64,000 nucleotides of DNA, taken from the sequence record OP172784. The stretch is one strand, 5' to 3'. This document shows positions 1 to 64,000 of the stretch, one piece after another. Below the pieces are notes generated by a model. That model was given only the letters and a program-made list of their open reading frames with translations, was not told where the DNA came from and did no database searches. The stretch comes from Escherichia phage ECO07P1. Every line of letters begins with the position of its first letter. Position 1 is the stretch's first letter. Position numbers and translations under genes: made by a program.

Positions 1-1
1 C

Positions 2-532
2 AAATGTTGCTCCTGGAAGGTAGGAGCAGTAATTGAAAAGAATGGACGTATTATTTCTACTGGGTATAATGGTTCGCCCGCAGGCGGTGTGAACTGTTGT
101 GATTATGCTGCTGAGCAAGGTTGGTTGCTGAATAAGCCTAAACATACTATCATTCAAGGTCATAAGCCCGAATGTGTATCGTTTGGTTCAACTGATCGTT
201 TTGTCTTAGCGAAAGAACACCGTAGTGCTCACTCTGAATGGTCGTCTAAAAATGAAATTCATGCTGAACTAAATGCAATTTTGTTTGCTGCACGAAATGG
301 TTCTTCAATTGAAGGTGCTACTATGTATGTAACACTTTCTCCTTGCCCAGATTGTGCAAAAGCGATAGCTCAATCTGGAATTAAAAAGCTGGTTTATTGC
401 GAAACATACGATAAGAATAAACCTGGCTGGGATGATATTCTGCGAAATGCAGGTATTGAAGTGTTCAATGTTCCTAAGAAAAACTTGAATAAGTTAAATT
501 GGGAAAATATCAACGAATTCTGTGGTGAATAA
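2..532 (+). CDS. cd: dCMP deaminase, 5'-truncated at window edge
   Basis: Frame is open from window start (..KCCSWKVGAVIEKNGRIISTGYNGSPAGG upstream of the listed ORF); deaminase zinc motifs HAE (HAELNAI) and PCxxC (SPCPDCAKA); matches T4 Cd from memory. Confidence 0.9.
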   Translation, partial: KCCSWKVGAVIEKNGRIISTGYNGSPAGGVNCCDYAAEQGWLLNKPKHTIIQGHKPECVSFGSTDRFVLAKEHRSAHSEWSSKNEIHAELNAILFAARNGSSIEGATMYVTLSPCPDCAKAIAQSGIKKLVYCETYDKNKPGWDDILRNAGIEVFNVPKKNLNKLNWENINEFCGE

Positions 533-768
533 TGAAATTTCGTTTGGTACAACTCACAGCAATTAGTTCTTATTCTAATGAGAATATTTCATTTGCTGTA
601 GAGTATAAGAAATATTTTTTCTCTAAATGGAAACAGTATTATAAGTCAGAATGGGTTTGTATTGATAGGCCGTATAGTTGGAAATCTGATTTAGAAAAAT
701 GCCAAAAATTGCTTTCCACTCTTAAAGAACGTGGAACAACCCATATTAAAACTGTAATAGGTAAATAA
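532..768 (+). CDS. hypothetical small early protein (78 aa)
   Basis: ORF start overlaps cd stop (TAATG); same strand, tight packing. Confidence 0.45.
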   Translation: MKFRLVQLTAISSYSNENISFAVEYKKYFFSKWKQYYKSEWVCIDRPYSWKSDLEKCQKLLSTLKERGTTHIKTVIGK

Positions 769-1077
769 ATGAAACTGACGACTGAACAAAAAGTAGCAAT
801 TCGTGAAATTTTGAAAACTAAATTGTCCATGGGTATTTCAAACGTGGTTTTTGAAAAGTCTGATGGTACTATTCGTACTATGAAAGGCACTCGTGATGCT
901 GACTTTATGCCAACTATGCAAACCGGTAAATTGACTGAATCTACTCGGAAAGAATCTATTGATATGATTCCAGTATTTGATGTTGAGCTTGGTGCATGGC
1001 GAGGTTTTTCTATTGACAAATTGATTTCCGTTAATGGTATGAAAGTTGAGCATTTGCTTCAATTTATTGGTAAATAA
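769..1077 (+). CDS. hypothetical protein (102 aa)
   Basis: ORF immediately follows previous stop; position corresponds to T4 31.x small genes. Confidence 0.45.
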   Translation: MKLTTEQKVAIREILKTKLSMGISNVVFEKSDGTIRTMKGTRDADFMPTMQTGKLTESTRKESIDMIPVFDVELGAWRGFSIDKLISVNGMKVEHLLQFIGK

Positions 1078-1078
1078 A

Positions 1079-1103
1079 TGCTTTAAGAATTATTTGTTAT
1101 TAT
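1079..1103 (+). promoter_or_regulatory. MotA-dependent middle promoter (MotA box TGCTTTA + -10 TATTAT, 12-nt spacer) upstream of gene 31
   Basis: AATGCTTTA at 1077-1085, TATTAT at 1098-1103; block is identical to 60711-60735. Confidence 0.55.
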
Positions 1104-1133
1104 TAATTCATCTGTTAACAAAAAGGAAAAACG

Positions 1134-1469
1134 ATGTCTGAAGTACAACAGCTACCAATTCGTGCTGTCGGTGAATATGTTATTTTAGTTTCTGAACCTG
1201 CACAAGCCGGTGATGAAGAAGTTACAGAATCAGGACTTATTATCGGTAAACGTGTTCAAGGTGAAGTTCCTGAACTGTGTGTAATTCACTCTGTTGGTCC
1301 TGATGTTCCTGAAGGTTTCTGTGAAGTTGGTGATTTGACTTCTCTTCCAGTTGGTCAAATTCGAAACGTTCCGCATCCTTTTGTAGCTCTGGGTCTTAAG
1401 CAGCCAAAAGAAATTAAACAAAAATTCGTTACCTGTCACTATAAAGCTATTCCGTGTCTTTATAAGTGA
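1134..1469 (+). CDS. 31: co-chaperonin for GroEL (GroES-like), gp31
   Basis: 111 aa; translation [22 protein letters not shown].. matches T4 gp31 from memory; RBS AAGGAAAAACGATG; MotA-type middle promoter upstream. Confidence 0.85.
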
Positions 1470-1479
1470 TATAAATAAT

Positions 1480-1487
1480 AATATGAA
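1480..1487 (+). promoter_or_regulatory. late promoter-like TATAAATA upstream of rIII
   Basis: Exact TATAAATA; about 130 nt upstream of the rIII start, so assignment is tentative. Confidence 0.35.
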
Positions 1488-1616
1488 TTGGATGTCGGAA
1501 TAATAAGTTAACCGAACAATTCTATGTGGTAGTCTACAACTGAGAGATCTGTCGAAAGAAGATGAAATTCAGAAGAACGTGACTACCGAGTTTTAATCTC
1601 TAACGAGAATTTTTAA

Positions 1617-1865
1617 ATGATTAAACAATTACAACACGCTCTTGAACTGCAACGAAACGCATGGAATAATGGTCACGAAAACTATGGTGCATCTATTGAT
1701 GTTGAAGCCGAAGCTCTTGAAATCCTGCGTTATTTCAAACATCTGAATCCTGCTCAAACTGCATTAGCTGCTGAGCTTCAGGAAAAAGATGAACTTAAGT
1801 ATGCTAAGCCTCTGGCTTCTGCTGCACGAAAAGCAGTTCGTCACTTTGTGGTAACACTGAAGTAA
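1617..1865 (+). CDS. rIII: rIII lysis-inhibition accessory protein
   Basis: 82 aa, same length and sequence as recalled T4 RIII; lies between gene 31 and ligase-side small ORFs as in T4. Confidence 0.8.
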   Translation: MIKQLQHALELQRNAWNNGHENYGASIDVEAEALEILRYFKHLNPAQTALAAELQEKDELKYAKPLASAARKAVRHFVVTLK

Positions 1866-2058
1866 TTTATTGGAGAGTCACTGCCTTAGTGTGAAGTTAA
1901 AACGAGGAGCCGTCGAACTTTGTTTTACGGTGTACCTCTTGAATGATGACGGGTTTATGGTTATCCTGTCGTTAAATATCCAAAACCTATGTTCCCCTTG
2001 AGGGCTTGCGCAGGCAATGCCAATAAGTCCTGCATTTTCATTTAAAAGAGAATTTATA

Positions 2059-2235
2059 ATGGCAAAACAAGTTAAAGCAAAGAAAGCAGTTGAAAAGAAA
2101 GTTGGTGATTCTAAACGCGCTGGCTACAAGCGTGGGTCGAACTCTCGTATCAATCAAACTGTTGAGAAGATCATGCGTCGAGCACGTGCGGTTCTTCGAG
2201 ATGATGCTTCTCGTTTTGGTAAGCAGAAAGCATAA
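2059..2235 (+). CDS. small lysine/arginine-rich hypothetical protein (58 aa from ATG at 2059)
   Basis: ORF MAKQVKAKKAVEKK..; followed directly by a strong hairpin terminator at 2239-2266. Confidence 0.35.
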   Translation: MAKQVKAKKAVEKKVGDSKRAGYKRGSNSRINQTVEKIMRRARAVLRDDASRFGKQKA

Positions 2236-2238
2236 GTT

Positions 2239-2266
2239 GAGGACTCCTTCGGGAGTCCTTTTTTAT
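2239..2266 (+). terminator. intrinsic terminator hairpin
   Basis: AGGACTCC-TTCG-GGAGTCCT followed by TTTTTTATTTT. Confidence 0.7.
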
Positions 2267-2288
2267 TTTCCAAAGATTGCACAAAGTT

Positions 2289-2338
2289 GTTTACAGTATA
2301 GTTCCTTTGTGATAGTATTATCTTACACAAACAAAGGA
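2289..2338 (+). promoter_or_regulatory. early promoter cassette (GTTTAC -35, TGa-TAGTAT extended -10) embedded in an inverted repeat that overlaps the downstream RBS
   Basis: GTTTAC 2289-2294; -10 at 2313-2318; arms TCCTTTGT (2303-2310) and ACAAAGGA (2331-2338). Confidence 0.55.
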
Positions 2339-2345
2339 GAATAAA

Positions 2346-2678
2346 ATGAAAACGATTAATCTGAACGCTACAGTTAAAACTAAATGCTTCAATGGTAAAT
2401 ATGATGAAACTATGTGGTTCTTAATGGCAGTTGAAGGTGATATTATTGAAGTAGAAACAACAGAAGGTATGGGAACAGATTTCACCTTTACAATTCAAGT
2501 TCATAATTTCTTTACTGGTTGGATTTATGAATTGAATACAGTAATCGTTGGAAAAATTGAACAAAATGAATTGGGTGAATGGTATTATGTTACAGCTCGT
2601 CAACGTGCCGAACGCTTAATTGAGAAGATGAAAAAAGTTGGTAAACTTGACATGCAGCACTGGAAAGTAGTAAAATAA
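2346..2678 (+). CDS. hypothetical early protein (110 aa)
   Basis: ORF with strong RBS AAGGAGAATAAAATG and early promoter cassette at 2289-2318. Confidence 0.5.
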   Translation: MKTINLNATVKTKCFNGKYDETMWFLMAVEGDIIEVETTEGMGTDFTFTIQVHNFFTGWIYELNTVIVGKIEQNELGEWYYVTARQRAERLIEKMKKVGKLDMQHWKVVK

Positions 2679-2746
2679 TTGTTTACTTTGGTACAGGATA
2701 TGATATTATATACCTGTACCGCAATTAAACATCTCGGAGAATAAAA

Positions 2747-3112
2747 ATGAATTACATCAACTTTGAACGTAAATATGTTTCTAACGGTATTGCAGGTTCT
2801 ATTGATACTATCTGCCTTTGGAAACATCAAAATGGATCAGTATGCGAAATTGAACAGTATATGACTCCTAACTACGTTTATATGCGATTTGAAAATGGCA
2901 TTACGGTTTCAATCACGAAAGAAGGTTCTTCTTTTAAAATCGCTTTGGATGATGATTTTCGTCAACGTGATTTAGGGACTCATCCTTGCTGGAATGGCGT
3001 TAATCGTAAGCTTCTGGTTAAAACTTGGATTCGTCATATTCTGAGTAATAGAGCTAAACCTGAGCATCTTGAAGCAATCTTTGATGTAGTTCTTAACGAA
3101 TTTGATATTTAA
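2747..3112 (+). CDS. hypothetical protein (121 aa)
   Basis: ORF with RBS GGAGAATAAAAATG; hairpin AAGGGGCTTCGGCCCCTT downstream at 3121-3138. Confidence 0.5.
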   Translation: MNYINFERKYVSNGIAGSIDTICLWKHQNGSVCEIEQYMTPNYVYMRFENGITVSITKEGSSFKIALDDDFRQRDLGTHPCWNGVNRKLLVKTWIRHILSNRAKPEHLEAIFDVVLNEFDI

Positions 3113-3120
3113 AATAAAAT

Positions 3121-3138
3121 AAGGGGCTTCGGCCCCTT
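3121..3138 (+). terminator. stem-loop (UUCG tetraloop)
   Basis: AAGGGGC-TTCG-GCCCCTT; no long T-run, so may act as an RNA stability element rather than a terminator. Confidence 0.4.
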
Positions 3139-3153
3139 ACTGAGGAAAATACT

Positions 3154-3441
3154 ATGTTTATGACTACTTATTTTGATACTCGTAAAAACTTCTGCGAAGT
3201 AGTTTTCTCTAAGGCGCCTAAAGACCTTCCTGCTCATTTGCAGCCTACCAGTGAATCGATTAAAAACTATGTTAATGTAGTATGTCCTTTAGAGTTCCGT
3301 ACTGTAAATGGGCGTGATACTCTAGCTATCACTAAACTCAACCGTGAAATTGACATTGACCCTTCAATCGCGCGCGAAATTAACATTTCTGATATCGGCG
3401 GCGGTAATGTTAAATCGCATGGTTTTCAGATGAGGTTCTAA
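3154..3441 (+). CDS. hypothetical protein (95 aa)
   Basis: ORF with RBS GAGGAAAATACTATG. Confidence 0.45.
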   Translation: MFMTTYFDTRKNFCEVVFSKAPKDLPAHLQPTSESIKNYVNVVCPLEFRTVNGRDTLAITKLNREIDIDPSIAREINISDIGGGNVKSHGFQMRF

Positions 3442-3638
3442 TGAAATTCTTTTTAGGTCAAACTGTTGAATTAAAGGGAGTTGGTATACCTGGATTAATT
3501 TCTAAGGTTCTACCTCCATTTAAATGGAGTGGTATTCAAATAAAAGAGGCTTATATTGTTTCCTGGGTAGATGGAAATGAAGACCTTCGTATGGGTGATG
3601 AATTATCTCCTATCTACGGATTAAAGGAATTAATATGA
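3441..3638 (+). CDS. hypothetical protein (65 aa)
   Basis: ORF start overlaps previous stop (TAATG). Confidence 0.4.
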   Translation: MKFFLGQTVELKGVGIPGLISKVLPPFKWSGIQIKEAYIVSWVDGNEDLRMGDELSPIYGLKELI

Positions 3639-3841
3639 ATATAATTAATAAGATTTTTGGAATTCAGTACATTAAGGTTACATATAAAGTAACGTATAAA
3701 GGTCCGTATACCGATGAACATGAAGAGCCACAAGTTCAGTCTATTATATTAGAAAAGGACCCTAACTGGCCAGTTGAATTTCGTCTTCCTTGCTATGGTC
3801 ATTGGGCTGATGTTGAAATTATAAGTATTGAAAATGTCTGA
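3635..3841 (+). CDS. hypothetical protein (68 aa)
   Basis: ORF start overlaps previous stop (ATATGA). Confidence 0.4.
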   Translation: MNIINKIFGIQYIKVTYKVTYKGPYTDEHEEPQVQSIILEKDPNWPVEFRLPCYGHWADVEIISIENV

Positions 3842-4292
3842 GTTAGAGATAAGAAGCAATTTTAGATGGCCATCATGCGCATTAAGTAATTTCGCCCAAT
3901 GGCCTTTTGTTATGGACGGTATTCAATTTGGAGGTCTCGAAGGATTCCTCCAAGGATGTAAGGTGAAAAATGTTGAACAACAACGTCGCATATTTGGGTT
4001 ATCCGGGCTTGCCGCCCAACAAGCTGGACGAGCTTATGCTAGAGCTCAGGACCGTGGGACCCTCTTCTGGCTTGGAGTTCCGTTTTCAAGATACTCTCCA
4101 GCGTGGAAAGAATTATACACAAATGCATATTTTGAAGCAGCGATCCAAAACAAGGGATTTCGTGATGCATTACAAGCCTCGAAAGGAAAAGTTTTGAAGC
4201 ACAGCATGGCTAGTGGTCTAACAAAAGATGATACAATACTAACCGAAGCTGAATTTATTGATGTGTTAAACCTATTAAGAGACTCTCTATGA
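3834..4292 (+). CDS. hypothetical protein (152 aa from ATG at 3834)
   Basis: ORF; ATG at 3834 overlaps upstream stop (ATGTCTGA); the track start at 3828 is a TTG. Confidence 0.45.
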   Translation: MSELEIRSNFRWPSCALSNFAQWPFVMDGIQFGGLEGFLQGCKVKNVEQQRRIFGLSGLAAQQAGRAYARAQDRGTLFWLGVPFSRYSPAWKELYTNAYFEAAIQNKGFRDALQASKGKVLKHSMASGLTKDDTILTEAEFIDVLNLLRDSL

Positions 4293-5128
4293 AGCCTACT
4301 ATTTTAACTGATATTGATGGAGTATGTTTAAGCTGGCAATCAGGTCTTCCTTATTTTGCTCAGAAATATAATCTTCCGTTAGAACATATTTTAAAAATGA
4401 TCCAAGATGAGAAATTTATTTCTCCAGGTAAACTCTTTAATTGTGATGAAGAACTTGGCGTCAAGTTAATTGAAAAATACAATCGTTCAGATTTTATTCG
4501 TTATTTGTCTCCGTATAAAGATGCCCTGTGTGTAATTAACAAATTAAAAGAAGATTATAATTTTGTAGCTGTTACAGCATTGGGTGATTCTATTGACGCT
4601 CTGTTGAATCGTCAATTTAATTTGAATGCTCTTTTTCCTGGTGCCTTCTCAGAAGTAATGATGTGTGGTCATGATTCTTCAAAAGAAGAGTTATTTAAAA
4701 AGGCAAAAGAGAAATATAACGTAATTTGTTATATTGACGATCTCGCTCACCACTGCGACCATGCGAGTGAAATATTAAATGTTCCTGTTTATTGGATGGC
4801 GCGAGGAGAGCGTGACAATATTCCAAAAACCGCTCAGCGAGTTTATACATGGAATGATGTAGAAAATAAGCTTTTTTCACCAAAGGAAAATAAAGAAAGT
4901 TTTGATAGCGAAAAAGCTATAAAAAATATAATTGAAAAGATGATTAAAAATGATTCTTTTCGTTGGAACACTACCTGGAGAACTCCTGGATTTAATCCTT
5001 ATAATCATCTATATCATCCATATCAGACACATCCGTTTCAGACATGGAACTATATTAAACCTGGTGGAATAGAGTATTTGTATAATAGACCAACTTGTGG
5101 TGATAATATTTTCCAAGGAGCATTCTAA
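4289..5128 (+). CDS. HAD-superfamily hydrolase-like protein (putative nucleotidase/phosphatase)
   Basis: 279 aa; N-terminal DxDGV motif (TDIDGVCLSW) typical of HAD motif I and a later acidic DD motif (YIDDLAHH); function is inferred. Confidence 0.5.
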   Translation: MKPTILTDIDGVCLSWQSGLPYFAQKYNLPLEHILKMIQDEKFISPGKLFNCDEELGVKLIEKYNRSDFIRYLSPYKDALCVINKLKEDYNFVAVTALGDSIDALLNRQFNLNALFPGAFSEVMMCGHDSSKEELFKKAKEKYNVICYIDDLAHHCDHASEILNVPVYWMARGERDNIPKTAQRVYTWNDVENKLFSPKENKESFDSEKAIKNIIEKMIKNDSFRWNTTWRTPGFNPYNHLYHPYQTHPFQTWNYIKPGGIEYLYNRPTCGDNIFQGAF

Positions 5129-5397
5129 TGTTTGTCGTTCACACTATTTATGAAAATGAAGGTAATACTACGCGTGATTACGGTCACGTAAATCAATTTT
5201 TTAGATGCAATCCAGAATTCCGAGCTCAAAAAGACGAACGAATTTTTAAAAAATGTGTAGAGCAAGGTTTCATTTACGTCAAGCACTGGATGCAAGGAAA
5301 TAAAGTTAGAACTACATATCATAAGTCTTTGACTGAGCTTAATGATGAATTGATTTATAATAGAGCTGTAAACCAAACTTTGAAGGATGAGCAATGA
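5128..5397 (+). CDS. hypothetical protein (89 aa)
   Basis: ORF start overlaps previous stop; stop overlaps ligase start. Confidence 0.45.
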   Translation: MFVVHTIYENEGNTTRDYGHVNQFFRCNPEFRAQKDERIFKKCVEQGFIYVKHWMQGNKVRTTYHKSLTELNDELIYNRAVNQTLKDEQ

Positions 5398-6854
5398 TTC
5401 TTAAAATTCTGAACGAAATAGCATCTATTGGTTCAACTAAGCAGAAGCAAGCAATTCTTGAAAAGAATAAAGATAATGAATTGCTTAAACGAGTATATCG
5501 TCTAACTTATTCTCGTGGGTTACAGTATTATATCAAGAAATGGCCTAAACCTGGTATTGCTACCCAGAGTTTTGGAATGCTGACTCTTACAGATATGCTC
5601 GACTTCATTGAATTCACGTTAGCTACTCGGAAATTGACTGGAAATGCTGCAATTGAGGAATTAACTGGATATATCACTGATGGTAAAAAGGATGATGTTG
5701 AAGTTTTGCGTCGAGTTATGATGCGAGACCTTGAATGCGGTGCTTCAGTATCTATTGCAAACAAAGTTTGGCCAGGTTTAATTCCTGAACAACCTCAAAT
5801 GCTGGCAAGTTCTTATGATGAAAAGGGCATTAATAAGAATATCAAATTTCCAGCCTTTGCCCAGTTAAAAGCAGATGGAGCTCGGTGTTTTGCTGAAGTT
5901 AGAGGTGATGAATTAGATGATGTTCGTCTTTTATCACGAGCTGGCAATGAATATCTAGGATTAGATCTTCTTAAGGAAGAGTTAATCAAAATGACTGCTG
6001 AAGCCCGCCAGATTCATCCAGAAGGTGTGTTAATTGATGGCGAATTGGTATACCATGAGCAAGTTAAAAAGGAACCAGAAGGCCTAGATTTTCTTTTTGA
6101 TGCTCCTGAAATTAGTAAAGCTAAAGAATTCGCCGAAGTAGCTGAATCACGTACTGCATCTAATGGCATCGCCAATAAATCTTTAAAGGGAACCATTTCT
6201 GAAAAAGAAGCCAAATGCATGAAGTTTCAGGTCTGGGATTATGTCCCGTTGGTAGAAATATACGGTCTTCCTGCATTTCGTTTGAAATATGATGTACGTT
6301 TTTCTAAACTAGAACAAATGACATCAGGTTATGATAAAGTAATTTTAATTGAAAACCAGGTAGTAAATAACCTAGATGAAGCTAAGGTAATTTACAAAAA
6401 GTATATTGACCAAGGTCTTGAGGGTATTATTCTCAAAAATACCGATGGATTGTGGGAAAATGCTCGTTCAAAAAATCTTTATAAATTTAAAGAAGTAATT
6501 GATGTTGATTTAAAAATTGTAGGAATTTATCCTCACCGTAAAGACCCTACTAAAGCGGGCGGATTTATTCTTGAATCAGAGTGTGGAAAAATTAAGGTAA
6601 ATGCTGGTTCAGGCTTAAAAGATAAAGCTGGCGTAAAATCACATGAACTTGACCGTACTCGCATTATGGAAAACCAAAATTATTATATTGGAAAAATTCT
6701 AGAATGTGAATGCAATGGTTGGTTAAAATCTGACGGCCGCACTGATTACGTTAAATTATTTCTTCCGATTGCGATTCGTTTACGTGAAGATAAAACTAAA
6801 GCTAATACATTCGAGGATGTATTTGGTGATTTTCATGAGGTAACTGGTCTATGA
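5394..6854 (+). CDS. 30: ATP-dependent DNA ligase gp30
   Basis: 486 aa; adenylation motif KxDGxR (QLKADGARCF); translation matches T4 DNA ligase from memory. Confidence 0.95.
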   Translation: MILKILNEIASIGSTKQKQAILEKNKDNELLKRVYRLTYSRGLQYYIKKWPKPGIATQSFGMLTLTDMLDFIEFTLATRKLTGNAAIEELTGYITDGKKDDVEVLRRVMMRDLECGASVSIANKVWPGLIPEQPQMLASSYDEKGINKNIKFPAFAQLKADGARCFAEVRGDELDDVRLLSRAGNEYLGLDLLKEELIKMTAEARQIHPEGVLIDGELVYHEQVKKEPEGLDFLFDAPEISKAKEFAEVAESRTASNGIANKSLKGTISEKEAKCMKFQVWDYVPLVEIYGLPAFRLKYDVRFSKLEQMTSGYDKVILIENQVVNNLDEAKVIYKKYIDQGLEGIILKNTDGLWENARSKNLYKFKEVIDVDLKIVGIYPHRKDPTKAGGFILESECGKIKVNAGSGLKDKAGVKSHELDRTRIMENQNYYIGKILECECNGWLKSDGRTDYVKLFLPIAIRLREDKTKANTFEDVFGDFHEVTGL

Positions 6855-7039
6855 AAGCTTACTTAGAAACAATTGTCATTGCTCAAAAAGAAGGTGGAGA
6901 TGTTTCTACTTCTGTATCACAAGTCATTCTCGAATTTGTAGATGCATATGCTTATAATAAATTTACAGAAACATTTGATGCCTATGAAAAAGGACCAAAG
7001 TTTGAAATATATCGTACTCTCTTACCACTAGATTACTAA
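6851..7039 (+). CDS. hypothetical protein (62 aa)
   Basis: ORF start overlaps ligase stop (ATGA); followed by hairpin 7038-7054. Confidence 0.4.
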   Translation: MKAYLETIVIAQKEGGDVSTSVSQVILEFVDAYAYNKFTETFDAYEKGPKFEIYRTLLPLDY

Positions 7040-7059
7040 AGGCCTTCGGGCCTTTAATT
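7038..7059 (+). terminator. hairpin terminator between ligase-side small ORF and alt
   Basis: AAAGGCC-TTCG-GGCCTTT then AATTTT. Confidence 0.5.
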
Positions 7060-7060
7060 T

Positions 7061-7068
7061 TATAAATA
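7061..7068 (+). promoter_or_regulatory. late promoter TATAAATA upstream of alt
   Basis: Exact TATAAATA about 20 nt upstream of the alt start. Confidence 0.6.
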
Positions 7069-7088
7069 GAATAAACACTAGAGAGGCT

Positions 7089-9185
7089 ATGATGGAACTT
7101 ATTACAGAATTATTTGACGAAGATACTACTCTTCCGATTACAAACTTAAATCCAAAGAAGAAAATACCGCAAATTTTTTCAGTTCATGTTGATGACGCAA
7201 TTGAACAACCAGGCTTTCGTTTATGTACCTATACATCTGGAGGTGATACTAATCGCGATTTAAAAATGGGCGATAAAATGATGCATATTGTTCCTTTTAC
7301 ATTAACTGCTAAAGGTTCAATTGCTAAATTAAAAGGTCTCGGTCCAAGCCCAATTAATTATATCAATTCAGTTTTTACTGTTGCAATGCAGACGATGCGT
7401 CAGTATAAAATTGATGCCTGTATGCTCCGTATTCTTAAGTCTAAAACTGCTGGTCAAGCTCGACAAATTCAAGTTATTGCTGATAGACTTATCCGTAGTC
7501 GTTCGGGTGGCAGATACGTCCTTCTTAAGGAACTCTGGGATTACGATAAAAAGTATGCATATATTCTTATACATCGCAAAAATGTATCACTAGAAGACAT
7601 TCCAGGAGTTCCGGAAATTAGCACCGAGCTCTTTACTAAAGTTGAATCGAAGGTCGGTGATGTTTATATCAATAAAGATACTGGAGCTCAAGTAACTAAA
7701 AATGAGGCAATTGCTGCATCTATTGCGCAAGAAAATGATAAACGTTCTGACCAAGCTGTAATCGTTAAAGTTAAAATTTCCCGTAGAGCAATTGCACAAA
7801 GTCAATCATTAGAATCTTCTAGATTTGAAAGCGAATTATTCCAGAAGTATGAATCTACCGCAGCTAATTTCAATAAACCTGCTACCGCTCCTTTAATTCC
7901 CGAAGCAGAAGAAATGAAACTTGGAATTAATTCATTGGCTTCTAAAACTAAGGCAGCAAAAATTATTGCTGAAGGAACTGCAGATGAACTTCACTATGAT
8001 TATAAATTCTTTTCAAAAAGTGAGGTTAATGAAGTTTCTGAAAAAATTAAAGATGTAATTTTTAACGCGATCAAAAATGAACCGACTACTTCAATAAAAT
8101 GTTTAGAGAAGTATGCAGCAGCTATTAATAAATTCTTTGAAGAATATAAAGATACTTGGCTTGATAAACATAATAAAACCCGTAAAGGACAGCCAGATGA
8201 AGTCTGGGAAGAAATAACTAAAAATTCCTGGAACGCAGCAAAAACTAAATTCCTCAAACGAATGATTTATAGCTTTTCTGGAATTGGTGCAGGTCCAATG
8301 ATTGATATTACTATTGCCCGTGATGGTTCTAAATATACTCCATCACAAAAGCGCGGCATTAGAGAGTATTGTGGTTCAGGATATACTGACATCAATAATC
8401 TTCTTTTAGGACGCTACAATCCAGAACGATATGATGTAATGAGTGAAAAAGAAATTGAATCTGCTATAAATAACTTAGATTCAGCTTTTGAAAATGGTGA
8501 CCGTATACCGGAAGGCATTACAGTTTATCGTGCACAAAGTATGACTGCTCCTATATACGAAGCACTAGTTAAAAATAAAGTGTTCTATTTCAGAAATTTT
8601 GTATCTACTTCTTTAACTCCTATCATTTTTGGGCGTTTTGGAATTACACATGCTGGTATTGGTCTTTTAGAACCAGAAGCTCGTAATGAATTAACAGTTG
8701 ATAAAAATGAAGAAGGAATAACTATTAATCCAAACGAAATAAGAGCGTATAAAGAAAATCCTGAATACGTTAAAGTTCAAATAGGATGGGCAATTGATGG
8801 AGCTCATAAAGTTAATGTTGTATATCCAGGAAGTCTCGGAATAGCAACAGAAGCTGAAGTTATTCTACCACGCGGATTGATGGTCAAAGTTAATAAAATA
8901 ACTGATGCTTCTAATAACGACGGAACAACATCTAATAATACAAAACTCATTCAAGCTGAAGTTATGACTACGGAAGAACTCACCGAATCAGTCATTTATG
9001 ACGGTGACCGTCTAATGGAAACTGGTGAAGTAGTTGCAATGACAGGTGATATTGAAATAGAAGACAGAGTTGACTTTGCATCATTTGTTTCATCAAATGT
9101 TAAACAAAAAGTAGAATCATCTCTTGGAATTATTGCGTCTTGCATAGATATTACAAACATGCCTTACAAGTTCGTTCAAGGATAA
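7089..9185 (+). CDS. alt: Alt-like ADP-ribosyltransferase (virion-packaged), copy 1
   Basis: 698 aa; N-terminus M(M)ELITELFDEDTTLPITN matches T4 Alt from memory; ART-type R / STS / ExE elements (YRAQS.., FVSTS, EAEVILPRG); late promoter TATAAATA at 7061-7068. Confidence 0.85.
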   Translation: MMELITELFDEDTTLPITNLNPKKKIPQIFSVHVDDAIEQPGFRLCTYTSGGDTNRDLKMGDKMMHIVPFTLTAKGSIAKLKGLGPSPINYINSVFTVAMQTMRQYKIDACMLRILKSKTAGQARQIQVIADRLIRSRSGGRYVLLKELWDYDKKYAYILIHRKNVSLEDIPGVPEISTELFTKVESKVGDVYINKDTGAQVTKNEAIAASIAQENDKRSDQAVIVKVKISRRAIAQSQSLESSRFESELFQKYESTAANFNKPATAPLIPEAEEMKLGINSLASKTKAAKIIAEGTADELHYDYKFFSKSEVNEVSEKIKDVIFNAIKNEPTTSIKCLEKYAAAINKFFEEYKDTWLDKHNKTRKGQPDEVWEEITKNSWNAAKTKFLKRMIYSFSGIGAGPMIDITIARDGSKYTPSQKRGIREYCGSGYTDINNLLLGRYNPERYDVMSEKEIESAINNLDSAFENGDRIPEGITVYRAQSMTAPIYEALVKNKVFYFRNFVSTSLTPIIFGRFGITHAGIGLLEPEARNELTVDKNEEGITINPNEIRAYKENPEYVKVQIGWAIDGAHKVNVVYPGSLGIATEAEVILPRGLMVKVNKITDASNNDGTTSNNTKLIQAEVMTTEELTESVIYDGDRLMETGEVVAMTGDIEIEDRVDFASFVSSNVKQKVESSLGIIASCIDITNMPYKFVQG

Positions 9186-9188
9186 ATC

Positions 9189-11246
9189 ATGGAACTTATT
9201 ACAGAATTATTTGACGGCGCTTCGGCGCCGGTTGTTAACTTAAATCCTAAGCATAAAATACCTCAAATTTTCGCTATTCAAGCCGGTGAAGAAAGTGTGC
9301 TTCCTGGATTTAGATTTTGTACATACACCTCTGGCGGTGATACAAATAAAAACGTTAAGCCAGGCGATAAAATGATGCATATCGTAATGATAGGTGTTAA
9401 TGAGAAATTATCATTAGTTAAACTTAAAAACTTGGGTGGAAATCCAATTGGTGTTATTAATGCGGTTTTTGATACTGCTCTTCAAACAATGAAACAGTAT
9501 AAAATTGACGCATGCCTATTCCGCGTACTAAAAAGTAAAACAAATGGCGCAGCTCGTCAAATGCAAGTTATTGCTGACCGTTTAGTACGTACTAAAGGAG
9601 CAGGTCGATATGTTCTTTTAAAGGAAATCTGGGATTATGATAAAAAGTATGCATATATTATGGTTTACCGTAAAAATGCCAATTTAGAAGACATTCCAGG
9701 TGTACCTCCTATTTCAACTGAGTTATTCACAAAAGTTGAATCAAAGGTTGGTGATGTTTATGTAGATGTTAAAACAGGTAATGCTGTTCCTAAAGCTGTT
9801 GCTGTTGCTGCTTCTATTGCTTTAGAAAATGATAAGCGCACGGATCAAGCTGTTATTCAGAAAACTAAAATTAGTCGTCGATTAGCAGCGCAAGCTCAAT
9901 ATTCTACTGTAGATGCTTCGCTTCAGGGTGATAGCTTCGCTGCCAAGAAATATCAAGAGTTTGAATCTAAAGTTCCGGTATATAAAGCAGAAGGACCAAT
10001 GAACTCTGGCGTTATTCAGATTGGTTCAAACTTCAGCAAAGGAGCTATCGGTGGTATGAGAAGTGCTTCTCGTTTTAAATCTAGCGATTATGAACTAGAA
10101 AACTTCCGAAATCATATTGCATTGGCTCATGCGCGTTTACGTGATCCATCTATCAAGTTACAGAGCGATATAACATATCAAGGTTCTCAGGAATATTTAA
10201 AGAATAAAGAATTTTTTGATTATAAAACTGATAAAATTTTAAGCGATCTTGCTGACATTAATATTTCTAATAGCTTTGATGTTATTAAGAAAATCGTCAA
10301 TGATTTAGTTAAAGGTTCTAAAGCCACGCCAGACGAAAAGATAGCTATTGTTCAATTTGTCATGAATGGCATTTATAAATTGATTAATGAGTCTGCTTCT
10401 CAAGCGTATGAATATGCAAGTACCGAAGTACCCCCAAAAGGATTAACTCAGGCTGAGTCTGATGTAATTGAAGATTATTGTGCAGATTCATATGTTGAAA
10501 TGAACTCGTTCCTCTTGGGTAAACCAGATTCTACCCGTGAAGAATACATGGAACGAGCTATTAAACACATCGAGACGCTGGATTCTGCATTCGCCAAAGG
10601 ATCAGTTCTTCCTCCAGGAACTACGCTTTATCGTGGACAAGAAGTTACTTTTAAAACTTTACGCCATAATATTGAAAATAAAATGTTCTATTTCAAGAAC
10701 TTCGTATCAACATCGCTTAAACCAAATATCTTCGGTGAGTATGGTAAAAACTATATGGCCCTAGATGATTCTGGTGCAGTATTTTCTGGTGAAGGAGAAG
10801 GTTCAGTTGATGCTGAAGATTTAATGCATATGGGCAGTCACTCTGCTTACGCGAATGAAGATGCTGAAACTAGCGTGGGTATGGTAATTAAAGGGGCTGA
10901 GCGAATCAAAGTTATCGTTCCAGGTCATTTATCAGGATTTCCATCAGAAGCTGAAGTTATTCTACCGCGCGGAATTTTACTGAAGATTAATAAAGTAAGT
11001 ACGTACTTTATGAAAGAAACTGCTTATAACAAGTATCTAATAGAAGGTACAATCGTTCCTCCTTCTGAACAATTAGAGGAATCGGTATATGATGGCGACC
11101 ATCTAATGGAAACTGGCGAAGTTCGTCCAATGGCTGGATTTAATCAATTCCTTGTAGAAGAATCAAAAGAAGAGGAAAACGAAGTTTCTCAAATCTTAGC
11201 TTCTTTGGTTAACATTAACGGAATGTCTAAAAAGTTCAAAATGTAG
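9189..11246 (+). CDS. Alt-like ADP-ribosyltransferase paralog, copy 2
   Basis: 685 aa; N-terminus and C-terminal ART core (YRGQE.., FVSTS, EAEVILPRG) conserved with copy 1, central region divergent; starts 3 nt after copy 1 stop. Confidence 0.8.
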   Translation: MELITELFDGASAPVVNLNPKHKIPQIFAIQAGEESVLPGFRFCTYTSGGDTNKNVKPGDKMMHIVMIGVNEKLSLVKLKNLGGNPIGVINAVFDTALQTMKQYKIDACLFRVLKSKTNGAARQMQVIADRLVRTKGAGRYVLLKEIWDYDKKYAYIMVYRKNANLEDIPGVPPISTELFTKVESKVGDVYVDVKTGNAVPKAVAVAASIALENDKRTDQAVIQKTKISRRLAAQAQYSTVDASLQGDSFAAKKYQEFESKVPVYKAEGPMNSGVIQIGSNFSKGAIGGMRSASRFKSSDYELENFRNHIALAHARLRDPSIKLQSDITYQGSQEYLKNKEFFDYKTDKILSDLADINISNSFDVIKKIVNDLVKGSKATPDEKIAIVQFVMNGIYKLINESASQAYEYASTEVPPKGLTQAESDVIEDYCADSYVEMNSFLLGKPDSTREEYMERAIKHIETLDSAFAKGSVLPPGTTLYRGQEVTFKTLRHNIENKMFYFKNFVSTSLKPNIFGEYGKNYMALDDSGAVFSGEGEGSVDAEDLMHMGSHSAYANEDAETSVGMVIKGAERIKVIVPGHLSGFPSEAEVILPRGILLKINKVSTYFMKETAYNKYLIEGTIVPPSEQLEESVYDGDHLMETGEVRPMAGFNQFLVEESKEEENEVSQILASLVNINGMSKKFKM

Positions 11247-11301
11247 TTTACAAGTTCCTCATGTTGTGTTATAGTAGTCTTACTGACATAACATGAGGAA
11301 C
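11246..11301 (+). promoter_or_regulatory. early promoter (GTTTAC, TGt-TATAGT) nested inside a 12-bp inverted repeat whose 3' arm contains the RBS of ORF 11307
   Basis: GTTTAC 11246-11251; -10 11270-11275; arms GTTCCTCATGTT (11255-11266) and AACATGAGGAAC (11290-11301). Confidence 0.55.
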
Positions 11302-11306
11302 ACAAA

Positions 11307-11597
11307 ATGAAATCTTCTTTGCGCTTTTTAGGTCAAGAACTTGTAGTTGAAGGCGTTATTCCTGCTGATAACGCTTTTAATGAAGCAGTTTACGATGAAT
11401 TTATCAAAATTTTTGGAACAGATAAAAAGTTCGGAATTTTTCCTTCTGAAAATTTTTCAAAGCCAGAACAGACTGAAAGTATTTTTCAGGGTGTGGTAAC
11501 AGGTAAATTTGAGTCAGAAGCTCCGGTAAAAATTGAAGTTTATATTGAAGACAGTTTAGTTGCTTCAGTTGCTGCTTTCATTTCATTCCGTAAATAA
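11307..11597 (+). CDS. hypothetical protein (96 aa)
   Basis: ORF with RBS GAGGAACACAAAATG; own early promoter cassette; hairpin terminator at 11602-11623. Confidence 0.45.
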   Translation: MKSSLRFLGQELVVEGVIPADNAFNEAVYDEFIKIFGTDKKFGIFPSENFSKPEQTESIFQGVVTGKFESEAPVKIEVYIEDSLVASVAAFISFRK

Positions 11598-11601
11598 AAA
11601 C

Positions 11602-11623
11602 ATGGGGACCGAAAGGTCCCCAT
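11602..11623. terminator. bidirectional terminator hairpin between convergent genes
   Basis: ATGGGGACC-GAAA-GGTCCCCAT flanked by A-run upstream and T-rich downstream; sits between ORF 11307 (+) and gp54 (-). Confidence 0.65.
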
Positions 11624-11625
11624 TG

Positions 11626-12591
11626 TTATATTGCTCCTAATATTTTACTCTGCGAATTGACAATCCCTGTCATAGTATTAATGTTTGAAATGCTTCCTGC
11701 AGTTCCACCTAATCTACTAAGTCGTGAAAGCGAACTAGATAGTTCAGTAACACCTCCATTATTTCCAGAAGAGCTTTGAATACCATTTATAGCAGCAGAT
11801 TCAAGCCATTCAAGCGCAGCTTGTCTATCAACTGCTCCAGCCTGCATGACTCTATACGCAAAAGTAACATCAAATGTAGTTATTTGGTTATCTCCATCAT
11901 ATGATAACTCAGGAGCGCTCACTGACACTGGAATGCATCCGGTGAACATCACCGCAGTATGAGGCAATCCATTGCGAGAATGAAGATTAACTTGGATATC
12001 CGCCTCGACATCTTGCGGCAGAGCACGTAATCCAGTTACTGGGTCTTGAACAGCATTGACCCAGTCTTGCATTGCACGATAATTACACGACTCTGAATCC
12101 ATTCTAAATGAAATAACCAAAGGGTCTAATTCTCTCCCGGTTATGCGAATATTAGGAGAATTATAGTTCCAGTCAGTTTCATAAGATAATCTATTCTCTG
12201 GCATTTTTACAGAGTATATCATCAATCCAGATGAGTTATATGCCATGTTAAAGAAGTCAATTAAATATGTACCAACTGTAAATGAGCCTAATAAACTTTG
12301 AACTGTACGTTGACTCATTGCACCAATTAGATATTTACTGACTCCTGATTTTCTTGTCAGTTTTTGTGTTCCAGCAGTAATTAACGTTGTAATTCCCTGA
12401 TTAATATCGCCTTGGGTTAATCCTAACCAATCTGAATTTAGACCCAAGTTATTATAAGAAAAGTTGCTAATTGAACTTATCAACGAAGAGCTTTTAGTTG
12501 ATGGAGTTGTCGCAAAAACGCAGCTAAACATATTATTACGTTGAAAATCTGCGTTTATTGCTTGATTATTAAATTCCTCTAAAGAATACAT
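11626..12591 (-). CDS. 54: baseplate tail-tube initiator gp54
   Basis: 321 aa; position and length as T4 gp54, adjacent to gp48/gp29. Confidence 0.8.
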   Translation of the reverse strand: MYSLEEFNNQAINADFQRNNMFSCVFATTPSTKSSSLISSISNFSYNNLGLNSDWLGLTQGDINQGITTLITAGTQKLTRKSGVSKYLIGAMSQRTVQSLLGSFTVGTYLIDFFNMAYNSSGLMIYSVKMPENRLSYETDWNYNSPNIRITGRELDPLVISFRMDSESCNYRAMQDWVNAVQDPVTGLRALPQDVEADIQVNLHSRNGLPHTAVMFTGCIPVSVSAPELSYDGDNQITTFDVTFAYRVMQAGAVDRQAALEWLESAAINGIQSSSGNNGGVTELSSSLSRLSRLGGTAGSISNINTMTGIVNSQSKILGAI

Positions 12592-13685
12592 TAAAAAGTC
12601 CCCGCATATAAAGAAGCACGGTTTAACGTAATAATTTCTCTCATAGTAATCTCGAGAGTAAATGTACTAGGGAGATTTGGTGCAATAGCTAATCCGTTAA
12701 AGTTACCGTTAGGTGTTTTATCAAATCTGATGCTCTGTATTTGGCATGGACCAAATATTTCCGTTTTTCCATCAAACTTAGATGTTGCACCAAAGTTTTT
12801 CACCATCCAAATCGTCGGGTTTGAAACTACTAGAACGTTAGTTAAACTCGATGTCATTTTCTCAAATAGTGTTTTATTTTTAGCCGCGTCTTCCGGAGAT
12901 AAAGGTTCAATTAACGTAGAACGATACCAATCATCTAAATACCCCTTTATTTCAGCGGCATATTGAGATTTACCCGTTTCACCATAAGAAAAATAGTTAA
13001 AATATTGATAGATATTAATAATAGCCATTAAATCTTCTGTTGAACGTGGCGTCAAATCCCATGTAAACACTTTAGTTCTATTCTCAGCACCGCCATACAT
13101 ACTTCTGGCTGTAGTATAAATCTGTTCATTATTATCAGCCATTATACCCTGTGTTATACTTTCCAGTGCCCCAAATACTGCAGTTGAAGCAATATTACTT
13201 AACACACCAGTAGCAGTACCTCCGCCTCTGCTGATAAGACTTTCTTGAACATCATTAAATCTATGTGATGATGTATCAACATCGGATTTAGATCTTGGTA
13301 AAAGAATATTTGCAACAGGGGCTTTACTTATTGTTCCTGAATTATTATCTGATATTAATCCATTTGACAGTTTTGATACTGTATTACTGATAGTGTTTCT
13401 GGCTGTACGTAAAATACTCGAAGATGAAGAAGAGTAGTTAGATCTCATCGATCTAAGACTTCCAGAATCCCTAGATGACATATTGTATGCAGTAAATAAT
13501 AATCCATTCTTATATAGATCTGTTACCTGGAAGTCCCCTGTAGTGTCATTACCACTAGCACGCCCAGTTGGAAACTGGGCTGTGTATGTTTTAATTCCTA
13601 CTTCTGATTTAGTGCTTTGTCCGGCTGAAATTGTCTCACCGGATTTTTTAATTAAATCAGCAGTTATTTCTTTAACAATTGCCAT
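12591..13685 (-). CDS. 48: baseplate tail-tube cap gp48
   Basis: 364 aa, as T4 gp48; synteny 29-48-54. Confidence 0.8.
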   Translation of the reverse strand: MAIVKEITADLIKKSGETISAGQSTKSEVGIKTYTAQFPTGRASGNDTTGDFQVTDLYKNGLLFTAYNMSSRDSGSLRSMRSNYSSSSSSILRTARNTISNTVSKLSNGLISDNNSGTISKAPVANILLPRSKSDVDTSSHRFNDVQESLISRGGGTATGVLSNIASTAVFGALESITQGIMADNNEQIYTTARSMYGGAENRTKVFTWDLTPRSTEDLMAIINIYQYFNYFSYGETGKSQYAAEIKGYLDDWYRSTLIEPLSPEDAAKNKTLFEKMTSSLTNVLVVSNPTIWMVKNFGATSKFDGKTEIFGPCQIQSIRFDKTPNGNFNGLAIAPNLPSTFTLEITMREIITLNRASLYAGTF

Positions 13686-13693
13686 ATTATTCC

Positions 13694-15466
13694 TTAATTA
13701 ACTCCAGTCGCATCAAATACACCAGGAGCAGTCGTACTCGTTACGGGTGTCATATTATGAACGACAGTATTTTTCTTAATAACATTATTAGTATTATTGA
13801 TTGAAGGAGATGCTTGTTGAACAGGAGCTTGCTGTGCTTTGTTCTTTTCAATCACCTGAACCTGTTTCGCTTCCGGTGATTTAGCAGAAGTTTCAGGTTT
13901 GGCATTAGGCTGATTTTTCTTGAGCTCTTGATAAGTAGCATCAATTTTAGAAAATCTAGCAGCAAGTTCTTTTTTAACTGCCGGTGAATTATTTAAATCC
14001 GGGTCATCCATCCGTTTTTTAAGGTCTTCATAGGCAGCTTCAACTGATTTAACAGTTGAGTCTTTACTCATATCAGCTGAATCAGCATATTTTTCAAAAC
14101 GAATCATCGCGGCACGAGCTTCATTGGCCTTCATTAAAGCATTTTTTCTTTCTTCAGGTGAAAGCTGCTTTAATTTTTCTTCTTCTGCTGCACGTTCTTC
14201 GTCAGTAGTCAGTGCTTCTTTATTATCTACACCACGAATCCAGTTAGATGCACGAGTTTTCCAGTTAGAGATTTTGTCTAGTCCTTCTGCTATTGGGCCA
14301 ATGTCTCCATTCATTCGTTTATCTTGATAATTTGCTACTTTTTCTTGGTCTTCTTTATTGAGAGACGCTCCAGTAGAATTTTGGAAATTTTCTAGTGCTC
14401 TTCCTTCTACTTCATCTGCAGTGTCTTTCATACCAGGAATGACTCGAAGGATTGCTGCAGATAATTTAGCCATTCCAAGCTGAATAAGTTCTCCTAAATT
14501 ATAAAGAACCTTTCCAAGCCCTTCTACAATAGCTACCGTCAAACCGCCCCAATCTCCCTCTTCCCAGAATTTTTTAATTTCATCAATAGAACTAAAGATG
14601 CTCTGTAATAAAGGACCCCATGTTCCTGTTTCACTAGAGAATTTAGTAAAGTCTGTACTAAATAAATCCCATGCCTGCGAAAATTTATCTGACCAATATT
14701 TGAAATGAACCATCAACAGGTCTATTCCGACAACAACAGCCAATATCATTGCTGTCATTTTAGCAGCTTCAATAGCAGCACTGACGGTATACTTAAATAG
14801 CATGCTTGATATTTTATCAGTAATTGAAATAGATTTCTTAAATCCGAAATCAACAGTCTTTGTTAATTTATCTAAAGCTTGAGATAATTTTAAGTTAAAT
14901 GTGTCTTTTTTCTGTTTTTCTTCTGGCGATTCTTGTTTAGGTTCAACTGGCTGAGGGGTAGGGAAAAAATCAGCATCAGGATCATTATTAACTGCTTCAG
15001 GAGCTGGTAATAAAGGACCCACAGATTCAGCTGTATCGTCCTCAACAACTTTAACAGGAATAGCGCTTTCAACCGTGGCTAAACTAGTTCCTGTTTGTTG
15101 AATTCCAGCTGTCTGAATTTTTTGCTCCAGTAAACTTGTTAATTTATCTAATTTGCTCCCGAGCGATTCACCGATTTCTTTATTAATATTATTGCCAATT
15201 TCGACAGTTTCAGCAATTAACTCAGAACCAGCAGTAGTATCACTCACTGCGCTTTCTACGTTGTCAATTGCTCCAATTATTTCATTCGATTTTTCTTCGA
15301 CAGTTTGAGCAATTAATTCAGACGCAGCTTGAGCATCATCCAATTTCGTAGATATATCGTTAAGTCCAGATAAAGTGTTAGAAGCGGATTTAGCCGCTTC
15401 CTGTGTTGGTTTATTATCTGAAATAACTTTTCTACGCATCGTTTGCATTTCTTGTGGCTTTTTCAT
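13694..15466 (-). CDS. 29: tail length tape-measure / baseplate hub protein gp29
   Basis: 590 aa, as T4 gp29; synteny. Confidence 0.8.
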   Translation of the reverse strand: MKKPQEMQTMRRKVISDNKPTQEAAKSASNTLSGLNDISTKLDDAQAASELIAQTVEEKSNEIIGAIDNVESAVSDTTAGSELIAETVEIGNNINKEIGESLGSKLDKLTSLLEQKIQTAGIQQTGTSLATVESAIPVKVVEDDTAESVGPLLPAPEAVNNDPDADFFPTPQPVEPKQESPEEKQKKDTFNLKLSQALDKLTKTVDFGFKKSISITDKISSMLFKYTVSAAIEAAKMTAMILAVVVGIDLLMVHFKYWSDKFSQAWDLFSTDFTKFSSETGTWGPLLQSIFSSIDEIKKFWEEGDWGGLTVAIVEGLGKVLYNLGELIQLGMAKLSAAILRVIPGMKDTADEVEGRALENFQNSTGASLNKEDQEKVANYQDKRMNGDIGPIAEGLDKISNWKTRASNWIRGVDNKEALTTDEERAAEEEKLKQLSPEERKNALMKANEARAAMIRFEKYADSADMSKDSTVKSVEAAYEDLKKRMDDPDLNNSPAVKKELAARFSKIDATYQELKKNQPNAKPETSAKSPEAKQVQVIEKNKAQQAPVQQASPSINNTNNVIKKNTVVHNMTPVTSTTAPGVFDATGVN

Positions 15467-15996
15467 TCAAATAATCCAATAATATTGCCAATTCCGGTTA
15501 TTGGACCATTAGGGCCAGGAATTGCTAAAGTTGTAAAAATATCATTTGCCCATTTTAAAACGAATGCTGGCATCTCAAGAAAATTAATTTCTTTAACTTC
15601 ATCATTGACCTTAAGCAAGCATTTGGATAACATATCGCTCACAGTTAAAAATTGTTCAAATTTTCCAGGCGGTCTAAAATAAAATGTATTTCCTTGGTAT
15701 TGAAATTCTAATCTTTGGCATACATAAACATCATTAATGTCATAAGTATAACCATCTATTTCTTTACGAGATTTAATCTTTCCATTAAATTCCAATAAAT
15801 GAATAGAAACGAAATCAACTTCTGCCGGTGATAAATTCGGACAAATAGAATCAATAAGAAGTTTTAAATTTTCATCAGGACCTTTAACATCTTTTAAAAT
15901 GTTATAATGTTTAAGACCCATTTTAGGAATAGAAACTTCTTTATTGCTTATTGGAAGAACTACTTTCTTCAGTGGTAGTATCAGATTTAAATTCAT
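15463..15996 (-). CDS. 28: baseplate distal hub subunit gp28
   Basis: 177 aa, as T4 gp28; overlaps gp27 3' end by about 56 nt in a different frame (an internal Met at 15921 is an alternative start). Confidence 0.75.
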
Positions 15997-17116
15997 TTTT
16001 AACCTTAACTGGGTCTATTGTTTCCAGTTTCGTTGCATTAGTGAACATATATAAATGAGTTACTGAATTATTATTTGATAATTCATGGATAACTTCATCA
16101 ACGTAAAATTCTGTTTTAAATTGGTTTTTACTATCATTAAAAATAATTTTAACTCCAGGTGTCAAGTTAAAATTACCGACAGTAGAACATTTAGCATAAC
16201 CATCGTATTGTGCCATAGTTTGAAGACGAATAGCTTCTTCATATCCATTCCTATAAGTCATTTCAGAATAAGCGCCTGACCTTGACACCACAATAGAGTT
16301 TTCACCCTTTCCTGTAGTAATCATTGGTATTGAAGAATCTAAAAATGAATGCGCATAGATAGTAGCGTTTTTCATTGGGTCACGTTTGTGAGGATTCGAT
16401 TTAGTCAACCAAACAAAATCATATGCTAATGGATATTTTAATTCTTGGATGAATTGACCTATTAAAGATGGTTCACCGACAATCATTGGATATGGTTCTT
16501 GATTTATCATCATATCATAGTCCATCATGTTAACTCCCATGATGTCTTGCCACACAAATACAAATTTGTCGCTTCCTACAGCTAGACCAACTTCTCTTAC
16601 ATAGGACAAATAATTTTCAAATGTACTAGTCCATGGAATATCAGGAACATAAGCATTTATAGCATTTATTGCTGGAGTTAATAATGTGCGGTCTTGATAA
16701 ATGACGCCAAGCATTTCCTTTATAGATTCACCTGCATCAGGGAAAAACGGTCTGCCAAATTTAAGATTTTCTATAGAATGAATAGTTCCCAATTCAATAG
16801 CAATGATGTTATCACCCTTTGAATCTACTGACACGGAAAAATGCTTACATCCATAAATTCGTGTTTTAACATTATTAATATCGTTTGCATTAGCTACAGA
16901 AATCTGAATTATTTCATTTCCATCCATTTTTGTATGGATATTTTTAGAATCATAAAACTGCAGCATTCCTTCATTTCGGCCATAAAGAGAATCCCGCATA
17001 GTTAATGTGGTAATAGTAGCAGCTAATTCAACAAATCTATTATTACTCCAAGCGTCGTAACTATCAAACAATTTAACGCTGAGATTTGGATATCCTGGGC
17101 GTTGCAGCATACTCAT
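15941..17116 (-). CDS. 27: baseplate hub subunit gp27
   Basis: 391 aa, as T4 gp27; synteny. Confidence 0.85.
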
Positions 17117-17865
17117 TATTGTTTATCCTTCTCAATCAGTTTTAATACGAATCCGCGCTCGGCAGGAATCATTTTCATTATTGAATTTAAGCTATAATTA
17201 CTTTTTACGAGCGTGTGATTAATTTGATAAAAAGTAAATATTTCATCTGGGTTAACTAATAGCTTAAACACATCTACTATATCAGTGTATTTTTTTACAT
17301 ACTTATTACAACACGACATATGCAATGTTAAATTAATAGGATTCATTGCATCGAGAATTTTTTCTAGTGTTTCTATCTCGATGGCGTCAACTAGTTCTAT
17401 TTGACTGGACTCGCTAATTTCCTTCCAATCATACCATGTTTCATCTACTTGAACAGAATGAATATTTTCAGTAATCATCTTTGCTTTATTTTCATAAAAC
17501 TCAGAAGGAAACTTTAATTTAATTTTAACATTAGCTACATCAAAAACAGGTTCCTTTAATTCTTTTTGATATATTTCAAATGGAACTGTCTTTTCTTTTT
17601 TACATTTTGGACACACAAATGTGACTGGTACTTTAGTTTTACCTATTGACCCTACAAATACCTGCAAAAATATAAATGGTTGCCAAGTCTTCGGATAGTC
17701 TCCAAAATAATCAGCAATTAAATCAGCAATTATTTCTTTTTGTTCTTGTGGTGATCGATGTTCTATATCGTTTCGAACTAACAAAAAATCTCGATAATCT
17801 TCTACCGTAAATGGTTTAAAACGATGAACACCATCTGGTAATTTACAACGAATAATGTTTGCCAT
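17116..17865 (-). CDS. 51: baseplate hub assembly catalyst gp51
   Basis: 249 aa, as T4 gp51; late promoter TATTTATA (minus sense) at 17883-17890. Confidence 0.8.
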
Positions 17866-17882
17866 AGATGCTCCTTTTATTC

Positions 17883-17894
17883 TATTTATAAATA
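17883..17894. promoter_or_regulatory. overlapping divergent late promoters for gene 51 (-) and gene 26 (+)
   Basis: Palindromic TATTTATAAATA: TATTTATA 17883-17890 (minus sense) and TATAAATA 17887-17894 (plus sense). Confidence 0.6.
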
Positions 17895-17915
17895 TGATAA
17901 ATAAAGGAGCTAAAT

Positions 17916-18542
17916 ATGTATGAATACAAATTTGACGTGAGAGTTGGTTCTAAAATAATCAACTGTCGTGCATTTACTCTTAAAGAATATCTAGAACTTA
18001 TTACTGCTAAAAAGAACGGTTCAGTAGAAGAGATCGTTAAAAAGCTAATTAAAGACTGTACAAATGCAAAAGATTTAAACCGTCAAGAATCAGAGCTACT
18101 GTTGATTCATTTATGGGCGCATTCTCTTGGAGAAGTTAATCACGAAAACTCCTGGAAGTGCACCTGTGGAACTGAAATACCAACCCATATAAATCTATTA
18201 CATACGCAAATAGATGCACCAGAAGACCTCTGGTATACACTGGGTGACATTAAAATTAAGTTCCATTACCCTAAAATTTTTGATGATAAAAATATAGCCC
18301 ACATGATAGTATCATGTATAGAAACGATTCATGCTAACGGTGAAAGCATTCCAATTGAAGACTTGAATGAAAAAGAGTTGGAAGATTTATATTCTATCAT
18401 CACAGAGTCAGATATTGTAGCTATAAAAGATATGCTTTTAAAGCCTACTGTTTATTTGGCTGTTCCGATTAAATGTCCAGAGTGTGGAAAATCTCACGCT
18501 CATGTAATAAGAGGACTCAAAGAATTCTTTGAGCTATTGTAA
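17916..18542 (+). CDS. 26: baseplate hub subunit gp26
   Basis: 208 aa, as T4 gp26; late promoter TATAAATA at 17887-17894; RBS AAGGAG. Confidence 0.8.
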
Positions 18543-18940
18543 TGGCAAATATTAATAAGCTTTATTCTGACATTGACCCAGAAATGAAAATGGATTGGGA
18601 CAAAGATGTTTCTAGATCTCTTGGATTAAGGTCAATTAAAAATAGCCTTTTAGGAATTATTACAACCAGAAAAGGGTCGAGACCATTTGACCCGGAATTT
18701 GGATGTGATTTATCTGATCAGCTTTTTGAGAATATGACTCCTCTTACTGCTGATACTGTTGAGCGTAACATTGAAAGCGCAGTAAGAAACTACGAGCCAC
18801 GTATTGATAAATTAGCAGTTAATGTAATACCGGTTTATGATGATTATACTCTGATAGTAGAAATACGCTTTTCGGTCATCGATAACCCTGATGATATTGA
18901 GCAGATAAAATTGCAACTGGCTTCCAGTAACAGAGTATAA
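18542..18940 (+). CDS. 25: baseplate wedge subunit gp25 (sheath initiator)
   Basis: 132 aa, as T4 gp25; start overlaps gp26 stop. Confidence 0.85.
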   Translation: MANINKLYSDIDPEMKMDWDKDVSRSLGLRSIKNSLLGIITTRKGSRPFDPEFGCDLSDQLFENMTPLTADTVERNIESAVRNYEPRIDKLAVNVIPVYDDYTLIVEIRFSVIDNPDDIEQIKLQLASSNRV

Positions 18941-19006
18941 TGCTTCACGTATAAACGTGGTATAATGAATCTAAGTCCATCCAATAACAATTGAATAGAG
19001 AACAAT

Positions 19007-19420
19007 ATGAAATTAGAAGATCTTCAAGAAGAATTGAAGAAAGATGTGTTTATAGATTCGACTAAATTACAGTATGAAGCAGCTAATAATGTGATGTTAT
19101 ATAGTAAATGGCTTAATAAGCATTCAAGTATTAAAAAGGAAATGCTTAGAATTGACGCACAGAAAAAAGTTGCTCTTAAAGCTAAATTAGACTACTACTC
19201 GGGACGAGGAGATGGTGATGAATTTAGTATGGATCGTTATGAGAAATCAGAAATGAAGACAGTTCTATCAGCTGATAAGGATGTTTTAAAAGTTGATACT
19301 TCATTACAATATTGGGGAATTTTATTGGATTTTTGTAGCGGAGCTCTTGATGCTATTAAATCACGTGGATTTGCTATTAAGCATATTCAAGACATGCGAG
19401 CATTTGAGGCTGGAAAATAA
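19007..19420 (+). CDS. uvsY: recombination mediator protein UvsY
   Basis: 137 aa; translation M.LEDLQEELKKDVFIDSTKLQYEAANNV.. matches T4 UvsY from memory. Confidence 0.9.
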   Translation: MKLEDLQEELKKDVFIDSTKLQYEAANNVMLYSKWLNKHSSIKKEMLRIDAQKKVALKAKLDYYSGRGDGDEFSMDRYEKSEMKTVLSADKDVLKVDTSLQYWGILLDFCSGALDAIKSRGFAIKHIQDMRAFEAGK

Positions 19421-19647
19421 TGAAATATAGCATTGATGATGCTTTTAATTATGAAGAAGAAGAATTCGAAACGGAAATTCAATTCTTAATGAAAAAGTAT
19501 AATCTCAAGCGTCAGGATATTCGTATCCTGGCCGACCATCCATGCGGTGAAGATGTACTTTATGTTAAAGGAAAATTTGCCGGATATCTTGATGAATATT
19601 TTTATTCTAAAGATATGGGCATTGATATGCATATGAGAGTTATATAA
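19420..19647 (+). CDS. hypothetical protein (75 aa)
   Basis: ORF start overlaps uvsY stop (TAATG). Confidence 0.45.
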   Translation: MKYSIDDAFNYEEEEFETEIQFLMKKYNLKRQDIRILADHPCGEDVLYVKGKFAGYLDEYFYSKDMGIDMHMRVI

Positions 19648-19676
19648 ATAGATATATAATTTAGAGGAGACAATCA

Positions 19677-19844
19677 TGTCAGATAAGATTTGTGTTGTCT
19701 GTAAAACTCCAATCGATTCTGCATTGGTTGTTGAAACAGACAAAGGTCCTGTACATCCTGGGCCTTGTTATAATTACATTAAAGAACTACCAGTTTCAGA
19801 AAGTTCGGAAGAACAATTAAATGAAACACAACTTTTGCTATAGT
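19677..19844 (+). CDS. small Cys-containing hypothetical protein (55 aa)
   Basis: ORF MSDKICVVCKTPIDS..HPGPC.. with RBS GAGGAGACAATCATG; below the 60-aa track cutoff. Confidence 0.35.
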
Positions 19845-19898
19845 GTGACCTTTAGTCTATAGTTTTGGCCCTTCCTTTTTGGTTGGGCCTTTTTTAAT

Positions 19899-20141
19899 TT
19901 AAAAGCTTTCTTCTACTTCATCGTCTGAATCTTCTAATTCAGCTCTTTTTCCTGCCAAAGCATCTCTCACAGAGATGTCATCAGTATCTTTTAATTCAGT
20001 TTCTTTAACTCTTTTCTTGTAATAAGCTTCAAGTTCTTCTAAACCTTCTAATGTTTGACAAGAGGCAATTTTACCCATAAATTCATCAATAGAAGCTTCA
20101 TAAAGAAATTGTTTAAATTCTAGTAACATCTTTTTCTCCAA
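19899..20141 (-). CDS. small acidic protein downstream of uvsW (UvsW.1-like)
   Basis: 80 aa ORF directly 3' of uvsW on the same strand. Confidence 0.5.
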   Translation of the reverse strand: MEKKMLLEFKQFLYEASIDEFMGKIASCQTLEGLEELEAYYKKRVKETELKDTDDISVRDALAGKRAELEDSDDEVEESF

Positions 20142-20154
20142 AGGGCCGAAGCCC

Positions 20155-21666
20155 TTATAAATTAACTGTTTTCATTACGTAATTAAATTTTTCATCTGCG
20201 TAGCGCTGAATACGATCAATGCCATGTTTTAAAAGATAGTTCAAATGAACGTATTTCTTTTTCGTATTAGCAGATTTTGGCTTAACACCGCAATCATCTA
20301 TGAGGTCCCAGACTGTTGCGATTGTTTTAGAACCATGCTTACGTAATACGCGACCTATTGTTTGCAATACAATAATTTTAGATTTAACACCGTGCGCTAA
20401 AACAACGTGATGCAGATTTTTAACTGAAATACCAGTAGAAAATACACCATAACTAGCTACTATAATTATTCCTTTACCGTTTTCAGCTAGGGTTTTCATT
20501 ACGTTGCGTGTTTCGGTATCAACTTCCCCTGATACGTAATAAACTTTATCGTATTCATTTTTAATTAAATCGAAAATAGCTTTACCGTGCGATACGTGTT
20601 TAAACATGACAAAAGCGTTTTCATCTTTTTGTGCAAGTTTAATAGCTAATTTAGCGATCCATTTATTTCTTTTACTGAGCCCAGTAATAATTTTTATTTC
20701 TTCTTGGTAAGTTTTTCCCTTTAATTTAGTAGTGAACTCATCAGGATAGCGAAGAAAAATACTATTAATTTTTAACTCAGTTACTTGTCCATCTTCCATT
20801 AATTTAGAAGTCGTTACTGGCTTAAATATTTCACCAAACATTCCAACATACTGCATGATATTAGCTTTGCCATCGCGCAATGAACCGGACAAACCAAATT
20901 TAAACATACAGTTATTTAAACCTGATATGATAGATGAAATACTTTTTCCTGTAGCAAGATGGCATTCATCATTCATCATCATTCCAAACTGTGAGAACCA
21001 TTCTTTCGGTTGTTTTACTACAGTTTGCCATGTACCAACAACGACTGGTGCATCATTTTTATATTTATCATCTTTTGATGCTCCACCACCGATTTTCTTT
21101 ATCATTGCATGACTGAATAAACGATAGTCAACAAAGTCATCAGCCATCTGAGTTGTCAGAGCAGTTGTTGGAACAATGATAAGAATTTTACCTTCATAAT
21201 TTTCCAAATAATAACGTGCAAGCAAAGCTTGAATTAAAGATTTACCTGCGGATGTTGGAAGATTAAGAATTCTACGACGATTAACTAATCCTTCGAACAC
21301 TGCATCTTTTTGATACCAGTGCGGTTCAATTCTTTTATTTCCTGAATAGATTTCTAATTTAGAAAGCCATTCATCAAAATCTTTTCTTGATAATTCTTCT
21401 TTTTCGTTAATCTGCGGGTCAATCCAGGCTTTATAGCCAAAGTTATCACAGAACTTTTTAATTTGCCCGACTAAGCCGAATGGAAGAAGTCGATTATAAT
21501 CTAAAAGACGGATTCGCCCATCCCAATGACCATATTTGTACTTCGGATTAAAACGATACCCATCAGCTTCAAAGCTAAAGAAATCACGGAGTTCATGAAA
21601 TGCACTTTCTTCACAATCAATTCTCACGTGACTAAAATCATAAAAATGTACTTTAATGTCAGTCAT
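20155..21666 (-). CDS. uvsW: UvsW DNA/RNA helicase (SF2)
   Basis: 503 aa; Walker A (PTSAGKSLI) and DECH box (MMMNDECHL); length as T4 UvsW; late promoter motif just upstream. Confidence 0.9.
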   Translation of the reverse strand: MTDIKVHFYDFSHVRIDCEESAFHELRDFFSFEADGYRFNPKYKYGHWDGRIRLLDYNRLLPFGLVGQIKKFCDNFGYKAWIDPQINEKEELSRKDFDEWLSKLEIYSGNKRIEPHWYQKDAVFEGLVNRRRILNLPTSAGKSLIQALLARYYLENYEGKILIIVPTTALTTQMADDFVDYRLFSHAMIKKIGGGASKDDKYKNDAPVVVGTWQTVVKQPKEWFSQFGMMMNDECHLATGKSISSIISGLNNCMFKFGLSGSLRDGKANIMQYVGMFGEIFKPVTTSKLMEDGQVTELKINSIFLRYPDEFTTKLKGKTYQEEIKIITGLSKRNKWIAKLAIKLAQKDENAFVMFKHVSHGKAIFDLIKNEYDKVYYVSGEVDTETRNVMKTLAENGKGIIIVASYGVFSTGISVKNLHHVVLAHGVKSKIIVLQTIGRVLRKHGSKTIATVWDLIDDCGVKPKSANTKKKYVHLNYLLKHGIDRIQRYADEKFNYVMKTVNL

Positions 21667-21685
21667 GTCTAAATACCATGTAATA

Positions 21686-21693
21686 AATATATC
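21686..21693 (-). promoter_or_regulatory. late promoter upstream of uvsW
   Basis: TATTTATA on plus strand (TATAAATA on minus) about 20 nt upstream of the uvsW start. Confidence 0.5.
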
Positions 21694-21716
21694 TATATTT
21701 ATACTGAGGAAATATT

Positions 21717-22397
21717 ATGATAGATAAAGATTATATTGCAGAGCTGAAGGCTCTTGATGATAATAAAGAAGCTAAGGCTAAATTAGCTGAATATGCTGAA
21801 CAGTTTGGTATAAAGGTCAAAAAGAATAAATCTTTTGATAATATCGTTGTTGATATTGAAGAAGCCCTCCAGAAGCTCGCTAGCGAACCTATGCCAGAGA
21901 CTGATGGGTTATCTATTAAAGACTTAATCAATGCTGCTGATGCTGCAGAAGGATTAAAATATGACGATGAAGAAGTCAATCCAGAAGCAGCACTTCTGAT
22001 TGATTCTCCGGTTAAATCTGACATTAAAATTGAAGTAGTAGAAAAGGATAAAATTCCTGAAAATACTGATGTTTTGATTGAAGATACTCCTTTTGTTGAA
22101 GAAAAATTCGAGCAGGCCGTAGCTGAGATTATTGAATCTGAAAAGCCGTCTGTATTTACTCTTCCGGAAAACTTTAGTCCGAATCTTCAGCTGATTGGAA
22201 AAAATCCAGGATTCTGTACTGTTCCTTGGTGGATTTATCAATGGATTGCTGAAACTCCGGATTGGAAATCTCACCCAACTAGTTTTGAACACGCGTCAGC
22301 ACACCAAACTTTATTTAGCTTAATTTATTACATTAACCGTGACGGATCAGTTTTAATTCGTGAAACACGCAACTCTTCTTTCGTGACATTAAAATAA
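21717..22397 (+). CDS. inh: Inh-like protein (inhibitor of prohead protease)
   Basis: 226 aa ORF immediately upstream of hoc, same length and position as T4 inh. Confidence 0.65.
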   Translation: MIDKDYIAELKALDDNKEAKAKLAEYAEQFGIKVKKNKSFDNIVVDIEEALQKLASEPMPETDGLSIKDLINAADAAEGLKYDDEEVNPEAALLIDSPVKSDIKIEVVEKDKIPENTDVLIEDTPFVEEKFEQAVAEIIESEKPSVFTLPENFSPNLQLIGKNPGFCTVPWWIYQWIAETPDWKSHPTSFEHASAHQTLFSLIYYINRDGSVLIRETRNSSFVTLK

Positions 22398-22406
22398 GGA
22401 TAACTT

Positions 22407-23537
22407 ATGGCTTTTACAGTTGATATAACTCCTAAAACACCTACTGGAGTTATAGATCAGACTCAGCAGTTTACTGCTACACCCAGTGGTGAAACTGGAG
22501 GCGGAACTATTACCTATGCTTGGACTGTAGATGATGTTCCACAAGATGGAGCTGAAGCAACTTTTAGTTATGTACTAAAAGGACCTGCCGGTCAAAAGAC
22601 TATTAAAGTAGTTGCAACAAATACAGTTCCAGAAGCTGAAGCTGAAACAGCAGAAGCTACTACAACTATCACAGTTCAAAATAAGACACAAACGACTACC
22701 TTAGCTGTAACTCCTGATAGTCCTGCTGCTGGAGTGATTGGAACTCCTGTTGAATTTACTGCTGCTTTAGCTTCTCAACCAGTTGGAGCGTCTGCTACGT
22801 ATCAGTGGTATGTAGATGATTCTCCTGTTAGTGAAGCAACTTCCGCTACATTTAGCTATACTCCAACTACAAGTGGAGTAAAAAGAATTAAATGCGTAGC
22901 TCAAGTAACAGCGACAGATTATGATGCAAAGGAAGTTACTTCTAATGAAGTATCACTGACTGTTAATAAGAAGACAATGAATCCACAGGTTACATTGACT
23001 CCTCCTTCTATTAATGTTCAGCAAGATGCTTCGGCTACATTTACTGCTAATGTCACTGATGCTCCTGAAGAAGCGCAAATCGAATATTCATGGAAGAAAG
23101 ATTCTTCTCCTGTAGAAGGGTCAACTAACGTATACACCGTTGATACATCATCTATTGGAAGTCAAACTATTGAAGTTACTGCAACTGTTACCGCTACTGA
23201 TTATGATAGCAAAACTATTACAGCAGAAGGTCAAGTTCAAGTGACTGATAAAGTTGCTCCGGAACCAGAAGGTGAATTACCTTATGTTCATCCTCTTCCA
23301 CATCGCACTTCAGCTTACATCTGGTGTGGTTGGTGGGTTATGGATGAAATCCAAAAAATGACTGAAGAAGGTAAAGATTGGAAAACTGACGACCCAGATA
23401 GTAAGTACTACTTGCATCGTTACACTCTTCAGAAGATGATGAAAGACTATCCAGAAGTTGATGTTCAAGAATCACGTAATGGATACATCATTCATAAAAC
23501 TGCTTTAGAAACTGGTATCATCTATACCTATCCATAA
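22407..23537 (+). CDS. hoc: Hoc highly immunogenic outer capsid protein
   Basis: 376 aa; repeated Thr/Val-rich Ig-like modules visible in translation; length as T4 Hoc. Confidence 0.85.
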   Translation: MAFTVDITPKTPTGVIDQTQQFTATPSGETGGGTITYAWTVDDVPQDGAEATFSYVLKGPAGQKTIKVVATNTVPEAEAETAEATTTITVQNKTQTTTLAVTPDSPAAGVIGTPVEFTAALASQPVGASATYQWYVDDSPVSEATSATFSYTPTTSGVKRIKCVAQVTATDYDAKEVTSNEVSLTVNKKTMNPQVTLTPPSINVQQDASATFTANVTDAPEEAQIEYSWKKDSSPVEGSTNVYTVDTSSIGSQTIEVTATVTATDYDSKTITAEGQVQVTDKVAPEPEGELPYVHPLPHRTSAYIWCGWWVMDEIQKMTEEGKDWKTDDPDSKYYLHRYTLQKMMKDYPEVDVQESRNGYIIHKTALETGIIYTYP

Positions 23538-23540
23538 TCA

Positions 23541-23565
23541 TAAGGGGCTTCGGCCCCTTTCTTCA
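23541..23565 (+). terminator. terminator hairpin after hoc
   Basis: AAGGGGC-TTCG-GCCCCTT followed by TCTTCATTTT. Confidence 0.55.
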
Positions 23566-23626
23566 TTTTGAAAGCACGCAAAACACAATCAGAAAACGTT
23601 GTATATAATGGCATCAACTCGATAAC

Positions 23627-23842
23627 ATGAGATTGATTATGAGAACTGAGGTTGTGGTGTTTACTCTTCATGAGTCTGGAAAGTCATTCATTGAAATTGC
23701 TCGTGAATTGAACTTGCAGGCGAAAGAAGTGGCTGTATTGTGGGCTCGAGCTATGACTGCTAAGAATAAATTTGAGACTCGAGAAAAAGTTGTCTATAGA
23801 AAAAGACATATTAATAAAAAGGTGAAAAATGGAACAGTATGA
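23627..23842 (+). CDS. hypothetical protein (71 aa)
   Basis: ORF between hoc terminator hairpin and rnlB. Confidence 0.4.
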   Translation: MRLIMRTEVVVFTLHESGKSFIEIARELNLQAKEVAVLWARAMTAKNKFETREKVVYRKRHINKKVKNGTV

Positions 23843-24107
23843 TCTTTATGAAAATGAATCTTTTGCTAATCAATTACGCGAAAAAGCACTTAAAAGTAAA
23901 CAGTTTAAACTAGAGTGTTTTATTAAAGATTTTTCGGAACTTGCTAATAAAGCAGCTGAACAAGGTAAAACATATTTTAGTTATTATTGTACTGCTCGCG
24001 ATAAATTGATTACTGAAGAAATTGGTGATTGGCTGAGAAAAGAAGGATTTAGCTTTAAAGTCAATAGTGATCAGCGTGATGGTGATTGGTTAGAAATTAC
24101 ATTTTGA
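23829..24107 (+). CDS. hypothetical protein (92 aa)
   Basis: ORF with RBS AAGGTGAAAAATG overlapping previous ORF end. Confidence 0.45.
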   Translation: MEQYDLYENESFANQLREKALKSKQFKLECFIKDFSELANKAAEQGKTYFSYYCTARDKLITEEIGDWLRKEGFSFKVNSDQRDGDWLEITF

Positions 24108-24116
24108 GGATTAATT

Positions 24117-25121
24117 ATGTTTAAAAAGTATAGCAGTCTTGAAAATCATTACAATTCTAAATTCATTGAAAAACTCTACAGTTTAGGATTGACTGGCGGC
24201 GAATGGGTAGCTCGTGAAAAGATTCATGGTACAAACTTTTCATTGATTATTGAGCGTGATAAAGTAACTTGTGCTAAACGTACTGGTCCTATTCTTCCTG
24301 CTGAAGATTTCTTTGGGTATGAAATTATTCTAAAGAATTACGCTGATTCCATTAAAGCTGTACAAGATATTATGGAAACTTCGGCAGTTGTATCTTATCA
24401 AGTCTTCGGCGAATTCGCTGGACCTGGCATTCAGAAGAATGTTGATTATGGTGATAAAGATTTTTATGTATTTGACATTATTGTTACTACAGAAAGTGGT
24501 GATGTAACTTATGTCGATGATTATATGATGGAATCATTCTGCAATACATTTAAATTTAAAATGGCTCCACTTTTAGGTCGCGGTAAATTTGAAGAGCTTA
24601 TTAAATTGCCAAACGATTTAGATTCTGTTGTCCAGGATTATAATTTTACAGTAGACCATGCTGGATTAGTTGATGCAAATAAATGCGTTTGGAATGCAGA
24701 AGCAAAAGGCGAAGTATTTACTGCTGAAGGATATGTATTGAAACCTTGTTATCCTTCTTGGATGCCTAATGGCAATCGCGTAGCCATCAAATGCAAGAAC
24801 TCTAAATTTAGCGAAAAGAAAAAGTCTGATAAGCCTATTAAAGCTAAAGTTGAGCTGTCAGAAGCTGATAATAAATTGCTGGGAATTTTAGCTTGCTACG
24901 TTACACTGAACCGAGTAAATAACGTTATTTCTAAAATTGGCGAAATTGGTCCAAAAGATTTTGGAAAGGTGATGGGGCTAACTGTTCAAGATATTTTGGA
25001 AGAAACTTCTCGTGAAGGTATTACTCTAACTCAAGCAGATAATCCTTCTTTGATTAAAAAGGAATTAGTTAAAATGGTACAAGATGTGCTTCGTCCGGCT
25101 TGGATTGAATTGGTAAGTTAA
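24117..25121 (+). CDS. rnlB: RNA ligase 2 (Rnl2)
   Basis: 334 aa; nucleotidyltransferase motif I lysine in EKIHGTN; translation matches T4 Rnl2 from memory. Confidence 0.9.
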
Positions 25122-25124
25122 ATA

Positions 25125-25152
25125 AAAAGGGACCTTTCGGTCCCTTTGTTTT
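25125..25152. terminator. bidirectional terminator between rnlB (+) and gene 24 (-)
   Basis: AAAAAGGGACC-TTTC-GGTCCCTTTGTTTT. Confidence 0.65.
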
Positions 25153-26434
25153 ATTCATCAACGATAATTTTTGGCAGTTTAACACCTAATAAAACAGACA
25201 AATCTGAACGACCCGCCATTTTATCCATGTCTCCACCATCAATTATTCTTGCTTCTTTTTCATCTTTTGCTACAGTGTAAGGATTTGCAGATAAAGCATA
25301 TCTAACTAATAAACCGATAGATGGCTGCAAACTTTCTGGATCGACTACAACTTTAAATGCACCTACATGTTCAGGGTCATCTAAGTCAAGACCTTCTGTA
25401 TACGGAGCATAGAAAATTGATCCGACGATTTCTTTTTCACCGATATTTTCTACTACACCAACGATTACATAATCTAATGGGCTGTTAGTATCGCAATAAA
25501 GCGGTAAACCATTAGCTAAGAACCCGTAGGCATTTTGTGAAAGATATTTGTCATCTTCTGGTTTATGTTTTAACCAACCTGATGCAGCAAGAATCGCAGC
25601 GGCACGAGCTGAAGCAACACAGAACGTTGCAGTATAAGTTGATTCTTTTTGGATATGCGAAACCATTTCACACACCATTCGGTATAATGAACGACCAGCT
25701 TCAGGTGCAGATGCATAACTCAAATCAATGAATCCAGTATCAGTAATTCCTGTAACTTTATAGCGTTTTGACACTGTAATCAAAGACTGTAGAATATCTT
25801 TATTAATTTCATCTGCCATTTCAGTTGCAAGCAAATCTTCCAAGAAATTAGGAGCATCGAATCCATTTGCTTCTAAATCTTGTGCTAATTCAACCGTGAT
25901 GCCAGTTTTAAGTTTACGAGATTTAACTGCGGTTTGCCATTTATTAATCTGGAATCTAGCATCAGCAATTTCGCTATCAGAGCTTTCAAATTTGCTTGTT
26001 ACTGCAGCATCAGAAAATAGACGAACCTTTAAAAGAACGATTGCAATCTGAAGAGCTAATTCTAAATCGCTTTCTTCAATATCAGCAAATGGTGTATCTT
26101 CTAATACTTTATAAACGATGTTATTATATTTGAATAAATCGCCTTTATTGAGAGTTAATTTAGACTCTTCTGTTAATTCTGTGATTTGTTCTCGGTCTAC
26201 ATATCCAGCTTCTCCAGCGTAAGTAGCACCAGTTTTAAACGTAAATTCGTTATCTGGGTTAAGGTATTTGATACCATAAAAAGCAGCAACAGGTTGATTA
26301 GTTCTTTGCGTTGCTACAATGTCAGAATATATTAATTTAGTGGTAGCGCGAGTCAAAGCAACGAGATTTGGGCGACCGATTGAGTTGCTATTCGTTGTGG
26401 TTGATTCGCGCAGAAGTTCGTTGATTTTAGCCAT
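25151..26434 (-). CDS. 24: head vertex protein gp24
   Basis: 427 aa; capsid-fold paralog directly downstream of gp23; late promoter at 26462-26469. Confidence 0.85.
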   Translation of the reverse strand: MAKINELLRESTTTNSNSIGRPNLVALTRATTKLIYSDIVATQRTNQPVAAFYGIKYLNPDNEFTFKTGATYAGEAGYVDREQITELTEESKLTLNKGDLFKYNNIVYKVLEDTPFADIEESDLELALQIAIVLLKVRLFSDAAVTSKFESSDSEIADARFQINKWQTAVKSRKLKTGITVELAQDLEANGFDAPNFLEDLLATEMADEINKDILQSLITVSKRYKVTGITDTGFIDLSYASAPEAGRSLYRMVCEMVSHIQKESTYTATFCVASARAAAILAASGWLKHKPEDDKYLSQNAYGFLANGLPLYCDTNSPLDYVIVGVVENIGEKEIVGSIFYAPYTEGLDLDDPEHVGAFKVVVDPESLQPSIGLLVRYALSANPYTVAKDEKEARIIDGGDMDKMAGRSDLSVLLGVKLPKIIVDE

Positions 26435-26461
26435 TGCGCTTTCCTTTTGGTTTATATGATT

Positions 26462-26469
26462 TATTTATA
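26462..26469 (-). promoter_or_regulatory. late promoter upstream of gene 24
   Basis: TATAAATA on minus strand about 28 nt upstream of the gp24 start. Confidence 0.6.
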
Positions 26470-26484
26470 CCATAAAAACAACTA

Positions 26485-26504
26485 AAGGGACCCGAAGGTC
26501 CCTT
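26485..26504 (-). terminator. hairpin between genes 23 and 24
   Basis: AAGGGACC-CGAA-GGTCCCTT immediately 3' of gp23 on the minus strand. Confidence 0.5.
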
Positions 26505-26517
26505 AAATCGTCAAAGA

Positions 26518-28083
26518 TTAGATACCTTTAACATATACACGGCGGAAGTAAGCGTTTTTACCAAGGCTATTCAGAATAGAAGGCATACCGCTCTGGATGC
26601 GAGAAGCCGGAGCCTGAGCAGCGGATTCTGCAAATGGGTTGATACCGATACCGTAACGAGTTTTGAATCCCATTACTGGTTGGAAGTTCTTCGGATCGGA
26701 ACCACGCAGCGGAGTCAGAGCTACATATGGAGCATAGTAAATACCAGCATCCATTTCGTTCGGACCTTTATAACCTACAGTGAAATAATCCTGTTTAGCA
26801 TACTGGTCGATATATACACGGTATTTACCACCCAGAACACCAGCAAATACTGACTTGGTAGTATCAGTGTTAAAGCCGGTAGCCAGACCCTGTGCAGCAT
26901 AAGAAATGCCAGTATCAACTGAAGCCAGAACGTTAACTACGTTACGGGAAGCGATAATGAAGTTACCTTCACCACGACCGGTCTGACGAGCAATTTCAAC
27001 TGCTTCTTTGTCAATCTGGAACAACAGAGCTTTAAAGGATTCACCTGCCCAGCGAGCACCACGAATATCGATTGGGTCCTGGAAGTCAAATACACCAGCT
27101 TTAGAACCCGGAGTCAGGGTCATACCAGATTTACCAACCTGTGCGGAGTAGTTAATCCAATCAACAATTTCACGGTTGATTTCCAGCATGATTTCGGTAG
27201 CCAGAATACCAGACAGTTCAGCATCAGCATCCATACCGTGAACAGCGCGGAGGTCTTGTGCTAATTCGATAGAGTAAGCAGCTTTCAGCTGGCGAGATTT
27301 AGCTTCGATAACTTGCTTATCGATACGGAAGCCCATTTCATTCCATGGGTTATCGGTAGAACCGTTGAAACCTTCCTGGAGTTCAGCGATAGAAGTAGCC
27401 ATACCTTCAGCGATTTCTACCAGTACACCAGCTTCCATTTGTTTCTTAATTTCAGCATCTAATTTAGCAGCATCAGTCGCACCAGCATCGATTGTTACTA
27501 CAGCGGAAGCTTGTAGATACACAGTACCAGTTTCCTGGAAGAAGTGAGTATAGATATCACCTACAACGGTTTGTGTGCTAGCAGCCAGAGCTGGGAATTT
27601 CTTAGCAGCACCCTGACCAGAGAACATTGCGTCTGGACCATACATTGGGTGGAATGCTTCTTTAGCATCGGCAGCGATCGGATCTTTACCATATACTGCG
27701 CGCAGTGCGAATACCTGACCGGTTGGGCTGCTCATTGGTTGAACACCGCAAATATCGAAAGCAATCAGGTTAGGAATAGCACGACGTACCATACCCATAA
27801 CAGCCGGGCCAATCTGAGTTACTGCGCCAGAAGTCTGACCTGCAGCGATGTTAGTAGCATTGTAACCGTGGTCACCACCGATTTCAGCTTCTGTTAAGAA
27901 AGAACCAAATGCCTGAGCAATTTTTTCGTCTTTATATTCCGGAGCTGTCTGGAAATCTTTTTCCTGGTTTTCAAAGATTTTAGCGATAATCGCTTGTTTG
28001 CTATTAGCAATTTCCGGTAAACCTTCACCTTCCAGTAATGGCTTCCATTTGTTCAAAAGTTCAGCTTTAGTTTTGATAGTCAT
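26518..28083 (-). CDS. 23: major capsid protein gp23 (precursor)
   Basis: 521 aa; matches T4 gp23 length; synteny 20-67-68-21-22-23-24. Confidence 0.95.
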   Translation of the reverse strand: MTIKTKAELLNKWKPLLEGEGLPEIANSKQAIIAKIFENQEKDFQTAPEYKDEKIAQAFGSFLTEAEIGGDHGYNATNIAAGQTSGAVTQIGPAVMGMVRRAIPNLIAFDICGVQPMSSPTGQVFALRAVYGKDPIAADAKEAFHPMYGPDAMFSGQGAAKKFPALAASTQTVVGDIYTHFFQETGTVYLQASAVVTIDAGATDAAKLDAEIKKQMEAGVLVEIAEGMATSIAELQEGFNGSTDNPWNEMGFRIDKQVIEAKSRQLKAAYSIELAQDLRAVHGMDADAELSGILATEIMLEINREIVDWINYSAQVGKSGMTLTPGSKAGVFDFQDPIDIRGARWAGESFKALLFQIDKEAVEIARQTGRGEGNFIIASRNVVNVLASVDTGISYAAQGLATGFNTDTTKSVFAGVLGGKYRVYIDQYAKQDYFTVGYKGPNEMDAGIYYAPYVALTPLRGSDPKNFQPVMGFKTRYGIGINPFAESAAQAPASRIQSGMPSILNSLGKNAYFRRVYVKGI

Positions 28084-28101
28084 TTGTGTTAACCTTTAAA
28101 A

Positions 28102-28911
28102 TTAGAAACGAGATGCGACTTTCGCATATACACTTACAATATCTTCTGCACCAGGTGCAGCTTTATCTTCTACAGCTTCAGTGACGAAATTCAGTCCGGC
28201 TGCTTCAGTATCAGGAGTATTTATACCCTCAGTAATAGTGCTTTCATCTTTATTAGACTTCTTCACCATTTCTACGATGGCACTCAATTTACTTGAGAAT
28301 TCATCTGAATAATCCATACCTTCGACCAGAGCAGAGACTTTTTCTTTTTGAGACTCAGTCAGATCTTTAGTACTTTCGCTCAATGCCACTTCACGCTGCA
28401 CATAATTGATATATGCGTCACGCTTATTGAGTTCTTCGAACAGACGAGCTGATTCTTCTTTATGTTCTTGCAGCTCTTCTTCCATTTCAGCTACAACATC
28501 AACTGATTCTTCTGGAACAACAACGTTGTGTTCAACAAAGAGCTCTTTTAATCCACCAAGCATGGATTCAAACAGTTCGGCTTTGATGCCTTTATCAACT
28601 GCTAATTTATTTTCAGCGAGCCATTCTTTCGCAAGATGGTCGATGAATTTAGAAGCTTGCTCAGCGATTTTCTTCTCAGCTTTTTCTTCGGCTTCTTCTT
28701 TATTTTTTTCTACTTCTTCTTCTGCTTTTTCAGCAATTTTAGCGATATGAGATTCAGCTAATTTAACGGCGTGCTGCTTGACGGTAGCTTCGAATACAGT
28801 GCCGAAAGTTTCTTTTGCTTCCGGAGAAATATTAACTGATTCGAAAATACTATCAAGAGCAACGGAAGCATCAATTTTCTGCGCTTCGGCAATCAGTTGT
28901 TCTTTAAGCAT
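28102..28911 (-). CDS. 22: prohead core scaffold protein gp22
   Basis: 269 aa, highly acidic coiled-coil-like translation; late promoter at 28939-28946. Confidence 0.85.
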   Translation of the reverse strand: MLKEQLIAEAQKIDASVALDSIFESVNISPEAKETFGTVFEATVKQHAVKLAESHIAKIAEKAEEEVEKNKEEAEEKAEKKIAEQASKFIDHLAKEWLAENKLAVDKGIKAELFESMLGGLKELFVEHNVVVPEESVDVVAEMEEELQEHKEESARLFEELNKRDAYINYVQREVALSESTKDLTESQKEKVSALVEGMDYSDEFSSKLSAIVEMVKKSNKDESTITEGINTPDTEAAGLNFVTEAVEDKAAPGAEDIVSVYAKVASRF

Positions 28912-28938
28912 TTTGTAGTCCTGTTGTTTAGATAATAA

Positions 28939-28946
28939 TATTTATA
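28939..28946 (-). promoter_or_regulatory. late promoter upstream of gene 22
   Basis: TATAAATA on minus strand. Confidence 0.6.
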
Positions 28947-29580
28947 ACGCTTTTTTCATGGCCTCTGCGAGAGCCATATAGGCGTCATCGGCACTTGTAT
29001 CGGCTTCCGCCGTCTGTGATTCGGTAATTTCCTTAGGAGTTACCCATGCATCTGGAGCACTTGGACCCCATACTGCATCAACACCTACAGTTAATTTGAA
29101 TCCTTCGTTTACGATACGATAACCTTTATTTGTGTCAGTCAATGAACCTAATCCACGAGAAGAAACTCCTGGAATCCATCCGGCACGAATATTAGCTGCT
29201 AATTTATCTCCAGGACCATGGTCACCTTCAATAACACGAGCTCGTCCGTATACGTCATTTCCTTTCCACCACATATCTTCTATAATGATAGCGGCTTGCA
29301 TCGGGTCAACATTAGCGCGTGGAGGATGATTTAATTCTCCGAGAGCTTGTTTAGTTAAAACTTGCTCATTGATATAGTCTTTTACCGCTTTTTCTAATAT
29401 GCGTTTTGGATAAAGACGTTTATTTCTATTGACGACTTCCGCTTGCATGAATATTCCTTCAATGTATAAACCCGGTTTTAAACCTAGGTCTTTTCCATCG
29501 TGGGATTCAAGCATTGGCACACCATCAATAATTTCGCCAGGTTGACCCCAAGTTTCAATTAATAATTGGGGTTCATTCAT
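28942..29580 (-). CDS. 21: prohead core protease gp21
   Basis: 212 aa, as T4 gp21; synteny. Confidence 0.9.
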   Translation of the reverse strand: MNEPQLLIETWGQPGEIIDGVPMLESHDGKDLGLKPGLYIEGIFMQAEVVNRNKRLYPKRILEKAVKDYINEQVLTKQALGELNHPPRANVDPMQAAIIIEDMWWKGNDVYGRARVIEGDHGPGDKLAANIRAGWIPGVSSRGLGSLTDTNKGYRIVNEGFKLTVGVDAVWGPSAPDAWVTPKEITESQTAEADTSADDAYMALAEAMKKAL

Positions 29581-30005
29581 TAGCTTAATCCTAATGCTTT
29601 ACGGCGTTTAAGAGCTTTTTTACGCTTACGCTGAGCACGAGATTGACCTGCTGGATTGGCAATCTTCGTTTTGGTAGCTTTGCGAGCAATTTGTCTACGT
29701 TTTGCTTTAGACAGCCCAGTGGTTTGAAATGCATTACGTTCGCGTGTTTTGCGGTCTTTAGTACGTGTAATTTCACCACGAGCTGAAACGTGCTTAACAA
29801 TGAATTCATTTAACGGCATATTTTCATTAATAGAAGCTAATGCAACTGCTAAATCAGTTTCATCATCAAGCATATTCTCGACAATTGTATTTATATCGTC
29901 TTTATTTAAAGCAGAAGACAATTCGTCAAAGCGACCCTGTGCTTCAGGAATAAGTGCTTCGACATTCTCGAGAACTAATTCATGAGTTTCAGGGATCAGA
30001 AGCAT
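29580..30005 (-). CDS. 68: prohead core protein gp68
   Basis: 141 aa; position between gp67 and gp21. Confidence 0.7.
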
Positions 30006-30246
30006 TATTCATCATCCTCGTCTTCGTCATCTTCGTCAGAGTCTTTGTCTTTTTTGTCGTCTTTATCATCACTGTCTTCGTCATCATCCTCGTCTTCAGG
30101 TTCTTCACCTTCGATTAAGAAATTACGAGCGATAGCGATTTTTTCTTCTTTAATTAAATCAATCGTTCTTGCAGCCATGGCTTCAGCAAATAATTTACGA
30201 GCGGCTACGAGGTCGTTTGATTTAATAGCTTCAATTAAACCTTCCA

Positions 30247-30247
<1 letters not shown>
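30005..30247 (-). CDS. 67: prohead core protein gp67 (acidic C-terminal tract)
   Basis: 80 aa with poly-Asp/Glu tail; position as T4 gene 67. Confidence 0.7.
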
Positions 30248-31872
<1,625 letters not shown>

Positions 31873-31904
31873 TTAAGCAGGATGGGGATTTCTCCCCATT
31901 CATT

Positions 31905-32396
31905 TTATTCCCAATAATCGAGAGCGAGAGTTACTTCAAAGGTTTGGATTTCATTGTTTGAATCCCAATCTAATTGAAGTTCACCCACGTTAGTAGGCCA
32001 CAGGCCTTTAATTTCGACTTCTTTTGTTACGGTTTTAGCGTCACGAGCATATTGGCGAACAACAGCGCTCTTTTTATACTCTGCTGGTTTTCCACCAGTA
32101 ATTTCGTTCCCTTGCCCAGCAGCAATGCTTTGCCAGTCAACAAACTTCTGGCGAGCATCATGTGCCTCATCGTTCATTACTGTAACAGTCCAGTCATCGA
32201 ATGTACGATCGCCTGCTACGTTAATTTTACGGTTCATAAATCCGACTGGAATTTTTTCTACAATACCAGCTGGTAAAGCAGTGGCTTTACATTGAAACGT
32301 AAAATTTTGTCCAAGATAAGAAATTTCTACTTGGAATAAGTTAGGTCGAGCAAAATCACCAGATTCAAACGCTCGTGTTACATCATCTACAAACAT
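31905..32396 (-). CDS. 19: tail tube protein gp19
   Basis: 163 aa, as T4 gp19; late promoter motifs at 32411-32418 and 32470-32477. Confidence 0.9.
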   Translation of the reverse strand: MFVDDVTRAFESGDFARPNLFQVEISYLGQNFTFQCKATALPAGIVEKIPVGFMNRKINVAGDRTFDDWTVTVMNDEAHDARQKFVDWQSIAAGQGNEITGGKPAEYKKSAVVRQYARDAKTVTKEVEIKGLWPTNVGELQLDWDSNNEIQTFEVTLALDYWE

Positions 32397-32410
32397 ATTA
32401 GCCTCTGTAG

Positions 32411-32418
32411 TATTTATA
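32411..32418 (-). promoter_or_regulatory. late promoter upstream of gene 19 (a second copy lies at 32470-32477)
   Basis: TATAAATA on minus strand, two copies about 60 nt apart. Confidence 0.55.
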
Positions 32419-32478
32419 TCCCTATGTTTAACCTAGGGCATATAGAATTAAAGAATTAAGGATATAGTGTATTTATAT

Positions 32479-32496
32479 GGCCTGCCGAAACAGGCC
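32479..32496 (-). terminator. hairpin between HNH gene and gene 19 promoters
   Basis: GGCCTG-CCGAAA-CAGGCC. Confidence 0.4.
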
Positions 32497-32503
32497 TTTA
32501 GAA

Positions 32504-33121
32504 TCATTCTAGTAAATCCCAAAGATCTACGCTATTTCTTTTTGACTTTTCTCGGTTAGATTCCCAAGTGATTATTTCTAAATTATTAATACCGCCAATT
32601 ATTTTAGCAGGAATTAAATTATCAAAACCGTATTTGATAGATACCTTATGATCAAGTTGGTAAGCACCTTCTGTACCACACACTCCTATCTTATCAGCAT
32701 TTGGCCATTTTGACCAAATTTTCTTATGCTTACGAGTTTCTCTATATACCGATGAAATATATTCACGCATTTCAGATTTATTTGGGTTCCATCTTGGATG
32801 ATTTACGCCATGCATACATTCTACGGTTTTTCCTTTATTCGCTGAACCATATGAATTATTATGCATTTTATCTTTATGACGGCAATCACAACAAATATCA
32901 GTGTTTCTTCCAATGCGTTGATTATATTCAATTCCACATTTATCGCAACGACATTTTACATACGCAGTACTACCTTTAATGTCTTCAACTTTAACATCAA
33001 TTTCATAATACTTAAATCCGTGTTTAACCGCTCCAAGAGGTGTTAATTTATATCCCTTTGACTGATAATGTTTAAAATTTGATGGTACAATTTTTACTTT
33101 AATGAATTTAGAAATAATCAC
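32504..33121 (-). CDS. free-standing HNH-family homing endonuclease-like protein
   Basis: 205 aa; Cys cluster CRCDKCG..CCDCRH and HNH-like element QLDHKVSIKYGF..NLEIITWESNREK; inserted between gene 18 terminator hairpin and gene 19 promoters. Confidence 0.6.
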   Translation of the reverse strand: MIISKFIKVKIVPSNFKHYQSKGYKLTPLGAVKHGFKYYEIDVKVEDIKGSTAYVKCRCDKCGIEYNQRIGRNTDICCDCRHKDKMHNNSYGSANKGKTVECMHGVNHPRWNPNKSEMREYISSVYRETRKHKKIWSKWPNADKIGVCGTEGAYQLDHKVSIKYGFDNLIPAKIIGGINNLEIITWESNREKSKRNSVDLWDLLE

Positions 33122-33138
33122 TTGATTCCTCGAGAACA

Positions 33139-33154
33139 GGGGCCGAAGCCCCTT
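33139..33154 (-). terminator. hairpin 3' of gene 18
   Basis: AGGGGC-CGAA-GCCCCT. Confidence 0.5.
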
Positions 33155-33159
33155 ATCAA

Positions 33160-35139
33160 TTAACCTGCAAGACCAGTTAACTCATCGAAATCTGCACCAG
33201 TAGCAGTTGCGACGAAATTCAAAGTAATATAATTTATACTGCGCGCCGGTTGGATGTAGAATGTTGCAACAAACTCATTTCTATCAATTACTGACGGAGT
33301 GTTATTTGTTGTATCGCAAACTACACGATATTCATAAATTCCACCGAGAGCTTTAATTCCCTGCAAGTACTGGGAAGTTTCTGTGCGGAACGATGAACGA
33401 GTAAACGCGTTGTTTAATTCGAACAAACGATATTTTGAACTACGTCCGATATTCGTTTTCAACATATTAAACAGACGACGAACGTTAATACGATCAAATG
33501 GAGAAGGAACAGAAGTAGCTGTTTTATCACCATACAATACGTAACCATCACCACCTGTACCAGTTACTGGGTTGATAGCTTCTTGGTATAAACGGTCGCG
33601 CTGCGCCTGGCGAGTTTCAATAGCAAGTTTAATAACGTTAAGAATCTGGCCACGATTATAACCAGCTGGAGACATCCAAGTCTGAGAAACGTTATCAGTT
33701 CTTGCGCATAAACCAGCAATATCAGCTGCTAATGGAACCCAACGATTCACATCATTATATTTGTCATACTGATACTTGTAGTTACCATCAATTGCTGCAT
33801 AGGTTGAACTGATATTAAAGTTATTATCAGTGTATGAACCTGCTGCAGTTCTCCAATTGACTAAGTTATCAACAGCACGAGTTACAGGAATTCCAACCAC
33901 AGTTTCACGCGGTGGTGAGCACAATACCAAGCAATCTTGGCGAGCATCACCAATTGAAACAACATGTTTTTGGACAGTAGATGCTGTTTCAAGAGATTCA
34001 CCGGCACAAGAACCAGCAATAAACAACTGAACGTCAACAGATTCACGGTCAGCAAAGAAGTCCCAGGCTTCCATCAAATCTCCTGCTGTTACTTCAGCAT
34101 TTGACGATAATCCACCAGACAGAGTTAAAATTCCGGAGAAGCCTTCTGGCCAGTTTTGTGCAGTTGCGAAAATATATTCTGAACCGCCTTTTGCGAAAAA
34201 GTCATCAATATAGATGTTACTATCGTAAATATCTTTTTCACCACGCTTTGTTGAAAGAACAACGCTTTGAACAATAGCATCATTGCGACGAACTATAATA
34301 GCGTATTGTGAATCAGTTTGTGGTCCATATCCAAACACTGCTTTGGCAGTAGATGCGCGTGTTCCGCCACCTGGATAAATTGGTAGTAATGCAGAAGCAC
34401 CTTTTGCGTAGTCAGCTTTAGATACGATTTCAATTTCGATTTTATCGCCCAACTCGCCTGGATAAAGAGCTACTACTCCTGGAATTCCATATTTTTCGAG
34501 ATTTGTTTGAAAGTCAACAGCTGTCATGGCAGCTTCGGCATTTTCAATTTCAGCTAATAAAATACCAGAATCAGTAATAATTTTTCCAAGAGTTATTACT
34601 GCAGCTAAACCAGAGGAAGACGAAGAAATTTCTGCGGTCCAGTTAGAACCTAGTGCTGGATATTCGCCTACTTCTTTCGCTTTAGCGATAATTTTTGCGG
34701 TAGGAATATTAATTTTCTTAATTTTTCCATCAGCATCTACTTCGGTAATTTTACATTCTGTTTCAATGTCTTCTGAAACATACTTAACCGTGATTTTATC
34801 TCCAACCGCGTAGTTACTACCTGGGGTAGAAATAGTGTATTCAATATTACCGGCAATCGGAGATGAGTTTTTAGCGGTATCTCTATCGACAGCACGCACA
34901 ACTCGCAAATCATTTCCGTATTGTAAGAAATTCATTGCAGACATAAAATAGTCAGCAGTTTCAGCTGTAGGTTGACCAAAAGTATTAACTAAATCTACTT
35001 CATTTGTAACCTGTTTAATTTGAAAAGCAGGACCCCACTGGAATTTACCGGCCAGAGCTGCTGTACCAGTAGAGTTATTAACCACGGTGCTTTGAACCGT
35101 AGTTTCTTTGAGCTCAATGCCCGGAGATAATAAAGTCAT
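33160..35139 (-). CDS. 18: tail sheath protein gp18
   Basis: 659 aa, as T4 gp18; synteny; late promoter at 35168-35175. Confidence 0.9.
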   Translation of the reverse strand: MTLLSPGIELKETTVQSTVVNNSTGTAALAGKFQWGPAFQIKQVTNEVDLVNTFGQPTAETADYFMSAMNFLQYGNDLRVVRAVDRDTAKNSSPIAGNIEYTISTPGSNYAVGDKITVKYVSEDIETECKITEVDADGKIKKINIPTAKIIAKAKEVGEYPALGSNWTAEISSSSSGLAAVITLGKIITDSGILLAEIENAEAAMTAVDFQTNLEKYGIPGVVALYPGELGDKIEIEIVSKADYAKGASALLPIYPGGGTRASTAKAVFGYGPQTDSQYAIIVRRNDAIVQSVVLSTKRGEKDIYDSNIYIDDFFAKGGSEYIFATAQNWPEGFSGILTLSGGLSSNAEVTAGDLMEAWDFFADRESVDVQLFIAGSCAGESLETASTVQKHVVSIGDARQDCLVLCSPPRETVVGIPVTRAVDNLVNWRTAAGSYTDNNFNISSTYAAIDGNYKYQYDKYNDVNRWVPLAADIAGLCARTDNVSQTWMSPAGYNRGQILNVIKLAIETRQAQRDRLYQEAINPVTGTGGDGYVLYGDKTATSVPSPFDRINVRRLFNMLKTNIGRSSKYRLFELNNAFTRSSFRTETSQYLQGIKALGGIYEYRVVCDTTNNTPSVIDRNEFVATFYIQPARSINYITLNFVATATGADFDELTGLAG

Positions 35140-35167
35140 TTTTAATCCTCTTTAATATGCTTTAATA

Positions 35168-38308
<3,141 letters not shown>

Positions 38309-38349
38309 GATTTCTCCTAATCTGGGCTTTAATTAGTTTATAATATTTA

Positions 38350-40051
<1,702 letters not shown>

Positions 40052-40081
40052 TTAAAATCCTTTGGGGCCTTGCGGCCCATG

Positions 40082-41545
40082 TTATGCTGGTGATAAAAAG
40101 GTAGAAAGCAATACCCATTCGCCGTCTTTACGAACGTAAGCTTGGCCATCTTTTGGAGCTTCAGGAATATAACCTGCTTCTTGTAGAGCTTGAACATCAC
40201 CTTGCAGAGAAGATATACTGCCTTTGGCTGTATTCACTTCTTGTGTAACTGATGCAATGTTGGTTTCGTTAGCTTTTATTGAATTGGTTAATCCACGTTC
40301 TTCGACAGTTGAACCGTTTGGATTAGTTCCATTTACTAAAGTATTTAACGCTACAACTTGCCCTTTAATTCCTGTGCTGTTATTACCAATCTCTACTTGT
40401 AGGTTTTGAACATCATTATTCAAGCCTGAAACAGAAGTTTCAATTGTAGAAACTCGGTTTAAAAGAGACCCAGGAGGAGAAGGTTGTCCACCGCTAGAAT
40501 CAGTTCCAACAATTTGGTTTAACCATGAAACATTCGCTCTTAAACCGGATGAAGTGTTTTCACCTACAATTCCGTTTAGAGCTTCGATTGAAGTTGTATT
40601 ATCTTTAATTTGTCCTTTAATACTCGAAGGAATATCATCTGAACCGATAGAAGTTTCTATAGCGGTTAAACGCTGTTTAATACCTCCACTTTGATTTAGC
40701 TCTAAATTAATAGATGCAATATTATCAGTGTTTGTATTAACACTCGTGATAATCGAATTATTTCCTGGATATCCTATTGAGGTCTTAATAGCACTAATGT
40801 CAGATTCAAATGTTGTCTGTTTAGTGTCAATTTCATTTAAACGACTATAAACGTTTTGTGAAAATGATGGCGGTTTCGGTCCAAGCTCTTCACGAAGATT
40901 ACCAACTTCAATAGTCAAAGAACCTACATCAGATTCAATAAATTTTGTTTCTAATTCGCTTAAACGTATTCCCTGTGAAGTAATGGCATCAGTATTATTA
41001 ATAATGCGATGCTTCATTCCACTACTAGGATTTCCTACAACAGGAAGACCATTAATATCTTGACCTGCGTATTGTCCAAGTTCACGCTTTATCCACAGTA
41101 AATCATTTCTGATTGTTCTGTATACAGAGTTGGCCTCAGAGTTAAATGGACCAATATCAGCAAGAATACTGTCAACCGTACTATTAGTTCCATTTAATAT
41201 TTCTGTATGTTCACTGGTTAGCGTTTTGAGGTCAGAAATATCCTTTTTATTGATACCTATTTGGGCCAAAGCTTCAATATCACCAGATACATCTAAGATG
41301 CCCTGAATTGTTTTAATATCACTATTTGCGGTTTCTAAAGATGTTTTAAGTATTCCAATATTTTTATCAAGAACTTCAACATTTCTTAGTACAGAAACTG
41401 TAGGTCTATTCATTGAACCTTCGCTTCCATACTGCGTGTCAGCTCCTAATATTTCTTCGCCGTTTTTAATCCAGGAAATGCGGCTCTGGCCCTCTGCAGG
41501 AGAGCCGTCAACGAATGGTAAGTCATTCAGTACAATATCTGTCAT
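40082..41545 (-). CDS. wac: fibritin (whisker antigen control)
   Basis: 487 aa; C-terminal foldon [27 protein letters not shown] recognisable; long segmented coiled-coil-like body. Confidence 0.9.
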
Positions 41546-43125
41546 TCTTTTACCTTAATTATGTAGTTTAAAGAAATGTTCCATGGACGTGTTTCATTTC
41601 CAATTAATTCAGGACGATTTAGTGTATATTTGGAATTTCGTTGTGATGCTGGGTCAATTTCATATCCGTCATTGGTGAAGTATGAATGGTTATCCCAGTC
41701 AAGTCCTTTACGTGTACCAACAAAATTTGATCTACGAGTATTACCGAATGCCCCAGAATCATCAGCCTCACCAAATCCGCCAGCGTGTTTATGATAAGAC
41801 ATCTGCTGTTTTTGTACTTCACCGACATATCCACCGGTACAACCTACACCTAATCTAGGCTTACCAAATTGGTCATTACCATTAACATTTGGATTCGTTA
41901 AGTGAGAGCCACGACCAGAGCCACGAACAAAAAGACCACGCATGTCAGGCAATCCAGGATTTGATGAGCTTCCGCCATATCTTGTTCCAATTCTAGAAGC
42001 ATATAATGGGCAATCTGACGCAGAAACAGTTCCACCATGACAGAAGCGCCAAGCATCACTAGGAAGACTATCTGCCGCCCACATCATAATAGCTCCGACA
42101 GGAATAGTTCTATCTATTTCATTCTGCGTTACAACACGCTTACCTTGAATATAACCACCGGTCATGTTAACTGTTCCGGTAATATTTGCTCCGCCTGAAG
42201 CTATTGTAAGCGTATTATTAATACGAAGTGTTCCATTAATCGTTTGACCACCTCTTTGGTGGATAACGTCAGCATTCCAAGCTAGTGCTGATGAAGCATC
42301 ACCTCCGCTCTGTGAACCGGCGGTTGTAGTTAATTTAACCACGCCTCTCATTGACGTTGTAGAACCACGACCATTAAGAGTTGCGCCAGTAACCGCAACA
42401 GAAGCATTATTTGAGTTAACTTCTGATTGTGTTCCTAATTTAATTACGCCTTTATATTCTTCAGTAGCAGTAGAATTCATTAGCGTATAAGGAGAAATTG
42501 CATAGCCTTCTCTTAAGGTTCCTTGACGAACTTGAGCTACTGTCGCTAATTGAACAACGCCTTGGTCCGATTCGGTAGCTGTGGTTTCAGAAGGAGCGAT
42601 TTGCGCAATTAGTTTAATAGCTAACTGCTGCGTTTTTAATGGAGTCATTGCAGTAGTATCATCTGCGCCAGCTAATGCTTGCGGTAGAGATGAAATTTTA
42701 ATAACACCATTCGAGGATTCAGTTGAAACACGAGTTTCAAACGCATTATTAAGAGCAACAGTAAATTTAGCTGGAGTTATAGAAGATTCGTTATTAACTC
42801 CGGCAATGGCTTCATCATTGGTTGAATATCTTGTTAATCCGTAAACAGTTTCAGTTGCATTTGGATAAGATAATCTTGTTGCCAACGTTGCTGGTGTAAC
42901 TGCTTTGGTATTATTAGTTCCATCTATAACTTCCTGTTCAGTGGCAAGAAATAAAATTCCCTTTGTTGTTGACGATGCATCAGGAACTCCATTTACGCCA
43001 GCAGGAGAAATGGCTGCTATAGCAGCCTGAACATCAGTAATCTCTGGTGGAAAATTCGTATCGGTAGGATCAAATTTTACATAACGAGATTCATTAGAAA
43101 CGTGTTGATATGTATTATTACTCAT
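41542..43125 (-). CDS. 12: short tail fibre gp12
   Basis: 527 aa, as T4 gp12; synteny. Confidence 0.85.
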
Positions 43126-43781
43126 GCTGTTCTCTCAAAATGATAAAATACTGTAGGAGTATGCTGATTATCTAAAGTTACCGTTTGTGCGCCTAATAAA
43201 TTCCATGTACCGTAGCCAGGTTTAGACTCAGAAATAATTTCCTGCGAAATAGTTATTCCATATGTAGAATATGTGCTTAATACATGTTTTTGATTATCTA
43301 AATAAGTAACTTCTAATTTACTACCATCTGTTGGATGGTCTTTATATGAGTTGATAGCAGTAAATGACGCAATAGCTTCTTGAAGGGCAACACGAACTTT
43401 GGCGACAAACTCAATAGCTGTCATTCCAGTTGTTGCTGAAACTGGAAGACCGAATACTAATACAGTAACAGGAGAACCAGGAGGAAGCGAATCATCTGTT
43501 ACAGTTCCCGAAAATGCCCAATAATCAGTTTGAGAAACACCCTCAGGAGAAACACCAGTTTTATTAGTAATAATTGTACCAACGTCTTTTATAGAAAAAT
43601 TATGAACATCATTAATAGCTGATTCTACGTTTGGTTCATAAAATCCTTTCGCTAATTGAGAAATTGTCACTGACCCAACTGATTGACGATTCATTACATC
43701 GATGTCACCAGTTTTAGGTCTAAAACCAAGAAAATCGGCTAAGCGGGAAATAACTCCCGCTTTATTATTAAGTAAACTCAT
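43122..43781 (-). CDS. 11: baseplate wedge short-fibre attachment protein gp11
   Basis: 219 aa from Met at MSLLNNK (start overlapping gp10 stop); track ORF extends 6 codons upstream to 43799. Confidence 0.8.
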
Positions 43782-45589
43782 TATGCAATCCTTATCCAAC
43801 GATAAACTGTAATATATGGTTGAATGTTAGTTATTGATGTTGGCGGAGTGTGAGTAGAGTTAGTAGATGCTTTAGCTTCACGGTATTTCGTGTAAACTGG
43901 ACCGGATTCATCTGGATCGTATTGACATCCACCAACAATGACTGATCCATTTTCATCAACTATTAGAACTTCTTCATCTGTTTCAGTTGCAGGAAGATTA
44001 GCATTTTCCAATGTAACAGAAGTAGAACCGCCTGTTCCACCTGCAGTATGTGAAGGATTTCCACCCGAATCTAAATCGTTGTTATTTAGAGCAAAGTTAG
44101 GGTCCGAAATATCTTCATTCCATCCAACTAAAACTTTTCCTTGCCCAAATAATTTCCATGAGCCGAATCCCATATATGTAACAGGGTTATTTGGATTAAC
44201 AGCGTTTTCATATATAGTTCCAATAGGATAAATCGTATCAAAGATATTTGAAACAGCATTAAATTCGCGTTGATAGGATTGAACTGCTTCTACATTTGGC
44301 CAACCAATTTTATCGAAGTCTGTTAAATTTACATCACCTGAAATATCTACTCCCGGTCCTTGCGATACATAGAGATTATCAGTTTCATCAATAATCTCAT
44401 CTTTTGTTAATAATGTACCTAAATCATTATTAAACCAGGTGATATTGATAATGTCACCATGCTCAAATACTCTATCGAAATGTAAAATTTCCGGTATGCC
44501 GTTTTCGTCAGTTTCAACTGAATAGTCGGTATGAGACTGTTCCCAAGTTCCACCTAAAACAGAGCATTCTACTTCATCGTCTGAATCGGCACCAACACAA
44601 TGAAATAATGGCATTCCAACTGTTCCAGCCAATTCTTGTAAAATTCCATTAAAACGAACCTCAAGAGAATTAGGATTAATAGGTTCACCTGGAATTAATC
44701 CAAAAGCTGAAAATGGAATTGATTTCATTGTTGATAAATCAGTAACGTAAATGCTTCCTTCTAAAGAAGTTTTTGACGTTAATTTTGAATCTAACAGTCT
44801 AATTTGGCGTCTTGTATATGAACTTCTCCATTGTGATACACCATCCATAAATGTTTCAATTTGAACAGTGTCGCCAATATTACAAGGCTGTCTTAATCGA
44901 ATATTAAATCCATCAAGAGGAACTAATTCGCCTTCATTTTCGCCCGGAGAGCCAAAATCACTGTTTTCACTAAATACATCGCCGTAATACAATTCGTTAC
45001 CACGATGTTTTACTCTGATGTTATTTACATTATAACTAGTTCCACGGAAAACATCTAAAAAGTCTGTTTGTCCTTGGACTTCGACTAAAAATTCTTTACG
45101 AGCTACATTACTAATGTCTGAACTGGTAATTTTGTCAATTTGTTTATTTTTGACATATTCCCAACGTCCTGGGGCGCAATACACTAATTCCAAATCGCTG
45201 AATTGAACATTAATTTCAACTGGTACTGCAGAACCTTTAATCGTATCGCCGGAAGCAGCTACTAGCGTAACTGGGTTAACGTTCCATGTAGCAAATACGT
45301 CTCTAGCTCTAATTACTTTGTTGTAATCATTGACAGTTCCTTTTGGAAGATTTATAGTTACTCTTCCAGAAGAGGTATTAATAGCGTATGATTTTCCCCA
45401 TTCGGCTTTTAGTGTTTGGCCAGATGAAGCATCATAAGTTTTCCAGGCACCGGCTGAATATGGAACATCTCCATCACCGAGCTCGTAATAAAGCTCATCA
45501 AAGTTTTCATTTATTTTTATACCACCTTTACGCAGGTAGTCACCGGTACCATCATCAACAACATTACCGATATTAATATTTTGTTTCAT
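43781..45589 (-). CDS. 10: baseplate wedge protein gp10
   Basis: 602 aa, synteny. Confidence 0.85.
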
Positions 45590-46455
45590 TATTGAGCCAC
45601 CCCGATTTTCTGCGTAGCGATAACTTTAACTGCTGCTCTCATACCGACAGTTGAAGAACTTATAGTCGCCGTTACATAATTTTCTTTAATACTAAATGCA
45701 ATATTAGCGATTTCGTCTTCTTCGGTTTCATTCCCAACTCGCATGACAGCATATTCAGAAGAAATGACCTCTGAATTAACAGTATCCACAAGAATATTTA
45801 TTTCTGCCGTTTTAATTTTTCTTCCATCTACTGATTGGCATGTAACTAACAATTTAGCCATGTTATATTCAGTACGATGAAATAGTGGAATATCAACTGA
45901 TCCGGATGTAGAAATATTCCATGTACCTTCAGCAGGTGATTCCTTTTGACCAAACATACTTTCAATAGAATAATTCCACACCGATGTAGAATTATCAGAT
46001 GAAATACAACGTAAAGTTACTTTACTATATGGGCTAGTTACTACTAAATTACCTGAAACACCTTTAATTGAATCAATGGCTTGAATTGTTAAAGGATTAG
46101 TAACTGATATTGATCCATTTGAGTTAATAAATTCAACACAATCACCAAGTTCGCCTCTTTCAATGATAACTTTAACACCTACAGTAGAGGTATCAATATC
46201 ATGTCTAGTGCCAACTTTCACTGGAGTTGCGTACTCTGCAATAGAGTGTTTTTGATAATATCCAGTAGCATGGATAATTTGACCATCTGCTCCAGTGCCA
46301 TTTGCTACTGCCATTTTGCGCTGATCGCCAAACGCATTATAAATTGCGTTAAAATCACTATTAATTTTATTACCACCGTCGAATAAGATATCACCAGTAG
46401 AAGCGTTACCAATTTCGCCGGTATCAATCAATTTCTTTGGTTCTTGAATGAACAT
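45589..46455 (-). CDS. 9: baseplate wedge / long tail fibre socket gp9
   Basis: 288 aa; late promoter at 46480-46487. Confidence 0.85.
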   Translation of the reverse strand: MFIQEPKKLIDTGEIGNASTGDILFDGGNKINSDFNAIYNAFGDQRKMAVANGTGADGQIIHATGYYQKHSIAEYATPVKVGTRHDIDTSTVGVKVIIERGELGDCVEFINSNGSISVTNPLTIQAIDSIKGVSGNLVVTSPYSKVTLRCISSDNSTSVWNYSIESMFGQKESPAEGTWNISTSGSVDIPLFHRTEYNMAKLLVTCQSVDGRKIKTAEINILVDTVNSEVISSEYAVMRVGNETEEDEIANIAFSIKENYVTATISSSTVGMRAAVKVIATQKIGVAQ

Positions 46456-46479
46456 AGCGGTTTCCTTATGAGTTTATAG

Positions 46480-46487
46480 TATTTATA
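46480..46487 (-). promoter_or_regulatory. late promoter upstream of gene 9
   Basis: TATAAATA on minus strand. Confidence 0.55.
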
Positions 46488-46493
46488 AAGAAA

Positions 46494-46513
46494 AAGGGAG
46501 CCCATGGGCTCCC
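46494..46513 (-). terminator. perfect palindrome hairpin between genes 8 and 9
   Basis: AGGGAGCCCATGGGCTCCCT, fully self-complementary. Confidence 0.45.
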
Positions 46514-46518
46514 TCAAT

Positions 46519-47523
46519 TTAAAATGTAAACAGAATATTGATTTCTTCTGTTTGATCCATTGCCATGATAATAGGTGGCCTATTTTCCATATAAATCATT
46601 TCGCCCGAATGCCTCATTAAATCTTCCGGATCATAATAATCCTTTTCAGCTTTAACGTTTGGGTCATTTGGATGAGCTTTAGCTTCAAGAGGATTCGTGA
46701 TTATTGATATTTGTCTAAATCCTTTATTTCCTGGCAATGCAGCTTCAGGAAAATAAACTGAATCTAAATATGCTTTAAAACGGATAGTATTTGCCTTAAC
46801 CCGATAAATTAATCCAAAATCATCTTGTTGCCAAGTGAGATTATCTTCATACCCCCATCTAGTCGGGTCTTCTTTTAATTCCTCAGGCCAAGGAACCACA
46901 ATATATTCATTCGTGCATCTATTTATAGATACATCGGGCGGAATCTCAAAAAGATATTCCCATACATATCCGTCTCCAGGTTCAATTGTTCCTTCCGCGT
47001 CTCCTCGACCTTCAGGAGGAGTCATTGACCTAGCAGAAGGAGTCCATTTTCCACCTAACTTAAGGCATTCATCTTTATCAGTTAAAGATGCTATTGAACA
47101 CATTCCGGTATCAGGAACATCTAAACAACGATATACTAACCAGCCTGCGCCTGATTCGGTAGCATTGTAAGGAGCTGAGTTACACACTACAATATCGTTA
47201 ATTCTAAATGTGTATGGATCCGGATATCTAGTATCTCCCCAATCTCGACGAGGAATAACTGCATCAAGCATAGATGGAAGAACCTTCACGGTTCCCATCA
47301 TATGAGTCCACATGTCAGTTACACCTAATACAGAATCGGTGGGATAAGGTGGGGCAAATCCCACCTCATTTTCATTTGATGACCATGGTTCTGATCTTCC
47401 AAATGTGATAAAGATAGTGTTTTTATCCGGACCACTTCCAATTGAATTATAAAAATTCAACATTTTTTCTGTTCTAAATTTTGAAGTAACTATCGCACGA
47501 TAGATAACACTTGAATCATTCAT
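46519..47523 (-). CDS. 8: baseplate wedge protein gp8
   Basis: 334 aa, synteny. Confidence 0.85.
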   Translation of the reverse strand: MNDSSVIYRAIVTSKFRTEKMLNFYNSIGSGPDKNTIFITFGRSEPWSSNENEVGFAPPYPTDSVLGVTDMWTHMMGTVKVLPSMLDAVIPRRDWGDTRYPDPYTFRINDIVVCNSAPYNATESGAGWLVYRCLDVPDTGMCSIASLTDKDECLKLGGKWTPSARSMTPPEGRGDAEGTIEPGDGYVWEYLFEIPPDVSINRCTNEYIVVPWPEELKEDPTRWGYEDNLTWQQDDFGLIYRVKANTIRFKAYLDSVYFPEAALPGNKGFRQISIITNPLEAKAHPNDPNVKAEKDYYDPEDLMRHSGEMIYMENRPPIIMAMDQTEEINILFTF

Positions 47524-50500
47524 CTATTTTAACCTGTGTTGGATTTTCAGGGTCTCTTGGATTTCCTATATTATCTTTTAGACGTTTATTAACTAAATCT
47601 CTAAATTGTGCAAATGTTGTTCCAGATGCGTCAAATAGAGGACTCATTAATTTACGTCGTTCAGATGGCAATTGACCTTGAAATATTGAATTATTATTTT
47701 CAGCATTATAGTCATCAGGAAGAGGATATTTTACACCAGCCATTGGGCCAGGTTCATAAATTGCTTCGCCTGTTACCGAATCATGCTCAATTTCACCGGT
47801 TGGAGTCAATTTAGCTACTCTATCAGCATATTCAGTAGGCAATCCAGAATCCCATTTATAGTTTTTGTATTTATTAATTATAGTCTCTGTGTGTTTAAGA
47901 GTTAAACCAACATTAATAAACATTGTTAAAAGAGTAATTGCTATAAATCCAAATCCTACCGGATGAACAAAACGAATAACGTCAGATTTCCAGCGGGAAG
48001 AAGGTAAATTGGATTTAATTTTCATTACATAATATGATCGACTTCTATTAATATAGTCTATATTATTTTGAAGCAAATCCTTTCCTTTAACCCCGCGAAT
48101 AATTTCGCCTTCAAAACTAGGGAGTCTTTCTGCTTTAACTTCTTGACCGGCAATTAATCTTCCTAAAAGATTATGAATAGTTACAGTCCATTGCAATTTA
48201 CCATTAGAATAGCTTCTTTCTATATAAGTAACATTACATCTTCCTGTAGCTGTATAAATTGTTTGTCCTACTAAGTCTTCAGTCAAAGAATCAGATTGAA
48301 CGATTATATCATATTCAGTACCAGCCCCAGATTCAATTTCAATTTCAACTTCTTCATTATAAAGAACTTTAAAAAGAAATTTGTATGATGCTTCAATTCC
48401 TTTAGTGGAATAAAAATCATAGCTGCGTGATTCGAAAAATCTTGCAACAGCATCGCGTTTGTCAGCATTCAAATAAATGTTTCTTTTATATATCTCTGAC
48501 CACAAATATTCCCATGCATGCTCTTCTCGTGGATATTTGTTACGAATTAAATTTCGTAAATTGTTATACTGAGTTCCATATCCATCAGAGAGATACTGAA
48601 TATATGCTTCACAAAATGCCTCAAAATTCGAATCCTGTAACAAATAAGAATCAGGCATCATTGTGCCAATCAATGGTCTTAAATCAGGGTCAGCTAATCC
48701 ACGCTCTTCTTCGGGCGACCAAGGAGTTTCATGCTCTTGGTTTTGTAAAAATGCTTTTAAAAATACTTCAGTTGGCTTCCAAATAATTTCGACAGTGTCT
48801 CTAACACGATAGTTAAAATCATAGTAAGAAATTATTTCACCGGAGGCTTTATAGAAAAGCATCCCAGATGCATATTTTTTAAATCCAGTGAATTTAACAT
48901 TTGGCATTACTATAGTGCAATCGCCATCATCCCAGTATTCATGAACTAATCTATCTGGTGATGTTTCAGGAATATTTTCTATAACTTTAGTGTATTTTAA
49001 ATCAGCATAAACTACTACAACCCTGTCAGAGTTGTTTATCCAACAGCGTGTGTTAGATTTTTTAGACCAGTTAAAGAATGGTTCAGCGTAGTATTTCATC
49101 GGCTGAGGAGTAAAAGTTTCCCAATCAGACTTTTCATCTGCTATAAATGCCATCATATGATAATGCTTATCAGCTAACCATTCACGAGGAAATTCATATT
49201 TAACAGCACCGATTAACTGATATTTTGCTGCAGTTTCAGGGTCATTAACAACATTATCACTTAAAAATTTAAAATTACTCGATGATAGAGAAACTAATTT
49301 ACCATCAGTTGACATATTCGCATACCCTGGTTGAATACGTCTTCTTTCTTCTTCAGTGTTGCCAAAAACTCTTTTCCATGTTTTTGTGTCATGATTTAAA
49401 ACATATATTCCTTTATCAGCAGAATCAATTATTTTTGATGTTCTAGGATTAGCATTTAATGTTTCAACTTCACCAATAATAAGAGCAAAAACTTTATCAC
49501 CGACAGAATCCATTTTATAGCATACTGCTTTAGGATTTCCAGTTATAGTCATAGTATCAGGTTCAAAAAGCCTTTCCGAATATGTCGGAGATAATGGATC
49601 AGAATCTATAGGTGCATTACTCGTTTTTATGTATCTAACTTTATCTCTGGCGACAACGTAAATGTAATCATCGGTGCAAGTAATAGCTTCTGCAATACGG
49701 TATACATTAGCTGGTAAAGTCGCGTAAGTGGCAAAAATTTCTACATCAAATCCTAGATGTAATTGGTCACCGAGTTTAGCGAATGTTATATCCTGAGAAC
49801 TAAATCTGACATCATCAGCTGACCATCTAACATCAGTCGATTTGCGGCCATAGAAAATCTTGTCGTATCCTAGAACGTATGTTGTGTTCGCAGATTGGTA
49901 ATATACTGTCTTAGATAAAGGATATCCTACGCGGTCATTGAAGAGCTTTACAGCTTTCCAGGTTTGTCCTTTATCATTGGATACTTTAACTACAGGTTGA
50001 TAACGCTCAAAAAGATATAGAATCCCTTCTGATTCCATCAAATAAACTCGGTTAATATCCTTACATACTTGCTGAATAGAACCTTGTATTTCATGATACT
50101 CATTTTCACCAATAATAAAATTACTTATTGATGAAACGTCAACATATGATGGGCTGAACTGAAATGATTCATTCATTAATGCAGCCATTATAGTGTCATT
50201 ATTAAAATTAACATAATCAGAATTATTAAGAGTAAATTTTTCCTGAATGAATTTATTAGCTAATTGCATTTCAATCATGTTTTGAAATGTATAAGCATTT
50301 GTAGCAAAAGTTTCAAACTCTTCGGTATAAATCCAATCAGACTGCTCAAAATCTTGTGCAGCTGTAGCTACTCTAATAACGTATGATGTCAATGGGTCAG
50401 CATCATCAAAAAAGAAGCTGTTATTTGCAGTATATCCTAAGTTAATCCATCTGTATTGATTACTCGGGAGATTTTTCCCCGAGTTTGTTTTTGTCTCAGC

Positions 50501-50614
50501 GATTTCTACAAAATAGTAGAAATTAGCACCAACGTCATCCCAGCGTACTTGCACCTGATTTGCGGATAACTTGGAAATTCTGAGACTAGTGACTGAAGGT
50601 GCTTTTACTGTCAT
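47516..50614 (-). CDS. 7: baseplate wedge initiator gp7
   Basis: 1032 aa, synteny. Confidence 0.85.
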   Translation of the reverse strand: MTVKAPSVTSLRISKLSANQVQVRWDDVGANFYYFVEIAETKTNSGKNLPSNQYRWINLGYTANNSFFFDDADPLTSYVIRVATAAQDFEQSDWIYTEEFETFATNAYTFQNMIEMQLANKFIQEKFTLNNSDYVNFNNDTIMAALMNESFQFSPSYVDVSSISNFIIGENEYHEIQGSIQQVCKDINRVYLMESEGILYLFERYQPVVKVSNDKGQTWKAVKLFNDRVGYPLSKTVYYQSANTTYVLGYDKIFYGRKSTDVRWSADDVRFSSQDITFAKLGDQLHLGFDVEIFATYATLPANVYRIAEAITCTDDYIYVVARDKVRYIKTSNAPIDSDPLSPTYSERLFEPDTMTITGNPKAVCYKMDSVGDKVFALIIGEVETLNANPRTSKIIDSADKGIYVLNHDTKTWKRVFGNTEEERRRIQPGYANMSTDGKLVSLSSSNFKFLSDNVVNDPETAAKYQLIGAVKYEFPREWLADKHYHMMAFIADEKSDWETFTPQPMKYYAEPFFNWSKKSNTRCWINNSDRVVVVYADLKYTKVIENIPETSPDRLVHEYWDDGDCTIVMPNVKFTGFKKYASGMLFYKASGEIISYYDFNYRVRDTVEIIWKPTEVFLKAFLQNQEHETPWSPEEERGLADPDLRPLIGTMMPDSYLLQDSNFEAFCEAYIQYLSDGYGTQYNNLRNLIRNKYPREEHAWEYLWSEIYKRNIYLNADKRDAVARFFESRSYDFYSTKGIEASYKFLFKVLYNEEVEIEIESGAGTEYDIIVQSDSLTEDLVGQTIYTATGRCNVTYIERSYSNGKLQWTVTIHNLLGRLIAGQEVKAERLPSFEGEIIRGVKGKDLLQNNIDYINRSRSYYVMKIKSNLPSSRWKSDVIRFVHPVGFGFIAITLLTMFINVGLTLKHTETIINKYKNYKWDSGLPTEYADRVAKLTPTGEIEHDSVTGEAIYEPGPMAGVKYPLPDDYNAENNNSIFQGQLPSERRKLMSPLFDASGTTFAQFRDLVNKRLKDNIGNPRDPENPTQVKIDE

Positions 50615-52593
50615 TGTGATATAGGCTCCAAATCGATAGTTAAGTATTGTGGACGTAAGTCATTTTCAAATACAATCAGTGAACCATCGCGAGTAAAGAT
50701 AACATCATCTGTTGGGTCAGAATATAATTCAATAGTCTGAACTTCAAATTTTTCAGATGTTAAATTAATTTTAGCGATATTCCAATAAATCACATCAGCT
50801 GGATAATTTATTTCACCGATAACATAGTATTTGTCGCGTCCATCAGAATTTGCTAATTTGTTAAAATCGTTGCCTGTATACGGCTGAATATTTTCATTTT
50901 CTGTAACATCACCAGAAGCAAATGGACCAATAATAACTTTACCAATTCCTTTAGAATCTCGGTCTGTTGATACTATGCGAACGTCATATAATACATCTTC
51001 TTCTAAACCAGTATCAGGATTTACAACCTTTCGTCCAGAATTAAATGAAAACGTATTAGATTCCATAGAACGGTCTTTTATTTGATTATTGTATTTAATA
51101 CCTGCTTCAGGTGTTTTATAGAAGTTTTGTACTTCACGTACTATTTGAATTGTCGCCGATGAGCCAATGATAGAATGATCTGCATCATCTACATATGTCA
51201 ACATCTTAGATTTAGCGAAAGATGAGTTAAAAATTTCTACATCTTCGGTATAATAACGATCAATTTTATCAATTATTTGACCTTCGAGCCACTGTTCGGA
51301 TTCTTGCAGCTTATTTAAAGCATATGTGACTTTTAAATTAGTCTTAATAAAAAGATAATTAGGAGAAATAATTGATGGCGTAATAGGAGCTAAATTATAG
51401 TCTTTGAGATAATTTTTAATATCTTCGCGTTGTACAGTAGTTAAATACAACCCTGATTTAGGTTTAGCAGCAATAAATGCATAACCAGGTTTAGTAGAAT
51501 CAGTGAAAGTCTGAACTGCTTGAATAATAGAACCAAATCTCTCTGAAACGAATGTATCATAGTCAGTCGCAGTTACGCAGCGTTGCTGGGTTTCACGTTT
51601 AATAGTACCCAATTCGCGAATACGTTCAATATCTTCTGGGTCACCGCCGCCATCTGCCCCAACAAAATCTGGGTCATCGTTTGGATTTTCATTAATGTTG
51701 ATGACAGTTATATTTGTTAATGTATCTGCGTATGAAAATCCGACTGCGCCATTCGCATCGGCACCGTTAGTACTGATGTACTCAATAACAATCGTAGAGT
51801 TCTGGGTAGGTTTAAGACCTCCAATGTAATTAGCGGTCAATGCTCCTTCTGCCGCATTAACAGAAATCTCACCTTCACCAAAATAAAATTCAGTATTTCC
51901 ATCAATAGTTTCACGCATGTAGTAAATTGTTGATGTAGAACCAGCATGAACCATTGACTTTCTTGTCCAGTTAATCCATTCTGCTCCATCAACATACAGC
52001 TTAACTTGGTTTCTATCTATATTTTTGTCATAAATGATAATAGGTGTTAATTTATCATAAATGATTTCAGTTCTTACTATACGTCCCTGGGCTAATTTTA
52101 AACGCGGAAAATATTGGTTATTTTTATCGCGAATAGCAATAACATCTTCGGTAGAGACAAAGTTATATGGATTAACAGAAGTATCTTTTGCATATGCTAA
52201 AAAGCGAGTACCACGAGGAATAGTAATGTAATTTCTATTCAATGCATCTGTACACGTTAGCATAATTTCAGTTTGAGCAGCTGATTTTGAAGTAGGTAAA
52301 TATCCATTATCTTGTGCAGCTTGAACTACTGAACTACGCAAATTAGCAGTACGCATAAAGCTTTCATACACGGCAGCATTACCAAACTGCTGAATGTATA
52401 ATGTGTTATAAGCCAAAAGGTCACACAGAACGTTTAATCTTGAGCCTTCAAAATCATAATCCAAAAATTCATTTTGACCATTAAGCCATTCAATGAGGTT
52501 TTGTTTTATTTCAGCAAATGTACCCCCGACGAATATCTCGGGAATAGCATTTGCTGTTCTTGTTAATTGATAATTTACAGGGGTATTTGCCAT
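50611..52593 (-). CDS. 6: baseplate wedge protein gp6
   Basis: 660 aa, synteny. Confidence 0.85.
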   Translation of the reverse strand: MANTPVNYQLTRTANAIPEIFVGGTFAEIKQNLIEWLNGQNEFLDYDFEGSRLNVLCDLLAYNTLYIQQFGNAAVYESFMRTANLRSSVVQAAQDNGYLPTSKSAAQTEIMLTCTDALNRNYITIPRGTRFLAYAKDTSVNPYNFVSTEDVIAIRDKNNQYFPRLKLAQGRIVRTEIIYDKLTPIIIYDKNIDRNQVKLYVDGAEWINWTRKSMVHAGSTSTIYYMRETIDGNTEFYFGEGEISVNAAEGALTANYIGGLKPTQNSTIVIEYISTNGADANGAVGFSYADTLTNITVININENPNDDPDFVGADGGGDPEDIERIRELGTIKRETQQRCVTATDYDTFVSERFGSIIQAVQTFTDSTKPGYAFIAAKPKSGLYLTTVQREDIKNYLKDYNLAPITPSIISPNYLFIKTNLKVTYALNKLQESEQWLEGQIIDKIDRYYTEDVEIFNSSFAKSKMLTYVDDADHSIIGSSATIQIVREVQNFYKTPEAGIKYNNQIKDRSMESNTFSFNSGRKVVNPDTGLEEDVLYDVRIVSTDRDSKGIGKVIIGPFASGDVTENENIQPYTGNDFNKLANSDGRDKYYVIGEINYPADVIYWNIAKINLTSEKFEVQTIELYSDPTDDVIFTRDGSLIVFENDLRPQYLTIDLEPISQ

Positions 52594-52601
52594 TTTAAAT
52601 C

Positions 52602-52895
52602 CTATTTAATGAATACTTTAGATGATGCCTGAGCCACAGTATCACCGCATGATATTGGATCAGCCATTTGAACAGCTTTCTTTCCAGTGACATATACCTT
52701 AGAAGTTCTAGGTTGTGTCACTCCGCCATGTGTTTCATATGGCTTTTTAATTTCTGTATGTTCTGTAATTGGATCACCTGCTACGAGAACAGCAATTCCT
52801 CCAGTGAATACTTTACTTTGTGTAGCATTCACAACTGTTGGAGGCCACGCTTCATGGCCGGCAGTAACACACTTATCATAGCTTAATCCTGACAT
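52602..52895 (-). CDS. 5.4: PAAR-repeat spike-tip protein gp5.4
   Basis: 97 aa, Gly/Val-rich with conserved His/Cys; position between gp5 and gp6. Confidence 0.75.
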
Positions 52896-53453
52896 TTATG
52901 GCCTCTCATACACGTAGCTTCTCAATTTATTAGCCCAGCGACTCCAATTTCCAACTATAGTTTTTGTATAATTTTTAACAAGAGTTTTTCTTATTGGAGC
53001 AGGAGGATCAGTTGGTTCAGTAGTATCAGAAGATGACCTAGAATTACTGCCAGAACCTCCAGATTCACCTTGTTCTTGGTAGTCATATATTAATGTTACT
53101 TCGTAAGTGAATGTCTTCTGGAGGTTCTGAGGAGCTTTCCATAGATATAACTGAGTATTAGAATCAGTTGGAAGGTCTTCCCATGAAGCAGCGGTTTTAA
53201 ATTCATTATCTAAACGATATTTCAACGCATCATTTCCAAATCCAAATACAGATTCATACGTTCCATATAAACGATTTTCTTCTACTAAAACCCCAGGAGT
53301 TTTTTCGTAACTAGTTATATTTATAGATACTAACGTTTCACCCGTTTCTAATTGAGCGGTAAAGGTGACGTCGATAGAAGAACCTTCCATGGATTCTCCT
53401 AAATCAGCGCTCATTGGAAGTATATTAGCCAATGTCAATCCTCGATCCATCAA
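52896..53453 (-). CDS. hypothetical protein (gene 5.1-like position)
   Basis: 185 aa ORF between gp5 and gp5.4. Confidence 0.5.
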
Positions 53454-55152
53454 TTGTGTATTGACCAGATGAAATAGAACTCATAGATGCCATTTTTTCT
53501 GTCCAATCACCACCAACGTCCCAATCAACTGTCCCAGCAACTTTCCAAGAAAGATTTCCATTTACTGTATTAGTTTGATTTCCTTCAACTAAAGTAGTAG
53601 CATCCCCTTTAACTGTAATGTCAGCATTACCTTCAACTACAATAGTAACATTACCTTTAACTAGGATAGTTCCATTACCTTCAACTGTCTTAGTTTCATC
53701 GCCACGCACAAATATTGTGTTGCTTCCATCTATTTGGTGAAGACGATTATCCATGTTGTAATAAATTTCTGATCCACCGACGTTAGTCTTTTTATCACCG
53801 GCTACCAAAAAATTACCATCGGCATTTGTTATATCATACAAATTATCAATAGTTTTTCTTGTTCTTCTTCCTGATGGTGATACTTCCTCATACGTTCCAG
53901 TCGGATGAACTAATCTGTATCGTTCTTGCCCAGGGGTATCGTCAAATTCCTGAATATGACCGCTTTCAGTTTCCATTGTGTGAACATACGGATATTCACC
54001 TTTATATGAAGAAACAGGTTCTTTGAATAAAATTCTTGAATCATTCGGAATAGGAGGGTCAGCCGGGTCAGAAGACTTTGCTACAGTAGCAGCCATTGCT
54101 GACAAAGACCTGGCTGGCGTTTTCACTTCAATACCGTATGATTCCAAATTCCCTGTAAGAATAATCATGGTAACACGGGATGCACGGCCTTTTGTTTGTT
54201 GATACCACAATGAATCACGGCCGGCTTTATATGCTTTTTCCCAATCTCCGGCTAACATAGCAGTTAACATTGTGTTAAATTTAGCTACGCCGCCAACGCC
54301 CATCTGAAATGCCATATTTTCTAATGCCATTTGACGAGAACGATTAACTGCTTTCCAAACTGGGCCAACTTTAGAATGTGATTTAATGTCACGTTGCATA
54401 TCAGCTAAATCACGTTCAAATAAAGTTACCGCTTCTTCCATTGTAATAGAACCTGGATTTCCGGTAATTTCACGTCCAACTTGTTTTGATAAAACTTTAT
54501 TAATTTGGGTCATATCACGAACTGGCTGCTTCATGATAAGATGACCAATACCAATTGTCGGATATCCTTCAGTATCCCAATAAACTTTTAGTCTTAATCC
54601 TTCATCACGGCGAAGCATTTCAGCCATTGACATATTTGGATTATCATCAGTTGGAATCTCTGATAGCGGTCTATCATCGGGATTTATTGCAGTATCTAAA
54701 TTACTGTCTTGGATAATGTTAGAAGACGAATCATATCCTACTTCTCCGCCTTGGTTTAATACGTTAGTATCATTTCCTAGACGTCTAGGATACTGTCCAG
54801 TCGGGTCAGAAAATCCTTCAAGTCTATTAGGCTTTTCGCGAACTATTCCACCATACGTGCCAAGGACAATTCCGTTAGTTTTCCATTTGTCTAAAAAATG
54901 ACCATAAACTCTAGTTCCTTCTACCGGACCAGTAACGGAGCCTCCAATTCCAGACATTGCTGCAGAAGTTATAGGTTGAATAACTGACATCCATGGCAAT
55001 TTATCGGTTGGAATACCCATTACGTCGCCTTGCGCTCTTTGGGGTGGATGCAGACCAACTACACGAACACGAACACGACCTAATTTTAATGGGTCCATTC
55101 TATCTTCAACAACACCAACAAACCAATTAAGGTTATTACTTATCATTTCCAT
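53425..55152 (-). CDS. 5: baseplate hub / cell-puncturing protein with lysozyme domain gp5
   Basis: 575 aa; central T4-lysozyme-like region (..YWDTEGYPTIGIGHL..) and C-terminal beta-helix repeats (VxGxxT repeats). Confidence 0.9.
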   Translation of the reverse strand: MEMISNNLNWFVGVVEDRMDPLKLGRVRVRVVGLHPPQRAQGDVMGIPTDKLPWMSVIQPITSAAMSGIGGSVTGPVEGTRVYGHFLDKWKTNGIVLGTYGGIVREKPNRLEGFSDPTGQYPRRLGNDTNVLNQGGEVGYDSSSNIIQDSNLDTAINPDDRPLSEIPTDDNPNMSMAEMLRRDEGLRLKVYWDTEGYPTIGIGHLIMKQPVRDMTQINKVLSKQVGREITGNPGSITMEEAVTLFERDLADMQRDIKSHSKVGPVWKAVNRSRQMALENMAFQMGVGGVAKFNTMLTAMLAGDWEKAYKAGRDSLWYQQTKGRASRVTMIILTGNLESYGIEVKTPARSLSAMAATVAKSSDPADPPIPNDSRILFKEPVSSYKGEYPYVHTMETESGHIQEFDDTPGQERYRLVHPTGTYEEVSPSGRRTRKTIDNLYDITNADGNFLVAGDKKTNVGGSEIYYNMDNRLHQIDGSNTIFVRGDETKTVEGNGTILVKGNVTIVVEGNADITVKGDATTLVEGNQTNTVNGNLSWKVAGTVDWDVGGDWTEKMASMSSISSGQYTIDGSRIDIG

Positions 55153-55726
55153 AAGATTTCTCCATTATACGTATAAGGTCGTTCATAAATGAATTGATGT
55201 CTGATTTTGCTATTATTTTTATTTGACGAAGTTTTTCATTTTCAAGAACAGCAGCTTCATACGTATCGACCGCAGCAAGTGCTCCTTCATATTGAGGATA
55301 TTTTCTGGCTTTATCGCCTTTGTCATACCAAACATATGGGTTATCATCATATGATATTAAATTATAAAATTTTTCACCGTTCTCATTCACATGATATACT
55401 ATTTGGTCTCCACCTATGTTTTTGTATTTTTGTATAGATGCTTGATAAGCAGCTTCTTGCGAAGTAATCCATCCATAATACGGATCATAATTATCATTAC
55501 ACATCAATAAAACCCAATACAACTGCGGATTTCCATATATAGCATTTGCTAATTCTTCCGGGCGTGGTGAACCTTTAATATAATAAGTACGTAAGCGATA
55601 TCCCGCAAGAGCGCGTTTGAAATAGTCTTTATAGTTTCTAAAAATATCTGTCATAGGAATAGTCGGCGCGTTTTTATTCACCGTTTTGGCCGCATATTCA
55701 ATCGGATCAAAAAATGTAAAGAGCAT
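55136..55726 (-). CDS. 53: baseplate wedge protein gp53
   Basis: 196 aa; late promoter at 55755-55762. Confidence 0.8.
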   Translation of the reverse strand: MLFTFFDPIEYAAKTVNKNAPTIPMTDIFRNYKDYFKRALAGYRLRTYYIKGSPRPEELANAIYGNPQLYWVLLMCNDNYDPYYGWITSQEAAYQASIQKYKNIGGDQIVYHVNENGEKFYNLISYDDNPYVWYDKGDKARKYPQYEGALAAVDTYEAAVLENEKLRQIKIIAKSDINSFMNDLIRIMEKSYGNDK

Positions 55727-55739
55727 GGGCCCTCCTGTT

Positions 55740-55762
55740 TATAAATATATTATCTATTTATA
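55740..55762. promoter_or_regulatory. back-to-back divergent late promoters for gene 4 (+) and gene 53 (-)
   Basis: TATAAATA plus-sense at 55740-55747 and minus-sense at 55755-55762. Confidence 0.6.
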
Positions 55763-55773
55763 AGGAGAATCCA

Positions 55774-56226
55774 ATGGCATATTCTGGAAAATGGGTTCCT
55801 AAAAATATATCAAAATATAGAGGTGACCCTAAAAAAATTACGTATAGATCAAATTGGGAAAAATTCTTTTTTGAATGGTTAGATAAAAATCCAGAAATTA
55901 TTGCATGGGGTAGTGAAACAGCAGTAATTCCTTATTTTTGTAATGCAGAAGGGAAAAAACGTAGATACTTCATGGATATTTGGATGAAAGATTCTTCTGG
56001 GCAAGAATTTTTTATTGAAATAAAACCTAAAAAAGAAACACAACCACCAGTTAAACCAGCACATCTAACAACTGCGGCGAAGAAAAGATTTATGAATGAA
56101 ATTTATACATATTCCGTTAATACCGACAAATGGAAAGCAGCACAATCTTTAGCTGAAAAGCGTGGAATAAAATTTAGAATTCTAACAGAAGATGGATTAC
56201 GAGCTCTTGGCTTTAAGGGGGCATAA
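55774..56226 (+). CDS. 4: head completion protein gp4
   Basis: 150 aa; late promoter TATAAATA at 55740-55747; RBS AAGGAGAAT. Confidence 0.8.
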
Positions 56227-57050
56227 TGGCTATTTTTCAAATAATTAATGAAAGCACTCCCCAAGTTCCAAAGGTTAAGCAATCATTAAACGAAAAGAAA
56301 TGGATTCAGATAGGTCTTGAATACAAAAAGGCCAAAGCAAAAGGAATGACAGGAAAGCAATTTGCTGAAGAAAGAGGAATCAAATACTCTACGTTTACTT
56401 CGGCAATGTCAAAATATGCTTCAGGAATTAAAACAGCTGAAAAGATTCAAAATCTTGAATCAAAACCAATGAATAAACTCAATAAGCAAGAAAGACAACT
56501 GCTTATGATAAATTCATTCAGGCAAACGTTGCGTGATAAAATTCGTAATGAAGGTGCAGCAATTAATAATAAAACCAGAAAGTGGTTTGCTGAAACTATT
56601 AAGCAGGTAAAAGGACATAAAGTTGTTCGCCCGCAGCCGGGACGAATATATGCTTTTGCTTACGATGCTAAACACAAAGAAACTCTTCCTTATTGGGATA
56701 AATTTCCTTTGATAATTTACCTTGGTTTAGGTAAACATAATTTAATGTACGGATTGAACTTGCACTATATTCCACCTAAAGCTCGTCAGCAATTTCTAGA
56801 AGAGCTTTTAAAGCAATATTCAAATACACCTACTATTACTAATAAAACGAAATTAAAAATTGATTGGAGTCAAGTGAAAGGATTTAGGGGTGCAGACCAA
56901 ATGATTAAGGCATATATACCTGGTAATATCATGGGTAGTCTTGTTGAAATCGCCCCGAAAGACTGGGCGAACGTTGTGTTAATGCCACTTCAGCAGTTCG
57001 TTTCAAAAGGAAAACGTTTCTCTGCAAACAAAGTCTGGTCAAATATCTAA
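56226..57050 (+). CDS. 2: DNA end protector protein gp2
   Basis: 274 aa; start overlaps gp4 stop. Confidence 0.8.
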
Positions 57051-57156
57051 TTCTATTATCTTCCATTCTTTTCTATTGTTTGTTCTAATTGGAATTGAAT
57101 GGAAGGGACTTAGACCCATTATACCACCAACACTTATAAAGCATTATGAGGAATAT

Positions 57157-57687
57157 ATGTCGCAAGCATTGCAACAAATTTTTAACCAAGCAAATACAAC
57201 TAACTTTGTAGTATCAATACCGCATAGTAATACTACATCTGCTTTTACTTTAAATGCTCAGTCAGTTCCTATTCCGGGAATTAGGATACCTGTTACTGAT
57301 ACCGTGACTGGGCCGTTTGGACTAGGCCGAGCACAGCGTCCAGGAGTTACATTTGAGTACGATCCACTCATCGTGAGATTTATAGTTGATGAAGAGCTTA
57401 AGTCATGGATAGGAATGTATGAATGGATGCTAGGAACTAGTAACTATCTTACAGGCGAAAATACTGCCCAAAAAACAGGTCCTGAATACATTACGCTTTA
57501 CATTTTAGATAATAGTAAAACTGAAATCGTGATGTCAATAAATTTTTATAAGCCTTGGGTTTCTGACCTGTCTGAAGTAGAATTTAGCTACACGGAAGAT
57601 TCAGACCCAGCTTTAGTATGTACAGCAACGATTCCTTATACGTATTTTCAAGTAGAAAAAGATGGCAAAATTATAGCAGAAGTTTAA
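57157..57687 (+). CDS. 3: tail tube terminator (tail completion) gp3
   Basis: 176 aa from Met at MSQALQQIFNQ (RBS GAGGAA upstream); track ORF begins further upstream at 57076. Confidence 0.75.
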   Translation: MSQALQQIFNQANTTNFVVSIPHSNTTSAFTLNAQSVPIPGIRIPVTDTVTGPFGLGRAQRPGVTFEYDPLIVRFIVDEELKSWIGMYEWMLGTSNYLTGENTAQKTGPEYITLYILDNSKTEIVMSINFYKPWVSDLSEVEFSYTEDSDPALVCTATIPYTYFQVEKDGKIIAEV

Positions 57688-57736
57688 TGCTTCAGTTTCA
57701 TGTGTTATAATCTTAACTAAATTTGAGGAGAAACAT

Positions 57737-58461
57737 ATGAAACTAATCTTTTTAAGTGGTGTAAAGCGTAGTGGAAAAGATACTACTGCAGATTTTATCA
57801 TGGAAAATTATTCTGCAGTTAAATATCAACTTGCTGGTCCTATTAAGGATGCATTGGCTTATGCATGGGGTGTATTTGCAGCAAACACTGACTATCCTTG
57901 CTTAACTCGTAAAGAGTTTGAAGGAATTGACTATGATCGTGAGACTAATTTAAATCTGACTAAATTAGAAGTAATTACGATTATGGAACAAGCATTTTGC
58001 TATCTTAATGGTAAAAGCCCAATTAAAGGTGTGTTTGTTTTTGATGACGAAGGACAAGAATCAGTTAATTCCGTAGCATTTAACAAGATTATTGACGTTA
58101 TAAATAATATTGAAGATCAATGGTCAGTCCGTCGTCTGATGCAAGCCCTAGGTACGGATTTGATTGTTAATAACTTCGACCGCATGTATTGGGTAAAATT
58201 ATTTGCTTTAGATTATCTTGATAAATTTAACTCAGGTTATGATTATTATATCGTTCCTGATACTCGTCAAGATCATGAAATGGATGCGGCTAGGGCGATG
58301 GGTGCTACAGTAATTCATGTAGTTCGTCCTGGTCAAAAATCCAATGATACTCATATTACAGAAGCTGGATTGCCAATTCGTGATGGCGATTTAGTAATTA
58401 CAAACGATGGTTCTCTTGAAGAACTTTTTTCTAAAATTAAAAATACACTAAAGGTACTATA

Positions 58462-58462
<1 letters not shown>
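57737..58462 (+). CDS. 1: deoxynucleoside monophosphate kinase gp1
   Basis: 241 aa; P-loop GVKRSGKDT; RBS GAGGAGAAACATATG. Confidence 0.85.
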
Positions 58463-59159
<697 letters not shown>

Positions 59160-59171
59160 TTTCACAAAGTT

Positions 59172-59210
59172 GTTTACACGGGGTTTTAGTTGTGATACTA
59201 TTACCCTATC
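59172..59210 (+). promoter_or_regulatory. early promoter cassette upstream of first IP-like gene
   Basis: GTTTAC 59172-59177, TGa-TACTAT at 59196-59201, followed by ACCCTATC. Confidence 0.6.
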
Positions 59211-59237
59211 AAAACAAATGAGTGATTGGAGAATAAA

Positions 59238-59510
59238 ATGAAAACATTTAAAGAATTTATCAATGAAGCTGCTTTTAACGAAAAAGTAAAAATTAGCAAA
59301 GCTGTCAAGACTATGATTGATAACATCAATTACCTATATGGTATTGATTTAACTGACTATGTAACAGTTGGTAACAAACGTAACTATTTCGTGTTTGACA
59401 TCTCTGAACTTGACCAGAATCAAATTAACAACATTGAGCGTTTTGCTAATGATAAGGGTCTTCGTCATGAGTCAGCGGGTTATAAAAAATACGCAATTTA
59501 TTTAAAATGA
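59238..59510 (+). CDS. internal-protein-like small protein with N-terminal capsid targeting sequence
   Basis: Starts MKTFKEFINE|AA.., matching the T4 IP capsid-targeting sequence/gp21 cleavage context (MKTYQEFIAE|A recalled); preceded by early promoter cassette and RBS GGAGAATAAAATG. Confidence 0.6.
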   Translation: MKTFKEFINEAAFNEKVKISKAVKTMIDNINYLYGIDLTDYVTVGNKRNYFVFDISELDQNQINNIERFANDKGLRHESAGYKKYAIYLK

Positions 59511-59545
59511 GTTTACTTTTAAATAGGGTTGTGGTACTATTATCT
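59511..59545 (+). promoter_or_regulatory. early promoter cassette upstream of second IP-like gene
   Basis: GTTTAC 59511-59516, TGg-TACTAT extended -10. Confidence 0.55.
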
Positions 59546-59570
59546 CATCAAAATTAATTAGGAAAATAAA

Positions 59571-59879
59571 ATGAAAACATTTAAAGAATTTATCAATGAA
59601 GCGGCTGCACCAAAGACATTCATTATTTATACTCAAGCGGGTCTTGATGATGAGTATGCGGAAGCAATTCTGAGGTCACTTGCTAAGAACGGTGTTGAAG
59701 TAATTGCTTCGGACTTTAAGAAAGGGGCTTCCGAGATGTTTATTTCTATAACTAAAGGATCTAAAGCTAAAATCAAATCATCATTCGGTGTTGCTCGTAC
59801 CGATCAAATCGACAATCATGACTTTAAACAAACTGGTGCTAAACGACAGAATACAATTGCATCACGCGGAATAAAATAG
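59571..59879 (+). CDS. internal-protein-like small protein with capsid targeting sequence
   Basis: Starts MKTFKEFINE|AAAPK..; own early promoter cassette. Confidence 0.6.
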   Translation: MKTFKEFINEAAAPKTFIIYTQAGLDDEYAEAILRSLAKNGVEVIASDFKKGASEMFISITKGSKAKIKSSFGVARTDQIDNHDFKQTGAKRQNTIASRGIK

Positions 59880-59891
59880 TTTATAAAAACC

Positions 59892-59930
59892 GTTTACTTT
59901 TAGATAGGGTAGTGATACTATTACCCTATC
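59892..59930 (+). promoter_or_regulatory. early promoter cassette with flanking inverted repeat (promoter-early-stem-loop-like)
   Basis: GTTTAC 59892-59897; arms GATAGGGTA and TACCCTATC flank the -10 GTGATACTAT. Confidence 0.6.
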
Positions 59931-59949
59931 AACTACTGAGGAGAATAAA

Positions 59950-60174
59950 ATGAAAACATGTAAAAAATTTATTGTAGAAGCTAAAAGACACGAAGACGAA
60001 CTGCCTTTTGTTTCAAAAACCTTTGATGGAACATTGGCTGATTTTAAAAAAATTCCTAATGATAAACTTGCTAAATTGGTTGGTTCTATTAGTGAAAAAG
60101 ATGGCAAGGTCACATTTTCTGCTCAAGGCGTTGCCAATCTCAAGAAACTTTTGAAAGCCGCTGGTGTTGAATAA
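59950..60174 (+). CDS. internal-protein-like small protein with degenerate capsid targeting sequence
   Basis: Starts MKTCKKFIVE|AK..; own early promoter cassette and RBS GAGGAGAATAAAATG. Confidence 0.5.
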   Translation: MKTCKKFIVEAKRHEDELPFVSKTFDGTLADFKKIPNDKLAKLVGSISEKDGKVTFSAQGVANLKKLLKAAGVE

Positions 60175-60177
60175 ATT

Positions 60178-60216
60178 GTTTACATAGGGTTTTAGTTGTG
60201 ATACTATTACCCTATC
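60178..60216 (+). promoter_or_regulatory. early promoter cassette with flanking inverted repeat
   Basis: GTTTAC 60178-60183; arms ATAGGGT and ACCCTAT; identical leader ACCCTATCAACTACTGAGGAGAATAAAATG as at 59920-59952. Confidence 0.6.
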
Positions 60217-60235
60217 AACTACTGAGGAGAATAAA

Positions 60236-60418
60236 ATGAAACGTTGTGAATTAATTCGAAATGTTGCTATTGCAATTTCTGCTTCTGCTTTTAGTTTTTC
60301 AATGTTTGTTGGATTTATATGCGGATTATTGACTACAGCAGAAAATGTTTTTTCACTTGTAGTAGCATTTTTAATTGGTTTAATTGCTATCGTTATGGAT
60401 AAAATTTCTAAAGGTTAA
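60236..60418 (+). CDS. small membrane protein (two predicted hydrophobic helices)
   Basis: 60 aa; hydrophobic stretches AIAISASAFSFSMFVGFICGLL and VFSLVVAFLIGLIAIV; own early promoter cassette. Confidence 0.45.
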   Translation: MKRCELIRNVAIAISASAFSFSMFVGFICGLLTTAENVFSLVVAFLIGLIAIVMDKISKG

Positions 60419-60420
60419 TA

Positions 60421-60708
60421 ATGATTCTTTATGCGAAAGTATCGTCCGTTGAAAATGGATATAAATATGATCAAGATGCGGCTAAAGCCTTGATTGATGA
60501 TTATGGCATTTTAACATGTTTTGAAGTTGAAAAGGTTTACATTGACCGTTCATCTTCTCAAGTTAAATTAGTAAAGGAAGACCGTAAATTTAATACAGTA
60601 AATTTTGATTTCTTTATTGAAACAGAAAAAGGTCCTCTTGAATATGATATTTTCAAGAATCCTTTGGGTCTTGAATGCATCGTAAACATGTATTATCATA
60701 AATGGTAA
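60421..60708 (+). CDS. hypothetical protein (95 aa)
   Basis: ORF start overlaps previous stop (TAATAATG). Confidence 0.45.
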   Translation: MILYAKVSSVENGYKYDQDAAKALIDDYGILTCFEVEKVYIDRSSSQVKLVKEDRKFNTVNFDFFIETEKGPLEYDIFKNPLGLECIVNMYYHKW

Positions 60709-60710
60709 AT

Positions 60711-60735
60711 ATGCTTTAAGAATTATTTGTTATTA
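60711..60735 (+). promoter_or_regulatory. MotA-dependent middle promoter upstream of tRNA cluster
   Basis: Same ATGCTTTAAGAATTATTTGTTATTATTAA block as at 1077-1107. Confidence 0.5.
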
Positions 60736-60805
60736 TTAACTCATATCACACTGATTAATACCCTCTATCATCAAGGGTTCTTGCTTGAGAGCCTTTGTTA
60801 ATAAT

Positions 60806-60878
60806 TGGGAATTAGCCAAGTTGGTAAGGCACTGGATTTTGATTCCAGGATGCAAAGGTTCGAGTCCTTTATTCCCAG
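60806..60878 (+). tRNA. tRNA-Gln (anticodon UUG)
   Basis: Hand-folded cloverleaf: acceptor TGGGAAT/ATTCCCA, anticodon stem CTGGA/TCCAG with loop TTTTGAT, T-arm AAAGG-TTCGAGT-CCTTT. Confidence 0.8.
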
Positions 60879-60879
60879 C

Positions 60880-60966
60880 GCGAGAATGGTCAAATTGGTA
60901 AAGGCACAGCACTTAAAATGCTGCGGAATGATTTCCTTGTGGGTTCGAGTCCCACTTCTCGCACCA
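60880..60966 (+). tRNA. tRNA-Leu (anticodon UAA), class II with long variable arm
   Basis: Acceptor GCGAGAA/TTCTCGC, anticodon loop CTTAAAA, long variable arm, T-loop TTCGAGT, 3' CCA encoded. Confidence 0.8.
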
Positions 60967-60971
60967 AATTT

Positions 60972-61045
<74 letters not shown>

Positions 61046-61055
61046 ATTTAATTTA

Positions 61056-61130
61056 CTCCGTGTAGCTCAGTTTGGTAGAGCGTCTGCTTTGGGAGCAGAA
61101 TGTCGCAGGTTCAAATCCTGCCGCGGAGAC
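61056..61130 (+). tRNA. tRNA-Pro (anticodon UGG)
   Basis: Acceptor CTCCGTG/CGCGGAG, anticodon stem TCTGC/GCAGA with loop TTTGGGA, T-loop TTCAAAT. Confidence 0.8.
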
Positions 61131-61131
61131 T

Positions 61132-61221
61132 GGAGGCGTGGCAGAGTGGTTTAATGCACCGGTCTTGAAAACCGGCAGTCGCTCCGGCGACTCATAGGTT
61201 CAAATCCTATCGCCTCCGCCA
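61132..61221 (+). tRNA. tRNA-Ser (anticodon UGA), class II
   Basis: Acceptor GGAGGCG/CGCCTCC, anticodon stem CCGGT/ACCGG with loop CTTGAAA, long variable arm, CCA encoded. Confidence 0.8.
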
Positions 61222-61226
61222 GTTTT

Positions 61227-61302
61227 GCTGATTTAGCTTAGTAGGTAGAGCAACTCACTTGTAATGAGAAGGTCGGCGGTTCGATTCCGTCAATCAGCAC
61301 CA
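61227..61302 (+). tRNA. tRNA-Thr (anticodon UGU)
   Basis: Acceptor GCTGATT/AATCAGC, anticodon loop CTTGTAA, T-loop TTCGATT, CCA encoded. Confidence 0.8.
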
Positions 61303-61303
61303 A

Positions 61304-61378
61304 GGCCCTGTAGCTGGAAGGTTCAAGCAAGCGACTCATAATCGCCAGATGGTGGTTCAATTCCACCCAGGGCCACCA
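61304..61378 (+). tRNA. tRNA with CAU anticodon (Ile via lysidine modification, or Met)
   Basis: Acceptor GGCCCTG/CAGGGCC, anticodon loop CTCATAA, T-loop TTCAATT, CCA encoded; the T4 equivalent is recalled as annotated Ile. Confidence 0.75.
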
Positions 61379-61391
61379 AATTAAGAATTAA

Positions 61392-61478
61392 GGGGAGTTA
61401 TCCCGTAGAGGTAGCGGTGTGGACTGTAAATCCATTGTCATTGCGACTCGGGTGGTTCGACTCCATCACTCCCCACCA
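61392..61478 (+). tRNA. tRNA-Tyr (anticodon GUA), class II
   Basis: Acceptor GGGGAGT/ACTCCCC, anticodon stem GTGGA/TCCAT with loop CTGTAAA, 15-nt variable arm as expected for bacterial-type tRNA-Tyr, T-loop TTCGACT, CCA encoded. Confidence 0.7.
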
Positions 61479-61482
61479 ATTT

Positions 61483-61557
61483 GGATGTGTAGCTCAATGG
61501 CAGAGCGATCGCCTGTTAAGCGATTGGTTATAGGTTCGAATCCTATCACGTCCGCCA
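61483..61557 (+). tRNA. tRNA-Asn (anticodon GUU)
   Basis: Acceptor GGATGTG/CACGTCC (one G-U), anticodon stem ATCGC/GCGAT with loop CTGTTAA, T-loop TTCGAAT, CCA encoded. Confidence 0.7.
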
Positions 61558-61561
61558 AATC

Positions 61562-61637
61562 CGAGGCATAGCTCAGAAGGAAGAGCAAGGACCTTCTAAG
61601 TCCTAGGTCGTAGGTTCGATCCCTACTGCCTCGACCA
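61562..61637 (+). tRNA. tRNA-Arg (anticodon UCU)
   Basis: Acceptor CGAGGCA/TGCCTCG, anticodon stem AGGAC/GTCCT with loop CTTCTAA, T-loop TTCGATC, CCA encoded. Confidence 0.8.
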
Positions 61638-61653
61638 ATTAAGTGAGGAAAAT

Positions 61654-62004
61654 ATGAAAGGTAATGTTTATTTAGTAGTTCATGATTTAACATTCTATTT
61701 TAATCATAATGACACTGTTATTTCTGAACGCGTAATTAATTTGCTTTATCAGCACGCAGATTATGTTTATGTCGAAAACGAATACGGTCATTGGCAATTT
61801 CTCAAAAATCGTTCATTTGGTTTAGATGGTTACGAATACTTTGAACGTAAAGACCTTTTAGATAAAATTCCATTATCTACACAATATCAAAATCACAAGT
61901 CTTTACATAAATGCCGTCCAATTCGAAATGTTGAATCTGCGTATGAAGCAATTGATTTGTGGCGTAAACGCCGTGAACAGATTGATGCTTTAAAAGAATA
62001 TTAA
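61654..62004 (+). CDS. hypothetical protein (116 aa)
   Basis: ORF with RBS GAGGAAAATATG directly after tRNA-Arg. Confidence 0.45.
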   Translation: MKGNVYLVVHDLTFYFNHNDTVISERVINLLYQHADYVYVENEYGHWQFLKNRSFGLDGYEYFERKDLLDKIPLSTQYQNHKSLHKCRPIRNVESAYEAIDLWRKRREQIDALKEY

Positions 62005-62345
62005 GAAACCGGGTCGCTACCGGTAAGTCGTCGGACTGATGTTCCCTGGGTAAGGACTGGCATTAACAAATCTTTACGATTTGTTAATGTCCCCTTACAT
62101 CACAGCAGAAACGGCGCACCGAATTATCGATTCGAGGAAATATCTTTGCCGTAAGCCGAGTAGCGTTTTTGACGGAACGTTCGGATATGGTCGAGATATG
62201 GCCTTTTAAAAATATTAAGTAGCGTCAACTGCTTAATAACCGGGTTCGAATCCCGGCGTTTCGTACAAACACTTGCCTTAGCAGGTGGAACCCCGACAAG
62301 GTTGCCGCAAGGCTTAGCCCCGACCGAAAGGTTGGGGCTTTTTAG
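62005..62345 (+). ncRNA. putative structured stable RNA(s) / tRNA-like element, ending in an intrinsic terminator
   Basis: No ORF of 60 aa or more; perfect 11-bp hairpin ATTAACAAATC-TTTAC-GATTTGTTAAT (about 62057-62083); tRNA-like T-arm CCGGG-TTCGAAT-CCCGG with possible acceptor pairing CGGAACG/CGTTTCG; terminator AGCCCCGACC-GAAA-GGTTGGGGCT-TTTTT at 62316-62345. Confidence 0.3.
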
Positions 62346-62433
62346 TTTGAATCACTCGGATAACGCTGTTACGGATAATAACAAAGTAATAAATAATTAA
62401 TAACCAACCGATAGATTATTTCAAGGATTTTAA

Positions 62434-62997
62434 ATGAAAACTTATGCCGAATTTTTAACCGAAGCAGCAAAATTACCATCTGAAGCAGAACTTACTAAAG
62501 TATTCTTCCAATTGGACCCAAAAGACCGTGGCGATTTTCTTAAGTGGAAAGCTAAAGCTATTGAAATGTATAACATTGATAATAGTTCTTTTACGATGAG
62601 TCAAGAAAATAAATTCAATAAAGCATTTTTCAAAATTTCTAAGAAACTGGCATCTGGCGCTCAGGTTCCTAAATCTGCCTTAGCTACTCCTGAACGTGCG
62701 CCTGTTAAAATTTCTAAGAATATGTTCGACACTAAAAAATACGTTAATGCTTTGAATAAAGCTCTTGATGCATTGGATGATGCAAAGAAGGCAGCCCGTG
62801 ATCTTCAAGACGTGTACATCGATTTTGATCGTAAAACTAAAGGTTCTATTTCAAATAGCGAACGCAATAGTGTAAGCGTTTATTCTGATAGCCTTGACGT
62901 TCTTGGCGATGCGTATACTGAAATTAAAAATCGTATTAACACCGCATCTAAACTAAAAGCTGCCGCAGAAGCTATAATAGCTAAACTAGATAAATAA
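62434..62997 (+). CDS. internal-protein-like protein with capsid targeting sequence (IPIII-sized)
   Basis: 187 aa starting MKTYAEFLTE|AAK.., very close to the recalled T4 IP capsid-targeting sequence; followed by terminator 63005-63030. Confidence 0.6.
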   Translation: MKTYAEFLTEAAKLPSEAELTKVFFQLDPKDRGDFLKWKAKAIEMYNIDNSSFTMSQENKFNKAFFKISKKLASGAQVPKSALATPERAPVKISKNMFDTKKYVNALNKALDALDDAKKAARDLQDVYIDFDRKTKGSISNSERNSVSVYSDSLDVLGDAYTEIKNRINTASKLKAAAEAIIAKLDK

Positions 62998-63004
62998 TTT
63001 TAAA

Positions 63005-63030
63005 TCCCTATCTAAATGATAGGGCTTTTT
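63005..63030 (+). terminator. intrinsic terminator after IP-like gene
   Basis: CCCTATC-TAAAT-GATAGGG followed by CTTTTT. Confidence 0.6.
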
Positions 63031-63164
63031 GGTATCTAGGCCTTTCTGGACCTCTCTAAGAATCATTTAGTTTCTACCCTTTATAATATATTATCCTATC
63101 CTTTAATTGCCCCTCCCTGTCCTAGAATTCCCTAAAACTTTTTAAAAAATTTTTTCACAAAACT

Positions 63165-63200
63165 GTTTACATCCCCGTTCTTCCATGGTACTATACAACT
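63165..63200 (+). promoter_or_regulatory. early promoter with A/T-rich upstream element
   Basis: TTTTTAAAAAATTTTTT tract, GTTTAC 63165-63170, GG-TACTAT -10, leader TATCAACTACTGA. Confidence 0.55.
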
Positions 63201-63238
63201 ATCAACTACTGATACAGAAAAACAACTTGGAGAATGAA

Positions 63239-63502
63239 ATGGATAATTACGGCGAACTGTTCAACTTCTTTATGAAATGCGTTTCAGAAGATTTCGGTCG
63301 TACAGTGAATGATATTAAAGTCATCGGTCCTGACCATCCGATGTTTGAAACTTACGCAGTAATGGGTAATGAAGACGGTCAGTGGTATACTGTAAAAGTT
63401 GTGATTAATATGTTCACTGCTGAAGGTTATGTTAAACTGTCTTCTAAAGTTTACCACGATAACGATGAAATCGCAGAAGAATATTTCAATAATATGAAAT
63501 AA
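63239..63502 (+). CDS. hypothetical early protein (87 aa from Met at MDNYGELF)
   Basis: RBS GGAGAATGAAATG; early promoter cassette at 63165-63192; track ORF start at 63185 lies inside the promoter and is unlikely. Confidence 0.45.
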   Translation: MDNYGELFNFFMKCVSEDFGRTVNDIKVIGPDHPMFETYAVMGNEDGQWYTVKVVINMFTAEGYVKLSSKVYHDNDEIAEEYFNNMK

Positions 63503-63570
63503 GTGTGTACAAACACCAAGGATGGTGTTATTATAGACTTATCAAAACAATCACAGAAGCGGAGAAATAA

Positions 63571-63747
63571 ATGACTACTTTAACTATTTGGTTTGACGAA
63601 AATGAAGAAACATACTGTGTGAACATTGATGAAAGTCCAATGCCAGAATTTGAATCTTCAGATAAAAACTCGGTTGTATCTTGGGCTGAAGGTTATAAAG
63701 CAGCAAAAGGCGATGTTGAAATAGTTTACAAACTATCCGGAGTATAA
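63571..63747 (+). CDS. hypothetical small protein (58 aa)
   Basis: ORF MTTLTIWFDENEETYCVNID.. with RBS GCGGAGAAATAAATG; below the track cutoff. Confidence 0.35.
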   Translation: MTTLTIWFDENEETYCVNIDESPMPEFESSDKNSVVSWAEGYKAAKGDVEIVYKLSGV

Positions 63748-63791
63748 TACTCTCATGGATTTTAAATCTTAATTAACCTAAGGAAATACTA

Positions 63792-64000
63792 TGAACACAC
63801 TGAAGAAAATTGTTGATTTTATTCGCACTAAACTTGGTTCTGCAATGGCTAAAAATCTATCTGTTGAAGAACAGTATACTGCTGCAGCAGCAAAACTGCT
63901 TGATAAAATTAAAGACCTAAAAACTGCTTCTGTTAAATCTATTAATGAAGAAAAACGTATTCGTGAACTTATTGTTGAAAAGAATAAACAGGCTGAATCA
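63792..64000 (+). CDS. hypothetical protein, 3'-truncated at window edge
   Basis: [19 protein letters not shown].. with RBS AAGGAAATACTATG; runs off the window end. Confidence 0.35.

What the first reader, a model, noticed from the sequence alone, without database searches (positions are those of the whole stretch)
62005..62345. ORF-free 340-bp region with dense RNA secondary structure after the tRNA cluster
There is no ORF of 60 aa or more. The region contains a perfect 11-bp hairpin (ATTAACAAATC / GATTTGTTAAT, about 62057-62083), a canonical T-arm (CCGGG-TTCGAAT-CCCGG) with a plausible 7-bp acceptor pairing (CGGAACG / CGTTTCG) but a non-canonical 6-nt loop where the anticodon would be, and a strong intrinsic terminator at 62316-62345. 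T4 encodes two stable RNAs of unknown function in its tRNA region, so this may be a homolog, a degenerate tRNA, or a tRNA-like regulatory RNA.
Basis: partly seen in the sequence, partly recalled or inferred. Interest (0 to 1): 0.55.

Follow-up and report, generated by a model that had tools for sequence, protein, structure and literature searches.

The report
T4 stable RNAs rnaD and rnaC
The ORF-free stretch holds this T4-like phage's copies of two long-known small stable RNAs of unknown function, species 2 (rnaD) and species 1 (rnaC), so the feature itself is ordinary, although comparing relatives gives a new structural model for both.

Summary
62005-62345 has no ORF of 60 aa or more, folds far better than shuffled sequence, and ends in a strong terminator.

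The region is not one element. It aligns end to end with T4. rnaD (species 2 RNA) is at 62001-62120, rnaC (species 1 RNA) at 62127-62265, and the operon trailer and terminator run to about 62345.

New here:
- **rnaC fold:** it is a tRNA-shaped four-way junction.
- **rnaC arms:** it has a canonical T arm, a roughly 70-nt arm in place of the D arm, and a 9-bp anticodon-like arm.
- **Complementary loops:** the two apical hexaloops (UUGACG and CGUCAA) are exact complements. They are identical in all but two of the lineages sampled, and change together in Marfavirus.
- **rnaD fold:** it is a 5' hairpin plus a rod with a hypervariable tip.
- **Distribution:** both families occur in tRNA clusters of many Tevenvirinae genera and are absent from Rfam.
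- **Published SNP:** a host-adaptation SNP in phage BW-1 restores a base pair in rnaD.

Function remains unknown. My best guess is that both are tRNA-machinery-processed, protein-binding RNAs with host-specific roles.

The parts
61654..62004 (+). 116-aa ORF between tRNA-Arg (61562-61637) and rnaD. It is context only and not part of the RNAs. Its stop codon (62002-62004) overlaps the first bases of the rnaD homologue.
   Evidence: ORF. (PHROG 3355, unknown function, E 2e-54). In T4, rnaD starts one base after tRNA-Arg instead.
62001..62120 (+). rnaD (T4 species 2 RNA) homologue.
   Evidence: Maps onto T4 rnaD 71053-71171. Blast identity to T4 is 88.7%. Covariance model R2 scores 149 bits. Structure is supported.
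62008..62024 (+). rnaD 5' hairpin P0: ACCGG, loop GUCGCUA, CCGGU.
   Evidence: Compensatory A-U/G-C/U-A and C-G/U-A changes across homologues.
62027..62033 (+). rnaD closing helix P1, 5' strand GUCGUCG. It pairs with 62112-62119 (CGGCGCAC, one bulged C).
   Evidence: A G-C to C-G swap at the innermost pair in four divergent members.
62040..62043 (+). rnaD helix P2, 5' strand UGUU. It pairs with AGCA at 62104-62107. The flanking G38A39/G114A115 may form a tandem G.A.
   Evidence: U-A to A-U covariation at the outer pair. G-C to A-U and U.G to A-U at inner pairs in divergent members. The Karamvirus type has a regular UUUAAU/AUUAAA helix at this place.
It is hypervariable in sequence among relatives but always a hairpin.
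   Evidence: At least four unrelated versions. The base helix covaries at all five pairs. The BW-1 adaptive SNP lies in the equivalent arm.
62112..62119 (+). rnaD helix P1, 3' strand.
62127..62265 (+). rnaC (T4 species 1 RNA) homologue, a tRNA-shaped RNA.
   Evidence: Maps onto T4 rnaC 70908-71046 with 3 differences in 139 nt. Kha5h annotates the same bases as rnaC. Model R1 scores 167 bits.
62128..62134 (+). rnaC acceptor stem, 5' strand CGAUUCG. It pairs with 62257-62263 (CGUUUCG) and has two conserved U.U mismatches.
   Evidence: The third pair is A-U or G-C. In Pectobacterium phage PM2 the first pair is A-U and both U.U become U-A.
62135..62204 (+). rnaC long arm in the place of a D arm. 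Its base is AGG 62135-62137 with CCU 62202-62204. It has several helical segments.
   Evidence: 12 of its 15 pairs show compensatory changes in A5. In PM2 the base is UGG/CCA.
62169..62174 (+). Apical hexaloop UUGACG of the long arm, the exact complement of 62223-62228.
   Evidence: Invariant in 31 of 36 distinct homologues. It is UUGGCG in the four Marfavirus sequences, whose partner loop is CGCCAA. In PM2 it is GAGACG, which keeps the GACG core.
62213..62238 (+). rnaC anticodon-like arm: a 9-10 bp stem with a 6-nt loop.
   Evidence: 8 of 9 pairs show compensatory changes.
62223..62228 (+). Hexaloop CGUCAA, the proposed kissing partner of 62169-62174.
62240..62256 (+). rnaC T arm: CCGGG, UUCGAAU, CCCGG. 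It abuts the acceptor 3' strand as in tRNA.
   Evidence: The middle pair is G-C, U-A, A-U or U-G across homologues.
62257..62265 (+). rnaC acceptor 3' strand CGUUUCG, then U (discriminator position), then A. The genome continues CAA.
   Evidence: GUACAA is conserved in most genera. Marfavirus has GUCCAA and PM2 has UCCA, which are true encoded CCA ends.
62266..62315 (+). Conserved 3' trailer of the tRNA-operon transcript, with small hairpins.
   Evidence: Nearly identical in T4-type relatives. It follows rnaD directly in phages that lack rnaC.
62316..62345 (+). Intrinsic terminator: 10-bp G+C-rich stem, GAAA loop, U run.
   Evidence: The stem covaries among relatives. Similarity to T4 ends just after it.

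Best explanation
**What it is (identity about 0.97).** The region carries this Tequatrovirus's orthologues of T4 rnaD (species 2 RNA, 62001-62120) and rnaC (species 1 RNA, 62127-62265). They are followed by the trailer and intrinsic terminator that end the tRNA-operon transcript.

**How the RNAs are made (inferred, about 0.8).** Both are excised from the polycistronic tRNA precursor by the host tRNA-processing machinery. This would be RNase P at the tRNA-like 5' end of rnaC, with endonucleases and exonucleases at the other ends.

**rnaC structure (shown by covariation, about 0.9).** rnaC is a tRNA-shaped four-way junction with these parts:
- a 7-bp acceptor stem with two U.U mismatches;
- U at the discriminator position;
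- a canonical T arm;
- a roughly 70-nt arm replacing the D arm;
- a 9-bp anticodon-like arm.

**Loop-loop pairing (inferred, about 0.6).** The hexaloops of the long arm (UUGACG) and of the anticodon-like arm (CGUCAA) pair with each other. This could be within one molecule or between two. Either way the anticodon-like loop is locked and the RNA cannot decode.

**rnaD structure (shown, about 0.85).** rnaD is a 5' hairpin plus a rod. The rod has a conserved internal-loop core and a freely replaceable tip.

**Function (not shown, about 0.35).** My committed guess is that both act as stable protein-binding RNAs. rnaC would be a tRNA mimic that occupies or diverts a host tRNA-binding factor, such as a tRNA-targeting defence enzyme or a modification or processing enzyme. 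They would matter only in some hosts.

The overall confidence value of 0.8 refers to identity, processing context and folds taken together. It does not refer to the functional guess.
For: **Identity.** The region aligns with T4 from rnaD to the terminator. 805 phage records carry it, and some annotate rnaC or rnaD.

**Expression in T4.** A northern blot confirmed RNAC, and RNA-seq classed both RNAC and RNAD as late RNAs (PMC9697503). One transcript covers the tRNAs and both RNAs and terminates after species I (PMC2330249).

**tRNA-like processing context.** In Karam-, Gelderland-, Kagamiyama-, Winkler- and Mosugukvirus, rnaC sits between two tRNA genes with spacers of a few bases. rnaD-like RNAs start 1-6 nt after a tRNA in T4, W70, KaAlpha and L011.

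**rnaC fold.** RNAalifold predicts the junction. On 36 distinct sequences, 94.4% of cells are paired and 24 pairs show compensatory changes. No shuffle of 500 reaches this, and slid controls give 36-48% paired.

**Loop pairing.** Complementarity is 6 of 6 and confined to the loops. The loops are invariant while the adjoining stems vary. There is a double change, A-U to G-C, in four Marfavirus sequences. PM2 keeps the GACG/CGUC core.

**rnaD fold.** On 30 sequences, 93.2% of cells are paired and 15 pairs show compensatory changes.

**Host-specific role.** The only mutation shared by three BW-1 lines adapted to ECOR34 took the paper's virulence index RBG from 0.17 to 0.98. It maps to the rnaD apical hairpin, restores a C-G pair and the base found in relatives, and stabilises the fold by about 5 kcal/mol.
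Against: - No experiment in the searchable literature assigns a function. Reviews and papers from 2010, 2022 and 2025 all say 'unknown'.
- The loop-loop pairing rests on one independent compensatory event. In PM2 the two outer pairs are lost.
- Within one molecule, the roughly 26-bp long arm would have to bend back to reach a 10-bp arm. That geometry is untested.
- Some phages have lost rnaC (Dhakavirus dhabil, VR20, pEC-M719) or carry rnaD alone. Neither RNA is therefore universally required.
- The RNase P, RNase E and RNase III processing steps are recalled from 1970s-80s T4 papers that are not held in the library. I did not verify them.
- The BW-1 SNP could act through transcript stability or a neighbouring gene rather than through rnaD itself.
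Confidence: 0.8

Rival explanations
1. The RNAs have no function in trans. They are structured by-products that serve the tRNA operon in cis. rnaC would provide an RNase P entry site and a 3' structure that protects or times the processing of the tRNA precursor. rnaD and the trailer would shield the transcript end.
For: Both always lie in or at the end of tRNA clusters, on the same strand and within the same transcript. The trailer and terminator stay in place when rnaC is deleted.
Against: Cis roles do not explain invariant, mutually complementary hexaloops, or a conserved internal-loop core, across genera in which the neighbouring tRNAs differ. rnaC occupies different places in the clusters, between Trp and Gly, between Phe and Trp, or at the end. 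The mature RNAs accumulate as stable species in T4.
Confidence: 0.17
2. They are base-pairing riboregulators (sRNAs). Their conserved single-stranded stretches would pair with host or phage mRNAs or tRNAs. For example, UUGACG contains the Asp codon GAC and could pair with the tRNA-Asp anticodon loop.
For: The conserved loops are short and exposed in the secondary structure. A 2022 paper calls them 'small regulatory RNAs'.
Against: No target is known. The two rnaC loops are complementary to each other and change together, which is more simply explained by mutual pairing. No similar sequence occurs in 5,426 E. coli genomes. The 2010 review states that no trans-acting regulatory RNA of T4 has been characterised.
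Confidence: 0.1
3. rnaC is a working adaptor. It would be CCA-tailed and aminoacylated, and used in translation or in a tmRNA-like or other transfer reaction.
For: It has a 7-bp acceptor stem, a discriminator base and a canonical T arm. Marfavirus and PM2 have an encoded CCA.
Against: The anticodon-like loop has 6 nt on a 9-bp stem, there is no D arm, and most genera encode ACA rather than CCA. ARAGORN finds no tRNA or tmRNA here. The Rfam tRNA models do not reach threshold.
Confidence: 0.05
4. The region is a decaying tRNA pseudogene plus chance hairpins, with no selected function.
For: The region is dispensable in some relatives.
Against: About 91% of the 746 records with rnaC are at least 95% identical in it. 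Conservation and compensatory substitutions hold across about ten genera.
Confidence: 0.02
5. The region encodes one or more small proteins, as many GenBank records annotate ('hypothetical protein').
For: Short ORFs exist: 42 aa on + and 34 aa on -. Many records annotate CDSs here.
Against: No ORF of 25 aa or more is shared across the 22 rnaC homologues. Nine have none, and the rest differ in strand, frame and position. The substitutions are of the RNA compensatory type, and the rnaD tip is replaced by unrelated hairpins of different lengths.
Confidence: 0.01

Closest known systems
Bacteriophage T4 rnaC (species 1 RNA, 139 nt; NC_000866 70908-71046)
   Same: Orthologous, with 3 differences in 139 nt. 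It holds the same position after rnaD and before the operon terminator, and has the same predicted fold.
   Different: Nothing material. In T4 the two substitutions in the anticodon-like stem keep the pairs, changing A-U to G.U and U.G to U-A.
Bacteriophage T4 rnaD (species 2 RNA, 119 nt; NC_000866 71053-71171)
   Same: Orthologous. The 5' hairpin, the closing helix and the internal-loop core are identical.
   Different: Identity is about 89%, with the differences concentrated in the apical hairpin. In T4, rnaD starts one base after tRNA-Arg. Here a 116-aa ORF lies between them.
Canonical tRNA
   Same: rnaC has a 7-bp acceptor stem, a base at the discriminator position, and a 5-bp T stem with a UUCGAAU loop abutting the acceptor 3' strand. 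It forms a four-way junction and lies among tRNA genes.
   Different: There is no D arm; a roughly 70-nt arm takes its place. The anticodon-like stem is 9 bp with a 6-nt loop, the acceptor has two U.U mismatches, and ACA stands in place of CCA. tRNA finders do not detect it.
tRNA-like modules of non-coding RNAs (bacterial Y-RNA-like YrlA, the tmRNA tRNA-like domain, viral tRNA-like structures)
   Same: The concept is shared: an acceptor/T-arm mimic that is handled by tRNA enzymes but does not decode. This comparison rests on my own knowledge of those families.
   Different: Rfam gives no match to any of these families at E up to 10 or in relatives. There is no tag ORF, no Ro/Rsr partner encoded nearby, and the architecture differs.
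Loop-loop (kissing) complexes such as HIV-1 TAR-TAR*/DIS and ColE1 RNA I-RNA II, and the T-box specifier-anticodon pairing
   Same: Two hairpin loops are complementary over all six loop bases, with no complementarity beyond the loops. One loop occupies the anticodon position and the other carries the matching 'codon', GAC with GUC, or GGC with GCC in Marfavirus.
   Different: Here both partners lie in one roughly 139-nt RNA. No physical evidence exists. Whether the pairing is within or between molecules is unknown.

Membership tests
T4 rnaC (species 1 RNA) | Sequence homology to T4 rnaC over its full length | tested here: met
   136 of 139 bases identical to T4. 167 bits with model R1.
T4 rnaC (species 1 RNA) | Position in the tRNA operon: downstream of rnaD, upstream of the operon terminator, same strand as the tRNAs | tested here: met
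T4 rnaC (species 1 RNA) | Accumulates as a stable RNA of about 139-140 nt in infected cells | not testable with these tools
   Shown for T4 by northern blot (PMC9697503). Not tested for this phage.
T4 rnaD (species 2 RNA) | Sequence homology to T4 rnaD with the conserved core (5' hairpin, GUCGUCG...CGGCGCAC helix, UCCCUG/AUCACAG core) | tested here: met
   88.7%; 149 bits.
T4 rnaD (species 2 RNA) | Starts directly after a tRNA 3' end (tRNA-Arg in T4) | tested here: not met
   Here the 116-aa ORF 61654-62004 precedes it. Many Tequatrovirus relatives share this arrangement. This is a context difference and does not argue against orthology.
Canonical tRNA | Detected by tRNA covariance or heuristic models at curated thresholds | tested here: not met
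   ARAGORN makes no call at 62127-62265. The Rfam tRNA model gives no hit here, and the best clan hit is tRNA-Sec at 17.3 bits against a gathering score of 47.
Canonical tRNA | 7-bp acceptor stem continuous with a 5-bp T stem and a 7-nt T loop of the UUCRANY type | tested here: met
   62128-62134 with 62257-63, and 62240-62256. Supported by covariation. Two U.U mismatches lie in the acceptor.
Canonical tRNA | D arm, and a 5-bp anticodon stem with a 7-nt loop | tested here: not met
   A roughly 70-nt arm replaces the D arm. The anticodon-like stem is 9-10 bp with a 6-nt loop.
Canonical tRNA | 3'-terminal NCCA, encoded or added | tested here: inconclusive
   The genome reads U-ACA-A here. UCCA is encoded in Marfavirus and PM2. 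The mature 3' end was not determined.
tmRNA | tRNA-like domain plus a tag-peptide reading frame | tested here: not met
   ARAGORN finds no tmRNA. Rfam gives no hit.
Any curated Rfam family (including YrlA/Y RNA, 6S, SRP, ribozymes) | Covariance-model score at or near the gathering threshold | tested here: not met
   Nothing better than E = 0.4 at 61600-62450. Only tRNAs are found in seven related loci.
Kissing-loop RNA | Watson-Crick complementarity between two hairpin loops, maintained by covariation | tested here: inconclusive
   6 of 6 complementary in 35 of 36 sequences. One pair shows a double change, A-U to G-C, in 4 Marfavirus sequences, which is one event. PM2 keeps only 4 pairs.
Kissing-loop RNA | Physical loop-loop contact | not testable with these tools
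   Needs probing, native gels or a solved structure.

The most novel reading that the evidence does not exclude
rnaC is a self-locked tRNA mimic. A D-arm replacement carries a built-in 'codon' (GAC, or GGC in Marfavirus) that pairs with the RNA's own anticodon-like loop (GUC or GCC). This would present host proteins with a tRNA top half and a pre-formed codon-anticodon helix. Together with rnaD it would act as an RNA-based counter-measure against host factors found only in some strains, for example tRNA-targeting defence nucleases. That would explain 50 years of 'no phenotype' on laboratory strains. It would also explain why a single base-pair-restoring change in rnaD lets phage BW-1 grow on ECOR34.
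Probability: 0.15. Interest if true: 0.75.

Novelty: already known. Interest (0 to 1): 0.3.

Why it matters
The locus itself is textbook T4 biology. [quoted passage not shown]

What could matter is that their function is still listed as unknown in 2010, 2022 and 2025 papers, and neither has an Rfam family. This analysis adds three things.

1. **Covariation-supported folds for both RNAs.** These include a specific prediction that can be tested by mutation: the UUGACG and CGUCAA loops pair.
2. **Wider distribution.** Both families occur across Tevenvirinae tRNA clusters, and rnaD also occurs in a Vequintavirinae phage.
3. **A structural reading of the only published phenotype.** The BW-1 host-adaptation SNP repairs an rnaD stem.

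Together these make an old open question more directly testable. They also flag frequent mis-annotation of these RNAs as tRNA-Met, tRNA-Phe or hypothetical proteins.

Tried and rejected
- **Rfam, gathering and permissive thresholds.** I scanned the window and seven related loci. Only tRNAs came up.
- **ARAGORN.** It makes no call at the locus. In some Karamvirus loci it mis-calls the 3' part of rnaC as a 95-nt tRNA-Met or tRNA-Phe.
Rejected by comparison across homologues.
- **Origin of rnaC from a particular tRNA, such as tRNA-Asp.** Local alignment of the 3' half against 116 phage tRNAs found nothing beyond T-loop similarity.
- **Hammerhead-like reading of CUGAUG...GAAAC in rnaD.** Considered by eye and dropped. 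The helix topology does not fit and Rfam gives no ribozyme hit.
- **Promoter reading of TTGACG (-35-like).** There is no -10 element at the right spacing and no site in the scan.
- **Mimicry of a host RNA.** blastn finds no match in 5,426 E. coli genomes.
- **Bacterial or prophage copies.** The rnaC pattern is absent from 185,579 species genomes.
- **Public-collection scans.** The metagenome and IMG/VR scans with strict patterns returned only 8-14 loci each, mostly near-identical. A looser pattern returned mainly chance matches, which were sorted out with the covariance model.
- **Older literature.** Searches for 'species 1 RNA', 'p2Sp1' and similar terms found none of the 1970s-80s papers in the library. 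Statements about RNase P, E and III processing are therefore marked as memory.
- **Small-ORF reading.** Rejected.
Full report
**1. The observation**

The window is a T4-like (Tequatrovirus) genome segment. It has ten tRNA genes at 60806-61637 on the + strand.

Between 62005 and 62345 the longest ORFs are 42 aa (+) and 34 aa (-).

- The perfect inverted repeat ATTAACAAATC/GATTTGTTAAT lies at 62062-62072 and 62078-62088, about 5 nt to the right of the quoted position. It extends to a 14-bp stem.
- The T-arm-like CCGGG-TTCGAAT-CCCGG is at 62240-62256 and is followed by CGTTTCG at 62257-62263.
- A 10-bp G+C-rich hairpin with a T run is at 62316-62343.

The segments fold better than dinucleotide shuffles. 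z is about -4 for each of the two RNA-sized pieces and -7.6 for the whole, and no shuffle does as well on these three; the trailer (z -3.67) is matched by one shuffle.

**2. What it is**

blastn of the region finds 805 phage records, 679 of them over at least 80% of its length. Nearly all are E. coli, Shigella or Yersinia T4-like phages.

- Phage Kha5h annotates the bases equivalent to 62127-62265 as 'rnaC, small stable RNA, species 1 RNA', and the hairpin at the end as a terminator.
- The T4 reference annotates, in transcription order, tRNA-Arg, rnaD (species 2 RNA, 71053-71171) and rnaC (species 1 RNA, 70908-71046).
- A pairwise alignment maps T4 rnaD onto window 62001-62120 and T4 rnaC onto 62127-62265. 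Similarity continues to the end of the terminator and then stops.
- rnaC differs from T4 at 3 of 139 positions. rnaD is about 89% identical, with the differences in its apical hairpin.

So the finding is not one element. It is two known RNA genes plus the 3' trailer of the tRNA-operon transcript. The T arm belongs to rnaC.

One context difference from T4 stands out. There, rnaD begins one base after tRNA-Arg. Here a 116-aa ORF of unknown function (PHROG 3355) lies between them, and its stop codon overlaps the first bases of rnaD.

**3. What the literature says**

- A 2022 study classed them as late RNAs 'of yet unknown functions' and confirmed RNAC by northern blot (PMC9697503).
- A 2008 paper describes one roughly 1.75-kb primary transcript that is the precursor of the eight tRNAs and of species I and II RNAs, and that terminates after species I (PMC2330249).
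- The 1970s-80s sequencing and processing papers are not in the searchable library. My recollection is that species 1 RNA is matured by RNase P and cut by RNase III in vitro, and that a dimeric precursor of species 2 and 1 exists. That recollection is unverified.
- Rfam 15 has no family for either RNA.

**4. rnaC across phages**

Walking outward with blastn found rnaC homologues in many genera. Covariance model R1 confirmed them. The genera are Tequatrovirus, Gaprivervirus, Kagamiyamavirus, Winklervirus, Karamvirus, Gelderlandvirus, Kanagawavirus, Moonvirus, Mosugukvirus and Marfavirus, plus unclassified Straboviridae.

Outside the T4 type, the gene sits inside the tRNA cluster, between two tRNA genes with spacers of a few bases. 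Examples are Trp-rnaC-Gly in Melville, KaAlpha, Pet-CM3-4 and COW86c, and Phe-rnaC-Trp in EcS1 and LC53. That is the placement of a tRNA gene.

**5. The rnaC fold**

RNAalifold on 22 distinct sequences predicts a four-way junction.

On a model-guided alignment of 36 distinct sequences, 94.4% of cells form standard pairs and 24 pairs show changes on both sides. No shuffle of 500 reaches any measure. Sliding the partners by 1-3 columns drops pairing to 36-48%. The alignment was fitted to the model, so these counts lean towards it. The MAFFT alignment gives 98.7% paired and 22 compensated pairs.

The parts are as follows.

- **Acceptor stem:** 62128-62134 (CGAUUCG) with 62257-62263 (CGUUUCG).
  - The third pair is A-U in the T4 type and G-C elsewhere.
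  - There are two conserved U.U mismatches.
  - In Pectobacterium phage PM2 the first pair is A-U and both U.U become U-A, so that stem is fully paired.
- **Long arm:** about 70 nt (62135-62204), standing where the D arm would be. Its base is AGG/CCU, or UGG/CCA in PM2.
- **Anticodon-like arm:** a 9-10 bp stem (62213-62238) with a 6-nt loop.
- **T arm:** canonical (62240-62256), abutting the acceptor 3' strand.
- **3' end:** U at the discriminator position. The next bases are ACA in most genera, but CCA in Marfavirus (GUCCAA) and PM2 (UCCA).

No ORF is conserved across the homologues.

**6. The two hexaloops**

The apex of the long arm is UUGACG (62169-62174) and the loop of the anticodon-like arm is CGUCAA (62223-62228). 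They are exact reverse complements, and the complementarity stops at the loop edges.

- Both loops are invariant in 31 of 36 distinct sequences, although the stems that carry them vary at almost every pair.
- In the four Marfavirus sequences the loops are UUGGCG and CGCCAA. This is one double change that keeps the pair, A-U to G-C.
- In PM2 the loops are GAGACG and the 5-nt CGUCA. The core GACG/CGUC is kept and the two outer U-A pairs are lost.

For two given hexaloops the chance of full Watson-Crick complementarity is 1 in 4096.

I read this as a loop-loop (kissing) interaction, with probability about 0.6. It could form within one molecule, which would require the long arm to bend back. It could also form between two molecules. 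The single independent covariation event and the PM2 exception are the main weaknesses.

A curiosity follows. The anticodon-position loop carries GUC (GCC in Marfavirus) and the other loop carries the matching codon GAC (GGC).

**7. rnaD across phages**

The T4-type rnaD has an invariant core and a tip with at least four unrelated hairpin versions. Model R2 also finds weaker but significant members in Marfavirus, Moonvirus, Karamvirus, Kanagawavirus and Winklervirus-like contigs. These usually start a few bases after a tRNA.

Other distribution points:

- A close copy lies after a tRNA in the Vequintavirinae phage W70.
- An 89% identical copy lies in Providencia phage PSTCR6 behind a homing-endonuclease gene and tRNA-Arg.
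- Several phages have rnaD joined directly to the trailer, with rnaC missing (dhabil, L159, L160), or rnaD followed by other sequence (VR20, pEC-M719).

The two RNAs are therefore independent modules.

RNAalifold and my own pairing agree on the rnaD fold. It has:

- a 5' hairpin, 62008-62024;
- a closing helix, 62027-62033 with 62112-62119;
- a short helix, UGUU with AGCA, with U-A to A-U covariation;
- a possible tandem G.A, which is a regular U-A helix in the Karamvirus type;
- the variable arm.

On 30 sequences, 93.2% of cells pair and 15 pairs show compensatory changes.

**8. A functional clue**

In phage BW-1, three independent lines evolved on E. coli ECOR34 shared a single SNP at 164264 (T to C). 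The paper's virulence index RBG rose from 0.17 to 0.98. The authors placed the SNP in rnaD but could not interpret it (PMC12685909).

Mapping it gives a clear reading.

- On the RNA strand it is A to G in the apical hairpin: CACAG-UUUUA-CU[A>G]UG.
- It converts a C.A mismatch into C-G.
- It restores the base found in relatives with the same hairpin version.
- It lowers the predicted energy of rnaD from -25.9 to -31.0 kcal/mol.

An intact rnaD tip therefore seems to matter on a natural isolate but not on K-12. This fits a host-specific role. Effects through transcript stability or neighbouring genes are not excluded.

**9. How it most likely works**

*Shown:* identity, gene order, folds, conservation.

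*Inferred from context and from established T4 knowledge:* both RNAs are released from the tRNA precursor by the tRNA-processing machinery. rnaC is handled at its acceptor/T-arm half like a tRNA.

*Inferred from sequence:* the anticodon-like loop is sequestered by the complementary loop, so rnaC cannot decode.

*Guess, about 0.35:* rnaC is a tRNA mimic that binds or diverts a host tRNA-binding protein. rnaD is a protein-binding rod. Both matter only in hosts that carry the relevant factor.

*Rivals:*
- cis-acting processing or stability elements (0.17);
- base-pairing regulators (0.1);
- a chargeable adaptor (0.05);
- a pseudogene (0.02);
- small proteins (0.01).

**10. Verdict**

The element is already known: it is the rnaD-rnaC pair of T4-type phages.

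The interest score is low to moderate for that reason. The folds, the loop-loop prediction, the wider family distribution and the reading of the BW-1 mutation are by-products. They could help to attack a 50-year-old open question.

Noticed in passing
L153 (OR125554.1 163950-164450), locus position 315; equivalent to about window 62081: The convergent host-adaptation SNP of phage BW-1 (PMC12685909) is an A-to-G change on the RNA strand. It restores a C-G pair in the apical hairpin of rnaD, and restores the base present in relatives. The paper did not give this reading.
   Followed up: yes
L004:1546-1640, L013:8491-8585, L031:373-468; GenBank records under hits H331, H419, H430/H431: In Karamvirus genomes, ARAGORN and several GenBank records call the 3' two-thirds of rnaC a 95-nt tRNA-Met or tRNA-Phe. 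In many Tequatrovirus records the rnaD/rnaC stretch carries 'hypothetical protein' CDSs. These look like mis-annotations.
   Followed up: partly
L007:461-565, L006:598-701, L011:787-890 (-), L028:34-136, L139:4559-4663 (-), L025:983-1086: Divergent rnaD-like RNAs (24-50 bits with model R2) lie in the tRNA clusters of Karam-, Kanagawa-, Moon-, Winkler-like and Marfavirus phages. Most start a few bases after a tRNA. Their apical motif GAGUUCCCUCAACGAUAAC is shared with the Vequintavirinae phage W70.
   Followed up: partly
L151:750-1624 (Providencia phage PSTCR6): The order is a homing-endonuclease gene, tRNA-Arg, an rnaD copy 89% identical to the window's, then tRNA-Ile, in an otherwise distant Straboviridae phage. 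This looks like transfer of the segB-tRNA-Arg-rnaD block by homing.
   Followed up: no
L026:1423-1571, L164:223-371, L163:202-348, L061, L123, L139: In Winklervirus-type rnaC the T loop is UGCAUCC, UGCAUUC or UGCAUGC (one base shorter in Virsaitis27, L163) instead of UUCGAAU. In the same sequences the conserved GGCC before the long-arm base is CGCC. This may be a co-change of a D-loop/T-loop-like tertiary contact. I have no explanation for it.
   Followed up: no
L149:699-830, L159:393-540, L160 (-) 1478-1601: Dhakavirus-type phages have a clean deletion of rnaC. rnaD (…GCGCACCGAA) is joined directly to the trailer (CACTTGCC…).
   Followed up: partly
window 61304-61378 and 61392-61478: ARAGORN calls a tRNA-Met (CAT) at the position where T4 annotates tRNA-Ile, so it may be a lysidine-type tRNA-Ile. 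The window also has tRNA-Tyr and tRNA-Asn, which T4 lacks. tRNA-Tyr scores only 30.2 bits in Rfam, just above the threshold of 29.
   Followed up: no
window 60460-60467; relatives just after the terminator (for example L001, L008, L017): A T4 late-promoter consensus, TATAAATA, lies about 340 nt upstream of the first tRNA. In many relatives another TATAAATA follows the rnaC terminator within 5 nt. The window and T4 have unrelated sequence there.
   Followed up: no
window 62434-62997 and 63006-63024: The next gene downstream is a 187-aa ORF (PHROG 2280, unknown function) followed by its own terminator-like hairpin. T4 has a different gene (e.8) at this position.
   Followed up: no

Follow-up and report, generated by a model that had tools for sequence, protein, structure and literature searches.

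The DNA analysed here, a stretch of 64,000 nucleotides from Escherichia phage ECO07P1 (record OP172784) that is referred to below as the window, contains an open reading frame beginning MKTYAEFLTEAAK whose 187-aa product starts with MKTYAEFLTE, a leader of the type carried by the internal head proteins of phage T4. In a preliminary description this ORF was regarded as a fourth capsid-targeted protein displaced from three others to the far side of the tRNA cluster, which was taken to suggest that such tagged cassettes move as modules. The question raised by the locus is whether the gene is that of T4 IPIII at its normal place, a cassette that has left the ipI locus or a member of another family, and what its product might do.

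Genomic context

The window comes from a Tequatrovirus (T4-like) genome and runs opposite to the T4 map. Gene 1 is followed by 57A, 57B, three small ORFs of the MKT(F/C)K(E/K)FI type, homologues of trna.4 and trna.2, ten tRNA genes, a 116-aa ORF, rnaD, rnaC, the 187-aa ORF and a homologue of e.8 (Table 1). The separation of the 187-aa ORF from the three other leader-bearing ORFs by the tRNA cluster and a structured RNA region is as first described, with two untagged small ORFs and the 116-aa ORF also lying in between. The gene is outside the 57B-trna.4 interval, that is, not in the ipI-locus position. No Rfam family was obtained for rnaC or rnaD, which were placed by alignment to annotated T4.

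Table 1. Positions in the window of the 187-aa gene, its cassette and the related features
Feature	Position	Strand	Basis or remark
gp22 scaffolding core protein, presumed leader target	28102..28911	-	Pfam T4_CASP, E = 3.8e-90
gp21 prohead core protease, expected leader-removing enzyme	28942..29580	-	Pfam Peptidase_S77, E = 1.5e-111
ipI locus, three leader-bearing ORFs (59238-59510, 59571-59879, 59950-60174)	59238..60174	+	Match PHROG internal head/virion protein families
Ten tRNA genes	60806..61637	+	Between ipI locus and 187-aa gene
rnaD (~62003-62122) and rnaC (~62127-62265), the structured RNA region	62003..62265	+	Alignment to annotated T4
rnaC terminator hairpin, upstream cassette boundary	62316..62343	+	AGCCCCGACCGAAAGGTTGGGGCT + TTTTT; terminator scan
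687-bp cassette missing in T4 (promoter box, ribosome-binding site, ORF, own terminator)	62344..63030	+	Four-haplotype alignment
AATAAATA box, late-promoter-like	62388..62395	+	A(-13) variant of T4 late promoter TATAAATA; 38 nt 5' of ATG
Ribosome-binding site AAGGA	62423..62427	+	6 nt 5' of ATG; read from sequence
CDS, putative internal head protein precursor	62434..62997	+	187 aa, stop included
Codons 1-10, MKTYAEFLTE, predicted capsid-targeting leader	62434..62463	+	Predicted gp21 cleavage after Glu10 (LTE/AA)
Predicted mature protein	62464..62994	+	Residues after Glu10; 177 aa, 19.7 kDa, pI 9.46
Cassette's own terminator, downstream cassette boundary	63006..63030	+	CCCTATCTAAATGATAGGG + CTTTTT; terminator scan and haplotype alignment

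Some features of the neighbourhood differ from T4. The window has ten tRNA genes where T4 has eight, those for Tyr and Asn being extra; the gene read as Met (CAT) at 61304-61378 probably corresponds to tRNA-Ile of T4, and the segB homing endonuclease is absent from the cluster. The interval between tRNA-Arg and rnaD, which is without a gene in T4, contains the 116-aa ORF (61654-62004, phrog_3355, unknown function). Its counterpart at this place in Mosigvirus TU01 (L006 1780-2124) is 68% identical, Serratia phage CHI14 has an ORF of equal size (L007 1963-2307), and in phage EP01 an annotated homing endonuclease is found in this region instead. The start at 63185 that was assigned mechanically to the e.8-homologue ORF (63185-63502) is probably wrong: the start of T4 e.8 corresponds to the ATG at 63239, phrog_2678 is matched from residue 19 onwards, and there is an early-type promoter at 63166-63194.

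The gene and its expression

The 187-aa ORF is a real gene, as indicated by its AAGGA, its own terminator, a late-type box, its conservation and a low dN/dS. It is carried by phages such as EP01, IME340, HP3 and CrRp10 and is present in 164 phage records with 83-100% amino-acid identity, and 13 synonymous and 5 non-synonymous changes separate it from the allele of SA21RB (dN/dS ~0.09, a value from one allele pair and small numbers, the direction of which is clear). The protein matches phrog_2280, listed in PHROGs under 'unknown function'. The cassette terminator, CCCTATCTAAATGATAGGGCTTTTT, can be aligned base for base to that of rnaC, CCCCGACCGAAAGGTTGGGGCTTTTT, and paired changes between the two preserve the stem; it looks like a diverged copy of the rnaC element.

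Expression is probably late, from a predicted box that is a non-consensus variant of the T4 late promoter. An A at -13 occurs in 9 of the 50 T4 late promoters listed in PMC2988020, and the canonical TATAAATA stands at the equivalent place in the paralogous 157-aa cassette of SA21RB and in the Mosigvirus homologue of TU01. In contrast, early-type promoters (GTTTAC...TACTAT) are found upstream of the three ipI-locus ORFs of the window, with no TATAAATA nearby, and these head-targeted proteins look early-transcribed.

At the ipI locus a near-identical early-type promoter, GTTTAC...G(T/A)TACTAT...CCCTATCAA, precedes each leader-bearing ORF as well as the trna.4-like ORF (regions 59160-59240, 59511-59570, 59880-59949 and 60175-60235). 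Moreover, the leader-coding DNA of the first two of these ORFs (59238-59267 and 59571-59600) is identical at 30/30 positions and their bodies are different, as might result at this locus from recombination or duplication by way of the leader.

Leader, processing and packaging

When all six frames of the 64 kb were scanned for MKT-x2-[EKQD]-F, without restriction on its place in a frame, four hits only were obtained, at 59238, 59571, 59950 and 62434. As all four are ORF starts the pattern is not due to chance, and the ORF at 62434 is indeed the fourth with a capsid-targeting leader. The further statement that its leader is the closest to the canonical sequence in the window is correct only in part: it agrees with the T4 IPII/IPIII leader MKTYQEFIAE at 7/10 positions but is tied with MKTFKEFINE of two ipI-locus ORFs, which also agrees at 7/10, MKTYAEFLTE retaining Tyr4 and MKTFKEFINE retaining Ile8.

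Experiments with IPIII (Mullaney and Black 1996, as summarized in PMC9026906) assign targeting mainly to residues 4 and 7 and processing to residues 8 and 10. At these positions the 187-aa protein has Tyr4, Phe7, Leu8 and Glu10; it is the same as IPII and IPIII at three of them and has a conservative Ile-to-Leu change at position 8, and the targeting determinants of T4-type internal head proteins (an aromatic residue at 4 and Phe7) are present. In addition, Leu8-Thr9-Glu10/Ala11 is the sole [LIVM]-x-E motif in the protein and agrees with the gp21 site rule of Leu or Ile at 8, Glu10 and then a small residue. The gp21 and gp22 machinery is encoded in the same window as the gene.

Glu10 is shared by all 12 aligned relatives, which have Tyr or Phe at position 4 and Leu or Ile at position 8. 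Only seven columns of this alignment are invariant, including Met1 and Glu10, and Phe7 and Ala11 are nearly so; the same kind of leader is found in further relatives beyond these 12. Of the indirect evidence that the leader is used, the strongest is its constancy in proteins whose bodies have diverged to about 20% identity.

It might be argued that the protein is not packaged at all, that its leader-like N-terminus is inherited or coincidental and that it acts late in the cytoplasm. The non-consensus promoter box and the indirect nature of the case for packaging would agree with this, but the leader and Glu10 have been kept through the drift of the remaining protein and the ten leader residues are sufficient in T4 to package foreign proteins (PMC9026906), so that we regard a purely cytoplasmic protein as unlikely. 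Packaging and processing of the 187-aa protein are considered probable, and the predicted mature protein would begin at Ala11 with the peptide AAKLPSEAELTK. Literature searches by phage, accession and ORF names retrieved no reports on virion proteomes, N-terminal sequences or injection that concern a member of the family, and the paper on fPS-65/fPS-90 contains no proteome.

Relation to T4 IPIII

The preliminary description had pointed out that full-length identity to IPIII with conserved gene order would make this gene an ordinary one. Neither was found. BLASTP alignments of the 187-aa protein with T4 IPIII and IPII are confined to residues 1-12 and 1-11, respectively, and the gene lies between rnaC and e.8 and not between gene e and ipII/denV, which is the IPIII position. 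Identity with IPII or IPIII was ruled out, the similarity in BLASTP being restricted to the leader.

An IPIII orthologue at its normal place would be suggested by the similar length (187 versus 193 aa), charge and composition and by the shared leader type. However, besides the end of the alignment at residue 12, the site is vacant in T4, and phage EP01 has a 100% identical copy of the 187-aa gene together with a true IPIII (192 aa, nearly identical to that of T4) about 4.6 kb further on, after gene e. An orthologue of IPIII is for these reasons scarcely conceivable. The window ends before the region that corresponds to the EP01 IPIII gene, and its own ipIII is thus out of view.

EP01 also has ORFs at the ipI locus and a further leader-bearing ORF of 105 aa (MKTFKEFIAE..., L001 10845-11162). 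The latter takes the place of T4 ipII and precedes IPIII rather than following it, from which it appears that the Ip locus between e and denV is polymorphic too.

Cassette haplotypes in Tequatrovirus

The organization of the site was compared by aligning four haplotypes, those of T4, Aplg8, the window and SA21RB. T4 has an empty site, in which the rnaC terminator (...GGGGCTTTTT) is joined directly to GGTATCTA. In Aplg8 the rnaC terminator is followed by AGTATAAATA, a 157-aa ORF (MKSYAQFLNE...), a second terminator copy and GGCATCTA, and in the window by AGTTTGAATC, the 187-aa ORF, its own terminator ending GGGCTTTTT and then GGTATCTA, while SA21RB has both cassettes in tandem. Each cassette carries its own promoter and terminator, and every junction falls directly after a GGGCTTTTT. 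The junction of the window is what would be expected from a deletion between the terminator copies of the haplotype with both cassettes.

The gene is non-essential and variably present, the T4 site being empty and relatives having the 157-aa cassette only, the 187-aa cassette only or both. In an even sample of the rows obtained in the flank search, the records that contain both flanks are estimated to divide roughly into a half with the 157-aa cassette only, a quarter with both cassettes, a sixth with the empty site and one in twenty with the 187-aa cassette only. Moreover, the best 60 junction matches comprised 12 with the 187-aa cassette only and 48 with both. By both measures the window has the rare arrangement.

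The 157-aa and 187-aa proteins are, according to profile comparison, remote paralogues. With hhalign they were aligned over their full length (probability 96.4%, E = 1e-9), and BLASTP of the 157-aa protein against P0019, a homologue of the 187-aa protein, gave E = 2e-8 in the C-terminal domain. Neither leader sequence was found in the supplements of Silas et al. 2025.

LR597660.1 (Escherichia phage T4_ev151) bears the name of a T4 derivative and has at 66212-66422 the 187-only junction that is lacking in T4, which suggests that this region was acquired from another phage by recombination.

Homologues in Tevenvirinae and the origin of the position

Word-indexed and tblastn searches with the 187-aa protein returned near-identical copies only. 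An exhaustive phmmer search recognized P0013, a full-length match with 32% identity and the N-terminus MITFNEFLNE; used as a bridge query, it matches 350 phage records. A profile search extended the family to some thirty clusters, and each of those with a source name is a 'hypothetical protein'. The distant full-length homologues are 19-32% identical and have the same kind of leader, and the identity to the window protein outside Tequatrovirus in the 12-sequence alignment is 19-27%.

Directly behind the tRNA genes a homologue is found in at least five Tevenvirinae lineages outside Tequatrovirus, represented by Mosigvirus TU01, Winklervirus CHI14, Kagamiyamavirus EcS1, Dhakavirus CLB_P2 and Klebsiella phage HMGUkp2. 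In TU01 the upstream region is as in the window (a 68%-identical 114-aa ORF, rnaD, rnaC, terminator, TATAAATA, AAGGA and ATG) and the gene downstream of the homologue differs. The gene order in related phages, which was to be compared according to the preliminary description, is therefore against a displacement of the 187-aa gene, since its homologues occupy the same place in five other lineages. In T4 the tRNA cluster is flanked by ip genes, with ipI to one side of it and ipII and ipIII to the other.

A recent move of the cassette from the ipI cluster across the tRNA genes, by shuffling through the shared leader, would be in line with the leader motif common to the three ipI-locus ORFs, with the compact promoter-ORF-terminator module and with its presence/absence polymorphism. 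Nevertheless, apart from the same-position homologues, the leader DNA of the 187-aa gene is identical at 24/30 positions to that of the local 157-aa paralogue and at only 19-21/30 to those of the ipI locus, the box is of the late type here and of the early type there, and the junctions lie at terminators and not within the leader. Such a move is consequently very improbable, and in an unsystematic look no homologue of the mature body was found in the 57B-trna.4 interval of T-even phages. The idea that tagged cassettes move as modules survives in a restricted sense: a self-contained promoter-ORF-terminator module is present or absent in close relatives with exact junctions at terminators, but its position does not look like the outcome of a move from the ipI cluster. 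Given the homologues at the same site, the leader DNA closer to that of the local paralogue, the different promoter type and the ip genes on both sides in T4, the position of the 187-aa gene looks ancestral.

Ip genes have been described at 'two distinct loci' (Silas et al. 2025, PMC12373910). The 187-aa gene is likely to represent the Tequatrovirus branch of a family that resides just 3' of the tRNA/rnaC region across Tevenvirinae, and this would be a third Ip locus. Searches of the literature with ORF names did not find an earlier description of the family or the locus; Repoila et al. 1994 may contain a mention.

The metagenomic proteins P0021-P0024 have the leader, N-terminal domain and linker as in P0013 and another C-terminal domain (PGLKV.GKYG...RDNG.LYK...). 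Their sequences indicate domain swapping within the family.

Protein composition and predicted structure

The body of the protein had been described as Lys/Ala-rich and predicted helical, and this was confirmed. There are 27 Lys and 25 Ala in the 187 residues, and in the AlphaFold2 model the protein is all-helical except for a single disordered linker. The predicted mature product has 26 Lys and a net charge of +8. In the model, obtained with a 15-sequence alignment (mean pLDDT 80.7), a floppy leader is followed by a helical N-terminal domain at about residues 17-73 (pLDDT ~71-87), the disordered linker at about residues 74-100 and a confident three-helix C-terminal domain at residues 101-186 (pLDDT >90); with a pTM of 0.45 the relative placement of the domains is undefined. 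The mature protein is thus predicted to be all-helical, two-domain and basic.

For the 187-aa protein Pfam gave only sub-threshold cytochrome b562 and coiled-coil noise, the sequence-profile search of the PDB gave nothing with E < 0.07, and Foldseek gave nothing with E < 0.8 against the PDB and unannotated family members only against viral models. PADLOC gave no match.

Proposed function

Taking the evidence together, the 187-aa ORF is likely a functional and probably late gene for an internal head protein precursor that belongs to a new family, and neither IPIII nor a displaced ipI-locus cassette. By means of its leader the protein would enter the prohead core formed by the gp22 scaffold, and the gp21 protease would cut after Glu10. 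The 177-aa basic helical product would remain in the DNA-filled head and be ejected into the host with the DNA, and on arrival would most likely disarm some host defence. At the Tequatrovirus site zero, one or two paralogous cassettes would be gained and lost at terminator repeats.

The last step of this scheme for the protein is drawn by analogy. T4 Ip1, Ip2 and Ip3 are inhibitors of type IV restriction, each directed at a different GmrSD enzyme, with the leader as the sole feature common to the three (PMC12373910), and Bas37_0260, an unrelated leader-bearing protein of the ipI locus, inhibits McrBC (bioRxiv 10.1101/2025.11.20.689424). That unrelated proteins stand behind a shared packaging leader is already well known. 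The homology of the 187-aa protein to characterised type IV restriction inhibitors, compared for IPII and IPIII, is confined to the leader. An anti-defence role can accordingly be put forward as a tentative proposal, with slightly less than an even chance of being right.

The protein might instead be packaged for a structural or physical purpose, such as neutralising the charge of the DNA, organising it or aiding its ejection, the kind of role that the basic IPII and IPIII were for a long time supposed to have. A basic, Lys-rich product would suit this role, and according to an older view Lys residues of internal proteins contact DNA phosphates in T4 heads (PMC3012670). The strong purifying selection, the conservation of the position across genera and the long Ala/Pro/Lys linker in relatives can be read in the same way. 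Within Tequatrovirus the gene is 95-99% conserved and its position is fixed across genera, whereas the ipI locus turns over fast, which could point to a housekeeping role in the head and not to an arms race. However, the gene is dispensable, being absent from T4, and IPII and IPIII, once deemed merely structural, proved to be specific inhibitors of restriction enzymes (PMC12373910). A mainly structural role, and with it the purely physical explanation, seems to us rather unlikely.

A broader scheme can be offered as speculation and is itself doubtful. The gene would belong to a third ancient Ip locus of Tevenvirinae with a modular family composed of a leader, a conserved N-terminal domain, an Ala/Pro/Lys linker and an exchangeable C-terminal domain. 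After injection the product would act as an effector on some host system different from the GmrSD variants countered by Ip1-3, C-terminal domains such as those of P0021-P0024 would set the target specificity, and the position beside the tRNA genes might reflect co-selection.

The gene would add a third locus to the two described for injected T-even internal proteins (PMC12373910). Unlike other Ip families, this one can be traced across several genera, and yet it is 'hypothetical' in every source seen. It is a concrete candidate for a new phage counter-defence, and since about 164 sequenced therapeutic-type Tequatrovirus phages have it and T4 does not, it could contribute to differences in host range among near-identical phages.

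Comparison with known internal proteins

Of the known proteins, T4 IPIII is among the closest to the 187-aa protein. Both have a ten-residue leader of the same type, cleaved after Glu10 in IPIII and predicted to be so here, and both are non-essential. Mature IPIII* is alike in size, charge and Lys and Ala content (183 aa, pI 9.65 and net +10, against 177 aa, 9.46 and +8). However, no similarity is detectable past residue 12, ipIII sits between e and ipII, and the 187-aa protein is predicted to be all-helical with two domains. Moreover IPIII has a known target, the GmrS1/GmrSD2 enzyme (PMC12373910), whereas none is assigned to the 187-aa protein.

With T4 IPI, IPII and the alternative proteins of the ipI locus (Repoila et al. 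1994, as cited in PMC9026906 and PMC12373910; Bas37_0260, bioRxiv 10.1101/2025.11.20.689424) the 187-aa protein shares a pattern of unrelated bodies behind a common packaging leader and of presence that varies among close relatives. It differs in that genes of the ipI and IPII type are at the two described Ip loci and the 187-aa gene is at a third site, next to rnaC. The ipI-locus ORFs of the window are also small (74-102 aa) and have early-type promoters, whereas the 187-aa gene has a late-type box and cross-genus homologues in the same position.

The 157-aa ORF of many Tequatrovirus and Mosigvirus phages (for instance RB32ORF133c and SA21RB_137) shares the locus of the 187-aa gene. It is next to rnaC, has the leader MKSYAQFLNE and its own late promoter and terminator, and is alike in architecture, with a helical N-terminal part, an Ala/Pro/Lys linker and a helical C-terminal domain. 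However, BLASTP between the two proteins detects the leader only, and the 157-aa ORF is more widespread (512 records) and missing from the window.

Finally, phrog_2280 and the 'hypothetical proteins' of Dhakavirus, Mosigvirus, Winklervirus, Kagamiyamavirus, Karamvirus and fHe-Yen9-01 (P0013, P0019, P0025-P0042) are full-length homologues with the leader and, where the locus was examined, have the same position as the 187-aa gene. They differ from it in being 19-32% identical, in a longer Ala/Pro/Lys linker and in a conserved ERMTKxKWQ motif that is missing in the Tequatrovirus branch, and some of them have a second I/L-x-E site or a different C-terminal domain.
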